A stretch of 64,000 nt of DNA from an uncultured virus (IMG/VR IMGVR_UViG_3300025723_000018) (IMGVR_UViG_3300025723_000018); one strand, 5' to 3'; counted from the stretch's first letter, positions 1 through 64,000 are shown. Notes: generated by a model from the letters alone, not told the origin. Program-made: numbers and translations.

Positions 1-162
1 GTATACGGTAGTAGTACAGATTTATGGGGCGATACTTGGACTAGCACAGAAATATCTAGTTCAACGTTTGGAATTGTTATTAGTTTTCAAAGTAATCCGA
101 TAATTCCTCATAGAGACTTAGCTTATGTTGACCAAGTAGCTTTAAGAATCACCTACGCATAA
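1..162 (+). CDS. 3' end of an upstream hypothetical (likely virion) protein, partial
   Basis: Frame 1 is open from base 1 (VYGSSTDLWGDTWTS...VDQVALRITYA) to TAA at 160-162; not in the ORF track because the start lies outside the window. Confidence 0.75.
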   Translation, partial: VYGSSTDLWGDTWTSTEISSSTFGIVISFQSNPIIPHRDLAYVDQVALRITYA

Positions 163-165
163 ATA
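159..165 (+). promoter_or_regulatory. T4-like late promoter motif ATAAATA
   Basis: ATAAATA overlaps the upstream stop codon; the same motif recurs before other structural genes; the T4 late consensus is TATAAATA. Confidence 0.6.
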
Positions 166-173
166 CATAGTAC

Positions 174-232
174 GATCCACATAGGGTGGATTTTATGCGG
201 AAATCCAACCGCGTACGGCCTAGAACGCCGTG
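174..232 (+). promoter_or_regulatory. Structured 5' leader with three tandem hairpins
   Basis: ATCCAC/GTGGAT (175-191), TATGCGG/CCGCGTA (194-215), ACGGC/GCCGT (215-231), lying between the late motif and SD AAGGAG. Confidence 0.55.
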
Positions 233-253
233 TTTTCATAAGGAGAAAATAAA

Positions 254-1300
254 ATGGGACGTCCTCTAAATAAGAAATATTTTGGTAATCGTAACGTCGG
301 ATCTGATGGAACATTCGCATCAGGTGCTACTTTGTCTAATACCAGCGCAGAAATTGGTGGTAAGAGCATCTCCAGTTTCAACATTACAAACCGTGGTTCA
401 TGGTTATCAAACAACGTAAGTCCAAATGTGCCTGTACTAGGTTTGGCAGTACCAGCTCCACAAATTGCTGATGGTATCCAAGCAACTTGGTCAGTGACTT
501 ATTGTATTGACACAGTAACAACTAATGCTGGAAAAACAGGATTGGTAACTGGCGATACTTATACAAGCTCAATATTCCCAGGATCAATAATCACTGTTGG
601 CGACCTAAGCGGAGCAAATGCTTTGTTTACAGTTACTAATGCCGGTAGCACTGGTAACATTCCACTTGATACAACAACAGTTAGTATTACTCAATTAACT
701 GGTACAGGGGCTGCTACTTCTTTTACTGTTGATATTCATACAAAATTAGCCACAGCCAATATTAACAATGTGGGTTCTGGTTATACAGAAGAACAAGTGT
801 TTACTATTACATTAGCAAACGGTGCTACAGGTACTCCTCCAACAATCAGTATTGTACTAACACAACCAGATCCAACACAGGCTGCAGGTAGCGTTGGTGA
901 TCGTGAGCCAGCTATTATTGCTTATGCTTGGTTAAGCGGTGCGCCAGCAGAAGTTGATATCGTTCGTCAAGTGTCAACAGATCGTTATCGTATAAACAAA
1001 AATGGCGAGTATACACGCACAGGCGCACACACTGGTAAACTAAAAGAAACTGGTTTAGTAAGCGGAACATTTACTGGTAATGAAGGCGCAGAAATGAATA
1101 TCTGGGCATTTGATGCAAGCGGCAATTCATATCTTGTTAAGAAATTAACAGCTCGCAAGGCAGTAGTTTATCCAGTTGCTTGTGCTCGTTTAAACAAGTC
1201 TGCTGGTTCAATATTTGCTGCAGGCACAGCAGTTCCTTGGAAATTCTTCCCAGGACAAGCAAACGCTAGTGCAGGTTACGTGAAGATTGAAAACGCTTAA
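254..1300 (+). CDS. Putative virion structural protein (MGRPLNKKYFG N-terminus)
   Basis: 348-aa ORF, SD AAGGAG, Thr/Gly-rich beta-type composition, located in a late structural block. Confidence 0.6.
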   Translation: MGRPLNKKYFGNRNVGSDGTFASGATLSNTSAEIGGKSISSFNITNRGSWLSNNVSPNVPVLGLAVPAPQIADGIQATWSVTYCIDTVTTNAGKTGLVTGDTYTSSIFPGSIITVGDLSGANALFTVTNAGSTGNIPLDTTTVSITQLTGTGAATSFTVDIHTKLATANINNVGSGYTEEQVFTITLANGATGTPPTISIVLTQPDPTQAAGSVGDREPAIIAYAWLSGAPAEVDIVRQVSTDRYRINKNGEYTRTGAHTGKLKETGLVSGTFTGNEGAEMNIWAFDASGNSYLVKKLTARKAVVYPVACARLNKSAGSIFAAGTAVPWKFFPGQANASAGYVKIENA

Positions 1301-1315
1301 TAGTTAAGGACTAAG

Positions 1316-2416
1316 ATGTCAAGAATACTTAAAGTCAGTAACGGTGATTACAGAATACAAGTACAAGCTGTTTCACCTAGCGATACAACTCCTACTATCT
1401 TTTTAGATACAGGAGCGTTGCAAGGCCGAGTTGTTATTACTGGTAATCTTGACGTTAAAGGTTCTACAACCACTGTAGAAAGTCAAAACACAACTATCAA
1501 AGATAGTATTATTACTCTAAACAAAGGCGAAACCAGTGCAGGTGTTAATAGTTTATTATCACCTGCATATCAATCTGGTATTGAAGTTGACCGTGGCACT
1601 TTAAACAACAATGCACGTTGGGTTTGGGACGATCATAATGTTAACTGGTATGATAACAAATCAGCTGCAACATCAAATGGTGCATGGGTTGCTTATAATG
1701 TTACAGACGGCACATCATCTGCCGTAGCAGAAGGTATTAAAGTAAGCAAAATTCAGCCATCAAATGGCGGAGATTTACAAGTTGATTTAGGCGGCGGCGA
1801 TGGTGTATTACGTGTAACACACTACGATGTTAGTGCAGGCGCCAGTTATGCCAGTAGAATTCAAAACACAGATTACGATACAATTCCAAACGTTCAATAC
1901 TTGCAACTTTATGTGGCTAGTACATATTCACCGGGCAGCGGACAAGGACAAGCTATTGTACATAGCATACAAGATACTACAAGTGGAACAACTAGTTTAA
2001 TAAATGCAACAACTAATTTATTAACATTTACTGTAGGTGGAACTTCGTCTACCATGACATCTAGCGGATTATATCTAGGTGGACAATTATTAACTTATAA
2101 CGTACAAGTAGCTGGAAATACAACTCCAAATACTATTACAACTATTGGTTCAGGCAATCCTAAACATGTAGTATCTACTAATGATAATTTAATTTTAACA
2201 TCAAATAATACTACAGTTGAAGTAAACGGTGTAATACAATTAGACAATCATTCAGTTCCAGCAAGCAGTGTTTCTGGAGCAAGTTTAATATATTCAGGAG
2301 ACCCTGGAACTGGTGTTGGTACACCAGGAAAGACAGGTTTGTATTTTAAAAATACACTGACAACAGACGAATTAATCAGTAAGAACCGAGCAGTACTTCT
2401 AAGTATTTTACTATAA
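1316..2416 (+). CDS. Tail/baseplate fibre-like structural protein
   Basis: GNLDVKGSTTTV...IKDSIITLNKG...SGIEVDRG segment typical of phage fibre proteins; hydrophobic C-terminal tail RAVLLSILL. Confidence 0.65.
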   Translation: MSRILKVSNGDYRIQVQAVSPSDTTPTIFLDTGALQGRVVITGNLDVKGSTTTVESQNTTIKDSIITLNKGETSAGVNSLLSPAYQSGIEVDRGTLNNNARWVWDDHNVNWYDNKSAATSNGAWVAYNVTDGTSSAVAEGIKVSKIQPSNGGDLQVDLGGGDGVLRVTHYDVSAGASYASRIQNTDYDTIPNVQYLQLYVASTYSPGSGQGQAIVHSIQDTTSGTTSLINATTNLLTFTVGGTSSTMTSSGLYLGGQLLTYNVQVAGNTTPNTITTIGSGNPKHVVSTNDNLILTSNNTTVEVNGVIQLDNHSVPASSVSGASLIYSGDPGTGVGTPGKTGLYFKNTLTTDELISKNRAVLLSILL

Positions 2417-2426
2417 GGAATAGAAC

Positions 2427-2777
2427 ATGGCATTAAGCGCAACTCAAATTACAGCAACCGCAGTTACAAGTGGAAGTCCTAACGGAACCGTAGTGTATTC
2501 TAGTTCTGGTAATAACGCTATTACTAGTATTATAGCTTGTAACAATCATAGTTCTACAACTATCAATTTGACACTTTATGCTGTTCCAAGCGGAAAGAAT
2601 CCATACGGAAATCCAGAAACAACTATAGTTTCAGCACTACCGATTCCTCCTGGAGAAACTGTAAGTTTTGATCAAGAAAAATTAGTATTAGGCAACGGAG
2701 ATCAACTAGATGCAATCGCCAGTGTAGCATATTCAGGCACAGGTGTAAGCATAGTTGTAAGTACATTGGCGGTATAA
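2427..2777 (+). CDS. Small virion adaptor-like protein (paralogue family, copy 1)
   Basis: 116 aa; N...IP...L pattern shared with 8223, 26373 and 51270. Confidence 0.55.
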   Translation: MALSATQITATAVTSGSPNGTVVYSSSGNNAITSIIACNNHSSTTINLTLYAVPSGKNPYGNPETTIVSALPIPPGETVSFDQEKLVLGNGDQLDAIASVAYSGTGVSIVVSTLAV

Positions 2778-3379
2778 TGAGATACTTAAAAAGACAAACA
2801 ATTAATCGCAGAATTGCTAACGATCCACAATTTTTTGTAGATCCTACCAACGCGGCTATAACGTCTAGTAGTTCTAATGCTGTGTTTGGATCAACAGCTA
2901 ATATTGTTATGGGTGTGACAAATAATTTAATATTACCAACAGGAACCGTTGCACAACGTCCAAGCTCACCATTAAACGGAATGATTCGTTATTGTACAGA
3001 TTTAAATGGCGGTCAAGTTGAAATTTATCAAGCAGGAACATGGCGTAGTTTACGTTTCAAAGAACCTGTTGTTGTTACAAGAGAAACTTATACAGGAGAT
3101 GGGTCCAGTACAGTATATGGTCCATTGAACCCTCAACCTCCAATGTATACTGGCGGTAGTGTACAAGATAATGCTACATGGACCGGTGATAACTTAGTGG
3201 TTATTGTTGGTAACGTGTATCAAACTTGGTCAACAAACTATCTGATTCAAACAGGAACAACAATTGGTGTAGCACCGTTTAATCAAGGTGCAAATGCCTC
3301 TAAGTACTATATCAAATTTACATCTGCTACACCGGGACTAAGCACACCAATAGTAATATTGCACGGCTTTGACAGTTAA
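2777..3379 (+). CDS. Virion structural protein with LPxGTxxQRP...GMIRY module
   Basis: TAATG coupling to the previous gene; LILPTGTVAQRPSSPLNGMIRY motif seen in phage fibre/baseplate proteins. Confidence 0.6.
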   Translation: MRYLKRQTINRRIANDPQFFVDPTNAAITSSSSNAVFGSTANIVMGVTNNLILPTGTVAQRPSSPLNGMIRYCTDLNGGQVEIYQAGTWRSLRFKEPVVVTRETYTGDGSSTVYGPLNPQPPMYTGGSVQDNATWTGDNLVVIVGNVYQTWSTNYLIQTGTTIGVAPFNQGANASKYYIKFTSATPGLSTPIVILHGFDS

Positions 3380-3393
3380 GCTAGGAGCTGACC

Positions 3394-5787
3394 ATGGGGC
3401 GAGAACTTGGTAGAATAAGCGGCCCGTTACTAGCAGAAAATCTCAAACGTAACGGCGTTGATCTTGCCTTTGAAAATACTTTATTATATTTTAATGTCAC
3501 AAACAATTATGTTGGCATTAACAATAGCGGCCCTGCGTACGACTTAGATGTCTCAACTTTTACTAATACAAGCGGTACAAGCACTGGTTTAACTAGTACT
3601 GACTGGTTAATTGTAGACAACAACGCTTTTTTAGCTAACCTCGAGTTTACAACCAATAACGTACAAAACGTAACTGGACCAATAGTTATTAGTCCTAATC
3701 AGTCTTCTAACCCTACGATTGTAGTTCCAAATTTAAAAGCTACAGATGTTTATTTTAGCGGTAACAGCATTACCAATTATACCGCTAGCGGAGATTTAAA
3801 TTTAACTCCTACTGGACAGATAGTAGTCAATTCTAACACATTAGTAAATGGTGATCTACATGCCACTGGCAATGTAACATTTGATGGTAACATAACTTTT
3901 GGTAATGCGCCAACTGATACTATTAATTTTAAAGCAGAAGTCAATAGTGATATACTACCTAGTATAACAAATACAGATAGTTTAGGATCATCGACATTGG
4001 TATGGAAAACATACTATGGAAAGATCACAGTTAGTACTATACTAACATCTACTTTAGATGTGACTAGTACTTTTACAGCTACGGGCACTAACACATACAA
4101 TAATAATTTTACAGTAGGTTCGTCTAGTTCTGATACAGTAAGAATTCGATCTACTTTTGATAGTAGTTTAATTCCTAGTGCTAACGGAGTTTATAATTTA
4201 GGATCAAGTAGTTTATATTGGAATAATTTATTTGTAAACAAAATAATAGTTAGAGGTAATACTGTAATTACCAATAACTCTATAGCAACTACTAATACTG
4301 ATAGTAACCTAGTATTAGTTGCAAATGGATCTGGGTTGGTAAGAGTTTATCAGTCTAGCTTACAGCTTGATCAGAATGCAATTATTAACGGAAATTTGCT
4401 AGTAAATGTTAATACAACACTAGGCAATACAACCTCTAAAGCAATTACACAGACTGGTAATTTTAACCAGACTGGTAGTACTACTATCAGTGGTTTACTT
4501 ACAGCATCTGGCAATATTACAATTTCTGGTGCAAATACTTACTTAGATGTAGGTAATTTTGATTTCCGTGGAAGTACAATAACAAACACATCAGCTAACG
4601 CTGATATAACTTTGTTAACAACTGGTACTGGTAAGATTGCTATACCCAGTAGCGCACAAGTTGGAAAAGATATTAATCTTGTACAAAATTTATCAGTAAC
4701 TGGAACTACTAATTTACAAAGCCTAGTAAACACTGGTACAATAGCACAAACTGGAGATTATTCTCAGTACGGTAATACTAATATAACTGGTACTCTAGTT
4801 TCTAATAATTTTATATTTCCAACAACTGGATCTTATATCAATATAGGTAATTTCCAAATCAGCGGAAATACCATACAAAGTATAGCATCGAATAGTGATA
4901 TATCATTTTTAGCAGCTGGCACTGGGTCTACTAATATTGAAAAATTAACTATTACTAATAACAATATTAGAAATACATGGACCAGTACTTCTGAACAATT
5001 GATAACCCAAGATGCTCAGTTAATTGTAACTCAAGATGGAATTATACTTACAACCGAGTTCTTTAATACTAGTATTTCACAAAAAAGTATTTACTTAACT
5101 CCTACCGGAACAGGTAATGTTTATACAAACTCTTATACAAGTTTAGTTTTACCTATAGGGGACGATCAAGTAAGATCTATGATATCTAACGGAGAAATTC
5201 GTTATAATGATATTTGGAATAACTACGAAGGTTTTAGTGAAACTGGTTACGTAAATTTCATAGGACTAGTAAGCCAGAATCATCTAACATCTGCCGTTGC
5301 TAATAGCTCGGCTGAAACCCTAAATTTCACAGCAAATAATATACTAACGACTACTATAGATTCAACTAAACTGTTTAATAATACTTTGCTAGCTGACACT
5401 ATACAAATTAACTCAAATAATATCGATAATACAAATTTATCTACAGATTTATTCTTAAATCCAACCAGTCAAGTTAATTTTGTCAATACAAATATAAAAG
5501 TTAATGGTAACACAATAAACGTTATAAACAATCCTCTAACATTTTATAGTACAGATTACGGACATGTAAGATTTACAGGTTCGAACGGATTTATACTACC
5601 TATTGGAAGTATCAATAATAGACCAGCAACTCCTGAATTAGGTACAACTAGATATAACTCAAGCTCACAAGTTCCAGAGCTTTGGAATGGCACACAGTGG
5701 GTACAATGGAACGGAGCTTCAGCCAAACTTACCAAAGAAGAAGTGAGTGACGTCTCCTATACTTGGGCCCTTATCCTGGGGTTATAA
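3394..5787 (+). CDS. Long fibre-like structural protein (paralogue of 5918..8218)
   Basis: 797 aa; N-terminus GRISGPLL..NL.RNGVDLAFE shared with the next gene; beta-repeat shaft; two LP.G...R...RYN modules. Confidence 0.7.
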   Translation: MGRELGRISGPLLAENLKRNGVDLAFENTLLYFNVTNNYVGINNSGPAYDLDVSTFTNTSGTSTGLTSTDWLIVDNNAFLANLEFTTNNVQNVTGPIVISPNQSSNPTIVVPNLKATDVYFSGNSITNYTASGDLNLTPTGQIVVNSNTLVNGDLHATGNVTFDGNITFGNAPTDTINFKAEVNSDILPSITNTDSLGSSTLVWKTYYGKITVSTILTSTLDVTSTFTATGTNTYNNNFTVGSSSSDTVRIRSTFDSSLIPSANGVYNLGSSSLYWNNLFVNKIIVRGNTVITNNSIATTNTDSNLVLVANGSGLVRVYQSSLQLDQNAIINGNLLVNVNTTLGNTTSKAITQTGNFNQTGSTTISGLLTASGNITISGANTYLDVGNFDFRGSTITNTSANADITLLTTGTGKIAIPSSAQVGKDINLVQNLSVTGTTNLQSLVNTGTIAQTGDYSQYGNTNITGTLVSNNFIFPTTGSYINIGNFQISGNTIQSIASNSDISFLAAGTGSTNIEKLTITNNNIRNTWTSTSEQLITQDAQLIVTQDGIILTTEFFNTSISQKSIYLTPTGTGNVYTNSYTSLVLPIGDDQVRSMISNGEIRYNDIWNNYEGFSETGYVNFIGLVSQNHLTSAVANSSAETLNFTANNILTTTIDSTKLFNNTLLADTIQINSNNIDNTNLSTDLFLNPTSQVNFVNTNIKVNGNTINVINNPLTFYSTDYGHVRFTGSNGFILPIGSINNRPATPELGTTRYNSSSQVPELWNGTQWVQWNGASAKLTKEEVSDVSYTWALILGL

Positions 5788-5796
5788 CCAAAACCG

Positions 5797-5803
5797 ATAA
5801 ATA
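5797..5803 (+). promoter_or_regulatory. T4-like late promoter motif ATAAATA
   Basis: GATAAATAC just after the upstream stop, ahead of a 114-nt leader. Confidence 0.65.
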
Positions 5804-5811
5804 CTATTACT

Positions 5812-5950
5812 GTAAAATCTGACCAAGGTTTTACGATATTCAACAGTGGTAAACCCGCTAAGAGCGTCCAGCTGAAAAAGTGGTTAACCGTGAAACACGG
5901 GGTATACGGGAGCGTAAATGGCTGTTGGTCGAATTTCGGGTCCGCTCTTA
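5812..5950 (+). promoter_or_regulatory. Structured 5' UTR / possible cis-regulatory RNA overlapping the start codon
   Basis: Hairpins at 5812-5834, 5845-5859 and 5888-5900; long-range complementarity 5859-5866 with 5943-5950 and 5841-5847 with 5921-5927. Confidence 0.5.
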
Positions 5951-8218
5951 AAGGACAACCTCCTACGCAATGGCGTAGACTTGGCCTTCGAGACGAGCCT
6001 TCTTTACTTGGATGTTACAAACAGCCGCGTAGGTATTAATAATGCCACACCCGCTAGCGACCTCCATGTAACTGGAACCACCCGTACTACCAATCTATAT
6101 GTAACAAATCAAACACAAATTGGCCAACCTGGCAGTATGTTTACTGTCAGCGGCAACACTATTGCCAGTGATAATTCAACAATTAATCTAACCCCAAGCG
6201 GATCAAACGCTGTAGTTTATCAAGGGTTAATCAGTGTTGGACAGTTGACTATTGGAACAAATAACATAAGTTCCACTGGTACAAATACAGATATAAACAT
6301 AAATCCAAGCGGCACTGGCCAACTAGTTGTTGGTACTGTATCTGCAAATCGAAACGTATTAATCAACGGAAACTTACACGCAACTGGCGTAATCACAGCC
6401 GACGGTAATATTCAGCTGGGTAATCAAACTAGCGACACCGTTACATTTGATGCCGAAGTAAACAGCGATATTATACCTAGCACAAATAACTATTACAACT
6501 TAGGTTCTAGCTCAAATGCTTGGAAAAACTTGTATGTTACTAATGTAAGTGCCACCGGAATTACCACAACTGATTTTACATCAAGCGGTAATTTAACTAT
6601 AAATGGCACTACTACTATTAGTGGTACTACTACAATTGGTGCAGATAGTACTAATTTGCTAAATGTAATTGCTAGAATTAATAGCAATTTAATTCCTAAC
6701 ACAACTTTACTCTACGATTTAGGAGCCAACGGGTTATACTGGAATACAGCATATATTAATACCGTAACTACTAGCGGCTTAACTATTACAAATAATAGTA
6801 TTACCAGTACAGCCACTAACAGTAACTTGTTACTAAGCGCCAACGGTATTGGTCAAGTTTATATTCCAAGTAATAATCTACAAGTAGATAATAATGCCAA
6901 TATACAAGGCAATTTAACTGTAGGCGGAACAACTAGTTTACAAAATGTTGGAATAACTGGCACCTTAACCCAAACTGGTAATTTTACACAAACTGGTAAT
7001 TTTACAACCAGCGGTAATGTACAAGCAGGTAGCCTTAGTGTTTTTGGAACTCTTACAATTCCTAATTTTATAATTAGCGGTAGCACAATTACTAGTACTA
7101 CTAACAATGCTAATTTTAATTTAGTAACTACTGGATCTGGACAAGTCTACATACCTAGTAGCCTTTTAATTAGTCAGAATCTTGCAATCCAAAATAACTT
7201 AATAGTTTCTGGAACTAGTACATTAGCTGGTACTAGTATAAATGGTACAGTTGGACAAACTGGTAATTTTAATCAAACTGGTAATTTTACTACCAGCGGC
7301 AACTTAACAGTTACTGGTAATGCTAGCATTTCTGGCAACTTAACTATTCCAAATATCACCATTGGCGGAAGTACCATTGCTACCAACCAAGGTAATTTAG
7401 ATCTGAACATTCAAGGATCTGGCACAGGTAGTGTTATAGTAGAAAGTGTTAAATTCACAGATAACAATATTCAAAGTGTTGGAACAAATGCAAATTTATT
7501 ATTAACACCTCAAAGTAATGCCAGTGTTATTATAAACAACAACGGTAGTTTTGTACTACCAGTTGGAACAACAAGCCAGCGTCCTGATCCTGCTAGTAAC
7601 GGTATGATCCGTTATAATACTGATTTAAAAAGATATGAAGGCTACAATGTAGATAACTGGTATAAATTGGGCGGAGTAGAAAGTGCTGATGGAAAAACAA
7701 GAATAACACCAGAATTAACACCTGGCGCCGGTGATAATATTATTAGATTCTTTGCAAACAATGTTCTTGTAGCAACAATAGACCCTGCTAAATTATACAC
7801 AATTGATTTTCAAACAAGTAATTTAGACATAAGTAATAATACAATTAGTGCAATCTCGCCTAATACAGATATCAATTTAAACACATCAGGTTCTGGTGGA
7901 GTTCTTATAGGAAATCTGCGTTTTGCGGGCAATAGCATTACTAATGTAGCATCAAACGCGGTAACAGAATTTGTAGAAAACGGTAATGGATATGTTAAAA
8001 TATCCGGAACTTACGGACTAGTAATACCAAGCGGCGATGAAAATCAGCGCCCTGCTTTGCAATATACTGAAGTCGGTATGACTCGTTATAATACTACATA
8101 TCAATATGTTGAAGTATTCAACGGCGTTAGTTGGACCAGCGTTTCTGGTACAAGTACTGGTGTTACATTTAATGATGCAACTGATATTGGTATTGAAGCT
8201 GCACTAATGATAGGATAA
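5918..8218 (+). CDS. Long fibre-like structural protein (paralogue of 3394..5787)
   Basis: 766 aa; SD GGGAG; QTGNF repeats; VLPVGTTSQRP...GMIRYN modules; C-terminal EAALMIG. Confidence 0.7.
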   Translation: MAVGRISGPLLKDNLLRNGVDLAFETSLLYLDVTNSRVGINNATPASDLHVTGTTRTTNLYVTNQTQIGQPGSMFTVSGNTIASDNSTINLTPSGSNAVVYQGLISVGQLTIGTNNISSTGTNTDININPSGTGQLVVGTVSANRNVLINGNLHATGVITADGNIQLGNQTSDTVTFDAEVNSDIIPSTNNYYNLGSSSNAWKNLYVTNVSATGITTTDFTSSGNLTINGTTTISGTTTIGADSTNLLNVIARINSNLIPNTTLLYDLGANGLYWNTAYINTVTTSGLTITNNSITSTATNSNLLLSANGIGQVYIPSNNLQVDNNANIQGNLTVGGTTSLQNVGITGTLTQTGNFTQTGNFTTSGNVQAGSLSVFGTLTIPNFIISGSTITSTTNNANFNLVTTGSGQVYIPSSLLISQNLAIQNNLIVSGTSTLAGTSINGTVGQTGNFNQTGNFTTSGNLTVTGNASISGNLTIPNITIGGSTIATNQGNLDLNIQGSGTGSVIVESVKFTDNNIQSVGTNANLLLTPQSNASVIINNNGSFVLPVGTTSQRPDPASNGMIRYNTDLKRYEGYNVDNWYKLGGVESADGKTRITPELTPGAGDNIIRFFANNVLVATIDPAKLYTIDFQTSNLDISNNTISAISPNTDINLNTSGSGGVLIGNLRFAGNSITNVASNAVTEFVENGNGYVKISGTYGLVIPSGDENQRPALQYTEVGMTRYNTTYQYVEVFNGVSWTSVSGTSTGVTFNDATDIGIEAALMIG
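6971..7006 (+). repeat. Coding tandem repeat, 2 x 18 nt CAAACTGGTAATTTTACA (QTGNFT)
   Basis: Exact tandem copy; a near-identical pair also at 7256-7291. Confidence 0.8.
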
Positions 8219-8222
8219 AATA

Positions 8223-8555
8223 ATGACAACAGCTTTTAAAAACGTATTGAATTCAGGATTAGGAACAAGTCCTACTACTGTATTAACCACAAATAACACT
8301 GCACGAACTACAGTAATTGGTTTAAGTTTGACCAATACAACTTCTGGCATTATTTTAGCCAGTGTACAATTACAAGACACTGTGGCTAGTACTAGCGCCT
8401 ATTATGTTCAGAATATTGTTATACCTCCTAATACAAGTGCTAGAGTAATTAACGGCGGCGAAAGACTAGTCTGTGGTCCAAGTACAAATATTATAATAAC
8501 ATCTAATACAGCAAGTAGTATTGATCTTGTTATGAGCTACGTTGAAATAAGCTAA
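8223..8555 (+). CDS. Small virion adaptor-like protein (copy 2)
   Basis: 110 aa; VIGLSLTN...IPPN...LV...SYVEIS pattern. Confidence 0.55.
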   Translation: MTTAFKNVLNSGLGTSPTTVLTTNNTARTTVIGLSLTNTTSGIILASVQLQDTVASTSAYYVQNIVIPPNTSARVINGGERLVCGPSTNIIITSNTASSIDLVMSYVEIS

Positions 8556-8565
8556 GGATAAAATT

Positions 8566-8949
8566 ATGACCTATTATGTTGGTAACGAATACAATTTAAA
8601 TGATTTGCTAGGAGATGGAAACCCTAGATATTTTTACGCTCTACAAAGATTAGACGACGGTACTCTTTATTTTTATAAAGTTGATCAGTTAAGTAGCTCA
8701 GGAACAATCACGGTAAACGTTCCAGGTTTAAGTCAGAATAATTTTGAAAATTTTGAATATGGTGTAGATTTCTTTGATGGACGATTGGCAACTGACCATA
8801 GTCGTCCATATCCTAATTTACAATTTGATCAATATCGATGGGACAATAAAAATTGTTATTATTATCTAGATACTGCAACTGGACAGCTAGTTGTTAGAAT
8901 TAATCAAGCGTATACATATTCGCAAGCTCAAATAATTAGTTCAAATTAA
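8566..8949 (+). CDS. Hypothetical virion-associated protein
   Basis: 127-aa aromatic-rich ORF with SD AAGGA; its C-terminus (YYLDTATGQLVVRIN) resembles that of 47059..47385 (YSIDASGNLIATY). Confidence 0.55.
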   Translation: MTYYVGNEYNLNDLLGDGNPRYFYALQRLDDGTLYFYKVDQLSSSGTITVNVPGLSQNNFENFEYGVDFFDGRLATDHSRPYPNLQFDQYRWDNKNCYYYLDTATGQLVVRINQAYTYSQAQIISSN

Positions 8950-8964
8950 TAGGAAAAGAATAAA

Positions 8965-11900
8965 ATGGCAGCAGAATTTAAAATTGGAAGACTAAAATTT
9001 ACCTGGGAAGGTCAGTGGACGCCAAATACTTTTTATAATCGCGATGCGGTTGTTGGGTATCAAGGTAAAACCTATGTATGTCTAGTTCCTAACACATCAA
9101 ACAGTACAAATTTTTACACAGACTTGTATTCTAGTCCGTATCCTTATTGGAATTTAGTACTCGACGGCAAAACTTTTTCTGGAGCATGGACTACAGGAAC
9201 AGCTTATAGTCTAGGTAATTTAGTTATCAGCGGCGGTGTTATGTATTATTGTAACACTAATCACACTAGTTCGACATTTGCAACTGACGCTGCTAAGTGG
9301 GCCATCTACAATGAATTTTTCTCTTGGCATACTACGTGGACTACTAGCACAGCTTATAGTCTAAATGATATTGTAAAGTATGGTGGAATTGTTTACAAGT
9401 GTATTGTTAACCATACTAGTGCTTCGACTACGGCTCTTGGTTTAGAAGCTAATCAAAGCAACTGGAGTACATTCTACAGCGGAATTGAATATAAAGGCAA
9501 TTGGCAATCTAATTACAGATATAAAGCTAATGATGTTGTAAAAATTGGAGCAGATTTATATCAAGTTACAGTTGGACATACATCTTCAAGCATTCCTGCT
9601 TCAGGAAATTTCACAATGTATATACCAGGCCAGGAAGAGCAAGGTGCCTGGAGTTCTTCAACAGTTTATCAAAAGGGAGATATTGTTAATTACGGTGGAT
9701 ATAGTTATATCTCAAATACATTTGACAATACAAACAATACTCCGTCAACTGATACTACCGATTGGAGTGTACTAACACAAAATTATTTGTTAATGGGTGA
9801 CTGGGCATATAATGTTGCTTATCAAGTAGGAGATGTTGTTCGTAAAGGCGGAGAAGTATTTGTAGCAATACAAGATAATTCAGCTCAAGACCCTACCAGT
9901 TTTAGTTATACTACTAACTATAACTCAACAGGTAGTAGCGGAACCACGCTAGTAGTTACTTCATCATTAGGAATTGTATTAGGAATGACAGTGGTTGGTA
10001 ACGGTTTTGCTAGCGGACAATATGTTACTAAAATTATTAATAGTACAACTGTATTATTAAGTTCTCCGCCCGATACAGCTTTAGTTAACGCACAAAATTT
10101 AACATTTTCAGGTGTAAGTCCTTACTGGAGTGAACTATCTCCAGGTGTTCGCTGGAGAAGTTTTTGGTCAGCTGGTACACAATATACTATCGGTGACCTT
10201 GCCTTGTATAAAAATTATACATATCGTTGTATTACAACACATGTCGGTAGCGTATTAAATCGACCAGATGTAGATACAAATAGTAGTTTCTGGGTAGTAT
10301 ATACTAGACATGCTACACGCAATGCATTAGTCAAACAAGGTGATATTGTTACATATAGTAACGGTGCTACAACCAATATACCAATTGGTACAAACACGTA
10401 TTTGTTAAAATCTAACGGAACACAATCTAATTATTCAACTATTTTAATAACACCGAATGTTTATTATGTTGCTCCTAATGGTGTTGATAGTCTTACCGCA
10501 GGTACTTCTTGGGATCAACCTTGGAAGACTATTAAGTATGCATGTAACTTTTTATTAAAAGGTACATTAAATCCAAATGCATCAACTTTGTTAACTTCTA
10601 ATAAAGAATTTATTGTTCAAGAAGTTTATAATTATTTACAATACACATACAGTACAAATGTTAGTTCGTCTACAGGTATATTATTCACTTGTGCTTCAAC
10701 TAGCAATTTTGTAGTTGGCATGCCAATTGCATTTGGCGGATCAGTGTTTGGCGGCGTGACAACTAATACACAATACTTTGTTCAAAATATTGTTAACCCA
10801 ACAACATTCTCAATTAGTACTACATTAGGCGGCTCTGCTGTAGCATTAAGTAACGCCAGCGGTGCTATGCCGGCCTATTATTATAATCCAACAAAAACAC
10901 AACGCGATGCTAGATTAATTATCGATTCAATAAATTATGATCTAGTAAGGGGCGGGAATAGCCAAACAGTTGCGGCTACATTGGCTTTTTTTGCTTACGG
11001 TAGTTCAACAACTTATATTAATACAAATGTAGCCACTCAGATACAGTATTTTATCGCTGCTTTAAATTATGCATATACCCTTATCCCAAGTGCTATAAAT
11101 CAAGGTCAGCCAGCACGAAATTATCAGGCGTTGAATAATGTTGCAAGTCCAGCATCACAAATTGTAAATTTTTCTGTTACAGCTGAATCTGGTTCGCTAT
11201 CTACCATACAATCTTTGTTGTCAATAATTATTACAGCACTGACTAATCAAAGTACCGCATCTGTTCCTACATCAAATTCAGGTATTAGTGCTACAATTTA
11301 TATTAAGTCTGGTACGTATAACGAAACATTACCTATTACTGTTCCTGAAAATGTAGCATTAGTAGGTGATGAATTGCGCGGCACGGTGGTAAGTCCAAAT
11401 GTTATTATTAACACTTATGTGACTTATACCAATGGCAATACCAATTTAATTACAGCTAGTACAACTAATGGATTGTATGATCAATGTCCTATACAATTCT
11501 CTGGAACAACATTTGGTAATTTAGCAACCGCCACTACTTATTATGTGATTGGTTCAACTATTTCCGGAAATCAATTTGCTATTAGTATTACACCGGGCGG
11601 TGGCCCATTACAACAACAAACAGCGGTTGGATCAGTAAGCATGTTTGGCGGTGATGCTATACAAAACATGTTCTTGATGCGTAACGGTACTGGTCTACGA
11701 AACATGACTCTACAAGGCTTATTGGGAACATTAAGTATTGCTGATTCAAACGGCATTCAACAAACTACCGGTGGTGCTTATTCTAGTCTAGATCCAGGTG
11801 CTGGACCTAATGACACTACCACATGGATTTTCCGTCGTAGTCCGTATTGTCAGAACGTTACACTATTTGGATCTGGTTGTGTCGGCATGAAAATTGACGG

Positions 11901-14900
11901 TAGTTTACACAACGGTGGAAATAAATCCATGGTGGCTAACGACTATACTACATTGATACAAGACGGTATTGGGGTATGGTGTACCAATAGTGATGCAAAA
12001 ACTGAATTAGTATCCGTGTTTGCCTATTATAGCTATGCAGGATATTACGCTCAGAACGGAGGACGTATTCGTGCTACCAATGGTAATACTTCGTATGGAA
12101 CATATGGTGTTATTGCTGAAGGATACGACTCAACAGAAATTCCAATTTCTGGTAATGTATATAACCTGAGCGGACAAGCCAGTGCTAGTGTAGTTAGTGC
12201 GTTTACTAATAGTGGAGCAATACAAAAATTACAATATTCAGATGCTGGTGTGAACTATACACAAACTTCTACAAATTTATTGCAAAATAGTAATAACTTT
12301 GGAACAGGTTGGTCAAACGATGGTAATGTTTCATTCAGTCAAAATCCTACATCTCCGTTTGGAGTTACTGATGCATGGACCTTAACTGGAACAAATTCTG
12401 TTGCAAATCAAGGCTACTTATATCAAACCATATCAGTTAATCCACAAGGTGCCACTTATACAGGATTGAGCGCAAGTAATTTAAGCGGTAGTGGTAGTAA
12501 TGCTACTTTTAACGTTACAGTTACAAGTACAGCTTATGTTGTAACAGCAAACTTTGGTGGTAGCGGATATGCGACGACCAACCAGTTAAGAATTTACGGT
12601 AGTGTATTTGGAGGTATAACTGGTGTAAATGATTTAACTATTACTGTTACTGGTTTATCTGGTAGTAGTATTTTAAACGTTACTGGAGCAGGAGTAGTTC
12701 CAGCTGGTAGCGCATTAAATTATACATTTAGTTTATATGTACAACAGGGTACAGCATCTAGTATAGATATACAAGGTGTGTTTTCTGGTAGCAATAATTC
12801 TGGTGGCGGCATAAACTATAATTTTGGATCTGGAGCAATTACAACAACAACTAGCGGTGTAGGAACAGCTCCTACGCTGTACGGAGTTAATACTATAACA
12901 AACGGTTGGTATCGCATTTGGTTTGCTTTGAACGATACAACTGGTTTGAATACATCTTTAACTTATAATATCTATCCAAGAAGTATATCTGGAACTAGCG
13001 GATACACTATATGTTACGGACCGCAATTAGAAATAAATTCAAGCCCAAGTTTTTATTTAGAAACATCTACTGGAACTTATACAGCCTATGCTAACTATAA
13101 AATAGTAGGTGCAGGTGCAGGTGCAAACTTGTTAGGTGATGAACTTCGTTCAAATGCTGTGTTCTCAACCCGTGTTACTGATCCAGGATCTGGAGCTGGA
13201 GGTGCAGGATATAAAACAGCTAGTAACAATGCGCAAGGCGGAGCTGGTACATATATCATTCTTTCAGGCGCTGATACTGGAACAAGTAGTCAATATACTG
13301 GATTACGAATATTTCTTAATAGTGGAACAGGTGCTGGACAATATGGTTACATTTCTAGCTACAATGCAAACACCAAGTATGCATATATATTAAAAGAAAC
13401 ATTTGTTCCTGTAACTGTAACAGCTTCGACTGGTAGCGGAACTAATACATTGACATTGGGTTCTGGAGATGTAAACACATTATATGCCAATCAACCAATA
13501 CAATTTATTCCTACAATTAATACAACAACAGTTACTGCAACAAACCAAGCATCTACAATCGCATCAGTAACTATAGGCGGAACAACTAGTACAATAACTG
13601 TCAATAGCACAGCACAAATGTATTATAACCAACCAATACAATTTTCAGGAAATGTGTTTGGTGGCGTAGTAACCGGATACACATACTATGTTTATGCTGT
13701 TATTGATAGCCAGACAATTCAAATTAGCCAACAACTATATGGCAACCTGTGGCCTCTTACCAACGGCACTGGATCCATGACAGTTACTTATTCTGCTGGA
13801 ACTAGCTATTTGTATGGATTAAATGCCACAACTTCAATGAGTGTGAATCTTGCAATACAGTTTGTTGGATCAACATTGGGCGGAGTAACAACTGGTACAA
13901 CATATTATGTTCAAGAAATACTTGATTCAAATACATTTACTATTTCAAATAGTTTAGTAACGGTTACAGCTAGTACTACAACTGTATCTACAGATGGTAC
14001 AAGACCTAATCAAATTACTGTTGATAATGCTAGTAATCTTGTGAGTTTAAATCCAATTATATTCACAGGCTCGACATTTGGTAATATAGTAGCAGGACAA
14101 AAATACTGGATCAGTTATGTTCCTGATACAACTCACTTAACAGTGACTAGTAATATTATTGTGCAAACAGCTACTAACACAGCTATTACGTCAAACTTGA
14201 TTACAGTTGGTTCGACAGCAGGATTTATACCAGGAAATCCAATCAGATTTACAGGTAACGTATTTGGTGGCGCCAATTTAAAAGTAGATACAACTTACTA
14301 TATTTTAGTTGTTAACGATGCATTTACATTTACAATTAGTACACAGCCAAATGGTTCTGCTATTAATTTATCCACAGCCGTTGGATCGATGACAGTTAGA
14401 ACAGCAGGAACCACCGTAGCACTTACCACAGCTAGTGGCACAATGACTGGTACTACTACAGCAGGAAAAACTACACTAACAGCTGGATCGGGCACCATGG
14501 TTGCTCAGTTCTCCACACCAATATTTGGTGGAGTAACAGCTGGTACAACTTATTATATCATGACTATTACTCCTGGTAGCCCTAATACTATACAGATTAC
14601 GGCTAGTTCTGGAAGCCAAAGTCCAGTATCGTTGACAACAACTACTGGATCCATGCAATTTGGTACAGTTGGTTGGGACCATGTGAATTCAGGAACTCCT
14701 GCGGCGGCTAACTTGGATACATCGACATTATATTATATTGAACCTCGTGTTACATATAGTGCTCCAGGATTTAATCAGTCAGCTGTTTACGGATTACCGG
14801 CATTAAGCGGAATAACTTATGCAGGTTTTGCGGCAGGTGACGGTTATTTCATGTGTGTTGCTGCGTCAGGAACAACTATTGGATTATCTTCAGACGGCGG

Positions 14901-16728
14901 TACTTGGACACCGTTAACATTGCCAACTACAGGAACCTGGACTGGTATTGCTTACGGAAATAAAACTTGGTTTATTATTTCAAATACAACAACTGGTTTA
15001 TGGTCGAATAGTAATGGCTATAGTTGGCATACTGCATCATTACCAAGTGCTTCTTGGAATAAGATTGCGTACGGAAATAACTCGTTTGTAATTATGGCAA
15101 GCGGTACTAGTTCAGCTGTTGCATATAGCAATAACAGAGGAGCCACTTGGTCTAGCGGGACTGGTTTAAGTTCTGCAGCCTGGACTGGACTTGCGTTTGG
15201 TGCTGGCACATTTGTAGCGGTAGCATCTGCTAGTCAGACTGTTGCTTACAGCACCAATAACGGAGCAACGTGGACTACATTAACTTCTGCATTACCAACA
15301 TCAGCTAGCTGGACAGCAGTATCTTATGGAAACGGAAGATTTGTTGCTATTTCAAGCGGATCAGTTTCGGCATATAGCTTCGATGGTATAACTTGGTATA
15401 GTTCTAGTTTGTCAATTGGCGCATCACGTTTAGTCTATGGTCAAGGTGTATTCCTTGCTTTAGGATCTACCACAGCATACACCAGTGAAGATGGTATCAA
15501 CTGGGTAACTAGAAGTGTAACTGGCGATACATATAGTGCATTGGGATTTGGATTTAATTCTTCTGGACAAGGTATATTTGTTACAGCAGGTTATAACTCT
15601 GTTAACAGTTCTATAATTGGAAGTCAGATACAAGCAGGTGGCCGAGCAAGAGCTCGTGCAACTGTGGCCAGCGGAACTATTACATCTGTTAATGTATGGG
15701 ATCCTGGATCAAATTATACCAGCACTCCAACAGTGACTGTTACAGATCCAAATGTAACAACGTTTGTTGTTTTAAGTGCTAATACAGGAAATGGTTCATT
15801 AGGTAGTCCAACATTATTAAACACTGGATTGTCTTACGCATTTAGTACAACTGCTATTACCATTTGGGGTAGCGGTTATGCTAACGAATATCAAACAGGT
15901 TATAATGTTGTTTGTAATAATATTACGGCATTACCAACACCAGGGTGTGATGTGATCTTTAACGGAAACAGTACAATTTATAAATGTACTAGTGCTACAC
16001 CTTTATACGGAACTGTGGCACCGTATTTGACATGTTCAATTGCACTAAGTCCTAGTATGAGTACAGCATTAAGTCCAGCTAATGGCACTAGTGTAATTAT
16101 TAGAACTAAGTATAGTCAGTGTCGCTTAACCAACCATGACTTTTTAAATATTGGACTGGGTGACCAAGTGTTATCTAACTACCCTGGATTACCAACTACA
16201 ACATCGGTGCAACCTCAAAATCAAACTATTGAAGTAAACAACGGTCGTGTATTCTATACAAGTACTGACCAAGATGGTAACTTCAAAGTTGGTAATCTAT
16301 TTGGAGTTCAGCAAAGTACAGGTATTGTTACATTAAGTGCAAGTCAGTTTGGACTTACTGGTTTGAGCCAGTTGTCACTAGGCGGTATTAGTGTTGGTAG
16401 TTCAAGTGTTGTTATTACACAGTTTAGTACAGATCCTACATTCTCAGCTAATAGTGATAATATTATTTCAACACAAAAGGCTATCAAATCTTATGTAACA
16501 AGTCAATTAAGTCAAGGTGGTAGTAATACTACAACCGGCCAGTTGACAGCAGGCACTGTAGTAGTTGGAGGACCAAATCTTATTACTAGTTCTATTCCGC
16601 AGGGAATTTCAGGATCCACTGTTAAGATTAACGTAAAGGTGAATATAGTTGGATCTAACGGAGCAGTAGACGGCAATCTTGCAGCATTGAATTTCTTTAT
16701 AAAAAATGCTTCAAGAAAGACACGTTAA
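8965..16728 (+). CDS. Giant tail fibre/spike-like protein: carbohydrate-binding-like W..Y..GD.V repeats, beta-helix-like region, Asp-box/BNR-like repeats
   Basis: 2587 aa; repeated W...T.Y..GD.V.YGG..Y.C; IYIKSGTYNETLPI.VP.NV..VGDELR; S.DG..W repeats; C-terminal HDFL...GRVFYTSTDQDGNF shared with 16764 and 47410. Confidence 0.75.
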   Translation: MAAEFKIGRLKFTWEGQWTPNTFYNRDAVVGYQGKTYVCLVPNTSNSTNFYTDLYSSPYPYWNLVLDGKTFSGAWTTGTAYSLGNLVISGGVMYYCNTNHTSSTFATDAAKWAIYNEFFSWHTTWTTSTAYSLNDIVKYGGIVYKCIVNHTSASTTALGLEANQSNWSTFYSGIEYKGNWQSNYRYKANDVVKIGADLYQVTVGHTSSSIPASGNFTMYIPGQEEQGAWSSSTVYQKGDIVNYGGYSYISNTFDNTNNTPSTDTTDWSVLTQNYLLMGDWAYNVAYQVGDVVRKGGEVFVAIQDNSAQDPTSFSYTTNYNSTGSSGTTLVVTSSLGIVLGMTVVGNGFASGQYVTKIINSTTVLLSSPPDTALVNAQNLTFSGVSPYWSELSPGVRWRSFWSAGTQYTIGDLALYKNYTYRCITTHVGSVLNRPDVDTNSSFWVVYTRHATRNALVKQGDIVTYSNGATTNIPIGTNTYLLKSNGTQSNYSTILITPNVYYVAPNGVDSLTAGTSWDQPWKTIKYACNFLLKGTLNPNASTLLTSNKEFIVQEVYNYLQYTYSTNVSSSTGILFTCASTSNFVVGMPIAFGGSVFGGVTTNTQYFVQNIVNPTTFSISTTLGGSAVALSNASGAMPAYYYNPTKTQRDARLIIDSINYDLVRGGNSQTVAATLAFFAYGSSTTYINTNVATQIQYFIAALNYAYTLIPSAINQGQPARNYQALNNVASPASQIVNFSVTAESGSLSTIQSLLSIIITALTNQSTASVPTSNSGISATIYIKSGTYNETLPITVPENVALVGDELRGTVVSPNVIINTYVTYTNGNTNLITASTTNGLYDQCPIQFSGTTFGNLATATTYYVIGSTISGNQFAISITPGGGPLQQQTAVGSVSMFGGDAIQNMFLMRNGTGLRNMTLQGLLGTLSIADSNGIQQTTGGAYSSLDPGAGPNDTTTWIFRRSPYCQNVTLFGSGCVGMKIDGSLHNGGNKSMVANDYTTLIQDGIGVWCTNSDAKTELVSVFAYYSYAGYYAQNGGRIRATNGNTSYGTYGVIAEGYDSTEIPISGNVYNLSGQASASVVSAFTNSGAIQKLQYSDAGVNYTQTSTNLLQNSNNFGTGWSNDGNVSFSQNPTSPFGVTDAWTLTGTNSVANQGYLYQTISVNPQGATYTGLSASNLSGSGSNATFNVTVTSTAYVVTANFGGSGYATTNQLRIYGSVFGGITGVNDLTITVTGLSGSSILNVTGAGVVPAGSALNYTFSLYVQQGTASSIDIQGVFSGSNNSGGGINYNFGSGAITTTTSGVGTAPTLYGVNTITNGWYRIWFALNDTTGLNTSLTYNIYPRSISGTSGYTICYGPQLEINSSPSFYLETSTGTYTAYANYKIVGAGAGANLLGDELRSNAVFSTRVTDPGSGAGGAGYKTASNNAQGGAGTYIILSGADTGTSSQYTGLRIFLNSGTGAGQYGYISSYNANTKYAYILKETFVPVTVTASTGSGTNTLTLGSGDVNTLYANQPIQFIPTINTTTVTATNQASTIASVTIGGTTSTITVNSTAQMYYNQPIQFSGNVFGGVVTGYTYYVYAVIDSQTIQISQQLYGNLWPLTNGTGSMTVTYSAGTSYLYGLNATTSMSVNLAIQFVGSTLGGVTTGTTYYVQEILDSNTFTISNSLVTVTASTTTVSTDGTRPNQITVDNASNLVSLNPIIFTGSTFGNIVAGQKYWISYVPDTTHLTVTSNIIVQTATNTAITSNLITVGSTAGFIPGNPIRFTGNVFGGANLKVDTTYYILVVNDAFTFTISTQPNGSAINLSTAVGSMTVRTAGTTVALTTASGTMTGTTTAGKTTLTAGSGTMVAQFSTPIFGGVTAGTTYYIMTITPGSPNTIQITASSGSQSPVSLTTTTGSMQFGTVGWDHVNSGTPAAANLDTSTLYYIEPRVTYSAPGFNQSAVYGLPALSGITYAGFAAGDGYFMCVAASGTTIGLSSDGGTWTPLTLPTTGTWTGIAYGNKTWFIISNTTTGLWSNSNGYSWHTASLPSASWNKIAYGNNSFVIMASGTSSAVAYSNNRGATWSSGTGLSSAAWTGLAFGAGTFVAVASASQTVAYSTNNGATWTTLTSALPTSASWTAVSYGNGRFVAISSGSVSAYSFDGITWYSSSLSIGASRLVYGQGVFLALGSTTAYTSEDGINWVTRSVTGDTYSALGFGFNSSGQGIFVTAGYNSVNSSIIGSQIQAGGRARARATVASGTITSVNVWDPGSNYTSTPTVTVTDPNVTTFVVLSANTGNGSLGSPTLLNTGLSYAFSTTAITIWGSGYANEYQTGYNVVCNNITALPTPGCDVIFNGNSTIYKCTSATPLYGTVAPYLTCSIALSPSMSTALSPANGTSVIIRTKYSQCRLTNHDFLNIGLGDQVLSNYPGLPTTTSVQPQNQTIEVNNGRVFYTSTDQDGNFKVGNLFGVQQSTGIVTLSASQFGLTGLSQLSLGGISVGSSSVVITQFSTDPTFSANSDNIISTQKAIKSYVTSQLSQGGSNTTTGQLTAGTVVVGGPNLITSSIPQGISGSTVKINVKVNIVGSNGAVDGNLAALNFFIKNASRKTR

Positions 16729-16736
16729 ACAAAATG

Positions 16737-16743
16737 ATAAATA
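16737..16743 (+). promoter_or_regulatory. T4-like late promoter motif ATAAATA
   Basis: GATAAATAC between the two giant fibre genes, followed by SD AGGA. Confidence 0.65.
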
Positions 16744-16763
16744 CTATCACAGGATGATATAAA

Positions 16764-19700
16764 ATGGCAGAATTTAAATTAGGTAGAATTAAGTTTGTAT
16801 ACCAAGGAAATTGGGCATCAAATACTTCATATGTAGTCGATGACGTAGTTACTGTTGGCGGAAAAACTTACATCTGTATTTTAAGCAATACAAGTTCAAG
16901 TAATTTTTCTAATGATTTGAACAATATTACACCATACTGGCAATTAATGGCAGATGGAACGTTATGGCGTGGAACTTGGGCAAATAATACTGCTTATAAT
17001 ATTGGCGATTTGGCACAGTATGGCGGAACAATTTATCTATGTAACGTTGCTCATACTAGTGTAACTTCTACTTTAACACTTACTGCTACATCATTTACAG
17101 TTAATGCGGGAACAGCCACATTGGGCTATGCCGCACAACCTGGTACACCTTTTGTTCCAGGACAGACTATTACATTGTCAGGATTCAGTCCTACAACTAC
17201 TACTAGTCCATCAAACAATATTAATACAACATTTACAGTTTTAACATGTACTACAACTCAATTGACATTTGCATTGAGTGGCACATATTCTAACGTAACA
17301 CTAGGTACAGTAGCAGGAACCGGAGCTCTTGAATCAGAAATAAATGATTGGACAGTATTTGGAACTAACATTAACTGGTCAAACGCTTGGGCCACAAGTA
17401 CTCGTTATAAAGTAAATGACTTAGTTTACTATGGCGGATACACTTATGTTTGTAATACCGCACACGTATCTGCATCAACAATATCTTCTGGACTCGAATC
17501 TAATCAAAGTTACTGGTCTACATTTAATGCTGGTATTTTTTATCAAGGTGCATGGACTACCGGTACTCGTTATAAAGTAAATGACATTGTTACTTACGGT
17601 GCAGACGTTTGGATCTGTACAACATATCATACATCTAGTGGATCTACATTAGATGCTACCAAATTTACAATTTTAGTAAACGGTTTCCAATTTGTAAACA
17701 GCTGGAGTAATGCAACCGCATACAAAGCAGGTGACGTAGTAACTTATGGTGGATATAGCTATACCGCTATTCAGAACAATACTGGTCAAACACCGTCAAC
17801 CGCAACAACTTATTGGCAAGTGTTTACAACAGGGTTTGTATACCAAGGAGCATGGAGCGGATCAAACTCTTACTTAATTGGTAACGTAGTTAGTTATGGT
17901 GGATATACTTATGTTGCAGTTGCAGATAATGCAAACTCATCTATTACAATCACAGCAACTACAGTATCAACAGATCCTACTAGACCAAATCAAATTACTA
18001 CATCAAGTACAAGTAATTTAGTAGCAAATTTACCAATCATTTTTAGTGGAACTACTTTTGGCAATATTGTGTCTTCAACAACTTATTATGTAAGTTCAGT
18101 AGTAGATGCTACACATTTCACAATTAGTGCAACAGCTGGCGGTCCAGTATTTGCTCTTACCACAGCTACTGGTTCAGCAACTGGCGCCACACAAACACAA
18201 CCGCCACTTAGTGCATATTGGGGTTTGTTAAATTCAGGTGTTCGTTGGACTAACAATTCACAAACATTTACATCTGTTAGTGGTACAAACATTTCTAGTT
18301 TAGGAACAGGTGCATCGTTTGATGTTACTGTAAACAAAACAATTTACACAGTAATTCCGCACAGCGGATCTGCTGGTAGCGGTTACGTTACTGGCGATAC
18401 TATTAAAATTTTAGGAACAAACGTTGGCGGCCTGAGCCCAGTTAACGATGTCACTTTAACTGTAACAGCTTCTGGCGGTGCTATTACATCATTAGTAGCA
18501 ACAGGTGTTGCTGTTACATGGAGTACAGGTGTTACTTATGTTTTAGGCGATGTTGTATTATTTGGAGCTAACAACTACATTTGTATTCAATCACATGTAG
18601 CAACAACCGGAAGCCGTCCAGATAACGATACTACCGCAACGTATTGGAATTTATTCACTGCAGGTTCTGAACCTGCAACATTGACCACAGCAGGTGACAT
18701 GTTCTATTATGGACTAAATGGTCCAACACGTTTACCAATTGGTACTAACGGCCAAATTTTACGTTCAACAAACGGATACCCTACATGGGCAACTTACGGT
18801 ATTATCAACAACGTTGTGTATGTTGGACCTACTGGTACAGACAGTCCTGCCCCAGGTTACGGTTTAACAATTGACAGCCCATGGGCATCGATTCGTTATG
18901 CTTGCCAACAAGTTGAAAATGGATATTTAAATCCTAATGCTACTCAGTTACTTGCTAAGAATAAACAATTTTTCTTAAAAGAAGTTAATAACTATGTTCA
19001 GTATACATATACTGTTACAGTTTCAGCAGCAAGTACAACTGTATTCACAGCTGGATCAACAACATCATTATATGTTGGTATGCCAATTAGTTTTACAGGA
19101 ACAGTTGGCGGAGTAACTGCTGGTACAACTTACTATGTTCAAGCAATTGGTAGCACAACTACATTTGCAATCTCAGCAACATTTGGTGGAAATGCATTGC
19201 CATTAACAGCTGGATCAGGTTCGATGACTGGTACTTATGTTTATAGTGCAAGCAAAACTGAAAGAGATGCAGGCATTGTTATCGATGGAGTAATATTTGA
19301 TGTAAGCCACGGTGGAACATTAAACAGTACTACGGCTGCTAATGCATATTTTTCAAATGGTTCATTAATCTCTGGAGTTAACTCTTACGATATTATTCCG
19401 TTTGTTGCTTCATTAACTTATTTAGGTACTAAATTATTCCCTGCAATTTTATCTAATACAGCTCCGTCAAGTAACTATCAAACACTAAACAGTATTAGTT
19501 CAGGTAATCAAGCAAAACAAATTATCGATTCAACATTAACAGCAGAAAGTGGATCGACTACTTTAGCTGGCAATTTAGTTGCTATCACATACAATGCATT
19601 AAATGCACAAACTAGTACTGTTATTGCTACAGCTATTGTGCCTGATACAACAATTTATGTTAAAACAGGAACATACAACGAAATATTACCAATCAGTATT

Positions 19701-22700
19701 CCAAGAAATACAGCAATCGTTGGAGATGAATTGCGTAGTACAGTAATTCAACCAGCACCTGCAATTCCTAATTTAGTAAATGATAAACCTAAATCAATCT
19801 TAGCTTTGAATCATACTAAGGCATTGTTGAGTAATTTAATTTCAAATACTACAATTACACCGACTACTGGAAATACACAAACACAAGTTACTACATTACC
19901 AGCCGGCGATCAAGGATCTCAAACCGCTGTTAATAGTGTTTTAACAAATGCTGCGTTAATCCAAGATATGATAAGCAACGGCTTACCACAAGCTCCTGCA
20001 TTTGTATTGCCTCAACCTACTGGTTACAATACATCATTCTTGTCAACATACGGCAACGGCGTAACACAAATTGTTAACAATTATTTGTTCATTAAAGCAG
20101 AAATCGCTGCTTATTTAAATACCAATTATAATACAATTTGGACTAGTACCGCATTTACTACTGGCGGATATCAAGCAGAAACTATCAGAGACGTTAGTTT
20201 TATATTAGACGGACTACAGTACGATTTAACCTACGGCGGTAATGTACAAAGTAATATCAACGGTAGTTCATATTATTCTCTAGGTTATAGTCAAGTTCAA
20301 ACAGCATATACTCAAATTTTTAATGCAGCCTTGACTCGTTTAAAAACTATTATTGGACAAATTGTTCAAGGTCAATCAGTATCTGCAACTTCTGGTAATA
20401 GTGTAACTCAGTATACTACAGCACCATACGGTAATTCAACAGCCGCAAGTGCTGCACAAGGTTTGATACAAAATATTTTAAACTGGATTGCAAACGGTTA
20501 CGGAGATACAACTGTATATCCAACAGTTGCTATTGCTCTAGCAAGTAGTCAACTACAAACATCGTTTAACTTGTTACAAGCAAGAGCTAGTGAAATTGCA
20601 GCAGATGCTCAAGCATGGGTTAAAAAGTATTATCAATCAAGTAATATTAGTACTTCATTAACTAATCGTGATGCTGGATATATTGTTCAAGCACTATCAT
20701 ACGATTTAGTATTTGGCAGCAACTTCAATAGTATTGCGGCAGGTAGAGGTTTCAACAGATTAAACACTAGTGCCCAAGCATTATTAGCAAATACAAATAA
20801 TGAATTATCAGCAACACTGGGTGCAATTCAATTTATTGCTAACAAAGCAAAACAATATGCGGCAGGTGGTTCAGCAATCCAAGCAACAGCTACAATCAAT
20901 GATGTAATATCATTAATTAATGGACAAGCTACAACTACATTAACTACCGCAACAACAAGCACAAACGTATTAACTGTGTCTAGTACATCAGGTATGTATG
21001 TTGGCCAGCCAATTCAGTTTACTGGATTGCCAGCTAATATTACTACAACAGCCACAGCTACTACAACAAGTACTAACGTAATTACACTAGGAGCTACAGC
21101 AAGTAGTTTAGGTATTGTTGCTGGACAACAAATTTATTTTACAGGTTCTGTATTTGGTAATATTGTACAAAACCAAATGTATTATGTTTTAAGTCCAAGC
21201 GGAAGCACTATTCAAGTTAGTTTAACATACGGTGGAAGTGCTGTAGCTTTAGTAACAGCTTCGGGTACAATGTCAGTTGTTGTTAACAATGCTGGAGGTT
21301 TGTGGAATAACAATGTCTATTGGATCAACACTATTCCAGGTACTACAACTTTAACTATTACAAGTAGCTATGCAAGCGGAACAGCTTATACTATTACTAA
21401 TACAAAAACTGGTATGACTGCTAGTGCAGTAGCTGGCGATTCTTCTAATATTTTAACAAATGGTTCTGTAACTTATAATGACACATTAACTACAATTAAT
21501 GGAGCAGAAATACTACGTGCTAATAAAAACTTTATAGCTTATGAAGCAGCTGCATATATCAGTGCAAGTTATGGTGGAGGTTCTGGTGCTGTAACAACTA
21601 CTGCCTCTACAGGTAATTTAGTTACAACATCTAGTGCTCATAACTTTGTAGCAGGCGATCCTGTAGTATTCAGTGCTGTTACAGTAACAACTACAGCAAC
21701 TTCTAGTATTGCAAGCACAGACGGCAGTCGTCCAAATCAAATTGTTGTAGGAACTACAACAGGAGTTGTTGCTGGCATGCCAATTAGCTTTGCTGGAACA
21801 AACTTTGGCGGTATAAATTTAAGTACTACTTACTATGTTAAAACAGTAGTTGATAGTACACACATTACCATTAGCGCAACTTATAACGGAACGGTACTGA
21901 CTCTTACAACTGGTACTGGTTCAATGACAGCAACCATTGGCGGAATATTTGGTGGATTGACAGCAGGCGTTGAATATTATGTATTGTCTGCAGGTCTTAC
22001 ACCAACATCATTTGCTGTTACGGCAACTCAAGGAAGTACAACACCAGTTACTCTTTCACCTGCAAATGGAGTTGCTACAGTTAACTATTATTATAATTTA
22101 ACTAAATGTATTCGTGATACTTCAGAGTACATTAACGCATTGATTTATGATTTAAATTACCCAGGTAATTACAAATCATTACGTGCAGCAACATTGTACA
22201 ATAATGCAGTGAGTGGATCAACTACAAGTAACATGTTCTTTGCTAGAAACGGATCTGGTTTAAGAAACTGTACCATGAACGGATTGACAGGAACATTGAC
22301 AGCAGCTAATAGTTACGGTACAAAACGACCAACAGCAGGTGCGTATGTTTCATTAGATCCAGGATTTGGACCAAACGATACTAACGTATGGATCAACAGC
22401 CGAAGCCATTACAGTCAAAACTGTACTATGTTTGGTACAGCTTGTACTGGTGCTAAAATTGATTCAGCACTGCATAGCGGTGGTAATAAGTCTATGGTTA
22501 AGAATGACTTTACCACAATTTTAAGTGACGGTATTGGTGTATGGTGTACAGGTTCTGGATCATTAACAGAATTAGTTTCAGTGTTCAACTACTACGGCTA
22601 TGCTGGTTATCTAGCAGAGCTAGGTGGACGTATTCGTGCTACCAACGGTAATAGTTCATACGGTACGTATGGTGTTATTGCTGAAGGCACAGATACTTTT

Positions 22701-25700
22701 GAAACTCCAATTTATGCAAACTTAAACAATCATAATGCTCAAGCATATATTACTAACGTAGTAACAGATGCAGTTAACAACGTATTACGTATTGAGTACG
22801 AAAATGCTGGTAACGGTTACACAAACTATCTACCAGGTATTAGTGGATCAGGTTATAATGCCGCAGCAATTGGAGATGAATTTAGAGATTCCGCTGTATT
22901 TGAAACACGTTTAATTGATAACGGTGACGGTACAAGCACAAGCGTAGGCGGAACAAGTTATGTAGCAGCAACTAACACTGGACAAAACGGCGGTGTTGGT
23001 TACTTTACAATTGCCAACACCGACCAAGCATTAAGCACAGCGTATGTTGGTATGAGAATACAACTAACAGCTGGTACAGGTGTTGGTCAGTATGCTAATA
23101 TTTTAACTTATAGCAACGGAACTAAAACTGCTCAAATTTACAAAGATAGTTTTGCTACATTAACAATAACAGCAACAACACAAGGTACTCCTAGTACTGT
23201 TACAGTGGCAAGTACAGCAACATTATATACCAATATGCCATTCTATGTAGCAACTACAGTGGGCGGTTTGTCGGCAGGTACAGTTTACTATGTTCAATCA
23301 GTAGCAAGTACGACAACATTTACAGTAGCGTTGACAAGCGGTGGAGCAGCGTTAACTACCGCAATAACAACTACTACAAGCCAGTCAGTAGCATTGTATG
23401 CAGCAGGTTGGGATCATGTTGTTCCAGGAACACCTATTACTAATGCATTAGATTTAACAAGTACATATATTATTGAACCTCGTATTAACTATACTGGTCC
23501 AGGATTTGTTTCAAACGCTAGAACACTTCCATCAAGTACAACATGGCAAGCTGTTACATACGGTGCAGGTTATTTCTTAGCTGTGCCAAGTACTGGTACT
23601 GGTACCGCAACTAGCACTGATGGTAAAACATGGACAGCTGGCGGTTTATTACCAAGCAGTCAATCATGGGTAGATGCTGTTTACGGCGGCGGACAGCTAG
23701 CAACAGCAACAGCAGTTGTTGGCGGCTTAGGCGGAACTGGTGCAACATTTACAGCCACTTTAGGTACTGGTTTATTATCAGGACAAGTTGTAGGTATCAC
23801 AGTTGTTACTAGCGGTTTAGGTTATACTACACCTCCGACTATTGTAATCAGCGGAACAGGTTCTGGTTGCGTAGCTGTAGCTCAAGTATTGAACGGATCC
23901 GTAACTAATGTTACAGTTACAGTTCCAGGATCAAATTATACAGTTGCTCCTACTGTAACAGCGGTTACTAGTACTGTTACAAGTATCACAGCAAATACTT
24001 GGGGTAGAAATTATTTCTCAGTTCCAACAATTACAATAAGTGCTCCATTTACTGCAACATTATGGACAGCAAGCGGAATTGCTACTAGTGGTACGTATTA
24101 CTACTACAATAATGCTGGTGTTACTAACTATTATTTGGCAACTAGTAATGGTACATTTACCACTACAGGACCAACATTTACAAGTGGTTCAACAACTAAC
24201 GGTACTGTAAGTTTAACTTATTCAGGTACACTAGCAGTAGCTACAGCTACATTAAGCAATAATGGTGTAAATGCATTTACTATAACTAACGGTGGGTATG
24301 GTTATACAACAACTCCAACTGTAAGTATTACAGATACTGGAGCTAACTACGTTGTTATTTCTGGTGCAAGTAATAATACAGCATATCAACTTACAGGATC
24401 ATTGGGTTCAGCATGGACAGCAGGTCCATCAACTGGTAAGACAAACTTGTATTCTATTGCTTATGGTAATGGTATCTATATAGCAGTTGGTGGTGCAAGT
24501 GGAACACCTAGCGCAGTTTCAAGTACTAACCCAGGAAACGGTGGATCTTGGATTGACCGTTCAGGCGTAATTACTGGACTATCGAGTAATTATTATTCAG
24601 CTGTTGCTTATGGTAATGGTTATTTTGTGGCCGTACAATATGGCGGAACAGTAACTTCGACAACTACAAACGGTACAAGTTGGACTACTGGAGGTGTACT
24701 TCCAAGTTCAGCCAACTGGGTCAGCATTGCTTACGGTAATGGTCGTTTTGTAACTATTGCTACTGGTAGTAACAGTGTAGCATACAGTTATGATAAAGGC
24801 GTCACATGGATTGCTAGCCCAGCAGGATTGCCATCGAGTCAAAGTTGGACTAAAGTAACCTACGGCGAAGGTTTATTTGTTGCTATAGCCAGCGGTACAA
24901 CTGTATGTGCTACAAGCCCAGATGGTGTGACTTGGACAGTTCAGGCAATGCCAGGAAGCAGTAGTAACTGGAAAGGAATTGCATTTGGAAATACATCTTT
25001 AACAGCTGCAGGTCCAGTGCCAATTTATGCAGCGGTTTCGGCAACATCTGGAACTACAGCCGCAAGTATCCAAACAGGTGCTACACCTTTAGGAAGAATG
25101 AAAGTTACAGCAGGTGCTATTGCAGAAGTTAGAATGATAGAACCTGGTTCTGGATTCAGCAAAGGAGTTGTGACAGCAACTACTAGTTCTACTAACGTTA
25201 TAACAGTTGATAACACAATTCTATTGTCTAATAATCAACCGGTGATATTCACTGGAGCAAGTACCGGTGGATTAGCAGCTAATACATATTATTATGTAAT
25301 TGGATCAAGTATTACAGCTAGTAGTTTCCAAGTAGCAGCAACAAGTGGTAGTTCTACACCTGTTACATTATCAACTGCAACTGGCTTAACTGGTACTTTC
25401 AGAGCAAGTCCAATCGCAACAGTAACTGAACCAAACCACGTTAAGACAGCATCGTTAGCAGTACGCACAAATGATGGTGCAATAGCAAATCCAAGTTTCA
25501 GTAATAGAGGTACAGCTAATACATCGGCTACAGCTTCGGTTCAAGGTGACGGATATGCAGACTTGTATCAACCTAGTTCGTTTATCGCTGTATCTAATTT
25601 ATACTCATCACCGACAGCAGGTGCTAACGTAGTATTCAGTACTATTCCAAATACTTGGTATAAACTAGTAAGTGTAACTAACGTATTAGGTCTGGCAGGA

Positions 25701-26357
25701 AACTACACAGCTACATTCCAAATTAACCCAGCGTTAACTGTAGCTCTTGCTCCTCCGCATAATACATTGATTACAACCACACTAAAATATAGTCAGGTAC
25801 GTTTAACAGGACACGACTTCTTGTATATTGGTACTGGTAATCAAACTCAGACTAATTATCCAAACGTTAATCCGGCTACCGCTATCCAAGCTAATCAAAC
25901 TAATAGTTCGGGCGGTGGTCGTGTGTTCTTCACGAGTACCGACCAAGACGGTAACTTCAACGTGGGTAATTTGTTTGGAGTTCAGCAAGCAACTGGTACA
26001 GCTACATTGAACGCTAGTGCGTTTAACTTGTCAGGACTACAATCCTTACAATTAGGTAGTGTAGCAGTTGGTGTTGGAAGTGCTGTGATCACACAGTTTA
26101 GTACTGATCCGTACTTCACAGCTAATAGTGATAGCATTGTTCCAACACAAAAAGCTATCAAATCTTACATTACATCACAAATTGGTGGTGGTGCAAGTAG
26201 TTTGAACGTAAATACACTAACGGCTGGTATCATTTATATTGCTGGTAACACAATATCAACAACTAGCGGTGCAAGTATTAACGTTAAAGCAAAGATGAAT
26301 TTTACAGGTGGTATTGATGGTGCTCCGGTTGCACTAGCATATTTCAACCAAAAATAA
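16764..26357 (+). CDS. Giant tail fibre/spike-like protein, paralogue of 8965..16728
   Basis: 3197 aa; MAEFKLGRIKF start; same repeat types and conserved C-terminal domain. Confidence 0.75.
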   Translation: MAEFKLGRIKFVYQGNWASNTSYVVDDVVTVGGKTYICILSNTSSSNFSNDLNNITPYWQLMADGTLWRGTWANNTAYNIGDLAQYGGTIYLCNVAHTSVTSTLTLTATSFTVNAGTATLGYAAQPGTPFVPGQTITLSGFSPTTTTSPSNNINTTFTVLTCTTTQLTFALSGTYSNVTLGTVAGTGALESEINDWTVFGTNINWSNAWATSTRYKVNDLVYYGGYTYVCNTAHVSASTISSGLESNQSYWSTFNAGIFYQGAWTTGTRYKVNDIVTYGADVWICTTYHTSSGSTLDATKFTILVNGFQFVNSWSNATAYKAGDVVTYGGYSYTAIQNNTGQTPSTATTYWQVFTTGFVYQGAWSGSNSYLIGNVVSYGGYTYVAVADNANSSITITATTVSTDPTRPNQITTSSTSNLVANLPIIFSGTTFGNIVSSTTYYVSSVVDATHFTISATAGGPVFALTTATGSATGATQTQPPLSAYWGLLNSGVRWTNNSQTFTSVSGTNISSLGTGASFDVTVNKTIYTVIPHSGSAGSGYVTGDTIKILGTNVGGLSPVNDVTLTVTASGGAITSLVATGVAVTWSTGVTYVLGDVVLFGANNYICIQSHVATTGSRPDNDTTATYWNLFTAGSEPATLTTAGDMFYYGLNGPTRLPIGTNGQILRSTNGYPTWATYGIINNVVYVGPTGTDSPAPGYGLTIDSPWASIRYACQQVENGYLNPNATQLLAKNKQFFLKEVNNYVQYTYTVTVSAASTTVFTAGSTTSLYVGMPISFTGTVGGVTAGTTYYVQAIGSTTTFAISATFGGNALPLTAGSGSMTGTYVYSASKTERDAGIVIDGVIFDVSHGGTLNSTTAANAYFSNGSLISGVNSYDIIPFVASLTYLGTKLFPAILSNTAPSSNYQTLNSISSGNQAKQIIDSTLTAESGSTTLAGNLVAITYNALNAQTSTVIATAIVPDTTIYVKTGTYNEILPISIPRNTAIVGDELRSTVIQPAPAIPNLVNDKPKSILALNHTKALLSNLISNTTITPTTGNTQTQVTTLPAGDQGSQTAVNSVLTNAALIQDMISNGLPQAPAFVLPQPTGYNTSFLSTYGNGVTQIVNNYLFIKAEIAAYLNTNYNTIWTSTAFTTGGYQAETIRDVSFILDGLQYDLTYGGNVQSNINGSSYYSLGYSQVQTAYTQIFNAALTRLKTIIGQIVQGQSVSATSGNSVTQYTTAPYGNSTAASAAQGLIQNILNWIANGYGDTTVYPTVAIALASSQLQTSFNLLQARASEIAADAQAWVKKYYQSSNISTSLTNRDAGYIVQALSYDLVFGSNFNSIAAGRGFNRLNTSAQALLANTNNELSATLGAIQFIANKAKQYAAGGSAIQATATINDVISLINGQATTTLTTATTSTNVLTVSSTSGMYVGQPIQFTGLPANITTTATATTTSTNVITLGATASSLGIVAGQQIYFTGSVFGNIVQNQMYYVLSPSGSTIQVSLTYGGSAVALVTASGTMSVVVNNAGGLWNNNVYWINTIPGTTTLTITSSYASGTAYTITNTKTGMTASAVAGDSSNILTNGSVTYNDTLTTINGAEILRANKNFIAYEAAAYISASYGGGSGAVTTTASTGNLVTTSSAHNFVAGDPVVFSAVTVTTTATSSIASTDGSRPNQIVVGTTTGVVAGMPISFAGTNFGGINLSTTYYVKTVVDSTHITISATYNGTVLTLTTGTGSMTATIGGIFGGLTAGVEYYVLSAGLTPTSFAVTATQGSTTPVTLSPANGVATVNYYYNLTKCIRDTSEYINALIYDLNYPGNYKSLRAATLYNNAVSGSTTSNMFFARNGSGLRNCTMNGLTGTLTAANSYGTKRPTAGAYVSLDPGFGPNDTNVWINSRSHYSQNCTMFGTACTGAKIDSALHSGGNKSMVKNDFTTILSDGIGVWCTGSGSLTELVSVFNYYGYAGYLAELGGRIRATNGNSSYGTYGVIAEGTDTFETPIYANLNNHNAQAYITNVVTDAVNNVLRIEYENAGNGYTNYLPGISGSGYNAAAIGDEFRDSAVFETRLIDNGDGTSTSVGGTSYVAATNTGQNGGVGYFTIANTDQALSTAYVGMRIQLTAGTGVGQYANILTYSNGTKTAQIYKDSFATLTITATTQGTPSTVTVASTATLYTNMPFYVATTVGGLSAGTVYYVQSVASTTTFTVALTSGGAALTTAITTTTSQSVALYAAGWDHVVPGTPITNALDLTSTYIIEPRINYTGPGFVSNARTLPSSTTWQAVTYGAGYFLAVPSTGTGTATSTDGKTWTAGGLLPSSQSWVDAVYGGGQLATATAVVGGLGGTGATFTATLGTGLLSGQVVGITVVTSGLGYTTPPTIVISGTGSGCVAVAQVLNGSVTNVTVTVPGSNYTVAPTVTAVTSTVTSITANTWGRNYFSVPTITISAPFTATLWTASGIATSGTYYYYNNAGVTNYYLATSNGTFTTTGPTFTSGSTTNGTVSLTYSGTLAVATATLSNNGVNAFTITNGGYGYTTTPTVSITDTGANYVVISGASNNTAYQLTGSLGSAWTAGPSTGKTNLYSIAYGNGIYIAVGGASGTPSAVSSTNPGNGGSWIDRSGVITGLSSNYYSAVAYGNGYFVAVQYGGTVTSTTTNGTSWTTGGVLPSSANWVSIAYGNGRFVTIATGSNSVAYSYDKGVTWIASPAGLPSSQSWTKVTYGEGLFVAIASGTTVCATSPDGVTWTVQAMPGSSSNWKGIAFGNTSLTAAGPVPIYAAVSATSGTTAASIQTGATPLGRMKVTAGAIAEVRMIEPGSGFSKGVVTATTSSTNVITVDNTILLSNNQPVIFTGASTGGLAANTYYYVIGSSITASSFQVAATSGSSTPVTLSTATGLTGTFRASPIATVTEPNHVKTASLAVRTNDGAIANPSFSNRGTANTSATASVQGDGYADLYQPSSFIAVSNLYSSPTAGANVVFSTIPNTWYKLVSVTNVLGLAGNYTATFQINPALTVALAPPHNTLITTTLKYSQVRLTGHDFLYIGTGNQTQTNYPNVNPATAIQANQTNSSGGGRVFFTSTDQDGNFNVGNLFGVQQATGTATLNASAFNLSGLQSLQLGSVAVGVGSAVITQFSTDPYFTANSDSIVPTQKAIKSYITSQIGGGASSLNVNTLTAGIIYIAGNTISTTSGASINVKAKMNFTGGIDGAPVALAYFNQK

Positions 26358-26372
26358 TAAGGAAAATTAAAA

Positions 26373-26705
26373 ATGGCAACAGGTCGATTTACAACACCCC
26401 AGGCTTCGATACAGCTTGGAACAACAAATACTACATTGTACATAGTACCCGCTGGTTACTATAGTGTATTCAATGTTTCATTGACAAATACTGGTACAAC
26501 AGCGGTGACAATTCAATTAGCACTTTCGGCAACTAGTACACCAGGTACAAGTGACTGGATCGAATTTGGTACAACTATTGCTCCAAAAGGAGTTTTTGAG
26601 CGTACCGGTCTAGTAGCAAATGCTGGTTTATATGTAGTAGGCTTGTCTAGTACGGCTGCACAAGTTAACGCAACTGTGTACGGTATCGAAACTTCAACAT
26701 CATAA
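26373..26705 (+). CDS. Small virion adaptor-like protein (copy 3)
   Basis: 110 aa; LYIVPAG...VSLTN...ERTGLV...VYGIE. Confidence 0.55.
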   Translation: MATGRFTTPQASIQLGTTNTTLYIVPAGYYSVFNVSLTNTGTTAVTIQLALSATSTPGTSDWIEFGTTIAPKGVFERTGLVANAGLYVVGLSSTAAQVNATVYGIETSTS

Positions 26706-26725
26706 TAGTATAAGAGAGATAACAT

Positions 26726-27859
26726 ATGGGACGATATAATACGGTAATAGCGACGTCAACCGCTATCGCAGGCACATATACAATGCCAGCACCTTTTGCT
26801 GGTATTCAAGAACTTGGAGGTACAGCACCCTATACGGTTACAATGCCTAGCCCTGTGTTATTTCCAGGTACTACACAAACTTTTTACAATACAACAAGCG
26901 GCGTAGTAACATTGTCATTGAGCGGTGTAACTCCTGCAGGTAACATTATAGGACCAGCAACTAACAATACATCTGTTCAAACTTATGCTATGCCTACTGG
27001 TGCAATTTTTACAGTTTACTCAGATGGTGTAAATTGGTTAAGTATAAACAATGACAGCGGTGGTCCATTCTATGCTACTACAGGTAGTTTTAGTGGAGTG
27101 TTGACCGCTACTGGCGGCATTTCAGCTACTACAGGTGGCAACAATCAAACTTTTAGTACAACTGGTAGTGCTACAATCAGTTTAAGTTCGGGCGGTATTG
27201 GTAGTATTGCCAACATGACCATTGGTAGTAGTAGCCCTCAATCGGGTGCATTTACATCTTTAAGTGCCAGCAGTGCTGTAACACTAACTGGCGGTGGTGC
27301 TGCAACAGCTTATAATACATCGGGTGCAGCGTTATTAGTAACAGGTGGTGCTGGTATTAGCGGTGCTTTGTATACAAACAGTACAGCACAATTTGCCAAT
27401 ACATTAACTGTAACTTCAGGCGGAGCAAGTATTACAGGAAGTGTATCATTACCAACTTCTAGCGGTACTACACTTACTGTAAGTTCAACAGCCCAAGGTT
27501 CAAATGCCAGTACTGGTAACGCATTGCAAGTTGCAGGTGGTGTAGGTATTCAAGGAACATTATATACTGTAGGTTTAACAGAAACATCTAGTATAGCATT
27601 TAAAGAAAATGTTATGCCAATTGGTAATGTATTAGATCGAGTAATGAACCTAGTTGGTGTCACTTATGATCGTAAAGAAGGTCGTAAAAACGAAGCTGGT
27701 TTAATTGCTGAAGAAGTTTATAAAGTTATTCCAGAAATTGTTAGCACTGACAAAGAAGGCAAACCTTACGGTATTCAATATACAAAATTATCAGTATATT
27801 TGTTAGAAGCTATTAAATCATTGAAACAAGAAATCAATGAATTAAAGGGATCAAAGTAA
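26726..27859 (+). CDS. Tail fibre protein with C-terminal intramolecular chaperone (peptidase S74-like)
   Basis: TSSIAFKEN...GLIAEEV...Y.KL...LLEAIK.L coiled-coil end. Confidence 0.75.
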   Translation: MGRYNTVIATSTAIAGTYTMPAPFAGIQELGGTAPYTVTMPSPVLFPGTTQTFYNTTSGVVTLSLSGVTPAGNIIGPATNNTSVQTYAMPTGAIFTVYSDGVNWLSINNDSGGPFYATTGSFSGVLTATGGISATTGGNNQTFSTTGSATISLSSGGIGSIANMTIGSSSPQSGAFTSLSASSAVTLTGGGAATAYNTSGAALLVTGGAGISGALYTNSTAQFANTLTVTSGGASITGSVSLPTSSGTTLTVSSTAQGSNASTGNALQVAGGVGIQGTLYTVGLTETSSIAFKENVMPIGNVLDRVMNLVGVTYDRKEGRKNEAGLIAEEVYKVIPEIVSTDKEGKPYGIQYTKLSVYLLEAIKSLKQEINELKGSK

Positions 27860-27860
27860 C

Positions 27861-28892
27861 ATGGCAAATTTGCAAAGCACTACGGCTACCTCGTTAACAA
27901 TTAACAGTAACACAGTTTGGACCACAAATAATACAACTGGTCAAAACTCAGGTGTTAGTGCCGACTTGATTGGCGGTTATGACATAAGATATATTTCTTC
28001 GTGGAATAGTTTTAATAACGGTGTTTGGCAAAATATAAATAGTTTCAGTTTGGGCGGATCTACAAGTAACTGGTACCCTATGATTATCGATGGTGCTAGA
28101 AATGCTGACGGTACTAACGGTCTTGACATCAGACGTTTAAGTGTTCACCAAGATGGAAGTAGTTACGGTGCATTTTTTGGTACTATTCGTTATCGTGCAG
28201 GAACTACTAACTTCTGGGAAGTTACAGAAAACTGGGGTTCAGGAACTTACTATCCATTTTTAGCAAACGTACAATGTTCTACTACAGATACTAAGGTAGC
28301 TGTATGGTTGCGTGGCGGACTAAGTTATTACTATAGATTCCATAGTGCTGAATCTTTTACAGATAATAGTGCTACAGTTCCTAAGAGTTTTAGTGGCGGC
28401 ACTGTTACCAGTGTTGCTAGTAGTAGTATTCCTAGTTCAAGTCATTATTATCAACATAATATATGTAGTCAAGGTTACAACTTAGGACAAAGCGGTTATG
28501 GTTGGGGAACAGTATGGAGTGTTAACACAATCAGTACTAGTTCTGACCTTAGATTAAAAGAAAGTTTTGACGTTAGTTTTGGTTTAGAATTTGTTATGTT
28601 ACTAAAACCCAAGAGCTTTACTTGGAAAGCACATCCGCATTGGGATGAACCTGTAGTTAACAGCATTGATACAAGACGTCATCATGGATTTGTAGCTCAA
28701 GAAGTTAAAGAAGCAATGGATCAATTAGGCATAACAGAAGATGAATTTGGTGGGTTAGATACACGAAATCCAGATTTCTATTATGTTAGATATCAAGAAT
28801 TTGTTCCAATTTGCACACAAGCTATACAAGAACAACTAGCAGATCTAGCCGATGCTGAAGCACGAGTAGCAAGATTGGAGGCAATGGTATAA
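27861..28892 (+). CDS. Short tail spike/receptor-binding protein with S74 chaperone domain
   Basis: SSDLRLKE...GFVAQEV...YQEFVPI; paralogue of the next two genes. Confidence 0.8.
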   Translation: MANLQSTTATSLTINSNTVWTTNNTTGQNSGVSADLIGGYDIRYISSWNSFNNGVWQNINSFSLGGSTSNWYPMIIDGARNADGTNGLDIRRLSVHQDGSSYGAFFGTIRYRAGTTNFWEVTENWGSGTYYPFLANVQCSTTDTKVAVWLRGGLSYYYRFHSAESFTDNSATVPKSFSGGTVTSVASSSIPSSSHYYQHNICSQGYNLGQSGYGWGTVWSVNTISTSSDLRLKESFDVSFGLEFVMLLKPKSFTWKAHPHWDEPVVNSIDTRRHHGFVAQEVKEAMDQLGITEDEFGGLDTRNPDFYYVRYQEFVPICTQAIQEQLADLADAEARVARLEAMV

Positions 28893-29926
28893 TGGCATCA
28901 TTACAAAGTACAGCCGTAACAGGATCACTTACCGCAGGCGGATATGGTGTTTGGTATCATGGAAACGATGGCACTGGAACGGGTCTTAACGCAAACGATA
29001 TTTGGGGATATGACCTAAGATACTTAGACGCAAATCGTCGATTAACTTACGTAGATTTAACAAGTGGTAGTACTGGTACATTTTATCCTATGACATTTGC
29101 TTCGGCAGGTGTTGCTCCTGCTAACAATACAAATTCCAATCAATGGGGTTCTGGTGTTAGCGCACTACATATTCGTCGTACAAACGTTCACCAAGAAGGT
29201 GGAGGTTACGGTAGTTTATTTGGACGCTTGCGTTATCGTTCTTCACAGTGGGGACATCATCAGTCTTTCTGGGAACTAACGGAAAACTGGGGCAATGGAA
29301 GCTATTACCCTTTTATAGCGGGAGCAGCACTACAAGGCGAAACAAGTTATGCTTGTATTTTCCTTAGAGGAGGTTTAAGTTATTGGTATAGATTTGATAG
29401 TCCAGACCAATGGGAAAATTCTTCAGTGGCAACAACAAAGCCATTTCCTAACTACAATAATACAACACTAACTGTAAGTTCAGTGACTACATCTAGTATT
29501 CCAAGCAATGCTAGATACTATGCACAAGGTGTTAGTGTCAAAAGCGGATACAATTTTGGGGATTCAAACTTTAGATGGAACGTAGTATATGCAACAGCAA
29601 CTAATGCTAGCTCTGATGCAAGAATAAAAGAAAATATTGGAGTAGTATTAGGAACAGAATTTTTAAGTTTATTGAAACCTGTAAGTTATGTTCGAATAGG
29701 AGATGCTGATCAACGCAGAGCTCATGGGTTTGTAGCACAGGAAGTCAAAGAAGCTATGGATCAATTGGGTATTCCGCTGTTTGGCGGATATGATGATGCT
29801 AGTCCAGATAAGTTAGCATTGCGTTACAGTGAATTTATATCAACATTAATTAAAACTCTACAAGAAAAACGCGAAAGAGTTGTAGCTCTTACAGCTAAAA
29901 TTACAGCATTAGAGGGTAAGGCATAA
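28892..29926 (+). CDS. Short tail spike/receptor-binding protein with S74 chaperone domain
   Basis: SSDARIKE...GFVAQEV...YSEFI; TAATG coupling. Confidence 0.8.
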   Translation: MASLQSTAVTGSLTAGGYGVWYHGNDGTGTGLNANDIWGYDLRYLDANRRLTYVDLTSGSTGTFYPMTFASAGVAPANNTNSNQWGSGVSALHIRRTNVHQEGGGYGSLFGRLRYRSSQWGHHQSFWELTENWGNGSYYPFIAGAALQGETSYACIFLRGGLSYWYRFDSPDQWENSSVATTKPFPNYNNTTLTVSSVTTSSIPSNARYYAQGVSVKSGYNFGDSNFRWNVVYATATNASSDARIKENIGVVLGTEFLSLLKPVSYVRIGDADQRRAHGFVAQEVKEAMDQLGIPLFGGYDDASPDKLALRYSEFISTLIKTLQEKRERVVALTAKITALEGKA

Positions 29927-31026
29927 TGGCATCGTTAAAATCAACTAATATAGCAACCAGTGCAACTGTTGGCGGCGGGGCAGTTTGGCACACAGGTAAT
30001 CAAGGCAGTACAAGCGGAGCAGATACAGGTTTAAATGCTGGACAAATTTGGGGTTGGAATGACTACGAGTTTGACATTCCATCTAGGACCACTGCACTTA
30101 CATTAGGTGGCAACACTAGTAACTATTATCCAATTATATTTGCACAAAATGCATGGGATGCTGGAAGTTATGGAACGCCTCTTATTATGGATATCCGTCG
30201 TACAGATGCTGACCAAACAGCTGACGGTGCAGGCACCGGTACATTCTTCATGAAGTTGAAGTACAGAGCAACTAACTGGGGATTCCATCAGAATCACTGG
30301 GAAATTTTAGAAAACTATGCCAGCCCAACCGCAACACAATATCCATTTGTTGCTAACGTAGCACAACCTGGAACCAGTGCCTGGCTGGGCGTATGGATGA
30401 AAGGCGGTTTGCACTATCACTTTGCGTTTGGTACGCAAGCAGCTGTATTTGATAGTAACTGCACTACGTCACGAAACAAAGGTGTAGGTAACGGATCTGG
30501 CAGTTATTTAAACGGTGATAGTTTCTGTTGGGAAAACCCAACACTAACTGGTGGTGGTGTAGGTTATCAAACTACATTAAGTGTTCCTAGTTATGCTACC
30601 TACTTCCAACAAGATTTGTGTTCAAAAGGTTATGACTTAGGACAAAGTAGTTTCCGTGCAAGTAACGTATATGTAACTAGTACTAGCATAAGTTCTGACG
30701 AAAGAGTTAAAGACAATTTCGGTGTTACATTTGGAACAGAATTTATAGAATTATTAAAACCAGTTAGCTATACATTTAAAGGCGACTGGGACGATGGTAA
30801 ATTACACTATGGTCTACTAGCACAAGATGTTAAAGATGCTATGGATCAGTTAGGAATTACAGAAGACGAATTTGCTGGATACGATGGAAGAAATCCTGAT
30901 ATGTTAAGCCTGTTGTATGATGAATTCATTCCTATTATTGTAAAAACCATCCAAGAAGAAGAAAATATTATGACAAATTTAAAAACAAGAATATCAGCAT
31001 TGGAGGCAAAACATGGCGGTGTATAA
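29926..31026 (+). CDS. Short tail spike/receptor-binding protein with S74 chaperone domain
   Basis: SSDERVKD...GLLAQDV...YDEFIP; TAATG coupling. Confidence 0.8.
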   Translation: MASLKSTNIATSATVGGGAVWHTGNQGSTSGADTGLNAGQIWGWNDYEFDIPSRTTALTLGGNTSNYYPIIFAQNAWDAGSYGTPLIMDIRRTDADQTADGAGTGTFFMKLKYRATNWGFHQNHWEILENYASPTATQYPFVANVAQPGTSAWLGVWMKGGLHYHFAFGTQAAVFDSNCTTSRNKGVGNGSGSYLNGDSFCWENPTLTGGGVGYQTTLSVPSYATYFQQDLCSKGYDLGQSSFRASNVYVTSTSISSDERVKDNFGVTFGTEFIELLKPVSYTFKGDWDDGKLHYGLLAQDVKDAMDQLGITEDEFAGYDGRNPDMLSLLYDEFIPIIVKTIQEEENIMTNLKTRISALEAKHGGV

Positions 31027-31309
31027 TCTTATAAAATCTGCAGATTCAAGCAGTGTTACTATTTTAAATAACGGTATTGAAGTAAGTCTCTACACAGATG
31101 TTTTTGATACTGGCACAGATATTCATGGCTGGGGCGGCTGGAAAGGCTCTCCTGATCAAATCGCATTTGCATTATGCTATGATTATACTAAAGATTTAGA
31201 AAAATCCAAAGCAGCTTATCCTACCTTAGCTCAACTCATAATCAACGCGGCACCTTTTGAATTAAACATAAGTACTGGGTCTATAGATTTTGCACTTAGC
31301 CAGATTTAA
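31013..31309 (+). CDS. Hypothetical protein (possibly DUF6166-like)
   Basis: 98 aa; GWGGWKGSPDQIAFAL resembles my recollection of the WG..GSGP.QLA.AL motif; SD GGAGG. Confidence 0.45.
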   Translation: MAVYNLIKSADSSSVTILNNGIEVSLYTDVFDTGTDIHGWGGWKGSPDQIAFALCYDYTKDLEKSKAAYPTLAQLIINAAPFELNISTGSIDFALSQI

Positions 31310-31314
31310 TCCCG

Positions 31315-31336
31315 TTAAGTGCTATCTAGCACTTAA
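31315..31336. promoter_or_regulatory. Perfect 9-bp inverted repeat (terminator, processing site or operator) at the fibre/enzyme-island boundary
   Basis: TTAAGTGCT-ATCT-AGCACTTAA. Confidence 0.55.
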
Positions 31337-31349
31337 TTGAGGATTTTTT

Positions 31350-32036
31350 ATGTCTGTGAAAATTGGTTGGTTTGTAAACAGTGAACCAGCATGGAACGAG
31401 TTGGTATATCAACAACCCGAACCGTTAGCATTGAATCAAGATCATTCTGCTCAATATGTTCGTTGTCCTGCTACAGCACATTATTGTAAAAATACGTTTA
31501 TAATTAGATCAGGTTACGATCTACATCTACGTTTTGATAAAAATACCAAAACGATCAAATATATCGACGGCAGTCTCGATCCTAGTTATGTAAAAGAATT
31601 ACTAGTTCAATTTCACCCCAACGAGTGGCGCAACCCGCACACTCCTATTTTTCAACTACATTTAGATAATGGATTTGTTGCAGACGAACCTGTCTGGATG
31701 GAAGTTTTTCCAGCATTTTATCAAGCTCCTAAGATTCCGGGACATATAATTCCAGGAACATTTGATATCTATAGTTGGCAACGTATGCTTAGTTATAGTT
31801 TTGAATGGATGAATCCTGACGAAGACTATCACATTAGTCGAGGTGATCCACTGTATAGTGTTAGATTCAGATCAAGGGATCCGGGAGATAGTTTTAAAAT
31901 CGAAACAATTAAAATGGACGACCGATTAAAAAACGATATTGGAAAATGTCAAGGTGTTAAGTTTGCTTTAAAAAATTATAGCTGGCGCCTAATGGCCTTA
32001 AATAGAACACTACGCCCAAGGAGATACATTAAATGA
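31350..32036 (+). CDS. Hypothetical protein of a type often found beside phage oxygenase clusters (RCP...I.RG.PL motifs)
   Basis: 228 aa; SD GAGGA; VRCPA, IPGTFDI..W.R, ISRGDPL. Confidence 0.55.
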   Translation: MSVKIGWFVNSEPAWNELVYQQPEPLALNQDHSAQYVRCPATAHYCKNTFIIRSGYDLHLRFDKNTKTIKYIDGSLDPSYVKELLVQFHPNEWRNPHTPIFQLHLDNGFVADEPVWMEVFPAFYQAPKIPGHIIPGTFDIYSWQRMLSYSFEWMNPDEDYHISRGDPLYSVRFRSRDPGDSFKIETIKMDDRLKNDIGKCQGVKFALKNYSWRLMALNRTLRPRRYIK

Positions 32037-32809
32037 ATATGGAATTAATCGACATTTATCCTGTTAAAATTGCTACTTATGATCTAAAGCAATTATTAAC
32101 AGTTGATGAATTTATTTCACTACAAGACGCAATTGAAAATACAAGTGCAGATACACACGAACGTTTGAAAAAACCACAAAGCCCGCCAGCAACAACTGAC
32201 AGTACTTTGTTTTTAAATGAAAATCATTCTGCTCTTATGAAAGTTAAAAAAGATTTTCATGAAAGTTGTATTGCACTTCATGAAGCAAAGTTTCCAAATT
32301 TAGCTGGAAAGTTTCATGTTTACGATAGTATTTGTAAAGGTATTGTTATTAACTCAATGACAACAATGCAAGATACTATGAGCAACTATCCATGGCACTA
32401 TACTGGAATTGCTGTTATTAGAGCTCCTGAAACTTTACCCGAAGGACAAGGGGATATTGTGTTTGTTGATCCACTACCTGTTAGTGAAAAAGGCGACCAA
32501 CATGGTGTAATTGCAAAACGCGGCAATATGACTATATTTCCATCATGGTTGAAATATCGTTTTAGACCAATTGCGTATCAAGAAACTGAATACGATACTG
32601 TCATGATACTAGTTATGAATAGTTTTGTTGTTCATGAAAGATTAGAAGACTATGCAGCTAAAGAACGTGCGGCCTATAAAGGCGAACCAACAGAAGCTCC
32701 ACTATTCCAATTAGGGCCAACAGGTGATCGCGGAGAAACTGAAATTGATATTAAACCTCCTACAGATAGTTCACTTCCATCTGAGGGGATAGATATTGGC
32801 CGTTTCTGA
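32033..32809 (+). CDS. 2OG-Fe(II) oxygenase-like protein (TIGR02466-like), metal ligands apparently lost
   Basis: GDIVFVDP...GNMTIFPSWL motif, but KY replaces the usual distal His and no HxD/HxH is evident. Confidence 0.55.
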   Translation: MNMELIDIYPVKIATYDLKQLLTVDEFISLQDAIENTSADTHERLKKPQSPPATTDSTLFLNENHSALMKVKKDFHESCIALHEAKFPNLAGKFHVYDSICKGIVINSMTTMQDTMSNYPWHYTGIAVIRAPETLPEGQGDIVFVDPLPVSEKGDQHGVIAKRGNMTIFPSWLKYRFRPIAYQETEYDTVMILVMNSFVVHERLEDYAAKERAAYKGEPTEAPLFQLGPTGDRGETEIDIKPPTDSSLPSEGIDIGRF

Positions 32810-33369
32810 TGAAACACATTGTAGTTGACAACATCGTACCTTTACCTTTGCAAGATCAATACGAATATGCTTGCCAAGGGTTTAGCTGGAATTATCTTAT
32901 ATCTACATATAAAGGTACAAATCCAGGTTCTAAGGAAACTGAAGAAATATACGATGTTGGCCAACTAGTTTACCCTATTCATTTTAGAGATTATACGACT
33001 AGCTTTTACTCTCAATTAGATCCGTTAATATCGGCTATATCAAAGATTAAACCTTTATATAAAGATTTGCTAAAAATAAAAGCCAATCTGTTGTGGAGAA
33101 CTAGAGATTCCAATAACCGTTGGAATACACCACATACTGATATAGATAGTGTTGCCAATAAGGATGACATTTTTTGGTCATGTGTGTATTATGTAAATGA
33201 CTCGGACGGTGATACTTGTTTATTTTACGAAAACGAAGTAGTACGAGTATCACCTAAAAAAGGCCGAGCTGTATTATTTCCTTCTAGTTTGTTACATGCA
33301 GGATCTAATCCTACTGTAAGCCAGCAACGTGTGGTCTTTAATATAGTATGGAAAACAACACATGATTAA
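32809..33369 (+). CDS. 2OG-Fe(II) oxygenase
   Basis: PHTD...YYVNDSDGDT...PKKGRAVLFP..LLHAG...R. Confidence 0.85.
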   Translation: MKHIVVDNIVPLPLQDQYEYACQGFSWNYLISTYKGTNPGSKETEEIYDVGQLVYPIHFRDYTTSFYSQLDPLISAISKIKPLYKDLLKIKANLLWRTRDSNNRWNTPHTDIDSVANKDDIFWSCVYYVNDSDGDTCLFYENEVVRVSPKKGRAVLFPSSLLHAGSNPTVSQQRVVFNIVWKTTHD

Positions 33370-34870
33370 AAAAATTGTTATTGTCGGAGGCGGAACAGCA
33401 GGCTGGATTGTAGCTAACTGTATGCAATCATTTACTTTAGACGATATGGAAATTAGTCTATTAGAAAGTGATAAATTACCTACAGTTGGAGTCGGTGAAG
33501 GAACTAGTAGCCACTTTTGGGCATTTTTAAATCGTTGGTGTCCTTGGTTAAATGAAGCAGAATTTATTCGAGAAACAAATGCTACATTTAAAATAGGCAG
33601 CAGATTCGAAGACTGGACACATCCAGGTAGTGTATATACAACTCCTAACGATAATATCGGACATCCTATGGAGTCTAATAACTATTGGCCTCCAGATTTT
33701 GATGCTATGCGAGCTTATGCTGTCTTGCACGGGTTATCAACAAACCCTAGTATTCAAAGTAAATTGATGGACACATTAAAAAGTCCTTATTTTTCAGGAC
33801 AAAGCACTGGACATAGTTACCACTTTGACGCTGCCTTAGCACTAAAATATTTTCATAGTAAAGCAGAAGCTGCAAATATTAAAAGAATTATCGGAACAGT
33901 AGTAGATGCAGATGTAGAAGAATCTGGTCTAGTCAAATGTTTGAATTTAGATGATGGCAGAAAAGTCTATGCTGATATGTTTATCGACTGTACAGGCTTT
34001 TTAAGATTATTTCCTAAGATATTTAATATTAAATTTATTAGTTGGAAGGAACATATCCTCGTAGATCGCGCCATTAACTTTCCTATCCCAATTAAAGAAA
34101 CTGAAAAAATACCTACACATACACTAAGCAAAGCCATGCCAAACGGTTGGCTATGGCGAGTACCTACTTTTACCAGATATGGATCTGGTTACATTTATAG
34201 TAGTGATCACATTACAACTGATCAAGCATTTGATACACTACAAAAAGACTTTGGTGCAGATAGATATCTACAAGAAATTAAGTTTGATACAGGATATTTA
34301 GAAAAAGGATGGGTCAATAATGTTTTATTCAGCGGATTGTGTGCTGGATTTGTTGAACCTATGGAAGCAACTAGCTTGCACAGTAGTATATGTAACCTAT
34401 TAGTGTTCATGAAAGACTATTTTAGACCCGACATGGATTTACTTGATACAAATTTACATAAACGCTACAACGAAAATTACTGGAAACCCTATTGGGAAAG
34501 TGTACGAGATTGGATATTACTACACTACATGGGCGGAAGAGAAGATACTGAATTCTGGCGCACAGTGAAGAATATGAAATTGCCTGATAGTCTTGAAAGT
34601 AAAATGCAACTATGGAAATTTAGACTACCAAGAATTATTGAAACTAGCCACATGGATCAAGTGTGGCAACATACACTAGTATACGGTGTGTTAGACGGTT
34701 TAAAATTGTTAGACAAAAATCTAGCAAAAAAAGAATTAGCCTACTACGATTTAGAACATATAGGTAAAGAGATTTACGAAAAATATAATAATTTAGCAAA
34801 TAAATTATATCTAGGAGCAAAGGATCACAGGAGACATTTAACTGAGATTAGAAACGGGGCCAGTACATGA
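33362..34870 (+). CDS. Flavin-dependent tryptophan halogenase-family protein
   Basis: GGGTAGW FAD motif, VGVGEG, ATFK (catalytic Lys position), GWLWRVP (WxWxIP), FVEPMEAT. Confidence 0.88.
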   Translation: MIKKIVIVGGGTAGWIVANCMQSFTLDDMEISLLESDKLPTVGVGEGTSSHFWAFLNRWCPWLNEAEFIRETNATFKIGSRFEDWTHPGSVYTTPNDNIGHPMESNNYWPPDFDAMRAYAVLHGLSTNPSIQSKLMDTLKSPYFSGQSTGHSYHFDAALALKYFHSKAEAANIKRIIGTVVDADVEESGLVKCLNLDDGRKVYADMFIDCTGFLRLFPKIFNIKFISWKEHILVDRAINFPIPIKETEKIPTHTLSKAMPNGWLWRVPTFTRYGSGYIYSSDHITTDQAFDTLQKDFGADRYLQEIKFDTGYLEKGWVNNVLFSGLCAGFVEPMEATSLHSSICNLLVFMKDYFRPDMDLLDTNLHKRYNENYWKPYWESVRDWILLHYMGGREDTEFWRTVKNMKLPDSLESKMQLWKFRLPRIIETSHMDQVWQHTLVYGVLDGLKLLDKNLAKKELAYYDLEHIGKEIYEKYNNLANKLYLGAKDHRRHLTEIRNGAST

Positions 34871-36312
34871 AGAAATTTTTTATAGCAGGTGGTGGAACAG
34901 CAGGGTGGGTAGTAGCTAGTATGTTAGCTGCACTTTATAAAGGTTGTGATATTACTTTGGTAGAAAGTCAAGATATTGGCACTATTGGTGTTGGTGAAAG
35001 TACAACTCCTGCTATATTAGATTTTTTAAATCTCAGCGGAATTAATCTAATTGATTTTATAAATTATACCGACAGCACTATTAAAGTTGGAATTAATTTT
35101 GAAAATTGGACAGGCACTGATAACAAATATTTTCACGGTAATAGAGATTATCTACACAGCTTTGATCTTACTAAACAAAATGATTTCTGGGGAGTAAGTT
35201 ACTTACACGATTTTTTAGAAGACGAACACAAGTACAGTAATTATGTAAGAGATAATCTAGTTCCTTTTAATCGTAAAGGATATCAAGTTGGCGCCCATGC
35301 TCTTCATATCAATGCCAACAAATTAGTAGAATATTTGCGTAAATTCTTACAAGGAAAAGTAACTGTAAAAGAAGGGTTGATTACAGAAGTTAAAAAAGAC
35401 GAACAAGGAATCTCTAGTGTAAAATTAGAAAGCGGTGAGGTATTTTCTGCAGATGTTTATTTTGATTGTACTGGATTCAAGCGTGTAATACATCAACATG
35501 TCGATTCAAAATGGCATAGTCTTAAAGATTTGCTACCAGTAAATAGGGCTATCCCAAGTCCATTTGATTGGAACGATCCTATGAATACTACACACTCTAG
35601 TGCATTGTCATCTGGATGGGTATGGCAAGTTCCGTTAAGCAATCGTGTAGGTTCAGGATACGTATACAGTGAAGAGTTTAGCAAGGACCCAGAAGCAGAA
35701 TTTGTAGAATATATTAAACAAAAATATAATCGAGTTGTAGAACCTACACGTACAATTAAATTCGAAGCAGGGTATGTAAAGAACCCTTGGTCAAAAAATG
35801 TGGTATGTGTCGGTTTAAGTAGCGGGTTTGTAGAACCATTAGAAAGCACAAGCATACACATGATGTTTCATCAGATTATGTGTTTTTCTCAACTATATGA
35901 TGGCTTAATTAGTGCTAACATCAATAATGTTTACAATAGTTATATGATAGACATGTACGATGATACAGCTAGCTTTGTTAAAATGCACTATCTTGGCGGT
36001 AGAAATGATACTGAATTTTGGAAGTATATGCAGAATTCAAAAAATACTCCTAGGCTAGACAACTTATTATCTATATGGAATAATCATTTCCCAACAGCAG
36101 ATCATATTGGACAAAATAAAGACCGTGTAGTCGGTTATAGATTGTTTGCATTACCTGCCTGGATACAAGTATTAGTTGGGATGAAAATTATTGACAAGTC
36201 TTTGATTAAAAAATATATCGATTTTAATCAAATACCTAAGAGTGAAGTAGTAGAAGAACAGTTAGTTACACAACGAGAGTTCTTAAAGGCTATACAAAAT
36301 CGGGCCCAATAA
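34867..36312 (+). CDS. Flavin-dependent tryptophan halogenase-family protein
   Basis: GGGTAGW, IGVGES, STIK, GWVWQVP, FVEPLEST. Confidence 0.88.
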   Translation: MKKFFIAGGGTAGWVVASMLAALYKGCDITLVESQDIGTIGVGESTTPAILDFLNLSGINLIDFINYTDSTIKVGINFENWTGTDNKYFHGNRDYLHSFDLTKQNDFWGVSYLHDFLEDEHKYSNYVRDNLVPFNRKGYQVGAHALHINANKLVEYLRKFLQGKVTVKEGLITEVKKDEQGISSVKLESGEVFSADVYFDCTGFKRVIHQHVDSKWHSLKDLLPVNRAIPSPFDWNDPMNTTHSSALSSGWVWQVPLSNRVGSGYVYSEEFSKDPEAEFVEYIKQKYNRVVEPTRTIKFEAGYVKNPWSKNVVCVGLSSGFVEPLESTSIHMMFHQIMCFSQLYDGLISANINNVYNSYMIDMYDDTASFVKMHYLGGRNDTEFWKYMQNSKNTPRLDNLLSIWNNHFPTADHIGQNKDRVVGYRLFALPAWIQVLVGMKIIDKSLIKKYIDFNQIPKSEVVEEQLVTQREFLKAIQNRAQ

Positions 36313-36901
36313 CCCAGCCAACTAAAGACTTTCTTACACCTTTAGTAACAGGAGTTACGCTATGAGGTAAGAACGAAGGGAAGAACACAATCTCATTTTG
36401 TTTTAATCTAACAATATTACCAGGATTGGAATCGTGAAATACTAAATTTCCACCTTCAAATTCACTAGGATCATTTAGTTGGATACTGAAAGATAACTTT
36501 CTGCATCTACCGTTTTCTCCTTTAAGAGTTGCATCGGTATGCATGTCGTAAAATCCTTGATCTTCCGAACGATATATAGAATACTGTAGTGTTTGAATAT
36601 GTGTTAGTGCAAACTTATAATAGCCAGCATTAACTTCATTTACAGCATCGGATAATCTTTTATAGATGTTGTCAAATGTAGGAGTTTCTTCTAAGAATAC
36701 GATATCTGTTCTGCGAAGTCGACTATTTCTAGATCCACCGTTTTCTTTTATCTTAGCAGAAATTATTTGCTCAGGATGTTGAGATATATAATTTTCTATA
36801 AAATTGTGTTGCTCTTGAGTAAAAATATCTCTTGATACAACACACCATGCATCTTTAGTTTTAGATGGATGTTCTAAAGCCCACATATCACTTATTGCCA
36901 A
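36290..36901 (-). CDS. 2OG-Fe(II) oxygenase (prolyl-4-hydroxylase/PKHD-like)
   Basis: YDMHTD, RKLSFSIQL, FEGG, FPSFLPHSVTPVTKGVRKSLVGW. Confidence 0.88.
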   Translation of the reverse strand: MAISDMWALEHPSKTKDAWCVVSRDIFTQEQHNFIENYISQHPEQIISAKIKENGGSRNSRLRRTDIVFLEETPTFDNIYKRLSDAVNEVNAGYYKFALTHIQTLQYSIYRSEDQGFYDMHTDATLKGENGRCRKLSFSIQLNDPSEFEGGNLVFHDSNPGNIVRLKQNEIVFFPSFLPHSVTPVTKGVRKSLVGWVIGPDFV

Positions 36902-37808
36902 AAGATCCTGGTAGATTCTTTGGAATGTTTACACTAGTTCTAAAACTCATTAAGTTTTCGTCGATTATAAAACCAAGTTCTAGCTCAGTTTTTTCTTCCA
37001 TAATTGTATATTGGTTAAATCTTAAAAAACTATTACCCCAGTGACGTTCAATCGAAGGACGATACAAATTTAAACGAGAGCCGTTAGATACTATATAAGG
37101 CTTGACCCATATACTATCGATTCTAGTAGATTTTTTGAATACGTTACGTTGTTCTAATATACCTTCGGGGTAATTGTAAAAATCCCAAGGACCAAAATTA
37201 AGCCAATCATTATGGTCGTCTGGTATTACATCCTCGACAATAGTTTGCCCAGTTTGCATTGCTTCTTCAAATGTAGAACCTAAAGAATGTATATAGTTTA
37301 TAGAATCAACATTGTCGCTATCATAAAATTTAAATTCAAATCCAAAACTATCAGGTACTAGTTTACCATCAGGCTTGAGCCATTTTTTAACATCGTTTAA
37401 TGTATGCAGACACATTTCGTCTAATAAAAATGGTCCAAAAATTTCATGAATAATTACATCTACCTGTTCAGGCAACTCTAGTGCCCAACTGGCAGATTCT
37501 ATAATTTCAAGATTATCTAATTTTTCTTCGTCTTTTAATTTTTGCAATACTTGTACGGCTACTGGATTTGCTTCGACAGCATACACTTTACTAGCGCCTG
37601 CTCGGATAGCATACAAAGATAGTAAACCTAATCCTGCACCGATATCTAACACAACTTTTCCCTTGCAAGAATGTTTGATAGACTTTTCGTAGAATAAATT
37701 TCTAGTCTTATCTGTCATTAATCCTCGATACGAGCCAACACCTGTGTAATAGGCTTGTATTTGCCCCATTCTAAAATTTTGAAAATCTTCTAGTTGTTCT
37801 TTATTCAT
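36888..37808 (-). CDS. SAM-dependent methyltransferase resembling protein-arginine methyltransferases (PRMT-like)
   Basis: LMTDKTRN..Y, VLDIGAGLGLLS, KVYAVEA, LPEQVDVIIHE.....LLDE (double-E loop), RHW (THW-like). Confidence 0.75.
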   Translation of the reverse strand: MNKEQLEDFQNFRMGQIQAYYTGVGSYRGLMTDKTRNLFYEKSIKHSCKGKVVLDIGAGLGLLSLYAIRAGASKVYAVEANPVAVQVLQKLKDEEKLDNLEIIESASWALELPEQVDVIIHEIFGPFLLDEMCLHTLNDVKKWLKPDGKLVPDSFGFEFKFYDSDNVDSINYIHSLGSTFEEAMQTGQTIVEDVIPDDHNDWLNFGPWDFYNYPEGILEQRNVFKKSTRIDSIWVKPYIVSNGSRLNLYRPSIERHWGNSFLRFNQYTIMEEKTELELGFIIDENLMSFRTSVNIPKNLPGSFGNK

Positions 37809-38416
37809 TTTAAGTCCACATTAAAAGCGATACATCTTCGTTCGCCGTCACCCTTGAAAGGATAAACTGTATGCATTATATATGCCGGAAATATGTACAT
37901 ATCCCCTACTCTTGGACAAATTGCTCTTGGGCCAAGATTTTGTAAACTAGGAACATGAAAATTGCCAAATATAAAATGCAAACAACCATCCAAGCCGTTA
38001 TTACCATTTTTTTGTATAGTGTTGTATGAGTCTTGAATTTGTTTTGGAACTTTAAGATATAAAATACCACTGAGTAATGCATCGTGTGTATGTACTGGAT
38101 TATAGTCACCGGCATATTGACTAACAATCCAAGATTTTCTAACTTCTAAATGCCTAGCTTCTATGTTTCTAAAAAATGGATCATAACTAGATTTTAAATA
38201 ATCCACAACATATGGTAGTACATCAAACGATTCTGAAAACTCAAATTCTCGTTGTTCGCCTTCTTGTATTAGCCCAGCTAAAATAGGGCTCATGTCTGCA
38301 CCTGTTTTAAGGTATTCGTCAGACTCTTTTAATAAACTATCTATTTCAGTTTGTTTTAATTTGGCCTTTAAAATATCTAAGGACCAAAGTTTACTAATCT
38401 CAGCAAATCTAGCCAT
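37805..38416 (-). CDS. Putative 2OG-Fe(II) oxygenase (TIGR02466-like)
   Basis: YNPVHTH, LSGILYL, IFPAYIMHTVYPF, RRCIAFN. Confidence 0.85.
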   Translation of the reverse strand: MARFAEISKLWSLDILKAKLKQTEIDSLLKESDEYLKTGADMSPILAGLIQEGEQREFEFSESFDVLPYVVDYLKSSYDPFFRNIEARHLEVRKSWIVSQYAGDYNPVHTHDALLSGILYLKVPKQIQDSYNTIQKNGNNGLDGCLHFIFGNFHVPSLQNLGPRAICPRVGDMYIFPAYIMHTVYPFKGDGERRCIAFNVDLK

Positions 38417-39029
38417 TTAATAATTCCTTTTTAATTAATTGCTTTAAGGACGAACGCATAGTATTGAAACTAATTGTAATTCTTTCTTTAGTTTTGTTTC
38501 TTTCTGTATAATGTAATAACCAGCTAGGAAATAATACTAGCATTCCGGGCTGACATGGAAATTCTATTTGTCCAGCGCCGTATGTTGTTTCTTTAGCTAG
38601 TATGTCGTTCATTTTAAAAGGGCGAAGCGGAGTTTCAAAAAACAAACTACAACTACCAGATTCTGCATATGGGTAAAATGCTCCGCTTATAACACTACCT
38701 TCATGTCTGTGAGGAGTTACTTTACCATCTTGTCCAATGATATTAAACCAACTATCAGTGACCACACAAGTCTCTAACCCAGTTTTATCAGTATAAGTAT
38801 CTAGGGCAATTTGTACGTCTGTAAAAAAATCAGATAATTCAGGAACATTTTTTAAATTCTGGTCAGCACCGCCGTAACTAGATTGGCCGTTTACGACTAA
38901 TACATGCTCACGAGTATTCATAGACCGTATTGTATTAACTAGTGTTGAATTGGTATGTTTGGTAAAATCAAAACCTATAACAATAGTTGGAAATAATTCG
39001 TAAACTTTATGATTTATTTTCTTTTCCAT
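38409..39029 (-). CDS. Putative 2OG-Fe(II) oxygenase (TIGR02466-like)
   Basis: SWFN, PHRH, ISGAFY, LFPSWLLH, RITISFN. Confidence 0.85.
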   Translation of the reverse strand: MEKKINHKVYELFPTIVIGFDFTKHTNSTLVNTIRSMNTREHVLVVNGQSSYGGADQNLKNVPELSDFFTDVQIALDTYTDKTGLETCVVTDSWFNIIGQDGKVTPHRHEGSVISGAFYPYAESGSCSLFFETPLRPFKMNDILAKETTYGAGQIEFPCQPGMLVLFPSWLLHYTERNKTKERITISFNTMRSSLKQLIKKELLNG

Positions 39030-39568
39030 ACTGTATTCAATGTTAACCTATATTGATCGGCTTCTAATGGCGGTTGTGTACCTACATGCGGAATAATACT
39101 ATCAAACATAGCAACTCTTCCGGGAACAAAATCCGATACAAATTCAATATCAGATAAATCATTAGTTCTCCATACTGTGGGACAGTGCCAGTTTACATTC
39201 CAAGAGACATTTAAATAATAAAGAACACTAACAAAGCCTTCAGTTCTTGAATCGCTATGATAGCGAAGTCGATCAATTGGTGTTGCTAAATTCATCCATG
39301 ACCTGCTAAACTCGTAGTCTTTTAGCTGATCAGTAACGACTTTCATACCGGGTAAACTAAACAATCCAAATGATTTTAAACTTTCTTCGGTCCATAGAGA
39401 TTTAATTAAAAAACTGGCTTTTTGATCTGTTAGTAGTGTATCAAAACCGGTCGAAATCATAAACGGAATTTGTCTTATTTGCTCAAACAAACTGCAACGT
39501 TCGTGATAACTTAATAAATTATCATAAAGTTTAATGCTATGTCCAGATTGTGTAGTATGTTCTTTCAT
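39014..39568 (-). CDS. 2OG-Fe(II) oxygenase
   Basis: YHSD, LYYLN..W, PGRVAMFDS.IPH, R. Confidence 0.8.
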   Translation of the reverse strand: MKEHTTQSGHSIKLYDNLLSYHERCSLFEQIRQIPFMISTGFDTLLTDQKASFLIKSLWTEESLKSFGLFSLPGMKVVTDQLKDYEFSRSWMNLATPIDRLRYHSDSRTEGFVSVLYYLNVSWNVNWHCPTVWRTNDLSDIEFVSDFVPGRVAMFDSIIPHVGTQPPLEADQYRLTLNTVWKRK

Positions 39569-40140
39569 ATAAAATTAAAAGCAATTGATATTCTAGCATC
39601 ATTTTTATCAGTTGTCAAGTTCTGTCCTACACTATGACGAACCCAACTAGGAAATATTACCAATTTTGATTCTTCTGGCTCTAGCATCAATGCCTGAGCG
39701 GTATATTCATTTTCTTGTTCAAAAAATTGGAGGAAAAATTCACTATCGTCTTGTCTTTCTAAAATAAGATCACCACAATTTACAGGACATTTTACATAAT
39801 AGGTACAACTAAAAAATGACAAAGTATGATTGTGAGATATATTATAATTGTTTCGATTGTTTACATTGAACCAATAATTAGATAACTTAGGAATCCTGCT
39901 ATTTCCAAATTTTTCATATATAACTTTTAATCTGCCTTGTATTTCAGCAATTAGTTTTTCGGTAACAGGTCCAACAGGTTTAGATAACGGGCGACTTTGC
40001 CACCCTCCATTATTGCTTACTTGTATAGGTGTATTTTTTTCAGAATAAATTTTTCTGCATTCTTCAATCAACTGAGCATTGTCTATATTTGTAATATAGT
40101 CTTCGTATATTTCTGTTGGGAATAAAAATGCACTTTTCAT
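39565..40140 (-). CDS. Putative 2OG-Fe(II) oxygenase (TIGR02466-like)
   Basis: SN.GGWQS, WFNVN, SHNH, IFPSWVRHSV, RISIAFN. Confidence 0.87.
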   Translation of the reverse strand: MKSAFLFPTEIYEDYITNIDNAQLIEECRKIYSEKNTPIQVSNNGGWQSRPLSKPVGPVTEKLIAEIQGRLKVIYEKFGNSRIPKLSNYWFNVNNRNNYNISHNHTLSFFSCTYYVKCPVNCGDLILERQDDSEFFLQFFEQENEYTAQALMLEPEESKLVIFPSWVRHSVGQNLTTDKNDARISIAFNFI

Positions 40141-41582
40141 CGTAATATACTATCAATAAATTTTCTATGATCTACAGCCCTAGTGAGATCTTGTGCCCTA
40201 CGCTGTCTAATAGAGTAGGATTCTTGCCTAGCACGTTCTAATAAATTTCTTTGTGTTAATATTTTCTTTATTTTATCTCTATTGCATTTTTTAAGACCTA
40301 CTGCAACTCTTGTAAAATTTCCAAAACTAAACATTACACCTAAACTATCATAAAATGTTAAAAAATCCATTTGAGCTTTTTCATCTAGATCTGCAACTAT
40401 GCTTGGAGTATTATTGGTCATATAACGCCAAAACTCGCTATCTGTTCTCTTTGTAGTATAACAGAATCTCAAATACAAGTATACATTTTCATAAAATTCT
40501 TGCATAATTTTATTGTAATTAATTCTATCTAAACTACAATAACCTAAACTGTTTAAATGTACAAACTGCCTAACTTGCTCAACTGTGTGATGTATGTTTG
40601 TTGCTTCTAATGGTTCTGTGAATCCGCTTGCTAGTCCAACAGCAATACAATTTCCAACCCATTGATCCTTCCAGTATCCGCTTTTAAAAGATAGTACACG
40701 GCTAGTGTTGGTTAAATCTTTTTGATAAGTTTGTTTAGTCCACTGAGAAAATTTACTAAATGCTTCATCGTCGGATGTAAATTCGCTAGAATACAAATAA
40801 CCTGCTCCCCAACGATTGCTTAACGGTACTTGTAGTATCCACCCATCTGCGCTTGCTTCTGACGTTGTATAAGGAGGTTGTTTTGTAAATTCATATTCAA
40901 CTGGATTAGGAATACAGCGGTCGATTGGCAACCAATCACTTTTGTCAACCCACTCTGTATTCATGTGTTTCATCAGTACAGTTTGAAATCCGCTAGCATC
41001 TATATAAAAATCAGCTGATAATTTACGCCCGTCATTTAGTACTATATGATCTATATTTTCATTATTCTTTACTACTGAGTCTACAACACCGTCTGTAATA
41101 GTTAATTCATTTCGAAATTTATTTTCAATATAACGACTAAACAATACAGCATCTATATGTAGTGCTTGTCCTGCATTTGGATCTCCAGGAATTAATCCAT
41201 TGTCCATATATGCGGCATTATACGAAGTATCTGAATCATACTGGTTGTGTGCAATGTCATAAGCAGCTACTAAATTGTAGTAACTGTCTTGATACTGGCT
41301 AAAATTATGATAATAATGTTTACCATCATTTAACCAATTTTTAAATTTAAGTCCTAATTTAACAGTGGCATTAACATTTTTAATTAGTTCTTCTCTTGTA
41401 ATTCCTACAAGATCTAAATATTCATAAATTACAGGAGTAAGACTTTCCCCAACACCAATTCCAGGTTTGCTGTGGTCATATACTAGTGTAACATCTACAT
41501 TAGATTTCCAATATTTTTTAATATAAGTGGCGGCCATAATACCTGCGGTACCCCCACCTACAACTAAAATTTTATAAGTCAT
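40137..41582 (-). CDS. Flavin-dependent tryptophan halogenase-family protein (variant WxWxIP motif)
   Basis: GGGTAG, IGVGES, ATVK, GWILQVP, FTEPLEAT. Confidence 0.85.
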   Translation of the reverse strand: MTYKILVVGGGTAGIMAATYIKKYWKSNVDVTLVYDHSKPGIGVGESLTPVIYEYLDLVGITREELIKNVNATVKLGLKFKNWLNDGKHYYHNFSQYQDSYYNLVAAYDIAHNQYDSDTSYNAAYMDNGLIPGDPNAGQALHIDAVLFSRYIENKFRNELTITDGVVDSVVKNNENIDHIVLNDGRKLSADFYIDASGFQTVLMKHMNTEWVDKSDWLPIDRCIPNPVEYEFTKQPPYTTSEASADGWILQVPLSNRWGAGYLYSSEFTSDDEAFSKFSQWTKQTYQKDLTNTSRVLSFKSGYWKDQWVGNCIAVGLASGFTEPLEATNIHHTVEQVRQFVHLNSLGYCSLDRINYNKIMQEFYENVYLYLRFCYTTKRTDSEFWRYMTNNTPSIVADLDEKAQMDFLTFYDSLGVMFSFGNFTRVAVGLKKCNRDKIKKILTQRNLLERARQESYSIRQRRAQDLTRAVDHRKFIDSILR

Positions 41583-42175
41583 TTAGTTAAAGCAAACCAC
41601 GAAGACAATATATACTTGGTGTCTTTAAGTGGAGGATTGCCCCTGTGTGTATGCGTAAACGAACTAGGAAATATAACAACAGTCCCTTGACGAGGAGGAA
41701 TTCTCACACTTTGATGAATGAATTCTGTTTCGCCACCGTCATTGATGTCGTTCAAATAGATAATAATACTTAAAAGTCGATTGGCTTCTTGTATACTGTT
41801 TTGTTCATGATGCCACATATGATAACCTTGACCAGGTTTTGTACGCTGTATCTTAAATGGCAATATTTGTAAATTTTTAGCAAGATGACTAACACCATTT
41901 ACCGTGTCTGCATACATGGCAATACATTTAGTTACCGCTTGTATTGCAGGACCAGCTAACTGTCCATTAGTCAACATTCGATTAGTGTCTAGTTCTTCTC
42001 CTAGATAGTATTGTTGATCGTCCTTGGCACTGATAGGAACTTGGTCTACTTCTTGTCTGTTAATAGTTAAATCGTAACCATTTAAATATTCAAAGTAAGA
42101 ACAAACTTTATTACAATACTCTTTTGATAGCTCATTAGGAAAAACTCCAATTAAATTTTCTATAGTCGATGTCAT
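41579..42175 (-). CDS. 2OG-Fe(II) oxygenase (prolyl-hydroxylase-like)
   Basis: GYHMWHHE, IYLND...GGETEF, IFPSSFTHTHRGNPP, KY. Confidence 0.87.
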   Translation of the reverse strand: MTSTIENLIGVFPNELSKEYCNKVCSYFEYLNGYDLTINRQEVDQVPISAKDDQQYYLGEELDTNRMLTNGQLAGPAIQAVTKCIAMYADTVNGVSHLAKNLQILPFKIQRTKPGQGYHMWHHEQNSIQEANRLLSIIIYLNDINDGGETEFIHQSVRIPPRQGTVVIFPSSFTHTHRGNPPLKDTKYILSSWFALTK

Positions 42176-42789
42176 TCGTTATCCTCGTAATGCGAACTAA
42201 CGCTATTTTTTCCAAGATTACGAACATTAAAATTATAAGCAACACTGATTCGTTCGTCGTCAGTTAAATTATTAGGCGTAGTACCATGTATTGTACTACT
42301 TCTAAACACAATACACAACCCCTCTTCCGGATCTATGCAAGTTTGGGTACTATTATCCACAGTTGGCCCAGCATGATCCGGATCAATTGAATGCATTTGA
42401 GGGCATGGATGCATAAACATCAGTTGTCCACTACCTTTTGGTGCTCGGGGATAGTATACAGCACTGATGAAACTGTTTGAATGGCCATGTGGAGGATGAG
42501 TAGTAGCTGTGGCTGTACTAATGTTGGCCCAACTATCCGCAATATACAGCTCATTAAACTCTATATCGTATCCACATTCTTTTACAAAATCAAATACAGC
42601 ACTTTTTACAAAATAATTTACTTTTTCAAATTCTTTAAATTTATGAACACCTGTTTTAGTTTGAAAAAAGTTAGAGCTACTAGTTAATAATTTGTCTTTG
42701 ACAACTTCTTTAACATCAGCATGTATGGAAAAATCTAGATTATTATAAAACCCTACGGTAGTAGGGAACATACGAACAATTTCTTTCAT
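42172..42789 (-). CDS. Putative 2OG-Fe(II) oxygenase (TIGR02466-like)
   Basis: SWAN, PHGHSNS.ISAVYY, F.S...HG, RISVAYN. Confidence 0.85.
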   Translation of the reverse strand: MKEIVRMFPTTVGFYNNLDFSIHADVKEVVKDKLLTSSSNFFQTKTGVHKFKEFEKVNYFVKSAVFDFVKECGYDIEFNELYIADSWANISTATATTHPPHGHSNSFISAVYYPRAPKGSGQLMFMHPCPQMHSIDPDHAGPTVDNSTQTCIDPEEGLCIVFRSSTIHGTTPNNLTDDERISVAYNFNVRNLGKNSVSSHYEDNE

Positions 42790-43235
42790 ATCAACTCCAC
42801 TAAGTCGAATACAGTTTGAAGTTTTGTACGTATTGTTTTGCTCGAAAAGCTATTACGCAGACCTTGGTGTAAGGGTTTAGGCGCACGGTCGATAGTTGCC
42901 CATGCCCAAGCAATGTGTTCATCACTTAGTTCAGGAACAAATTCTTTTTCTATAACACAGAGATAGGTATGAAAGTTAAACACTTTATCATTTGATACAA
43001 ATGTTTCTAACGGAATTGTTTTTAAGATTTTTGGTATTGTACCAATTTCCTCAGCAATTTCTCGTTGTAAGCCCTGCCATGGAGTTTCGCCAGTAATATT
43101 TGTACCACCAACTAAGCCCCAAGTTCCTTCATGCTTGCCATGTGCTTTTTGTAACAGTAAGAATCTTCGTGTAGATTTGGCGTAGAACAATGCTCCGCTA
43201 CAAACTATCGATTCTTTTACAAGACTAGACTCCAT
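42786..43235 (-). CDS. Nudix hydrolase
   Basis: Nudix box GGTNITGETPWQGLQREIAEEIG (GX5EX7REUXEEXG). Confidence 0.9.
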   Translation of the reverse strand: MESSLVKESIVCSGALFYAKSTRRFLLLQKAHGKHEGTWGLVGGTNITGETPWQGLQREIAEEIGTIPKILKTIPLETFVSNDKVFNFHTYLCVIEKEFVPELSDEHIAWAWATIDRAPKPLHQGLRNSFSSKTIRTKLQTVFDLVELI

Positions 43236-44722
43236 TGACCTGATGTATATACACCCTCAAAACTCTTTGCCCAGGAAACTCCGTTCCACAGGTATTGTAC
43301 TCCAGTGTATATATTCGTTTGCCACACTAAGGTGTCTTTGTCTTGGTTTGCGTGGAAAACTACAGTCCATGTTTCCCCTGTCCACTCGATGATGTCGTTT
43401 ACTTCTGCTACGAAATCATGTCCATAGATGTCCTGCCATGCACTAGCACCTTTGCCTGGTGCATTGTGTGTACTACCTATTTCGTCAATTATCAAGTATC
43501 GTGTGCCCACAGCAATAGGCTGATCTGTATCTTGTTTTTGAGGACGTTTTGGATTAAATGATTGTGGATTTATAATAGCATCAAATGTGCCAGGACTATT
43601 AGGTCTATAGCAATGTGATAAATCGTAACCTAATTCGTGATCTAGTAAACCCGCACTATCAATTCCTGTGTTAGATGTAAGTGTATCAGGATTCCATTGA
43701 ACATGCATGATTGTATAGTTCAACGGATCGATAGCCACAGTACCTACAATTTGACTACCATTTGCTTGTGTTAAAAATAGTCTACTTGAACCTGCAACAT
43801 ATTTTCCAGGGTATTGTTGCATAATGGCCATCCAGTCTACTGGTGTGCCTTGACGTTCTGGAATATCTAATGTAGGCTCCAATGGAACTGTACTTTCGTG
43901 TGGCTCTAATAAAATAGCTTGATTGTTGTATACTTCTAATTTATAACCAGTAATACTGATAGTCAATTCGTCAAATTGATTTTGAAAAGTTGTAGTCGAT
44001 CCTAATGGGTCGCTTGATGAACCTAACCCTTCAATATAAGTTCCGCTATTAACAGCAGAACCATGCATGTTATTAATAATTTTTGTAATAACACCCAAAT
44101 GTTTGACCTTAACTGGCGGATTAATCCATATAGGAGTATCTAGTGTTATGGTAGCAATGTCAATTGGTGTGTCATTGCCTACAGGAACTGTTCGACTATC
44201 CCAGTTAATATCATTTAAGTTTAATACAGTTAAACTGGTCCAGTCAATATAATTGTCTGTAGTTTGTAGTTCTAGACTAGGATTGAACAAGACTAAAATC
44301 TGTTCAAGTATTTGTAATTTTTGATCTGTATTGGCACTCCAAATATCGCACTTCATAGTAAGTTTGAATGGTGTTGGCATCAAACGTTCAATGGTATAAT
44401 TTTTACCTTGTTCAGGCAAGTATTTGTTAGTGCGAGGATCTATAGCACGTTCGCGAATATTAACTGTATCTACAAAAGTTTGATCAGCTAGTCTATCTCG
44501 ATCCAATGCTAGAGCTGTAACATAGATACTGATACGTGGAACAGAGTTTACAATATTTTCACTGTTTTGTCTAATAATGCTAGCTACTTGACGTTCAGCA
44601 TCTCCATACATTACAGGTATACGATGTAAACTACCGTCACCGTATTTTACCACAAAATTACTAAACGCACGAATAGTCTGCGTAATATATCGTCTGATTT
44701 GCGCATCGTAGAAGAATTGTAT
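43217..44722 (-). CDS. T4 gp15-like tail terminator/sheath stabiliser with C-terminal extension; start extended to a non-canonical AUA
   Basis: IPVMYGD, VPRIS, ERLMPTPF.L, DQKLQILEQILVLFNP; the frame stays open upstream of the track's GTG (44653) through QFFYDAQIRRYITQTIRAFSNF to ATA at 44722-44720; next to gp14/gp13-like genes. Confidence 0.72.
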   Translation of the reverse strand: MQFFYDAQIRRYITQTIRAFSNFVVKYGDGSLHRIPVMYGDAERQVASIIRQNSENIVNSVPRISIYVTALALDRDRLADQTFVDTVNIRERAIDPRTNKYLPEQGKNYTIERLMPTPFKLTMKCDIWSANTDQKLQILEQILVLFNPSLELQTTDNYIDWTSLTVLNLNDINWDSRTVPVGNDTPIDIATITLDTPIWINPPVKVKHLGVITKIINNMHGSAVNSGTYIEGLGSSSDPLGSTTTFQNQFDELTISITGYKLEVYNNQAILLEPHESTVPLEPTLDIPERQGTPVDWMAIMQQYPGKYVAGSSRLFLTQANGSQIVGTVAIDPLNYTIMHVQWNPDTLTSNTGIDSAGLLDHELGYDLSHCYRPNSPGTFDAIINPQSFNPKRPQKQDTDQPIAVGTRYLIIDEIGSTHNAPGKGASAWQDIYGHDFVAEVNDIIEWTGETWTVVFHANQDKDTLVWQTNIYTGVQYLWNGVSWAKSFEGVYTSGQWSLVL

Positions 44723-44737
44723 AATAGTACAACGGCG

Positions 44738-44773
44738 TTAAACCGAAGCCTCCTTGTTTATATAGATGTGCAT
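44738..44773 (-). other. 11-codon mini-ORF MHIYINKEASV*, coupled to the gp14-like stop and in frame with the gp15-like gene
   Basis: TAATG overlap at 44775-44771; TAA at 44740-44738; contains AAGGAGG and a C(UUCG)G hairpin. Confidence 0.55.
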
Positions 44774-46227
44774 TATAAATCCGCCTTTGGTCTAAGCACT
44801 TTGCTGATGCTTTGTCTTTGTTCTTCTCTATCGTTGTATAAGGTAATAGTCCATTGTCCAGCGTAAGGAATTGTCTGTTGTTCACCGCCAATTACAGGTA
44901 AATTAATTCTTAACAACAATGGACTTGATGGAGTTTTTCTATAAGTTGTAATTAAGTTTGGATAATCACTGACAGCATAATCAATTAGTATGTTGTCTAG
45001 TTTTAAAACTACATAAATTCCCACTGGAGCAGATGGTAAAGTTGTACTGATAAGACTAACTCCTGCATCAATTTGATCTTGTGTAAATGTTGCAAATGTT
45101 GTGGCAATTGCATCTGAATAAGTCCAAAGATTATTGTTGATAAATCCAGTTTTAAGTGTGCTACGAGTATCAGTTTGTGTCATAGTCATGCGTACACTAT
45201 CTTCTACAGCTACCCATCCGCCTGTGCCAGAATCAAATCTAAACAATCTGTTAGGTAAGAAATCTACACGCAAGAAAAAGTCATTGTTAGCTGGCGCCGC
45301 TGGAAAATTAACACCAAATCCAAACGCATATCCGTTAACTGGAAAACCATCTCCAACCAAGTATCCTGTATAACCTGTACGCAATGGTACACCGTACGTA
45401 CCACTGGCAAGTTGTCCTGCATTGCTAGCATTGACAGTTTCATCATCTGCGGCCTGTAGTGTAGTTTGCCCGCCAGTAGCACTGGCCGCAAGAGTATAAA
45501 ATTGACGAGTTTCATAACCACTCTTAGGAGCATCTGCTTCAGCTTGGGCAACAACTTGATTGTTAATTTCAATTTCTTTATTATATGTACTGAGCAAATC
45601 TTTAAGAGTAGTTCCTGCAACTGGATCTCCATTGGCATCCAAGGCTTGCTGATTAAAGATTTGTGCAAATTGCTGACTATCTGTAATTCGTTTAAGTTTT
45701 AATCTGTACAAATGTGGATACCAAGTTACGCTAAATCCTTCGCTAGCACGGCCTACATCTTCGATTACATAATAACGTGGTAAACTAAAGTCAAAATCGT
45801 TAAGAGCAAAATCGTCACGCAAATGCGGAAGTTCTATAACGTCCCCACTGATAGGTTTGCGCCCAATATACTTGATAAAATCGTTAATGTGTATGGTCAT
45901 GTACAGGGTATCGTTGTCAATAAACAGGCCAAATTGGCTCAAATTAAAATCAATATTTTGTACATTATAAAGCCCGCGAATTCTGTAGATTTCCGAGTCG
46001 TATTTTCTGTCACGATTTTCTAAAAATAGCAAATCTTGTATGTTTGTTACTGCTGTATTAGCATAATTAGGCTGATCAGCTGTAGCATTAGCTGGGTCTG
46101 TACCAGCACCTAAGTATTTGTGCAGATAGACATCGGTTCCGCCAGCTTGAAACATCTCGCTGGCTTGGCGGTCAATGAACTTGTAGTCATTGCCCTTTTC
46201 TGGTTTATAAAGTGATAAGCGTGGCAT
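44773..46227 (-). CDS. T4 gp14-like neck/head-closure protein (extended)
   Basis: IQDLLFLENRDRKY, LSQFGLF, GDVIELPHL, WYPHL.R.K; divergent from the gp13-like gene. Confidence 0.7.
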   Translation of the reverse strand: MPRLSLYKPEKGNDYKFIDRQASEMFQAGGTDVYLHKYLGAGTDPANATADQPNYANTAVTNIQDLLFLENRDRKYDSEIYRIRGLYNVQNIDFNLSQFGLFIDNDTLYMTIHINDFIKYIGRKPISGDVIELPHLRDDFALNDFDFSLPRYYVIEDVGRASEGFSVTWYPHLYRLKLKRITDSQQFAQIFNQQALDANGDPVAGTTLKDLLSTYNKEIEINNQVVAQAEADAPKSGYETRQFYTLAASATGGQTTLQAADDETVNASNAGQLASGTYGVPLRTGYTGYLVGDGFPVNGYAFGFGVNFPAAPANNDFFLRVDFLPNRLFRFDSGTGGWVAVEDSVRMTMTQTDTRSTLKTGFINNNLWTYSDAIATTFATFTQDQIDAGVSLISTTLPSAPVGIYVVLKLDNILIDYAVSDYPNLITTYRKTPSSPLLLRINLPVIGGEQQTIPYAGQWTITLYNDREEQRQSISKVLRPKADL

Positions 46228-46232
46228 AATGA

Positions 46233-46251
46233 TATTTATCGAAGCTAAATA
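46233..46251. promoter_or_regulatory. Back-to-back divergent late promoter motifs
   Basis: ATAAATA on the - strand (46239-46233) and CTAAATA on the + strand (46245-46251). Confidence 0.6.
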
Positions 46252-46268
46252 TGTATGAGGAACTAATT

Positions 46269-47054
46269 ATGGACGATTTCGCACCTACAACGCTATCCGA
46301 CCCAACAGCTGAAAGAAATAAGGTATTTGACTATGTCAAACTAATGCTAGGCGACGGCATGGTTGAGGTGGAATTAGACCCAGCACACTATGAAGCGGCC
46401 CTGGATAGAGCATTAAATCGCTATAGACAAAAAAGCCCAAATGCTGTGGAAGAAAGCTATTTGTTTATAGAACTAATTCAGGATACAAATGAATATAAAT
46501 TGCCCGACGAAGTTATTGAAGTTCGTCAGGTATTTCGTCGTGCTATCGGTTCAAGAAGTGGTATGGGTGCAGGTGGAACATTGTTCGAACCATTCAACTT
46601 GGCGTACACAAACACTTACTTGATGAGTGGTAGCATGATGGGCGGACTAGCAACTTATGAAGCATTTGCTGGTTATCAAAAACTAGTTGGACGTATGTTT
46701 GGTAGTTATATTGAATTTAAATGGAAACCAACTAGCCATTTACTAACAATTCTACAACGTCCGTTTGCACAAGGCGAACAGATTCTTGTACAAAGTTATA
46801 ATTTCCGTCCAGACTGGGTCTTGTTACAAGATGTATATGCCAAGCAATGGTTGAAAGACTATACCTTGGCTGTTTGTAAACAGATGTTAGGTGAAGCACG
46901 TAGCAAGTTTGCCAGTATTGCTGGCCCAGGAAGTCCAATTCAGATGAATGGATCTGATTTGAAATCAAGTGCCAAAGAAGATTTTGACCGTCTAGACAAA
47001 GAGCTAGACACTTATGTAGCAGGCGGAAGCGGCTACTATTTTGTACTAGGATAA
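46269..47054 (+). CDS. T4 gp13-like neck/head-tail adaptor protein
   Basis: LGDGMVEVELD, WLKDYTLA..K..LGEARSKF..I.GP, NG..LK; start placed at ATG 46269 behind SD GAGGA rather than at the track's 46251. Confidence 0.8.
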   Translation: MDDFAPTTLSDPTAERNKVFDYVKLMLGDGMVEVELDPAHYEAALDRALNRYRQKSPNAVEESYLFIELIQDTNEYKLPDEVIEVRQVFRRAIGSRSGMGAGGTLFEPFNLAYTNTYLMSGSMMGGLATYEAFAGYQKLVGRMFGSYIEFKWKPTSHLLTILQRPFAQGEQILVQSYNFRPDWVLLQDVYAKQWLKDYTLAVCKQMLGEARSKFASIAGPGSPIQMNGSDLKSSAKEDFDRLDKELDTYVAGGSGYYFVLG

Positions 47055-47058
47055 TTGT

Positions 47059-47385
47059 ATGTCAATTAAAATTACAGATCTGCCATCAGAATCCACGCTA
47101 TCTGGCGCCACTATAATCTATGTAGTAGATCCAGCAGGACCAACTAGCTATCAAAGTACGCTATCCAACGTTGCTACTTACATGAAAGGAGCATTGGCCA
47201 CTACGATGGTACATGCTTTTGTTGTAGATGCTAGTGGAAATTTGCAATACACACAAATAACTGATTCAAATGTACAACTACAGTCTGGCGGTTCAGATTT
47301 ATATGCCACAGTAGATGTCGGAACAAACCAATATAGCTATAGCATTGACGCCAGCGGCAATTTGATTGCCACGTATAGTTATTGA
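47059..47385 (+). CDS. Small virion protein (IKITDLP N-terminus)
   Basis: 108 aa; KI.DLP start typical of fibre-attached proteins. Confidence 0.55.
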   Translation: MSIKITDLPSESTLSGATIIYVVDPAGPTSYQSTLSNVATYMKGALATTMVHAFVVDASGNLQYTQITDSNVQLQSGGSDLYATVDVGTNQYSYSIDASGNLIATYSY

Positions 47386-47391
47386 TAAATA
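47385..47391 (+). promoter_or_regulatory. T4-like late promoter motif ATAAATA
   Basis: GATAAATA overlapping the TGA stop, ahead of the 1279-aa fibre gene. Confidence 0.6.
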
Positions 47392-47409
47392 TTAGAAATT
47401 GGAAAAACT

Positions 47410-50400
47410 ATGAGTATAACCACTGTAAACTTAGGAAAAATTAGATTAAACTGGCGTGGCAATTGGGCAACCACCACAGCTTATAGCATAAACGATGCTG
47501 TATATTACGGCGGCAACAGTTATGTTTGTGTAACAGCCAATACATCCAGTTCTTGGTCCACTGATCTTTCATCAGGTTTTTGGCAAATCATGGCCAGCGG
47601 AGCAACAGCCAATACAACAGCTGGTGATATAACTTACTATGGCGGAAGTGGCAATACCAATTTGCCTATCGGTAGTTATGGCCAAGTACTAACAGTTGGT
47701 TCCAGTGGATATCCTATTTGGCAAAGTCCAGTTATCGAAGGCGATGTATTTTATGTTAGTATCAACGGTAATGACAGCAACAACGGCACTAGTTTAAACC
47801 AAGCATTTAAAACATTAAAATATGCCTGTAGTCAAGTTACAGGACCAGCAACAATTTATGTTAAGACTGGTACATATTACGAAACTTTACCTATCACAGT
47901 GCCTGCAAACGTTTCTATCGTTGGCGACAGTATGCGTGATACTGTTATTGCAGCATTAACAGGAACTGCTAGTACAAATTATGTCAGCGGTGGTAATACA
48001 ACCACTCTAGTTGTTTCGTCTACCAGCGGTATTTTAGCAGGCATGACTGTGACCGGTACAGGTTATTCAAGCGGGCAAAAAGTTGTCAGTGTAACTAACA
48101 GTACAACATTGGTAATGAGTGCAGTATCGAATTCAACACCAAGTGGCACATTAACATTCACATATCTAAGTACAGATGCTAGTCCAGTAGTTAATAATTT
48201 AAGTACCATGTTCTATCTAAGTGACCAAACTTTACTACAAGGTTTGTTACTAACTGGTATGACTGGTTTTGCTATCAACGGAAGTTATCCAACTGATATT
48301 ACCCGTGCTACAATTGGCGGTGTTTATTTAAGATTAAATCCTAGCTCAGTAATTACAAAAAGTCCATATGTAAAAGACTGTACTGCAAAGAGTACAGGTG
48401 GTGTTGGTGCTATTGTAGACGGAAGCGTTCAAGCAAGCGGCAACAAGAGTATGGTGTTCTGGGCCTACAACATGGTGCTTGACGGCGGTGTAGGTTTATG
48501 GTGTGCAAATGGCGGTAAAGCAGAAGCTGTATCAGTGTTCACGTACTATTGCTACATGGGCTATACAGCCAGCGGTGGTGGTCTGATCCGTAGTATTGCA
48601 GGTAATAACAGTTATGGTACATATGGTGCTGTTAGTTTAGGTTATCTAAGTACAGAAACAGCAATTACTGGTACAGTATACGGCGGTATGTTAACCTATA
48701 ACACCGCACTATCAACCGGTACATTCACACAAGGTGAAACAATTACACAAGCAACTAGTGGCGCTACTGGTGTAGTTACTAGTGTGCAAACTGGTTACTT
48801 GTACTATAAAGCTACCAGCGGAACATTCAATACAACCAACTTAGTAACAGGTGGTTCTAGCGGAGCAACTTTAACTCCAACAGTAGTAGGCGGACAATCA
48901 AATTATGTATTAGTATTGAGTGGAGTAAGCGGAACTATTAGTGCAGGTGCAAGTTTGCAATTTGCATCAGGCGATACTAGTGCTTATGTTGTCAGTGCTG
49001 TAAGTACAGCTACAGTTAACAGTACAGCGGTTACTATTTTAACTCTAGCACAACAAAAAACCGTGGCTAGTAATGATGGTGTTGGAGTTCAAGTTCGTTA
49101 TAACTTTAGTTTGATTAGATTACAGTCGCATGACTTCTTGCAAATTGGTACTGGCGGTATTGCTACGACAAACTATCCAGGGACACCAACACAAGGTCCT
49201 ACTCCAGCTAACCAAATTAACTACACATTCCCAGGTCGTGTTTATTATGTGTCAACAGACGAACTTGGTAACTTTTATGTAGGTAACTATTTCAGCGTTA
49301 ACCAAGCAACTGGTGCAGCTACATTGAATGCTAGTGCGTTCAACTTGAGCGGTTTGACCAGCTTGCGACTAGGTTCAATTGGCGCACAACTTGGCGCACA
49401 GATTAACGAATTCTCAACAGACGGGACATTAAGTCAAAACTCAGACGTTAAAGTTCCAACACAACATGCGGTTACAACTTACTTAGGTGCCGCGTATCAA
49501 AACATTAGTCCTGCTGTAGATACAGTAGTGACCACAGCAACAGCAAGTAGTGGAGCAAATATTACAGTCGGAACAACAACTGGTATGGTTGTTAACATGA
49601 CTGTAGTGTTTGGTGCTAACTTAGGTAGTTTGACAGCACAAACTGTATACTATCTATTATCAGCCAGCGGCACAACAATCACTGTTAGTCTTGCACCAGG
49701 CGGCGCAGCTGTTACAGTTGGAACAACAACTGGACAAAACGTTGCCGTAAACACTGGTTATAGTTTAGGTGTTGCAAGTAGACGTTGGAGTCACTTGTAC
49801 GTGGGTCCAGGATCAATTACACTAGGATCTATTACAATTAGCGATGTCAGTGGTACACTACAAGTTACCAGCTCTGGTAGCAATGCCAATGCAAATATTA
49901 ACAGTATTCAAAATGGTACTAGTAATGTCACTGTAGCTAACAACGGTACTGTGACAATTGCTTCAGCAGGTACCACAGCAATTACAGCTACAGCAGTCAG
50001 TACAACAGTCAACAACAATTTGATTGTAAGCGGAACACTAACTGTTAGCGGTGCTACTGACTATGTTGGAGCTACTAATACAGTTTATACTGACAATTTG
50101 ATTGAACTACATGCACCATCAGGTGGTGTAGGTGGCACATGGGCTACCAATGACGGTAAAGACATTGGTTTACGTATGCACTATTATGCTAACAGTGCTG
50201 ATCAAAATGCTGCATTGGTATTGGCCAATGACAGTGGTTATTTGGAATGGTACAACACTGGTACAGAAAACGTTAGTGGCGACTTTGTATCAGCCTCATA
50301 TGGTACTATCAAGGCCGCCTCATTTTTAGCAACAACTAGTGTGGACAGCAGTAGCACATCATTTAATCTTGTAAACACCACAGCTACAACGTTAAACATT

Positions 50401-51249
50401 GGCGGAGCGGCAACTACAATCGGTATTGGTGCTAGCACTGGTACAACCACCGTCAATAATCAATTGACTACTAACAATGCTGTAGTGAACACTTTGCTAA
50501 AAACTGGTTCAACCATTGGCTATACTGATACTGGTATATTGGCCACTTTTGCCAACAGCACAGCTGGATACAACCAGATTATTTTACAAAATACCAGCAA
50601 CAACTCTAGTGCAAGCACAAACTTTAACGTAAGTAATAATTTAGGATCTGCCACAACCAACTACGGTGAGTTTGGTATGAACTCTAGTACGTTTACTGGA
50701 TCTGGCGCATTTAATACAGCAGGCAATGTGTATCTAGCCGCGGCTAGTACTGATTTGGCCATAGGCACATATGGTTCAAATGCTATACACTTTGTTGTGA
50801 ATAGCGGCGCAACGGATGCTGCAACTATTTCAAGCAGTGGTGTATTTTCAACCACTAGTCCATCGTTTACAACCAGCGTAACCACAACTAGTACAACATT
50901 TGGTATGTACAATGCCAACGCTACAACAATCAATTTTGGCCAAGCTGCAACCACAATGAATATTGGAGCACCAGGTACTACTGTGTACATTGGGCAAAAT
51001 ACTGGTAACTCAATATTGAGTATACTGGGCAATACATCTAGTGGAACAGCAGCCATTACTACCAATGTTACATCTGGCACATTGAACATAGGTGCAGGTG
51101 TCACAGGAACAGTTGTAATTGGCGCTACAGGATCAAACATTTATTTAGGCGGCACAACAACTAGCGATACAACTTACGCATACGTGGGTAATAACAAAGT
51201 AGCCACTATGGGTCGCAGTATTGCAATGTCCATGGTATTCGGTGGATAA
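47410..51249 (+). CDS. Tail fibre/spike-like protein, third member of the giant fibre family
   Basis: 1279 aa; LGKIRLNWRGNW start, IYVKTGTYYETLPITVP, HDFLQIG, GRVYYVSTDELGNF; C-terminal GRSIAMSMVFGG. Confidence 0.75.
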   Translation: MSITTVNLGKIRLNWRGNWATTTAYSINDAVYYGGNSYVCVTANTSSSWSTDLSSGFWQIMASGATANTTAGDITYYGGSGNTNLPIGSYGQVLTVGSSGYPIWQSPVIEGDVFYVSINGNDSNNGTSLNQAFKTLKYACSQVTGPATIYVKTGTYYETLPITVPANVSIVGDSMRDTVIAALTGTASTNYVSGGNTTTLVVSSTSGILAGMTVTGTGYSSGQKVVSVTNSTTLVMSAVSNSTPSGTLTFTYLSTDASPVVNNLSTMFYLSDQTLLQGLLLTGMTGFAINGSYPTDITRATIGGVYLRLNPSSVITKSPYVKDCTAKSTGGVGAIVDGSVQASGNKSMVFWAYNMVLDGGVGLWCANGGKAEAVSVFTYYCYMGYTASGGGLIRSIAGNNSYGTYGAVSLGYLSTETAITGTVYGGMLTYNTALSTGTFTQGETITQATSGATGVVTSVQTGYLYYKATSGTFNTTNLVTGGSSGATLTPTVVGGQSNYVLVLSGVSGTISAGASLQFASGDTSAYVVSAVSTATVNSTAVTILTLAQQKTVASNDGVGVQVRYNFSLIRLQSHDFLQIGTGGIATTNYPGTPTQGPTPANQINYTFPGRVYYVSTDELGNFYVGNYFSVNQATGAATLNASAFNLSGLTSLRLGSIGAQLGAQINEFSTDGTLSQNSDVKVPTQHAVTTYLGAAYQNISPAVDTVVTTATASSGANITVGTTTGMVVNMTVVFGANLGSLTAQTVYYLLSASGTTITVSLAPGGAAVTVGTTTGQNVAVNTGYSLGVASRRWSHLYVGPGSITLGSITISDVSGTLQVTSSGSNANANINSIQNGTSNVTVANNGTVTIASAGTTAITATAVSTTVNNNLIVSGTLTVSGATDYVGATNTVYTDNLIELHAPSGGVGGTWATNDGKDIGLRMHYYANSADQNAALVLANDSGYLEWYNTGTENVSGDFVSASYGTIKAASFLATTSVDSSSTSFNLVNTTATTLNIGGAATTIGIGASTGTTTVNNQLTTNNAVVNTLLKTGSTIGYTDTGILATFANSTAGYNQIILQNTSNNSSASTNFNVSNNLGSATTNYGEFGMNSSTFTGSGAFNTAGNVYLAAASTDLAIGTYGSNAIHFVVNSGATDAATISSSGVFSTTSPSFTTSVTTTSTTFGMYNANATTINFGQAATTMNIGAPGTTVYIGQNTGNSILSILGNTSSGTAAITTNVTSGTLNIGAGVTGTVVIGATGSNIYLGGTTTSDTTYAYVGNNKVATMGRSIAMSMVFGG

Positions 51250-51252
51250 ATA
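51246..51252 (+). promoter_or_regulatory. T4-like late promoter motif ATAAATA
   Basis: GATAAATA overlapping the stop; SD AAGGA follows. Confidence 0.55.
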
Positions 51253-51269
51253 TACAAAAGGATTAGAAA

Positions 51270-51644
51270 ATGACAGCTCCAAATATAGTAAACGTACAAT
51301 CAATTACAGGAACAACCAGTACTGTAGCGTTGAGTACTACTAGTATTACTAGTTTAGTAAGTAACGCAGCCAGCAGTAACCAAGTGTTAAAGATTAATAA
51401 TGTTATTGTTTCCAACACAAACGGTACAAACGCTTGTAACTTTACATTGAGTTATTGTAGTGCGGCCAGTGCAGGCGGTACAGCAAGCCCAATGGCTAGC
51501 ACCGTTAGTATTCCAGCTAACGCTTCGTTAATTGCATTAGACAAAAGCACACAAATTTACTTGCCAGAAAATACCAGTTTAGGTGTTACAGCAGGTACAG
51601 CCAGCGTCTTAACGGTAACAGTCAGCTACGAAATAATTAGCTAA
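51270..51644 (+). CDS. Small virion adaptor-like protein (copy 4)
   Basis: 124 aa; MTAPNIVNV, KINNVIVSN, IPANASL, YLPEN, VSYEIIS. Confidence 0.6.
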   Translation: MTAPNIVNVQSITGTTSTVALSTTSITSLVSNAASSNQVLKINNVIVSNTNGTNACNFTLSYCSAASAGGTASPMASTVSIPANASLIALDKSTQIYLPENTSLGVTAGTASVLTVTVSYEIIS

Positions 51645-51657
51645 GGAGCTCCTTAAA

Positions 51658-54600
51658 ATGGCAAACCGTTTTATAGGTGGCGTCTTAACTAGCCAAAAAC
51701 AACCTACCACAGGCTTTGTCAGTCGTGCCAGCACAGGCACATATTTTAACAGTAGTGGTGTATTAACCACAGCTGCTATTAATCAACCTCGCTTAAATTA
51801 CTCTTATGTGAACGGTTCTTGGACTCAACCGACAGTATTGATTGAACCAGCAAGTACTAATATTGTTACCGGTAGTTCAGATTTTTCAAATGTTACTTAC
51901 TGGTCAACAAATAACTCTACTATAGCGACAGCCGCTGCTGTCGCCCCTGACGGTACTACTACCGCTTGTAAAATTCAAGAAACTACTGCAAATACTCTGC
52001 ACGGTGTTGAAAACCAATTGGGTTCAACCAATGGTTTAGCATACACACTTAGTATTTTTGCAAAAGCCGCAGAGCGTAGTTGGCTCATTATTGATAATAC
52101 GCACCAAGGCGTTGCTAATTATAGAAATTATTTTAACTTATCAACTGGTGCTACTGGAACAATAGCAGGTGGAAATAGTCAATTAAGTATGGTGCCTGTT
52201 GGGAACGGATGGTATCGCTGTAGTGTAACTCGACCAGCAGGAACATACGGAACTCATCGGGTTTGTATATACACTACTACTGGAGATGCTACTCCAACAT
52301 ACACAGGAACATCGGGGTCAGGGATTTATATTTGGGGGTGTCAGTTAGAGTATCAATTAGGGACAACAAGTTTTATTCCTGTAACCAGTGTTGCAATTAC
52401 TCGCGCACAAGACGATGTAGGTCCAATATCTGGCGGAATATATAGATTAGAAGAATTACAAAATCAAAGTAGTATAGATGATCAATATACTATACAAAGT
52501 TTTGTTAACCTAGGATCAAATTACAACTGGACTTGTCCACAAGATGTTACTAGTGTAGAAGTTCTAGTTGTAGGTGGTGGCGGATCTGGTGCAGATAATG
52601 GAGCGGGAGGAGGTGCTGGTGGTGTTGTATATAATTCAAACTATCCAGTTATTCCAGGAAATACTTATACCGTTGTAGTTGGATCAGGTGGATCCGGTTC
52701 TACAGCAGGATCAAACGTTAACGGTACTAGTGGCCAATATAGCCAATTTGGAACATTAGTTGCAAACGGCGGAGGGTTTGGAGGTTCTGGCGGAACCCCT
52801 GCCCAAGGTGCCGCCGGTGGATCAGGTGGAGGCAGTGCTGCATTATTGGCCTCAACAACATTAAATGGCGGTCCAGGAACTGCTGGACAAGGGTTTAGTG
52901 GTGGCCAAAGTTACGGCGGAACAAGTCCTTATCCTGCAGGTGGTGGTGGCGGTGCCGGAGGCAACGGCGGCAATGCATCTGGAAATGCACAAAATGCATT
53001 TAACCTTGGCGGTCAAGGTGGAGTTGGATTATACTTTCCGCAATTTAGTGCATACGGAGCAAGCGGATATTTTGGTGGCGGTGGCGGTGGCGGTGGCAAT
53101 ATTGTTGTTACACCATACGGCGTTGGTGGGTTAGGAGGCGGTGGCTCAGCTGGTACTGGGACCGTTTCTGCAAAATCTGGCGCAACAAATACAGGCGGAG
53201 GTGGTGGTGGAGGTGTTGGATTAACCGGCGGCGGAGCTGGCGGATCTGGTGTAGTATTAGTTAGATACAAAAGAACAAATACACAATTATCAGCCGTAAG
53301 CAACGAATCTTTAATAAGTCAAAAATTCATAACATCTAATTATTGGACATGCCCACCAGGTGTTACACAAGTAGAAGCACTTGTAGTAGCCGGTGGCGGT
53401 GGCGGTGGTGGAACTAACGGTGGTGGTGGATCAGGAGGTGGCGCTGGCGGCTTAATTTATAATTCATCAGTGTCAGTTACTCCAGGAACAACATATCAAC
53501 TTATTGTTGGCAATGGTGGCCCTGGAGGTTCTTTAGGCATTGGATATAACGGTTATGCTAGTGCATTAGCCAGCGGAACAGAATACAACACAAATTATTC
53601 ATTCAGTGCAACTACAGGGTGGAGTGCTCAATCAAGCGCAACAGTAGGACTATTTACAGGAAACGGCCCTAACGGAGGCGGAAGTGTAGTGTTAACTTCT
53701 ACTGGCGGTAGTAATGTCTATTCAACGTTTCTTGTCTCGGGATTAACAAATGGTACACAATATGTTGTTAGTTTCTGGGCTAAAGGAAGTTCAAATTTCA
53801 GCACAGGAACTATTTCATTTACAGACAACGCATACAATAGTGGAAACACGTTAGCAACAGCTACAAGCATTCCATCTTTAAGTTTAACCTGGTCTCAGTA
53901 TAGTTTTATTTTTACAGCCAACTCATCTAACCAAATATATGTTTCATTTTTTACCGGCGGCACAAGTACAAATTACATGTATGTTAGCCAATTAAGTGTT
54001 CGTGCAACTATTATAGGTACAATCGGCGGAGGTGGCGGAGCACAATTTGGAGGAACTGGAAATTCTGGTGGATCCGGCGGAGGAGGCACTGGTGGAGTAG
54101 GTTCTGGAACATCCGGTCAAGGTAACAGTGGTGGTTTAGGTTATAACTGGAGTGTAACTAATGGCAATGGCGGTGGTGGCGGCGCAGGCCAAGCAGGTCC
54201 GCAAGGCGGAACCAAAGATCAAATGCAAAGTGGCTGTGGTGGTAATGGTCTATCATTCACAATAACAGGAAATTTAGAATTCTATGCAGGCGGCGGCGGT
54301 GGGGGAACTTATGCCGCTACTAGTAACAGTTATGGAAGTACGCCTGGCGTAGGCGGAGCCGGCGGCGGCGGCAATGGTTCATTTAGCGGAGTTGCAGCTC
54401 AGCCAGGCGCACCAAATACCGGAGGCGGTGGCGGTGGTTGCGGTGGTAATGGAGTTACTGTTGGAGCCGCTGGAGGAAGTGGTGTCATTGTGCTAAGATA
54501 TCGTGTGCCAACCTATGCTGTATTCCAAGATTCAGGATATTGGACTTGTCCATTGGGAGTTACTAGTGTTCAAGCTCTTGTAGTCGGTGGTGGAGGTCCC

Positions 54601-55290
54601 GGTGGACCACCAGGCGGTGCCGGTGGCGGTGCCGGTGGATTAGTTTATAGTTCTAGTGTACCAGTAATCCCAGGACAAATTTATTCAGTAGTTGTTGGTG
54701 TTGCAGGCGGAACATATAGTCCAGGAGTGTACGGAAATAGTTTAGGAAGCAATGGCGGAAATAGTAGTTTTGCCGGAATTGTTGCATATGGCGGCGGAGC
54801 AGGAGGCGGCAATAGTCTAGTTCCAGCTGGAGGCGGATCTGGAGGCGGCGCTAGCGGAAATCAAACACCTTATACCGGTGCTGGCGGTACTTATGGACAA
54901 GGTAACGCAGGTGGAACAGGAGTTACTGGAACATATCAAACTAACGGCGGAGGCGGCGGCGCAGGATCTGTTGGCGGTGCTGGCACCGGTACAGTAAGCG
55001 GAGCAGGCGGAGCAGGATTGACTTATAGTATTAGTGGAACTTCGACTACTTACGCTGGCGGTGGTGGAGGCTCTGGTGGCTCTGGCACTTCAGTAACAGG
55101 AGCCGCTGGTGGATCCGGCGGTGGTGGCGCAGGCGGAACTGGAATGCCAGGAGCAAGTGGTAGCGGTACTTCGAATCCAAGTCCAGGACTTCAAAATACT
55201 GGCGGAGGCGGTGGTGGCTTAGGTAATGGAAGTAACCCTGGAGAACGCGGCGGATCGGGCATTGTAATCATAAGATGGAATGGCGGTTAA
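51658..55290 (+). CDS. Glycine-rich fibre/adhesin-like virion protein
   Basis: 1210 aa; three WTCP..VT.V..LVV.GGG...GGSG.V..RY/W glycine-rich domains; APDGT..A and GWYR.S motifs of a spike/carbohydrate-binding-like domain. Confidence 0.7.
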   Translation: MANRFIGGVLTSQKQPTTGFVSRASTGTYFNSSGVLTTAAINQPRLNYSYVNGSWTQPTVLIEPASTNIVTGSSDFSNVTYWSTNNSTIATAAAVAPDGTTTACKIQETTANTLHGVENQLGSTNGLAYTLSIFAKAAERSWLIIDNTHQGVANYRNYFNLSTGATGTIAGGNSQLSMVPVGNGWYRCSVTRPAGTYGTHRVCIYTTTGDATPTYTGTSGSGIYIWGCQLEYQLGTTSFIPVTSVAITRAQDDVGPISGGIYRLEELQNQSSIDDQYTIQSFVNLGSNYNWTCPQDVTSVEVLVVGGGGSGADNGAGGGAGGVVYNSNYPVIPGNTYTVVVGSGGSGSTAGSNVNGTSGQYSQFGTLVANGGGFGGSGGTPAQGAAGGSGGGSAALLASTTLNGGPGTAGQGFSGGQSYGGTSPYPAGGGGGAGGNGGNASGNAQNAFNLGGQGGVGLYFPQFSAYGASGYFGGGGGGGGNIVVTPYGVGGLGGGGSAGTGTVSAKSGATNTGGGGGGGVGLTGGGAGGSGVVLVRYKRTNTQLSAVSNESLISQKFITSNYWTCPPGVTQVEALVVAGGGGGGGTNGGGGSGGGAGGLIYNSSVSVTPGTTYQLIVGNGGPGGSLGIGYNGYASALASGTEYNTNYSFSATTGWSAQSSATVGLFTGNGPNGGGSVVLTSTGGSNVYSTFLVSGLTNGTQYVVSFWAKGSSNFSTGTISFTDNAYNSGNTLATATSIPSLSLTWSQYSFIFTANSSNQIYVSFFTGGTSTNYMYVSQLSVRATIIGTIGGGGGAQFGGTGNSGGSGGGGTGGVGSGTSGQGNSGGLGYNWSVTNGNGGGGGAGQAGPQGGTKDQMQSGCGGNGLSFTITGNLEFYAGGGGGGTYAATSNSYGSTPGVGGAGGGGNGSFSGVAAQPGAPNTGGGGGGCGGNGVTVGAAGGSGVIVLRYRVPTYAVFQDSGYWTCPLGVTSVQALVVGGGGPGGPPGGAGGGAGGLVYSSSVPVIPGQIYSVVVGVAGGTYSPGVYGNSLGSNGGNSSFAGIVAYGGGAGGGNSLVPAGGGSGGGASGNQTPYTGAGGTYGQGNAGGTGVTGTYQTNGGGGGAGSVGGAGTGTVSGAGGAGLTYSISGTSTTYAGGGGGSGGSGTSVTGAAGGSGGGGAGGTGMPGASGSGTSNPSPGLQNTGGGGGGLGNGSNPGERGGSGIVIIRWNGG

Positions 55291-55297
55291 ATAACGT

Positions 55298-58200
55298 ATG
55301 GCTAAAAATAATAATCCAGGAAGAATTCTAAAAGGTACAAAAACTCAACCCTCACTTAAAGGTGCTAGTGGTATTTGGACTTTGGATGAAGCACTACAAT
55401 ATCATCGCGCCAACCAATGGCCTATACCTAACCTTTATCAACCTGTGTCAAATAGCGTAAGAAACAGCCTCGCTAAGACTTCTTATTTTACATTTACTCC
55501 TAATCGAACAGGAAGCAATCGACGATTTACTATGAGTTGGTGGTTCAAATTGGGACAGTTGTCAGCAGCTGGCGGCACACAGCGACATCTTTTTTACAGT
55601 TATGATGGCTCAAATTTATTACAAGTATTTTTAGAAAGAGCCAGCGGAACTAACCCTGATTACATTTGTTTTTATGGTGGCGGCACAGATTTACGATTCA
55701 GTCCTATATTAAGAGATACAAACGCATGGTACCATTTGGTTATAAGTGTTGATATCAATCAATCAACTTCTTCTAATACTGTTAAAGGATGGTTAAACGG
55801 TGTTCAAATGACCATGGCTGGTAGTCAAGCTTCGAGTACTCCTACATATCCAACTGGTTCAACTTATTGGCCTATTTTTCAACCTTATGCATATCAACGT
55901 GTAGGCGGCAATTCCAGTGGCGGTACATTCGATGGTTATTTTTCAGAAGTAAATTTTATAGACGGTTACGCTTTACAACCATCATTATTTGGTCAATTTG
56001 ATAGCAACAATACGTGGGTACCCATTCCTTATACAGGTAGTTATGGAACCAACGGTTTTTATTTGCCATTTACTAACGCACAAACAAGTCAGACTTTAGG
56101 GTATGATGCTAGTTTAAATGGAACTCCTACTTATAGTGCAGATCAAGATCCTTATCGTAGCAGTGTTACAATGCATTTTGATGGTAATGGTTTTCCAGGG
56201 TCAGTTGGAACATCGACAAATACACTTATATTAGACAGTAGTTCTAATAACTATACAATCACAACCAGTGGCTCAGTAAGTCAAGGAAGTTTTAGTCCAT
56301 ATCCATTTGCTCCAACATCACTTTATAATCCTATAGTTCATGGAGGAAGTGCATATTTTCAAGGAACATCTTCTAGCTATCTAACAGTTCCAAGTAGTTC
56401 CAATTGGGCTATTGGTAGTACTGGCACTATAGAAATGTGGGTTTACCCTACAGCCAATAATGCCGGTAATGTAAGATTCTGGTGTGTAAACAATAACTCC
56501 TCAGGGTTAGATGCATACTTTAATGGCGGCGCAACTACAGTCTATATGCACGGTGGAGCTGTAGGAACAACTACTTCCATGTCATTAAACACTTGGACAC
56601 ATTTAGCAGTAGTTTATAATAGTGGAACGGTATCGATTTATTTTAACGGTATTAGTCAAACTCTGACTGGTACTACAACTGGATATAATATTACCAATAA
56701 TGGTACTTTATATATTGGAAACTTCAACGCCCCGGCGACCGGTTATGCATACACTGGATATATGAGTGGTGTGCGTATTACAAAAGGTGTAGCCATTTAT
56801 ACCGGTAATTTTGTTCCAACTAATCGACCATTCGGCACACTGACAAATAATTTAATTACATTTAGCGAAGATTTTACTAATAGTTTCTGGATACCATATA
56901 ATCTTACAGTTACTACTGGAGCTGGTATTGCTCCAGATGGAACTCCTACAGCTACATTAGTTACTTCTACACAAGTATTTTCAAATTCAAATATTGCGTT
57001 TTCATATTCGTCTACTAGTAATTCTTCTCCATACACTTACAGTATCTATGCTAAAGCCGGTACATTGTATTCATTTAGACATCGTGTAGCATTTACAGGC
57101 GGTACTGGGTTAGGTTACAGTATTGATGTTAATTTACAAACTGGAACATATCAAACAGGAGAATCTGGATATACAAACGCAAGTATAGCATCAGTAGGTA
57201 ATGGGTGGTATCGTATTAGTATCACTGCCAGCAATAACGGTACTGGTAATACTAATTATATTGGCCAGTGCTATTTAGGGTCATTGCAAGGCACATCTAC
57301 AGGTTCGATATATATCTGGGGAGCTCAATACGAACAATCGAGTTCATTAAGTACTTACACACCAACTCCTGCTAACTATTCAACAACACCTAGTTTATTA
57401 TTAACCTTTGCCACAGCGGCAATTGTAGATGTTGCTGGAGCAAATAACGCAACACCAAGCGGTATTGTTTCGATAACATCTAATAGTAAGAATGGTGCCG
57501 GCGCTATAACATTTAATGGTAGTACTGATTATCTAACACTGAATGGATCAACAGGTACCACTTATTTTGGTACAAATAATTTTACTGTAGAATGTTGGTG
57601 GCAAGCTAATGGAACACAAACTAACTATGCCCCAATTATTAGTCAAGGATTTACAAGTTCACCACCATCAGGAACATGGGGATTAAAAGTTGCAGGCGCT
57701 AGTACTACTAATCTTCAATTTACATACGATGCTGGTCTTGTAAACGTTGGACAAAATATAAATTCATCTATAAACCCTAATGATGGTAACTGGCATCATC
57801 TTGCGGTATCTAGAAATTCTTCAACATTAAACATGTATATCGATGGTATACTAGTTGGAAACGCTTCAATTCCTGCCAGCGAAGTAGTAGGAAATACTAC
57901 TACTCCTATTATTATTGGGTACGAGTCTCGAGATGGAAGCTATTTAAAAGGCACAATAGATGACTTGCGTGTGACCAATGGAGTGGGAAGATATCCCTCG
58001 GCATTTAGTCCACCTGCTCGAAGCTTGCCTAATATTGGGGGCAAATCTTTTGTTGCACAAAACATCAATGCCGGTGTAGTACAAAAATTTACTACAGTTG
58101 GTACGAATTCATGGACAGCACCGTCAGATGTTACACAAGTTGAAGTACTAGTAGTAGCTGGCGGCGGCGGAGGTGGTTCTCGTATTGGTGGCGGAGGTGG

Positions 58201-60505
58201 AGCCGGTGGTTTAATCTACAATAGTCAATATCCAGTTACACCGGGACAAACATATACAGTCACAGTCGGCGCTGGAGGATCATCAGCAACATCTATGCCT
58301 GGCACACAAGGCGGTAATGGCGGAAATAGTGTTTTTGGAAATTTAACAGCAATCGGTGGCGGTGGCGGTGGCTATTATAATACCTCGAGTGCAACTTTAG
58401 GATCGTCTGGTGGTAGTGCAGGCGGCAATGGCGGATACTATACAAACAGTGGGACTAGTGGCACCGCTGGCCAAGGATTTAGCGGTGGTGGAAGTACAGC
58501 AAGTCAAGATGCTGGTGGTGGCGGTGGTGGCGCAGGCGGATCTGGAGCTACTGGAGTTTCTGGACAAGGAGGTGCTGGCGGCACTGGATTACAATTTAGC
58601 ATTAGCGGCATACCAACATACTATGCAGGTGGTGGCGGCGGCGGCCAAGGAACATCAGCAGGTGCCGGCGGATCTGGTGGCGGTGGTGCAGGTTCTACTA
58701 GTAATAATAACGCCACTGCTGGAACAGCAAATACAGGCGGTGGTGGTGGTGGAGCAAGAAATTCTTCTGATACGTCAAACGTGGTATCAGGTGCCGGCGG
58801 TTCAGGAATTGTATTAATTCGTTATACAACTACAGCCGTAGCAAATACTAGTGATTTAACTACAGATAATTTACTAGATAGTCCAACACTATATGGACAT
58901 GATTTAGGCAATGGCGGAGAAGTGGTCGGCAATTATGCTACATGGAATCCATTAGATAATTTTTTCAGTGGCGATCCTACCAGTGCAGGCGTGGTTTGGC
59001 AAAATAGTAATTTAACTATTGCCAATAATTCAGCATCGTGGTTAGGTCAACGTGCAACCATAGCATACCCTTCAAGTGGAAAATATTATTATGAAGTACA
59101 TATTGACAGTGGTAGTGGCCCAGGTGTAAGTAGCGGTGTTGAGATAGGTATTACTCAAGCATCTAGTTATCCAGCAGCCGCAAACACTTATATAGATAAC
59201 ACAGCTAGTACATACTGTTATCGATTAAACGGTAGTGTTTACACCGCCGGCTCGCTAGCTAGCTCATCTGTTCCAACATTTAATATAGGTGATACTATCG
59301 GTGTGGCATTTGATGCAGGGGCATTAAGTTTAACTTTTTATAAAAATGGTGTAAGTGTATATTCGGCCATTACTGTTGCGGCTAATACTTATATACCAGC
59401 CATATCAACATACGCTGTTGTGTCTGTAAGTACCAACTTTGGTCAACGTCCTTGGGCGTACAGTCCTCCAGCAGGTTACTCGGCATTAACTACTAAAAAT
59501 TTACCAAGACCTGCAATACCGCAACCTAATCAATATTTTGATGTCGTAACTTACACTGGTAATGGATCAACACAAACTGTTACTTTACCAGGTGGTTTCC
59601 AACCAGACATGATTTGGATTAAAAATAGATCAACTAACGCTGTGGATCCTGTGATTATGGACAGCGTTAGAGGATCGGACGGCACTCACTATTATGTGCT
59701 TGATCCTGCATCAATTAATAATGAAGCAGCTTCTGGTGCATCTTGGTATGGTCAGTATGGATACCTAAGTGCAATCACAACTACTGGTTTTACGGTAGTC
59801 AATGGTAGTACTACAGGAAACTATAATACATCTGCCAATAACTACATTGCATGGTGCTGGAAAAAAGGTGCATTGCAAGGTTTTGACATACAAACTTATA
59901 CATCTGGCGGAAGTACAGATACAATAACACATGCCTTAGGAGCCACTCCGGCTATGATTATTGTCAAATCTCGAAGTTCTAGCAGTGCCAACTGGTGGAT
60001 GTATCATGTAGGAATTGGAACAGGAAAATCTTTACAATTAAATTCTACTAATGCTTATGTCAATGATACATGGGTAGTAAACAGTAGTACAGTTCAATAT
60101 AATTATGGTATTGCCAGCGGCCAAACAGCAGTAATGTATCTATGGGCGGCAGTACCAGGATTCAGTGCTTTTGGATCTTATGCAGCTAACGGATCAGCCG
60201 ATGGCCCATTTGTCTACACTGGATTTAAACCACGTTGGATCATGATGAAACGCTATGATACCGGAAGCGCAGAAAACTGGTTTATCGTAGACACAGCAAG
60301 AGATCCGGGCAACTACGGAACAGGTCAACACTATTTGTTGATAACCAATGCTGCCGATGGAACTGGTACAGCTATTCTTGATGTATTGTCAAATGGATTT
60401 AAACTACGAAGTACAGCAACTAACGCAGGCTCAGGCGGACCAGCTTATATCTACGCAGCGTTCGCCAGCAATCCTTTCCAAAATAACAACGGTACAGCAT
60501 TTTAA
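55298..60505 (+). CDS. Large adhesin-like virion protein with LamG/concanavalin-like, glycine-rich and SPRY-like domains
   Basis: 1735 aa; TIEMWVY...WTHLAVV, FTVECW...WHHLAV (LamG-like); GKYYYEV...GDTIGVAFD (SPRY-like); FQPDMIWIK. Confidence 0.72.
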   Translation: MAKNNNPGRILKGTKTQPSLKGASGIWTLDEALQYHRANQWPIPNLYQPVSNSVRNSLAKTSYFTFTPNRTGSNRRFTMSWWFKLGQLSAAGGTQRHLFYSYDGSNLLQVFLERASGTNPDYICFYGGGTDLRFSPILRDTNAWYHLVISVDINQSTSSNTVKGWLNGVQMTMAGSQASSTPTYPTGSTYWPIFQPYAYQRVGGNSSGGTFDGYFSEVNFIDGYALQPSLFGQFDSNNTWVPIPYTGSYGTNGFYLPFTNAQTSQTLGYDASLNGTPTYSADQDPYRSSVTMHFDGNGFPGSVGTSTNTLILDSSSNNYTITTSGSVSQGSFSPYPFAPTSLYNPIVHGGSAYFQGTSSSYLTVPSSSNWAIGSTGTIEMWVYPTANNAGNVRFWCVNNNSSGLDAYFNGGATTVYMHGGAVGTTTSMSLNTWTHLAVVYNSGTVSIYFNGISQTLTGTTTGYNITNNGTLYIGNFNAPATGYAYTGYMSGVRITKGVAIYTGNFVPTNRPFGTLTNNLITFSEDFTNSFWIPYNLTVTTGAGIAPDGTPTATLVTSTQVFSNSNIAFSYSSTSNSSPYTYSIYAKAGTLYSFRHRVAFTGGTGLGYSIDVNLQTGTYQTGESGYTNASIASVGNGWYRISITASNNGTGNTNYIGQCYLGSLQGTSTGSIYIWGAQYEQSSSLSTYTPTPANYSTTPSLLLTFATAAIVDVAGANNATPSGIVSITSNSKNGAGAITFNGSTDYLTLNGSTGTTYFGTNNFTVECWWQANGTQTNYAPIISQGFTSSPPSGTWGLKVAGASTTNLQFTYDAGLVNVGQNINSSINPNDGNWHHLAVSRNSSTLNMYIDGILVGNASIPASEVVGNTTTPIIIGYESRDGSYLKGTIDDLRVTNGVGRYPSAFSPPARSLPNIGGKSFVAQNINAGVVQKFTTVGTNSWTAPSDVTQVEVLVVAGGGGGGSRIGGGGGAGGLIYNSQYPVTPGQTYTVTVGAGGSSATSMPGTQGGNGGNSVFGNLTAIGGGGGGYYNTSSATLGSSGGSAGGNGGYYTNSGTSGTAGQGFSGGGSTASQDAGGGGGGAGGSGATGVSGQGGAGGTGLQFSISGIPTYYAGGGGGGQGTSAGAGGSGGGGAGSTSNNNATAGTANTGGGGGGARNSSDTSNVVSGAGGSGIVLIRYTTTAVANTSDLTTDNLLDSPTLYGHDLGNGGEVVGNYATWNPLDNFFSGDPTSAGVVWQNSNLTIANNSASWLGQRATIAYPSSGKYYYEVHIDSGSGPGVSSGVEIGITQASSYPAAANTYIDNTASTYCYRLNGSVYTAGSLASSSVPTFNIGDTIGVAFDAGALSLTFYKNGVSVYSAITVAANTYIPAISTYAVVSVSTNFGQRPWAYSPPAGYSALTTKNLPRPAIPQPNQYFDVVTYTGNGSTQTVTLPGGFQPDMIWIKNRSTNAVDPVIMDSVRGSDGTHYYVLDPASINNEAASGASWYGQYGYLSAITTTGFTVVNGSTTGNYNTSANNYIAWCWKKGALQGFDIQTYTSGGSTDTITHALGATPAMIIVKSRSSSSANWWMYHVGIGTGKSLQLNSTNAYVNDTWVVNSSTVQYNYGIASGQTAVMYLWAAVPGFSAFGSYAANGSADGPFVYTGFKPRWIMMKRYDTGSAENWFIVDTARDPGNYGTGQHYLLITNAADGTGTAILDVLSNGFKLRSTATNAGSGGPAYIYAAFASNPFQNNNGTAF

Positions 60506-60532
60506 TTCTTAAATATATTTTTAGGAGTTACT

Positions 60533-60733
60533 ATGCAAGTACCATTTGAATTACTATTTGGCGTAGACGTAGCTGTTAAAAAACTACGTCCCAGCGCAAA
60601 CTTCCAACTAGAAGGCACTAATTTTACATCTTGGTCATGTCCAAACAATAGCCAACCTCCCTCTTGGGCGGAAGTAATGGCACAGATAGAATTGGACAAA
60701 CAAGCCTACGAAGAATGGCAACAAAATAATTGA
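60533..60733 (+). CDS. Small fibre-associated protein (XkdW/assembly-chaperone-like)
   Basis: 66 aa; SD AGGAG; A...LRP.A.F...W......P...E pattern; preceded by TTAAATA. Confidence 0.5.
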   Translation: MQVPFELLFGVDVAVKKLRPSANFQLEGTNFTSWSCPNNSQPPSWAEVMAQIELDKQAYEEWQQNN

Positions 60734-60758
60734 CCTTGTAACAAAACTGTTATATACT
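60730..60758 (+). promoter_or_regulatory. Sigma70-type (early) promoter for the dNMP kinase gene
   Basis: TTGACC (60730-60735), 17-nt spacer, TATACT (60753-60758). Confidence 0.65.
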
Positions 60759-60780
60759 AGTATATCTACAAGGGGATCGT

Positions 60781-61461
60781 ATGATTATAGGTGTGTGCGG
60801 TTTTATTGGTTCAGGCAAAGATACTATTGCCGATTATCTAGTTAATTTTCACGGTTATAGACGAGAAAGTTTTGCTGGAAGTTTAAAAGATGCTGTTGCC
60901 GCTGTATTTGGCTGGGACAGAACCATGCTAGAAGGACGCACAAAACAAGCTAGAGAATGGCGTGAACAAGTAGACACTTGGTGGGCCAATCGCTTGGATA
61001 TGCCTAATCTTACTCCACGATACATATTACAATATTGGGGTACAGAAGTATGCCGTACTGGATTTCACGACGATATGTGGATTGCCAGCTTAGAAAATAA
61101 ACTACGCAATAGCAAGGACGATATTGTTATCAGTGACTGTCGTTTCCCTAATGAAATCAAATCCATCAAAGATGCAGGTGGTATTGTAGTCCGTGTAAAA
61201 CGTGGAGAAGAACCCAGTTGGTATCAAGATGCTGTAGATATGAACGCTGGCGATCACCACATGAACTGGATGCTGGCAAAAACTCGTATGGATAAACTAC
61301 AGATTCATGCGTCAGAAACAGCTTGGGTTGGCACTAAATTTGACTATGTTTTTACCAATGATGGTAGCATAGATGACTTGTTTGCCAAGGTTAAAGATCT
61401 GGTACAAGATCCCCTTGACGCCATCGAACGCCCTCTTTATGTAGGACTCGAGCACAGTTAG
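60781..61461 (+). CDS. Deoxynucleoside monophosphate kinase (T4 gp1-like)
   Basis: IIGVCGFIGSGKDT P-loop, FA..LK, R.ILQYWGTE, ISDCRFPNE, H.SE. Confidence 0.9.
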   Translation: MIIGVCGFIGSGKDTIADYLVNFHGYRRESFAGSLKDAVAAVFGWDRTMLEGRTKQAREWREQVDTWWANRLDMPNLTPRYILQYWGTEVCRTGFHDDMWIASLENKLRNSKDDIVISDCRFPNEIKSIKDAGGIVVRVKRGEEPSWYQDAVDMNAGDHHMNWMLAKTRMDKLQIHASETAWVGTKFDYVFTNDGSIDDLFAKVKDLVQDPLDAIERPLYVGLEHS

Positions 61462-61726
61462 AACAAACTGTTTTTAGATTAACTGGGCGGCAATTGTTCA
61501 AATCCCCGTCCACGTGAAATACAGCAAATACTTCACTATGCGGTGACTTAAACCCGCATTTATCACACTGGTTTTTTAAACGATATCCAGCTCGATACCA
61601 CCGTGGCACTCCAGCATCTGCTCCGTGTTTTAAGCAGACATTACACATACTTCTATAAAACGTTTTACCGTTTTTCTTATAATTTACAGCGGTTGGGCGT
61701 AACCCGCACGAACATAGTGGTCTCAT
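61391..61726 (-). CDS. Zn-finger/HNH-like protein
   Basis: CxC, CxxC, CDKCGF, HVDGDLNN...NL..VCSNC; preceded by TAAATA at 61736-61731. Confidence 0.7.
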   Translation of the reverse strand: MRPLCSCGLRPTAVNYKKNGKTFYRSMCNVCLKHGADAGVPRWYRAGYRLKNQCDKCGFKSPHSEVFAVFHVDGDLNNCRPVNLKTVCSNCARVLHKEGVRWRQGDLVPDL

Positions 61727-61799
61727 ATTTTATTTAATTAAACTTGGCCTTTTCGAGACCTTTTCTATGGCGCATATAAGGCATAAAATTCCAAAATGC

Positions 61800-61807
61800 T
61801 ATAAATA
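61800..61807 (+). promoter_or_regulatory. Perfect T4 late promoter TATAAATA
   Basis: Exact consensus 33 nt upstream of the sheath ATG; SD GGAG follows. Confidence 0.8.
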
Positions 61808-61840
61808 CATACAAGAACATGTTCACATGGAGATTCTAAT

Positions 61841-64000
61841 ATGGCTCAACTAAGTTCACCAGGCGTAGCGGTTACAGTAGTAGATGAAAGTTTCTACACA
61901 CCAGCAGCCCCAGGTACAGTACCTTTAATCGTAGTTGCAACAGCAGCAAACAAAATGAATTCAGCTGGAACTGGTATTGCACCAGGAACAATGCCAGCAA
62001 ACGCAGGTAAAGTATACTTGCTAACAAGTCAAATGGATCTTGGAAATACTTTTGGTATTCCATACTTCCAAACTGACGCAGAAAATAATCCAGTTAACGC
62101 TGGCGAATTAAACGAATACGGTCTACAAGCTGCACACAGCTTCTTAGGCGTAAGTAATCGTGCTTATGTTGTACGTGCTGATGTTGACACAAGTCAACTA
62201 CACGCTCGCGCAGCAGCTCCAACAGGATTGCCAGCAGATGGTACATTCTGGTTTGATATTGCAGATAGCAATTTTGGTATTTTTGAATGGGACGGTGGTA
62301 GCACAAAAGCTTCTGATTCCGACTATTCAGAAACAGCACAATCTTTTGTTAACCAAACAATCACAGTTATCACTGACGCAACACTAGTTGGCGAAAACGG
62401 TGGCCCAATCAAGAGCTATGGTCAAGTTGGTGCATACGCTATCGTTGCAGCTACTACTGATCAAGCTGTTACATTGTGGTACAAGAAACAAGCAACTGAT
62501 ACTCTAGCAGGTACATGGGTAGAAGTTGGAACTAGTTCTTGGAAAGCCAGCTACCCAGCAGCAGCCGGAACTATTGCTCCTCCAGCAACTGGCGGCACCG
62601 CAATTGGATTTGGTCCTGCAACAGTATTTGAAGGTCATATCAGCGGAACAACATTGACTATTACTAGTGCTCCAACACAAGGTGGCTCACCAGTAACTAT
62701 TACTCCAGCACTAACAAATGGTCCATTGATAGTAAGCAATGATACTAACTACCGTAGTGGTACACGTATTACCGTACAAGTTGATGGTACTCCTGGCGGC
62801 ATTGGTACATATACTGTTAGCCAGAATTATCCTAGCAGATTCCCAGGTGGAGATGCTAGCATCAGCCTAAGTATTGATAGTCTAACAGCAGACACATTCT
62901 TGATCAACAGCGTACACATTCCTATCAGTTCAAGCAGTATTTCAGATCTAGCAAGTAGCATTAGAAGTACAATGAATGGTCTAAACATTGGTATTTCAGC
63001 AGCTGAGTTTAACGGTAAACTATACATTTATAGCGATGGTACAGCTAATGGCGGTACTGGTGAATTCCAATTGAATGGTACAGCAGTTAGCAAGTTAGGT
63101 TTGGAATCATCAACTACTTACTATCCACCAGCATTACAAATCAGTACACACTTTAACGTTCCAGCATTCAAGACCACAACAGGTCGTGGATACGGTTCAA
63201 GTACTACAGCAGGCGGTAAGCCAAGCGGTAGCGTCTGGGTTAAAACAACTAGCGTAAACAAAGGCGCAAATTGGGTTGTTAAGAAATATAATGCATCTTT
63301 AAATACATGGATCATTCAAAGTGCTCCAATGTACGCAAATGGTGCAGCAGCTCTAGCAGCTCTAGATCCTAAAGGCGGTGGTGCAAACTTGTCAGTTGGC
63401 ACAACTTATGTTAAGTACGACTTGTCAGGAATGGACGTTGCAGACTTTAAGATTTTTGCAAGAAGCGGAGTTGGTGCAACAGTAGTTACAAGTATTCCAG
63501 TAACCGTAGGCGGTTCAGGATTTACTAACGGTACACAATATGCGTTTGACATCAGCTGGAGCACAACTGGTGCTAGTGCATACACAGCACCTACAACAAT
63601 TACTTTTACAGCTGGTTCATCAGCAGATGCTACTATTACACAAATATTAGAACAATTTACTAATATTAATGATGCAAATATTCTAGCAAAACGTGTTGGT
63701 AATACAATCAGTATTAGTCATTTAGCTGGCGGTGATATTGTATTCACAGACGGTGAAAATAGTCCATTATCTAAATTGTTTACAGCTGATGTTACAGCAA
63801 ACTATCACATGACAGATGATGGTTCGTCAACAATCGCTAGCTTATGGGTATCAACAATCGCTGGACAAGGATTTATTGTTCCAAGTTTAACACCTCCAAC
63901 AACAACTCCAGAAGATCAAACACTATGGTATAACAGCGACATTACTGAAGTTGATATTATGGTAAATGCTGGTCCTGGTAACGGTTGGGTAGGTTACGGA
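61841..64000 (+). CDS. Contractile tail sheath protein (T4 gp18-like), 5' part, runs off the window
   Basis: MAQLSSPGVAVTVVDESFY...FG.P...ELNEYGL.AA.S.LG...RAYVVRAD; appears open for 720 codons to the window end; absent from the ORF track because it has no stop. Confidence 0.88.
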   Translation, partial: MAQLSSPGVAVTVVDESFYTPAAPGTVPLIVVATAANKMNSAGTGIAPGTMPANAGKVYLLTSQMDLGNTFGIPYFQTDAENNPVNAGELNEYGLQAAHSFLGVSNRAYVVRADVDTSQLHARAAAPTGLPADGTFWFDIADSNFGIFEWDGGSTKASDSDYSETAQSFVNQTITVITDATLVGENGGPIKSYGQVGAYAIVAATTDQAVTLWYKKQATDTLAGTWVEVGTSSWKASYPAAAGTIAPPATGGTAIGFGPATVFEGHISGTTLTITSAPTQGGSPVTITPALTNGPLIVSNDTNYRSGTRITVQVDGTPGGIGTYTVSQNYPSRFPGGDASISLSIDSLTADTFLINSVHIPISSSSISDLASSIRSTMNGLNIGISAAEFNGKLYIYSDGTANGGTGEFQLNGTAVSKLGLESSTTYYPPALQISTHFNVPAFKTTTGRGYGSSTTAGGKPSGSVWVKTTSVNKGANWVVKKYNASLNTWIIQSAPMYANGAAALAALDPKGGGANLSVGTTYVKYDLSGMDVADFKIFARSGVGATVVTSIPVTVGGSGFTNGTQYAFDISWSTTGASAYTAPTTITFTAGSSADATITQILEQFTNINDANILAKRVGNTISISHLAGGDIVFTDGENSPLSKLFTADVTANYHMTDDGSSTIASLWVSTIAGQGFIVPSLTPPTTTPEDQTLWYNSDITEVDIMVNAGPGNGWVGYG

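What the first reader, a model, noticed from the sequence alone, without database searches (positions are those of the whole stretch)
44717..44775. gp15-like tail terminator lacks an in-frame AUG: a 51-nt structured segment with an in-frame UAA suggests AUA initiation from a split RBS, or ribosomal bypass/readthrough
Seen on the - strand: the gp14-like stop overlaps an AUG (UAAUG), followed by AUG CAC AUC UAU AUA AAC AAG GAG GCU UCG GUU UAA CGC CGU UGU ACU AUU AUA CAA UUC UUC UAC GAU. This frame continues into the gp15-like gene as QFFYDAQIRRYITQ. Removing exactly 51 nt after the AUG gives M-QFFYD, which is how I recall homologues starting (unverified). An AUA sits exactly where that Met would be. 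A perfect SD, AAGGAGG (44755-44749), lies 26 nt upstream of the AUA. A 19-nt imperfect hairpin CUUCGGU-UUAAC-GCCGUUG would shorten the effective spacing to about 7 nt. A competing fold, ACAA-GG-AGGC(UUCG)GUUU...CC-G-UUGU, buries the SD. Established knowledge: T4 genes 25 and 38 use hairpin-split RBSs, and T4 gene 60 bypasses 50 nt using a stop codon within a UUCG hairpin. Inference: this is a uORF-controlled RNA switch or recoding element that limits a low-copy tail-completion protein.
Basis: partly seen in the sequence, partly recalled or inferred. Interest (0 to 1): 0.88.

Follow-up and report, generated by a model that had tools for sequence, protein, structure and literature searches.

The report
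Nuclease scar gives gp15 AUA start
A selfish DNA-cutting gene once landed between the start codon and second codon of an essential phage tail gene, and its leftover 51 bases, a strong ribosome-binding site plus a small hairpin, now most likely restart that gene at the rare start codon AUA.

Summary
The gp15-like gene has no in-frame ATG, GTG or TTG near its conserved N-terminus. ATA (44722-44720) sits where relatives have ATG, and exactly 51 nt separate it from the TAATG junction. It is not an error: 10 of 10 same-phage contigs carry it.

The "uORF" MHIYINKEASV is a deletion remnant of a GIY-YIG homing endonuclease gene inserted in frame after the gp15 ATG. Relatives hold the full 169-188 aa gene or other remnants.

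The cassette's 3' end is kept in all 45 distinct variants: GGAGG, a hairpin supported by covariation, and a fixed 10-nt A/U-rich tail. The tail ends in ATA, ATC or ATT in 27 of 31 distinct tails and never in ATG, GTG or TTG.

Presence is patchy on the gp15 tree, with co-conversion tracts.

Best reading: AUA initiation from a hairpin-bridged Shine-Dalgarno site, fed by termination-reinitiation. Bypass, readthrough and the UUCG fold are not supported.

One tail type in relatives (ACTAAATCG) has no near-cognate start codon and remains unexplained.

This scan reached the same reading earlier on other genomes (e1-5660009, e1-5407031).

The parts
44773..46227 (-). Its stop TAA is at 44775-44773.
   Evidence: ORF list. 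phrog_11591 'virion structural protein', E 2.9e-89. No Pfam hit. The gp14 label was not verified.
44771..44775 (-). TAATG stop/start overlap. In insert-free relatives this ATG is the gp15 start codon. Here it starts the remnant ORF.
   Evidence: Most relatives read ...TAATG followed directly by gp15 codon 2.
44738..44773 (-). 11-codon ORF MHIYINKEASV plus stop. It is an in-frame deletion remnant of a GIY-YIG homing endonuclease gene: MHIY is the N-terminus and (N)KEASV the C-terminus.
   Evidence: Relatives carry full-length 169-188 aa genes with the same ends. L091 matches Pfam GIY-YIG at E 4.7e-5, 24.1 bits against a cutoff of 22.6. L022 holds a 63-aa intermediate ending WLNKEASV.
44749..44755 (-). 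Shine-Dalgarno sequence AAGGAGG, which also encodes the endonuclease's C-terminal K-E-A.
   Evidence: GG[A/G]GG is invariant in all 45 variants. AAGGAGG occurs only 3 times on both strands of the 64-kb window. 20 of 39 long ORFs have an SD core upstream, against 6.6% in random 17-mers.
44729..44749 (-). Hairpin. Pairs are G44749.U44729, C44748-G44730, C44745-G44733, G44744-C44734, G44743-C44735 and U44742.G44736, with a UU/UU internal loop and the loop UUAAC.
   Evidence: MFE -6.3 kcal/mol. RNAalifold gives the same consensus. In one search, 80% of cells are paired against 19-58% when the partners are slid. One C-G pair becomes U-A, U.U becomes U-A or G-C in 8 rows and A-U or G.U in 4 rows, and U.G alternates with U-A. 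The same hairpin is the MFE in most variants.
44738..44740 (-). Stop codon TAA of the remnant ORF, located in the hairpin loop 18 nt before gp15 codon 2.
   Evidence: The loop holds TAA in 43 of 45 variants (TAC in L143 and L144).
44723..44729 (-). 7-nt A/U-rich spacer (TACTATT) between the hairpin and the start codon. It contains a second in-frame near-cognate codon, ATT 44725-44723.
   Evidence: The distance from the hairpin's 3' G to gp15 codon 2 is 10 nt in every variant. Tail composition is A 41%, T 40%.
44720..44722 (-). ATA, the inferred gp15 start codon (read as AUA).
   Evidence: It aligns with the ATG of relatives. This position holds ATA, ATC or ATT in 27 of 31 distinct tails, against 16% expected from composition and 0-15 of 31 at other offsets.
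43217..44722 (-). gp15-like tail terminator / sheath-stabiliser gene (501 codons from ATA, stop included in the coordinates).
   Evidence: Pfam PF16724, E 1.8e-22. phrog_11196 and phrog_227. PDB T4 gp15. In element-bearing lineages the first 12 codons after the Met position have pN/pS 0.18 in this frame, against 1.2 and 1.8 in the other two frames.

Best explanation
A free-standing GIY-YIG homing endonuclease gene inserted, in frame, exactly between the ATG and the second codon of the gp15-like tail gene. It took over the TAATG junction that couples gp15 to the upstream structural gene. In this phage the endonuclease has since been deleted down to 11 codons. The cassette's 3' end remains, and it is now the translation initiation region of gp15. 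It consists of a strong Shine-Dalgarno sequence (AAGGAGG), a 19-21 nt hairpin that shortens the 26-nt SD-to-start distance to about 7 nt, and an A/U-rich spacer ending in the near-cognate start codon AUA (44722-44720). Ribosomes most likely arrive in two ways. Some bind directly to the SD. Others terminate at the UAA in the hairpin loop after translating the remnant ORF, stay on the SD and reinitiate. The weak start codon keeps output of this low-copy tail-completion protein low. Shown here: the origin, mobility and conservation of the element, the hairpin, and that the N-terminal codons are under protein-level selection. Inferred: use of AUA as the start, the reinitiation route, and the reason for a weak start codon.
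For: 1. Origin. The remnant's N- and C-terminal codons match those of the full-length 169-188 aa GIY-YIG genes that relatives carry at this position, and intermediates of 5-63 codons also exist.
2. Mobility. Presence or absence needs at least 15 changes on a tree of 113 unique gp15 proteins, 12 of them forced by starred branches. Near-identical gp15 pairs differ only in the cassette. L122 and L124 show 17 mismatches within 242 nt after the insert and none in the next roughly 2650 nt. L128 and L129 show 6 mismatches within the first 33 nt and the next at 507.
3. Selection on the 3' module. The flanking endonuclease codons diverge, yet GG[A/G]GG, the four core pairs of the hairpin and the 10-nt distance to codon 2 are kept in all 45 distinct variants. 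This includes 6 variants with no upstream ORF left.
4. Hairpin.
5. Start codon. AUH occupies the Met position in 27 of 31 distinct tails, and no tail has ATG, GTG or TTG in frame.
6. The N-terminus is translated. pN/pS is 0.18 for codons 2-13 in element-bearing lineages.
7. Upstream translation matters. About 21 distinct deletion remnants keep an ATG-to-loop-TAA reading frame and 1 does not, where one third would be expected by chance (my own grouping and count).
8. Precedents. T4 genes 38 and 25 use a hairpin to bring SD-AUG spacing from 22 to 5 nt and from 27 to 11 nt (PMC3014915, passages read). AUA, AUC and AUU initiate at roughly 1-2% of AUG in E. coli reporters (bioRxiv 10.1101/063800, passages read). 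The host uses SD sites.
Against: No expression data exist. The hairpin is modest: -6.3 kcal/mol with a z-score of only -0.7 against shuffles. The covariation statistics are moderate: 22 of 500 shuffles reach the observed score, and few pairs change on both sides. Twelve variants in relatives share the tail ACTAAATCG and have no in-frame near-cognate codon, so codon identity cannot be the whole story for the cassette family. ATT at 44725-44723 is an alternative in-frame start in this window. One remnant is frameshifted (L107/L227) and six variants lack an upstream ORF, so termination-reinitiation cannot be obligatory. AUG might instead be avoided for protection against endonuclease cleavage; this was not tested.
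Confidence: 0.7

Rival explanations
1. Recoding from the remnant ORF. Ribosomes that start at ATG 44773 read through or hop over the UAA, in the manner of T4 gene 60, and make gp15 with an N-terminal extension.
For: The remnant ORF, the UAA and gp15 are in one frame in the window and in 40 of 45 variants. A stop codon sits within a stem-loop. The cassette belongs to a homing-endonuclease element, as the gene 60 bypass cassette does (Manning and Atkins preprint, sections 4 and 10 read).
Against: Six variants have no upstream ORF and one has a frameshifted remnant. In five variants the UAA is out of frame with gp15. In lineages with a full-length endonuclease the product would be an endonuclease-gp15 fusion. 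No in-frame codon after the stop matches the take-off codon GUU. The out-of-frame GUU 10 nt downstream leads into the wrong frame. The SD lies 5' of the hairpin rather than 5-7 nt before a landing codon. Upstream peptides are not conserved.
Confidence: 0.04
2. Geometry-defined or otherwise unconventional initiation. The SD-hairpin module places the ribosome at a fixed distance and the codon there need not be near-cognate. AUA in this window is then only one tolerated filler.
For: The distance from the hairpin to codon 2 is fixed in all 45 variants. The tail ACTAAATCG is strictly conserved in 12 variants from diverse gp15 lineages and has TCG at the Met position with AAA before it. The codons just downstream are still under purifying selection; for example, L091 and L103 differ by 3 synonymous and 0 non-synonymous changes in the first 11 codons by my reading of the sequences printed.
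Against: 27 of 31 distinct tails carry AUH at the Met position, far above the 16% expected from composition, so codon identity is selected in most lineages. Three further TCG tails have ATC immediately before (M-S- start), an N-terminus also seen in insert-free relatives. To my knowledge (recalled; no search was made for this) no natural bacterial precedent exists for start-codon-independent initiation.
Confidence: 0.1
3. gp15 is made only from GTG 44653 as an N-terminally truncated protein, or the gene is defective in this phage.
For: GTG 44653 is the first canonical in-frame start.
Against: The 22 codons upstream of it are conserved as protein, with pN/pS 0.18 across 41 distinct sequences of element-bearing lineages. 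No SD precedes the GTG. T4 gp15 aligns from the very N-terminus. The same arrangement persists in at least 45 variants of an essential tail gene.
Confidence: 0.02
4. Sequencing or assembly error, or a private mutation of ATG to ATA.
For: A single A/G difference would restore ATG.
Against: The junction is identical in 10 of 10 same-phage IMG/VR contigs carrying different data-set numbers. Restoring ATG there would still leave the 51-nt insert. Other lineages carry ATA, ATT or ATC at the same place.
Confidence: 0.005

Closest known systems
Split (hairpin-bridged) ribosome binding sites of phage T4 genes 38 and 25 (Nivinskas et al. 1999; Malys and Nivinskas 2009; as summarised in PMC3014915, passages read)
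   Same: The SD and start codon lie more than 20 nt apart. An intervening hairpin brings them to a functional distance (22 to 5 nt and 27 to 11 nt in T4; 26 to about 7 nt here). Both sit at an intercistronic junction of late structural genes and are conserved within a phage group.
   Different: The start codon here is AUA, AUU or AUC and never AUG. The module was brought by, and partly encodes the C-terminus of, a homing endonuclease gene. An upstream ORF's stop codon lies in the hairpin loop. No sequence relationship to the T4 sites was tested or seen.
MobA / gene 60 bypass cassette of T4-like phages (Manning and Atkins, bioRxiv 10.1101/2022.08.31.505936; sections 4 and 10 read)
   Same: A homing-endonuclease mobile element interrupts an essential phage gene and carries a short RNA cassette that keeps the downstream part expressed. 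It inserts repeatedly at one site in related phages. The endonuclease is often decayed or lost while the cassette is kept. The cassette contains a stem-loop, a stop codon, an SD and A/U-rich sequence.
   Different: The solution here is re-initiation, not bypass. There are no matched take-off and landing codons and no conserved nascent peptide. The SD lies 5' of the hairpin. The endonuclease is GIY-YIG rather than HNH. The insertion sits at codon 1/2 of a tail gene, so nothing of the protein is split off.
Free-standing homing endonucleases coupled to the upstream gene by overlapping stop/start codons (for example Aeh1 mobE-nrdA, UAAUGA; Edgell et al. 2010, PMC2988022, passages read)
   Same: The endonuclease ORF starts at an ATG that overlaps the stop of the upstream gene (TAATG). 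Inheritance is intronless-homing-like, with co-conversion of flanks.
   Different: Here that ATG was the host gene's own start codon, so the host gene had to gain a new initiation region from the cassette.
Near-cognate AUH start codons in bacteria (AUU of infC is recalled, not checked here; reporter values from bioRxiv 10.1101/063800, passages read)
   Same: A weak AUA, AUU or AUC start stands behind a good SD and gives low-level expression.
   Different: The weak start is systematic across a mobile cassette family, in tandem (AUU AUA) in this window. No link to IF3 autoregulation is implied.

Membership tests
Hairpin-bridged (split) ribosome binding site, T4 gene 25/38 type | SD and start codon too far apart for direct use (more than about 15 nt) | tested here: met
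   26 nt separate AAGGAGG and ATA. The distance is the same in all variants, plus 1 nt in five of them.
Hairpin-bridged (split) ribosome binding site, T4 gene 25/38 type | Conserved intervening secondary structure that restores 5-11 nt of effective spacing | tested here: met
   The hairpin spans 44748-44730 and leaves 7 nt. It is supported. Statistical support is moderate (22 of 500 shuffles).
Hairpin-bridged (split) ribosome binding site, T4 gene 25/38 type | Canonical AUG start | tested here: not met
   ATA in the window. None of 31 distinct tails has ATG, GTG or TTG in frame.
Hairpin-bridged (split) ribosome binding site, T4 gene 25/38 type | Destabilising the stem lowers translation | not testable with these tools
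   This needs reporter assays.
Gene 60-type translational bypass cassette | Matched take-off and landing codons read by one tRNA | tested here: not met
   The take-off candidate GUU lies before the UAA. The in-frame codons after it (CGC CGU UGU ACU AUU AUA) do not match. The out-of-frame GUU leads into the wrong frame.
Gene 60-type translational bypass cassette | Upstream ORF always present and feeding the bypass, with a conserved nascent peptide | tested here: not met
   Six variants have no upstream ORF and one is frameshifted. Upstream peptides range from 5 to 188 aa.
Gene 60-type translational bypass cassette | SD-like triplet 5-7 nt 5' of the landing codon | tested here: not met
   The tail has no G-rich triplet. 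The SD lies 5' of the hairpin.
Gene 60-type translational bypass cassette | Part of a homing-endonuclease mobile element inserted repeatedly at one site | tested here: met
Free-standing GIY-YIG homing endonuclease cassette | GIY-YIG catalytic domain in the intact copies | tested here: met
   L091's 187-aa ORF matches PF01541 at E 4.7e-5, 24.1 bits against a cutoff of 22.6, and SegE_GIY-YIG at E 6.8e-4, below its cutoff.
Free-standing GIY-YIG homing endonuclease cassette | Sporadic distribution among close relatives, one insertion site, co-conversion of flanks | tested here: met
   At least 15 changes on the gp15 tree. Mismatch clusters lie next to the insert in the L122/L124 and L128/L129 pairs. 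All 68 pattern hits were followed by the gp15 N-terminal coding sequence in the script print-outs.
Free-standing GIY-YIG homing endonuclease cassette | Site-specific cleavage of the insert-free allele | not testable with these tools
   This needs an enzyme assay. In the window only an 11-codon remnant is left, so no activity is expected.
Termination-reinitiation coupling | The upstream ORF's stop overlaps or lies close to the restart site, and the reading frame to that stop is maintained | tested here: met
   TAATG joins the structural gene to the remnant ORF. The remnant's TAA lies 15 nt before ATA. About 21 of about 22 distinct remnants keep the ATG-to-TAA frame (my grouping). It is not universal, because 6 variants lack the ORF.

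The most novel reading that the evidence does not exclude
The cassette is a portable translation-restart module whose SD-hairpin geometry, rather than a start codon, defines where gp15 begins. In its most widespread tail type, ACTAAATCG (seen in relatives, not in this window), initiation occurs with no near-cognate codon in frame. It might do so at UCG or AAA, or by reading AUCG as a four-base start. Selection has kept every variant off AUG to throttle a tail terminator or to stay immune to the endonuclease.
Probability: 0.12. Interest if true: 0.9.

Novelty: new variant of a known kind. Interest (0 to 1): 0.7.

Why it matters
This shows a second way, besides the gene 60 bypass, in which a homing-endonuclease element can sit inside an essential phage gene without killing it: it carries its own translation restart signal. 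After the endonuclease decays, the host gene stays dependent on that scar.

It gives a natural series of 45 variants of a hairpin-bridged ribosome binding site that systematically uses AUA, AUU or AUC starts. That series is ready-made material for testing how SD strength, intervening structure and an upstream stop codon set initiation at weak codons.

It also matters for annotation. Gene callers will truncate this essential tail gene to GTG 44653, or call it broken, in many uncultured freshwater jumbo phages.

Tried and rejected
1. Start at the UUG, AUG or CUG in the hairpin's 3' arm (UUG 44732-44730 in the window) followed by a +1 frameshift. Rejected: that frame meets stop codons after 0-2 codons in many variants and none in others, no common slippery site exists, and those bases are explained by stem pairing.
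2. A hop from GUU before the UAA to the GUU 10 nt downstream. Rejected because it leads into the wrong frame.
3. A hop of tRNA-Tyr from UAC to a Tyr codon in gp15. Rejected because it fits only some variants.
4. A group I intron. Rejected: 51 nt is far too short, the insert's last base is not conserved, and Rfam gives nothing at the element.
5. An alternative genetic code or suppressor tRNA. The window has no tRNA gene, 39 long ORFs read normally under table 11, and both neighbouring genes stop at TAA.
6. A loop-tail pseudoknot (UUUA with UAAA). I set it aside: the 3-nt linker looks too short to span the stem (my judgement; nothing computed) and I saw no covariation between loop and tail in the aligned variants.
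7. A UUCG-tetraloop fold that sequesters the SD. Not conserved.
8. The 701-nt and 44-nt junction queries found no cultured phage with the element.
9. No other copy of the endonuclease or of the element exists in the window.
10. Sequencing runs could not be searched, so no read-level or RNA evidence is available.
11. L149 looked at first like a hairpin-less variant with AGT at the Met position. It more likely has a normal SD plus GTG start and a one-base difference in a T run, so I did not use it as evidence.
Full report
**What is in the window.** On the minus strand a 484-aa virion structural gene (46227-44773) ends in TAA 44775-44773, which overlaps ATG 44773-44771 (phrog_11591). The sequence continues CAC ATC TAT ATA AAC AAG GAG GCT TCG GTT TAA CGC CGT TGT ACT ATT ATA, and then CAA TTC TTC TAC GAT runs on as a 500-codon frame. 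That frame is a gp15 homologue. It matches Pfam T4-gp15_tss at E 1.8e-22 and phrog tail-sheath and sheath-stabiliser families. It matches T4 gp15 chains 4huh and 3j2m at E about 7e-6, with query residue 3 aligned to chain residue 4. The first canonical in-frame start after the TAA is GTG 44653. Its 'gp14-like' label for the upstream gene is unverified.

**What relatives look like.** tblastn places the protein among jumbo phages such as PA5oct, Phosso and Atu_ph07 at about 30% identity. In PA5oct the annotated junction is TAATG AAC TAT TTT TAC GAC. Two protein-guided scans of IMG/VR returned 160 loci. Among 113 unique complete gp15 proteins, 88 have a plain junction, mostly TAATG followed directly by codon 2. 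A few have short spacers, TTG starts or an extra Ser. Another 24 carry an insert and one is odd. All 10 loci with 100% identical gp15 come from contigs with different data-set numbers and show the identical 51 nt with ATA. Sequencing error and private mutation are excluded.

**Origin of the 51 nt.** In L022/L023 (70% gp15 identity) the ORF that starts at the TAATG is 63 codons long. It reads MHIYKFTHIETGRCYVGQT...WLNKEASV and ends at the same TAA. An exact-pattern scan for the conserved core found 32 viral and 36 metagenome contig stretches, every one directly upstream of a gp15 N-terminus. Fourteen distinct variants carry a full-length ORF of 169-188 aa. The L091 ORF passes Pfam's GIY-YIG threshold (E 4.7e-5; 24.1 bits against 22.6). 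The window's MHIYINKEASV therefore keeps the N-terminus (MHIY) and C-terminus (NKEASV) of a GIY-YIG homing endonuclease gene whose middle has been deleted. Other lineages hold different deletions of 5 to 63 codons. The window contains no other copy of this nuclease or of the element.

**Mobility.** On a FastTree of the 113 gp15 proteins, presence or absence of the cassette needs at least 15 changes, 12 of them forced by starred branches. The root is not inferred, so gains and losses cannot be told apart. Near-identical gp15 genes differ only by the cassette:
- L122 against L124 shows 17 mismatches in the first 242 nt after the insert and none in the following roughly 2650 nt. The left flank differs throughout (118 mismatches in 1441 nt).
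- L128 against L129 shows 6 mismatches in the first 33 nt and the next at 507.

These are co-conversion-like tracts, as expected for intronless homing or recombinational transfer.

**The conserved 3' module.** I found 45 distinct variants (one further hit, L215, was set aside because its gp15 frame holds TAG at codon 3). The endonuclease codons just upstream diverge freely in the flanks printed (I did not compute their identity). By contrast, GG[A/G]GG, the following stem-loop and the distance to gp15 codon 2 are constant. The distance is 10 nt after the stem's 3' G. Five variants have one extra base inside the 3' arm. The module persists in six variants where the upstream gene's stop lies 3-11 nt before GGAGG and no endonuclease codons are left. 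It is therefore kept for gp15, not for the nuclease.

**The hairpin.**
- The fold of the core is a hairpin with pairs G.U and C-G, an internal UU/UU loop, then C-G, G-C, G-C and U.G, and the loop UUAAC containing the TAA. Its energy is -6.3 kcal/mol, which by itself is not unusual (z -0.7).
- RNAalifold on 23 variants returns the same helix.
- Pair counts show 80% of cells paired, against 19-58% when the partners are slid.
- The four core C-G/G-C pairs are never broken. One of them covaries from C-G to U-A.
- The U.U positions become U-A (6 rows), G-C (2 rows), A-U (3 rows) or G.U (1 row). U.G alternates with U-A, 12 rows to 11.
- 22 of 500 shuffles reach the observed score, so support is moderate.
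- Metagenome variants add U-A plus U.G in L220. The hairpin is the MFE in most variants, from -3.5 to -10.3 kcal/mol.

**The start codon.**
- Among 31 distinct 10-nt tails, the triplet at the Met position is ATC (10), ATA (9), ATT (8) or TCG (4). That makes 27 of 31 AUH, against 16% expected from tail composition and 0-15 of 31 at other offsets.
- The in-frame triplet before it is AUH in 15 of 31 tails.
- No tail has ATG, GTG or TTG in frame.
- The first 12 codons after this position have pN/pS 0.18 in the gp15 frame across 41 distinct sequences, against 1.2 and 1.8 in the other frames. Translation therefore begins at or just before this position, not at GTG 44653.
- The window's genes use SD sites: 20 of 39 long ORFs have an SD core upstream, against 6.6% in random 17-mers. 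AAGGAGG occurs only three times in 64 kb.
- With the hairpin closed, the SD-to-AUA spacing drops from 26 to about 7 nt. T4 genes 38 and 25 do the same, going from 22 to 5 nt and from 27 to 11 nt (PMC3014915, passages read).
- AUA, AUC and AUU give roughly 1-2% of AUG in one E. coli reporter set and 0.02-3% in others (bioRxiv 10.1101/063800, passages read).

**Role of upstream translation.** Among remnants that still have the TAATG start, about 21 distinct deletion forms keep an open frame from that ATG to the TAA in the loop. One does not (L107/L227). This is my grouping of the rows. One third would be expected by chance. This argues that ribosomes coming from the upstream gene must terminate in the loop. 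That could feed reinitiation, because at termination the SD lies 5 nt behind the P site. It could instead simply keep those ribosomes from running across the gp15 start. It is not obligatory, given the variants without any upstream ORF.

**Rejected readings.** Bypass or readthrough fails on four counts: variants without an upstream ORF, the five out-of-frame variants, the lack of matched take-off and landing codons, and the position of the SD. These are features that Manning and Atkins list for gene 60-type cassettes (preprint sections 4 and 10). The following were also considered and dropped; the reasons are in Tried and rejected:
- a start at the NUG in the 3' arm with a frameshift
- Tyr-codon hops
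- a group I intron
- an altered genetic code
- a loop-tail pseudoknot

Rfam has nothing at the element, and no cultured phage record holds it.

**What remains unexplained.** Twelve variants in relatives, some with full-length nucleases, share the strictly conserved tail ACTAAATCG. They have no near-cognate codon in the gp15 frame, although the codons downstream are under purifying selection. I could not find a consistent frameshift or hop that explains them. Three other TCG tails read ATC TCG, which gives an M-S- start like some insert-free relatives.

**Comparison, novelty and prior notes.** The mechanism works like a T4 gene 25/38 split ribosome binding site. The evolutionary logic is that of the MobA/gene 60 cassette. 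It is not a member of the bypass class, and it departs from the T4 sites in its non-AUG start and its mobile origin. My literature searches (PMC and bioRxiv full text only) found no description of an endonuclease cassette that supplies a non-AUG restart for a host gene. Two earlier notes of this scan on other genomes (e1-5660009, e1-5407031) reached the same reading for ATT/AUU variants. I arrived at it independently before seeing them, and I tested it here on this window.

Noticed in passing
Related loci L091, L103, L085, L124, L126, L135, L153, L154, L202, L212, L213 (junction upstream of gp15): Cassette tail type ACTAAATCG. It is strictly conserved across diverse gp15 lineages, with TCG at the Met position, AAA before it, and no in-frame near-cognate start. 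An ATC lies one base out of frame, directly after a mini-ORF of the form NUG-NAC-UAA.
   Followed up: partly
L149 (about 60 nt upstream of the gp15 match at 1501): A remnant ORF MHIYKFTQKALSRKLGG is followed by TAGGAGGT and a GTG at normal spacing, with no hairpin. gp15 is one base out of frame with that GTG across a run of 7 T, where its sister L150 has 8. This could be a homopolymer assembly error or a slippage site.
   Followed up: no
L215 (1426-nt metagenome contig): An ACTAAATCG-like tail is followed by GAA TAG TTT TAT GAT, which puts an in-frame TAG at gp15 codon 3. This is either an error in a short contig or a real defect. I did not use it as evidence.
   Followed up: no
L228, L200, L199 (tails AAATGATATT, AAATGCTATT, TAATGATATT): An out-of-frame ATG lies 2-3 nt after the hairpin and opens a roughly 10-codon ORF across the gp15 start, in lineages that still carry full-length endonucleases.
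   Followed up: no
window 44704-44719 (-): gp15 codons 2-6 read CAA TTC TTC TAC GAT in three cassette-bearing lineages (the window group, L014 and L022), while their insert-free relatives read CAA/GAA CAT TTT TAT GAC. This pattern of shared synonymous changes next to the insert could reflect co-conversion or target-site immunity.
   Followed up: partly
window 42789-43235 (-) and 42175-42789 (-): Directly downstream of gp15 lie a NUDIX hydrolase gene (PF00293, E 4.9e-16) and a 2OG-Fe(II) oxygenase gene (PF13759, E 1.3e-18). The gp15-NUDIX order is shared with PA5oct.
   Followed up: partly
window 43220-44722 (-): This gp15 homologue has 501 residues, against 261-272 for the T4 gp15 chains in the PDB. 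The T4-like part covers only about the first 230 residues, so an extra C-terminal half of unknown function is present.
   Followed up: no
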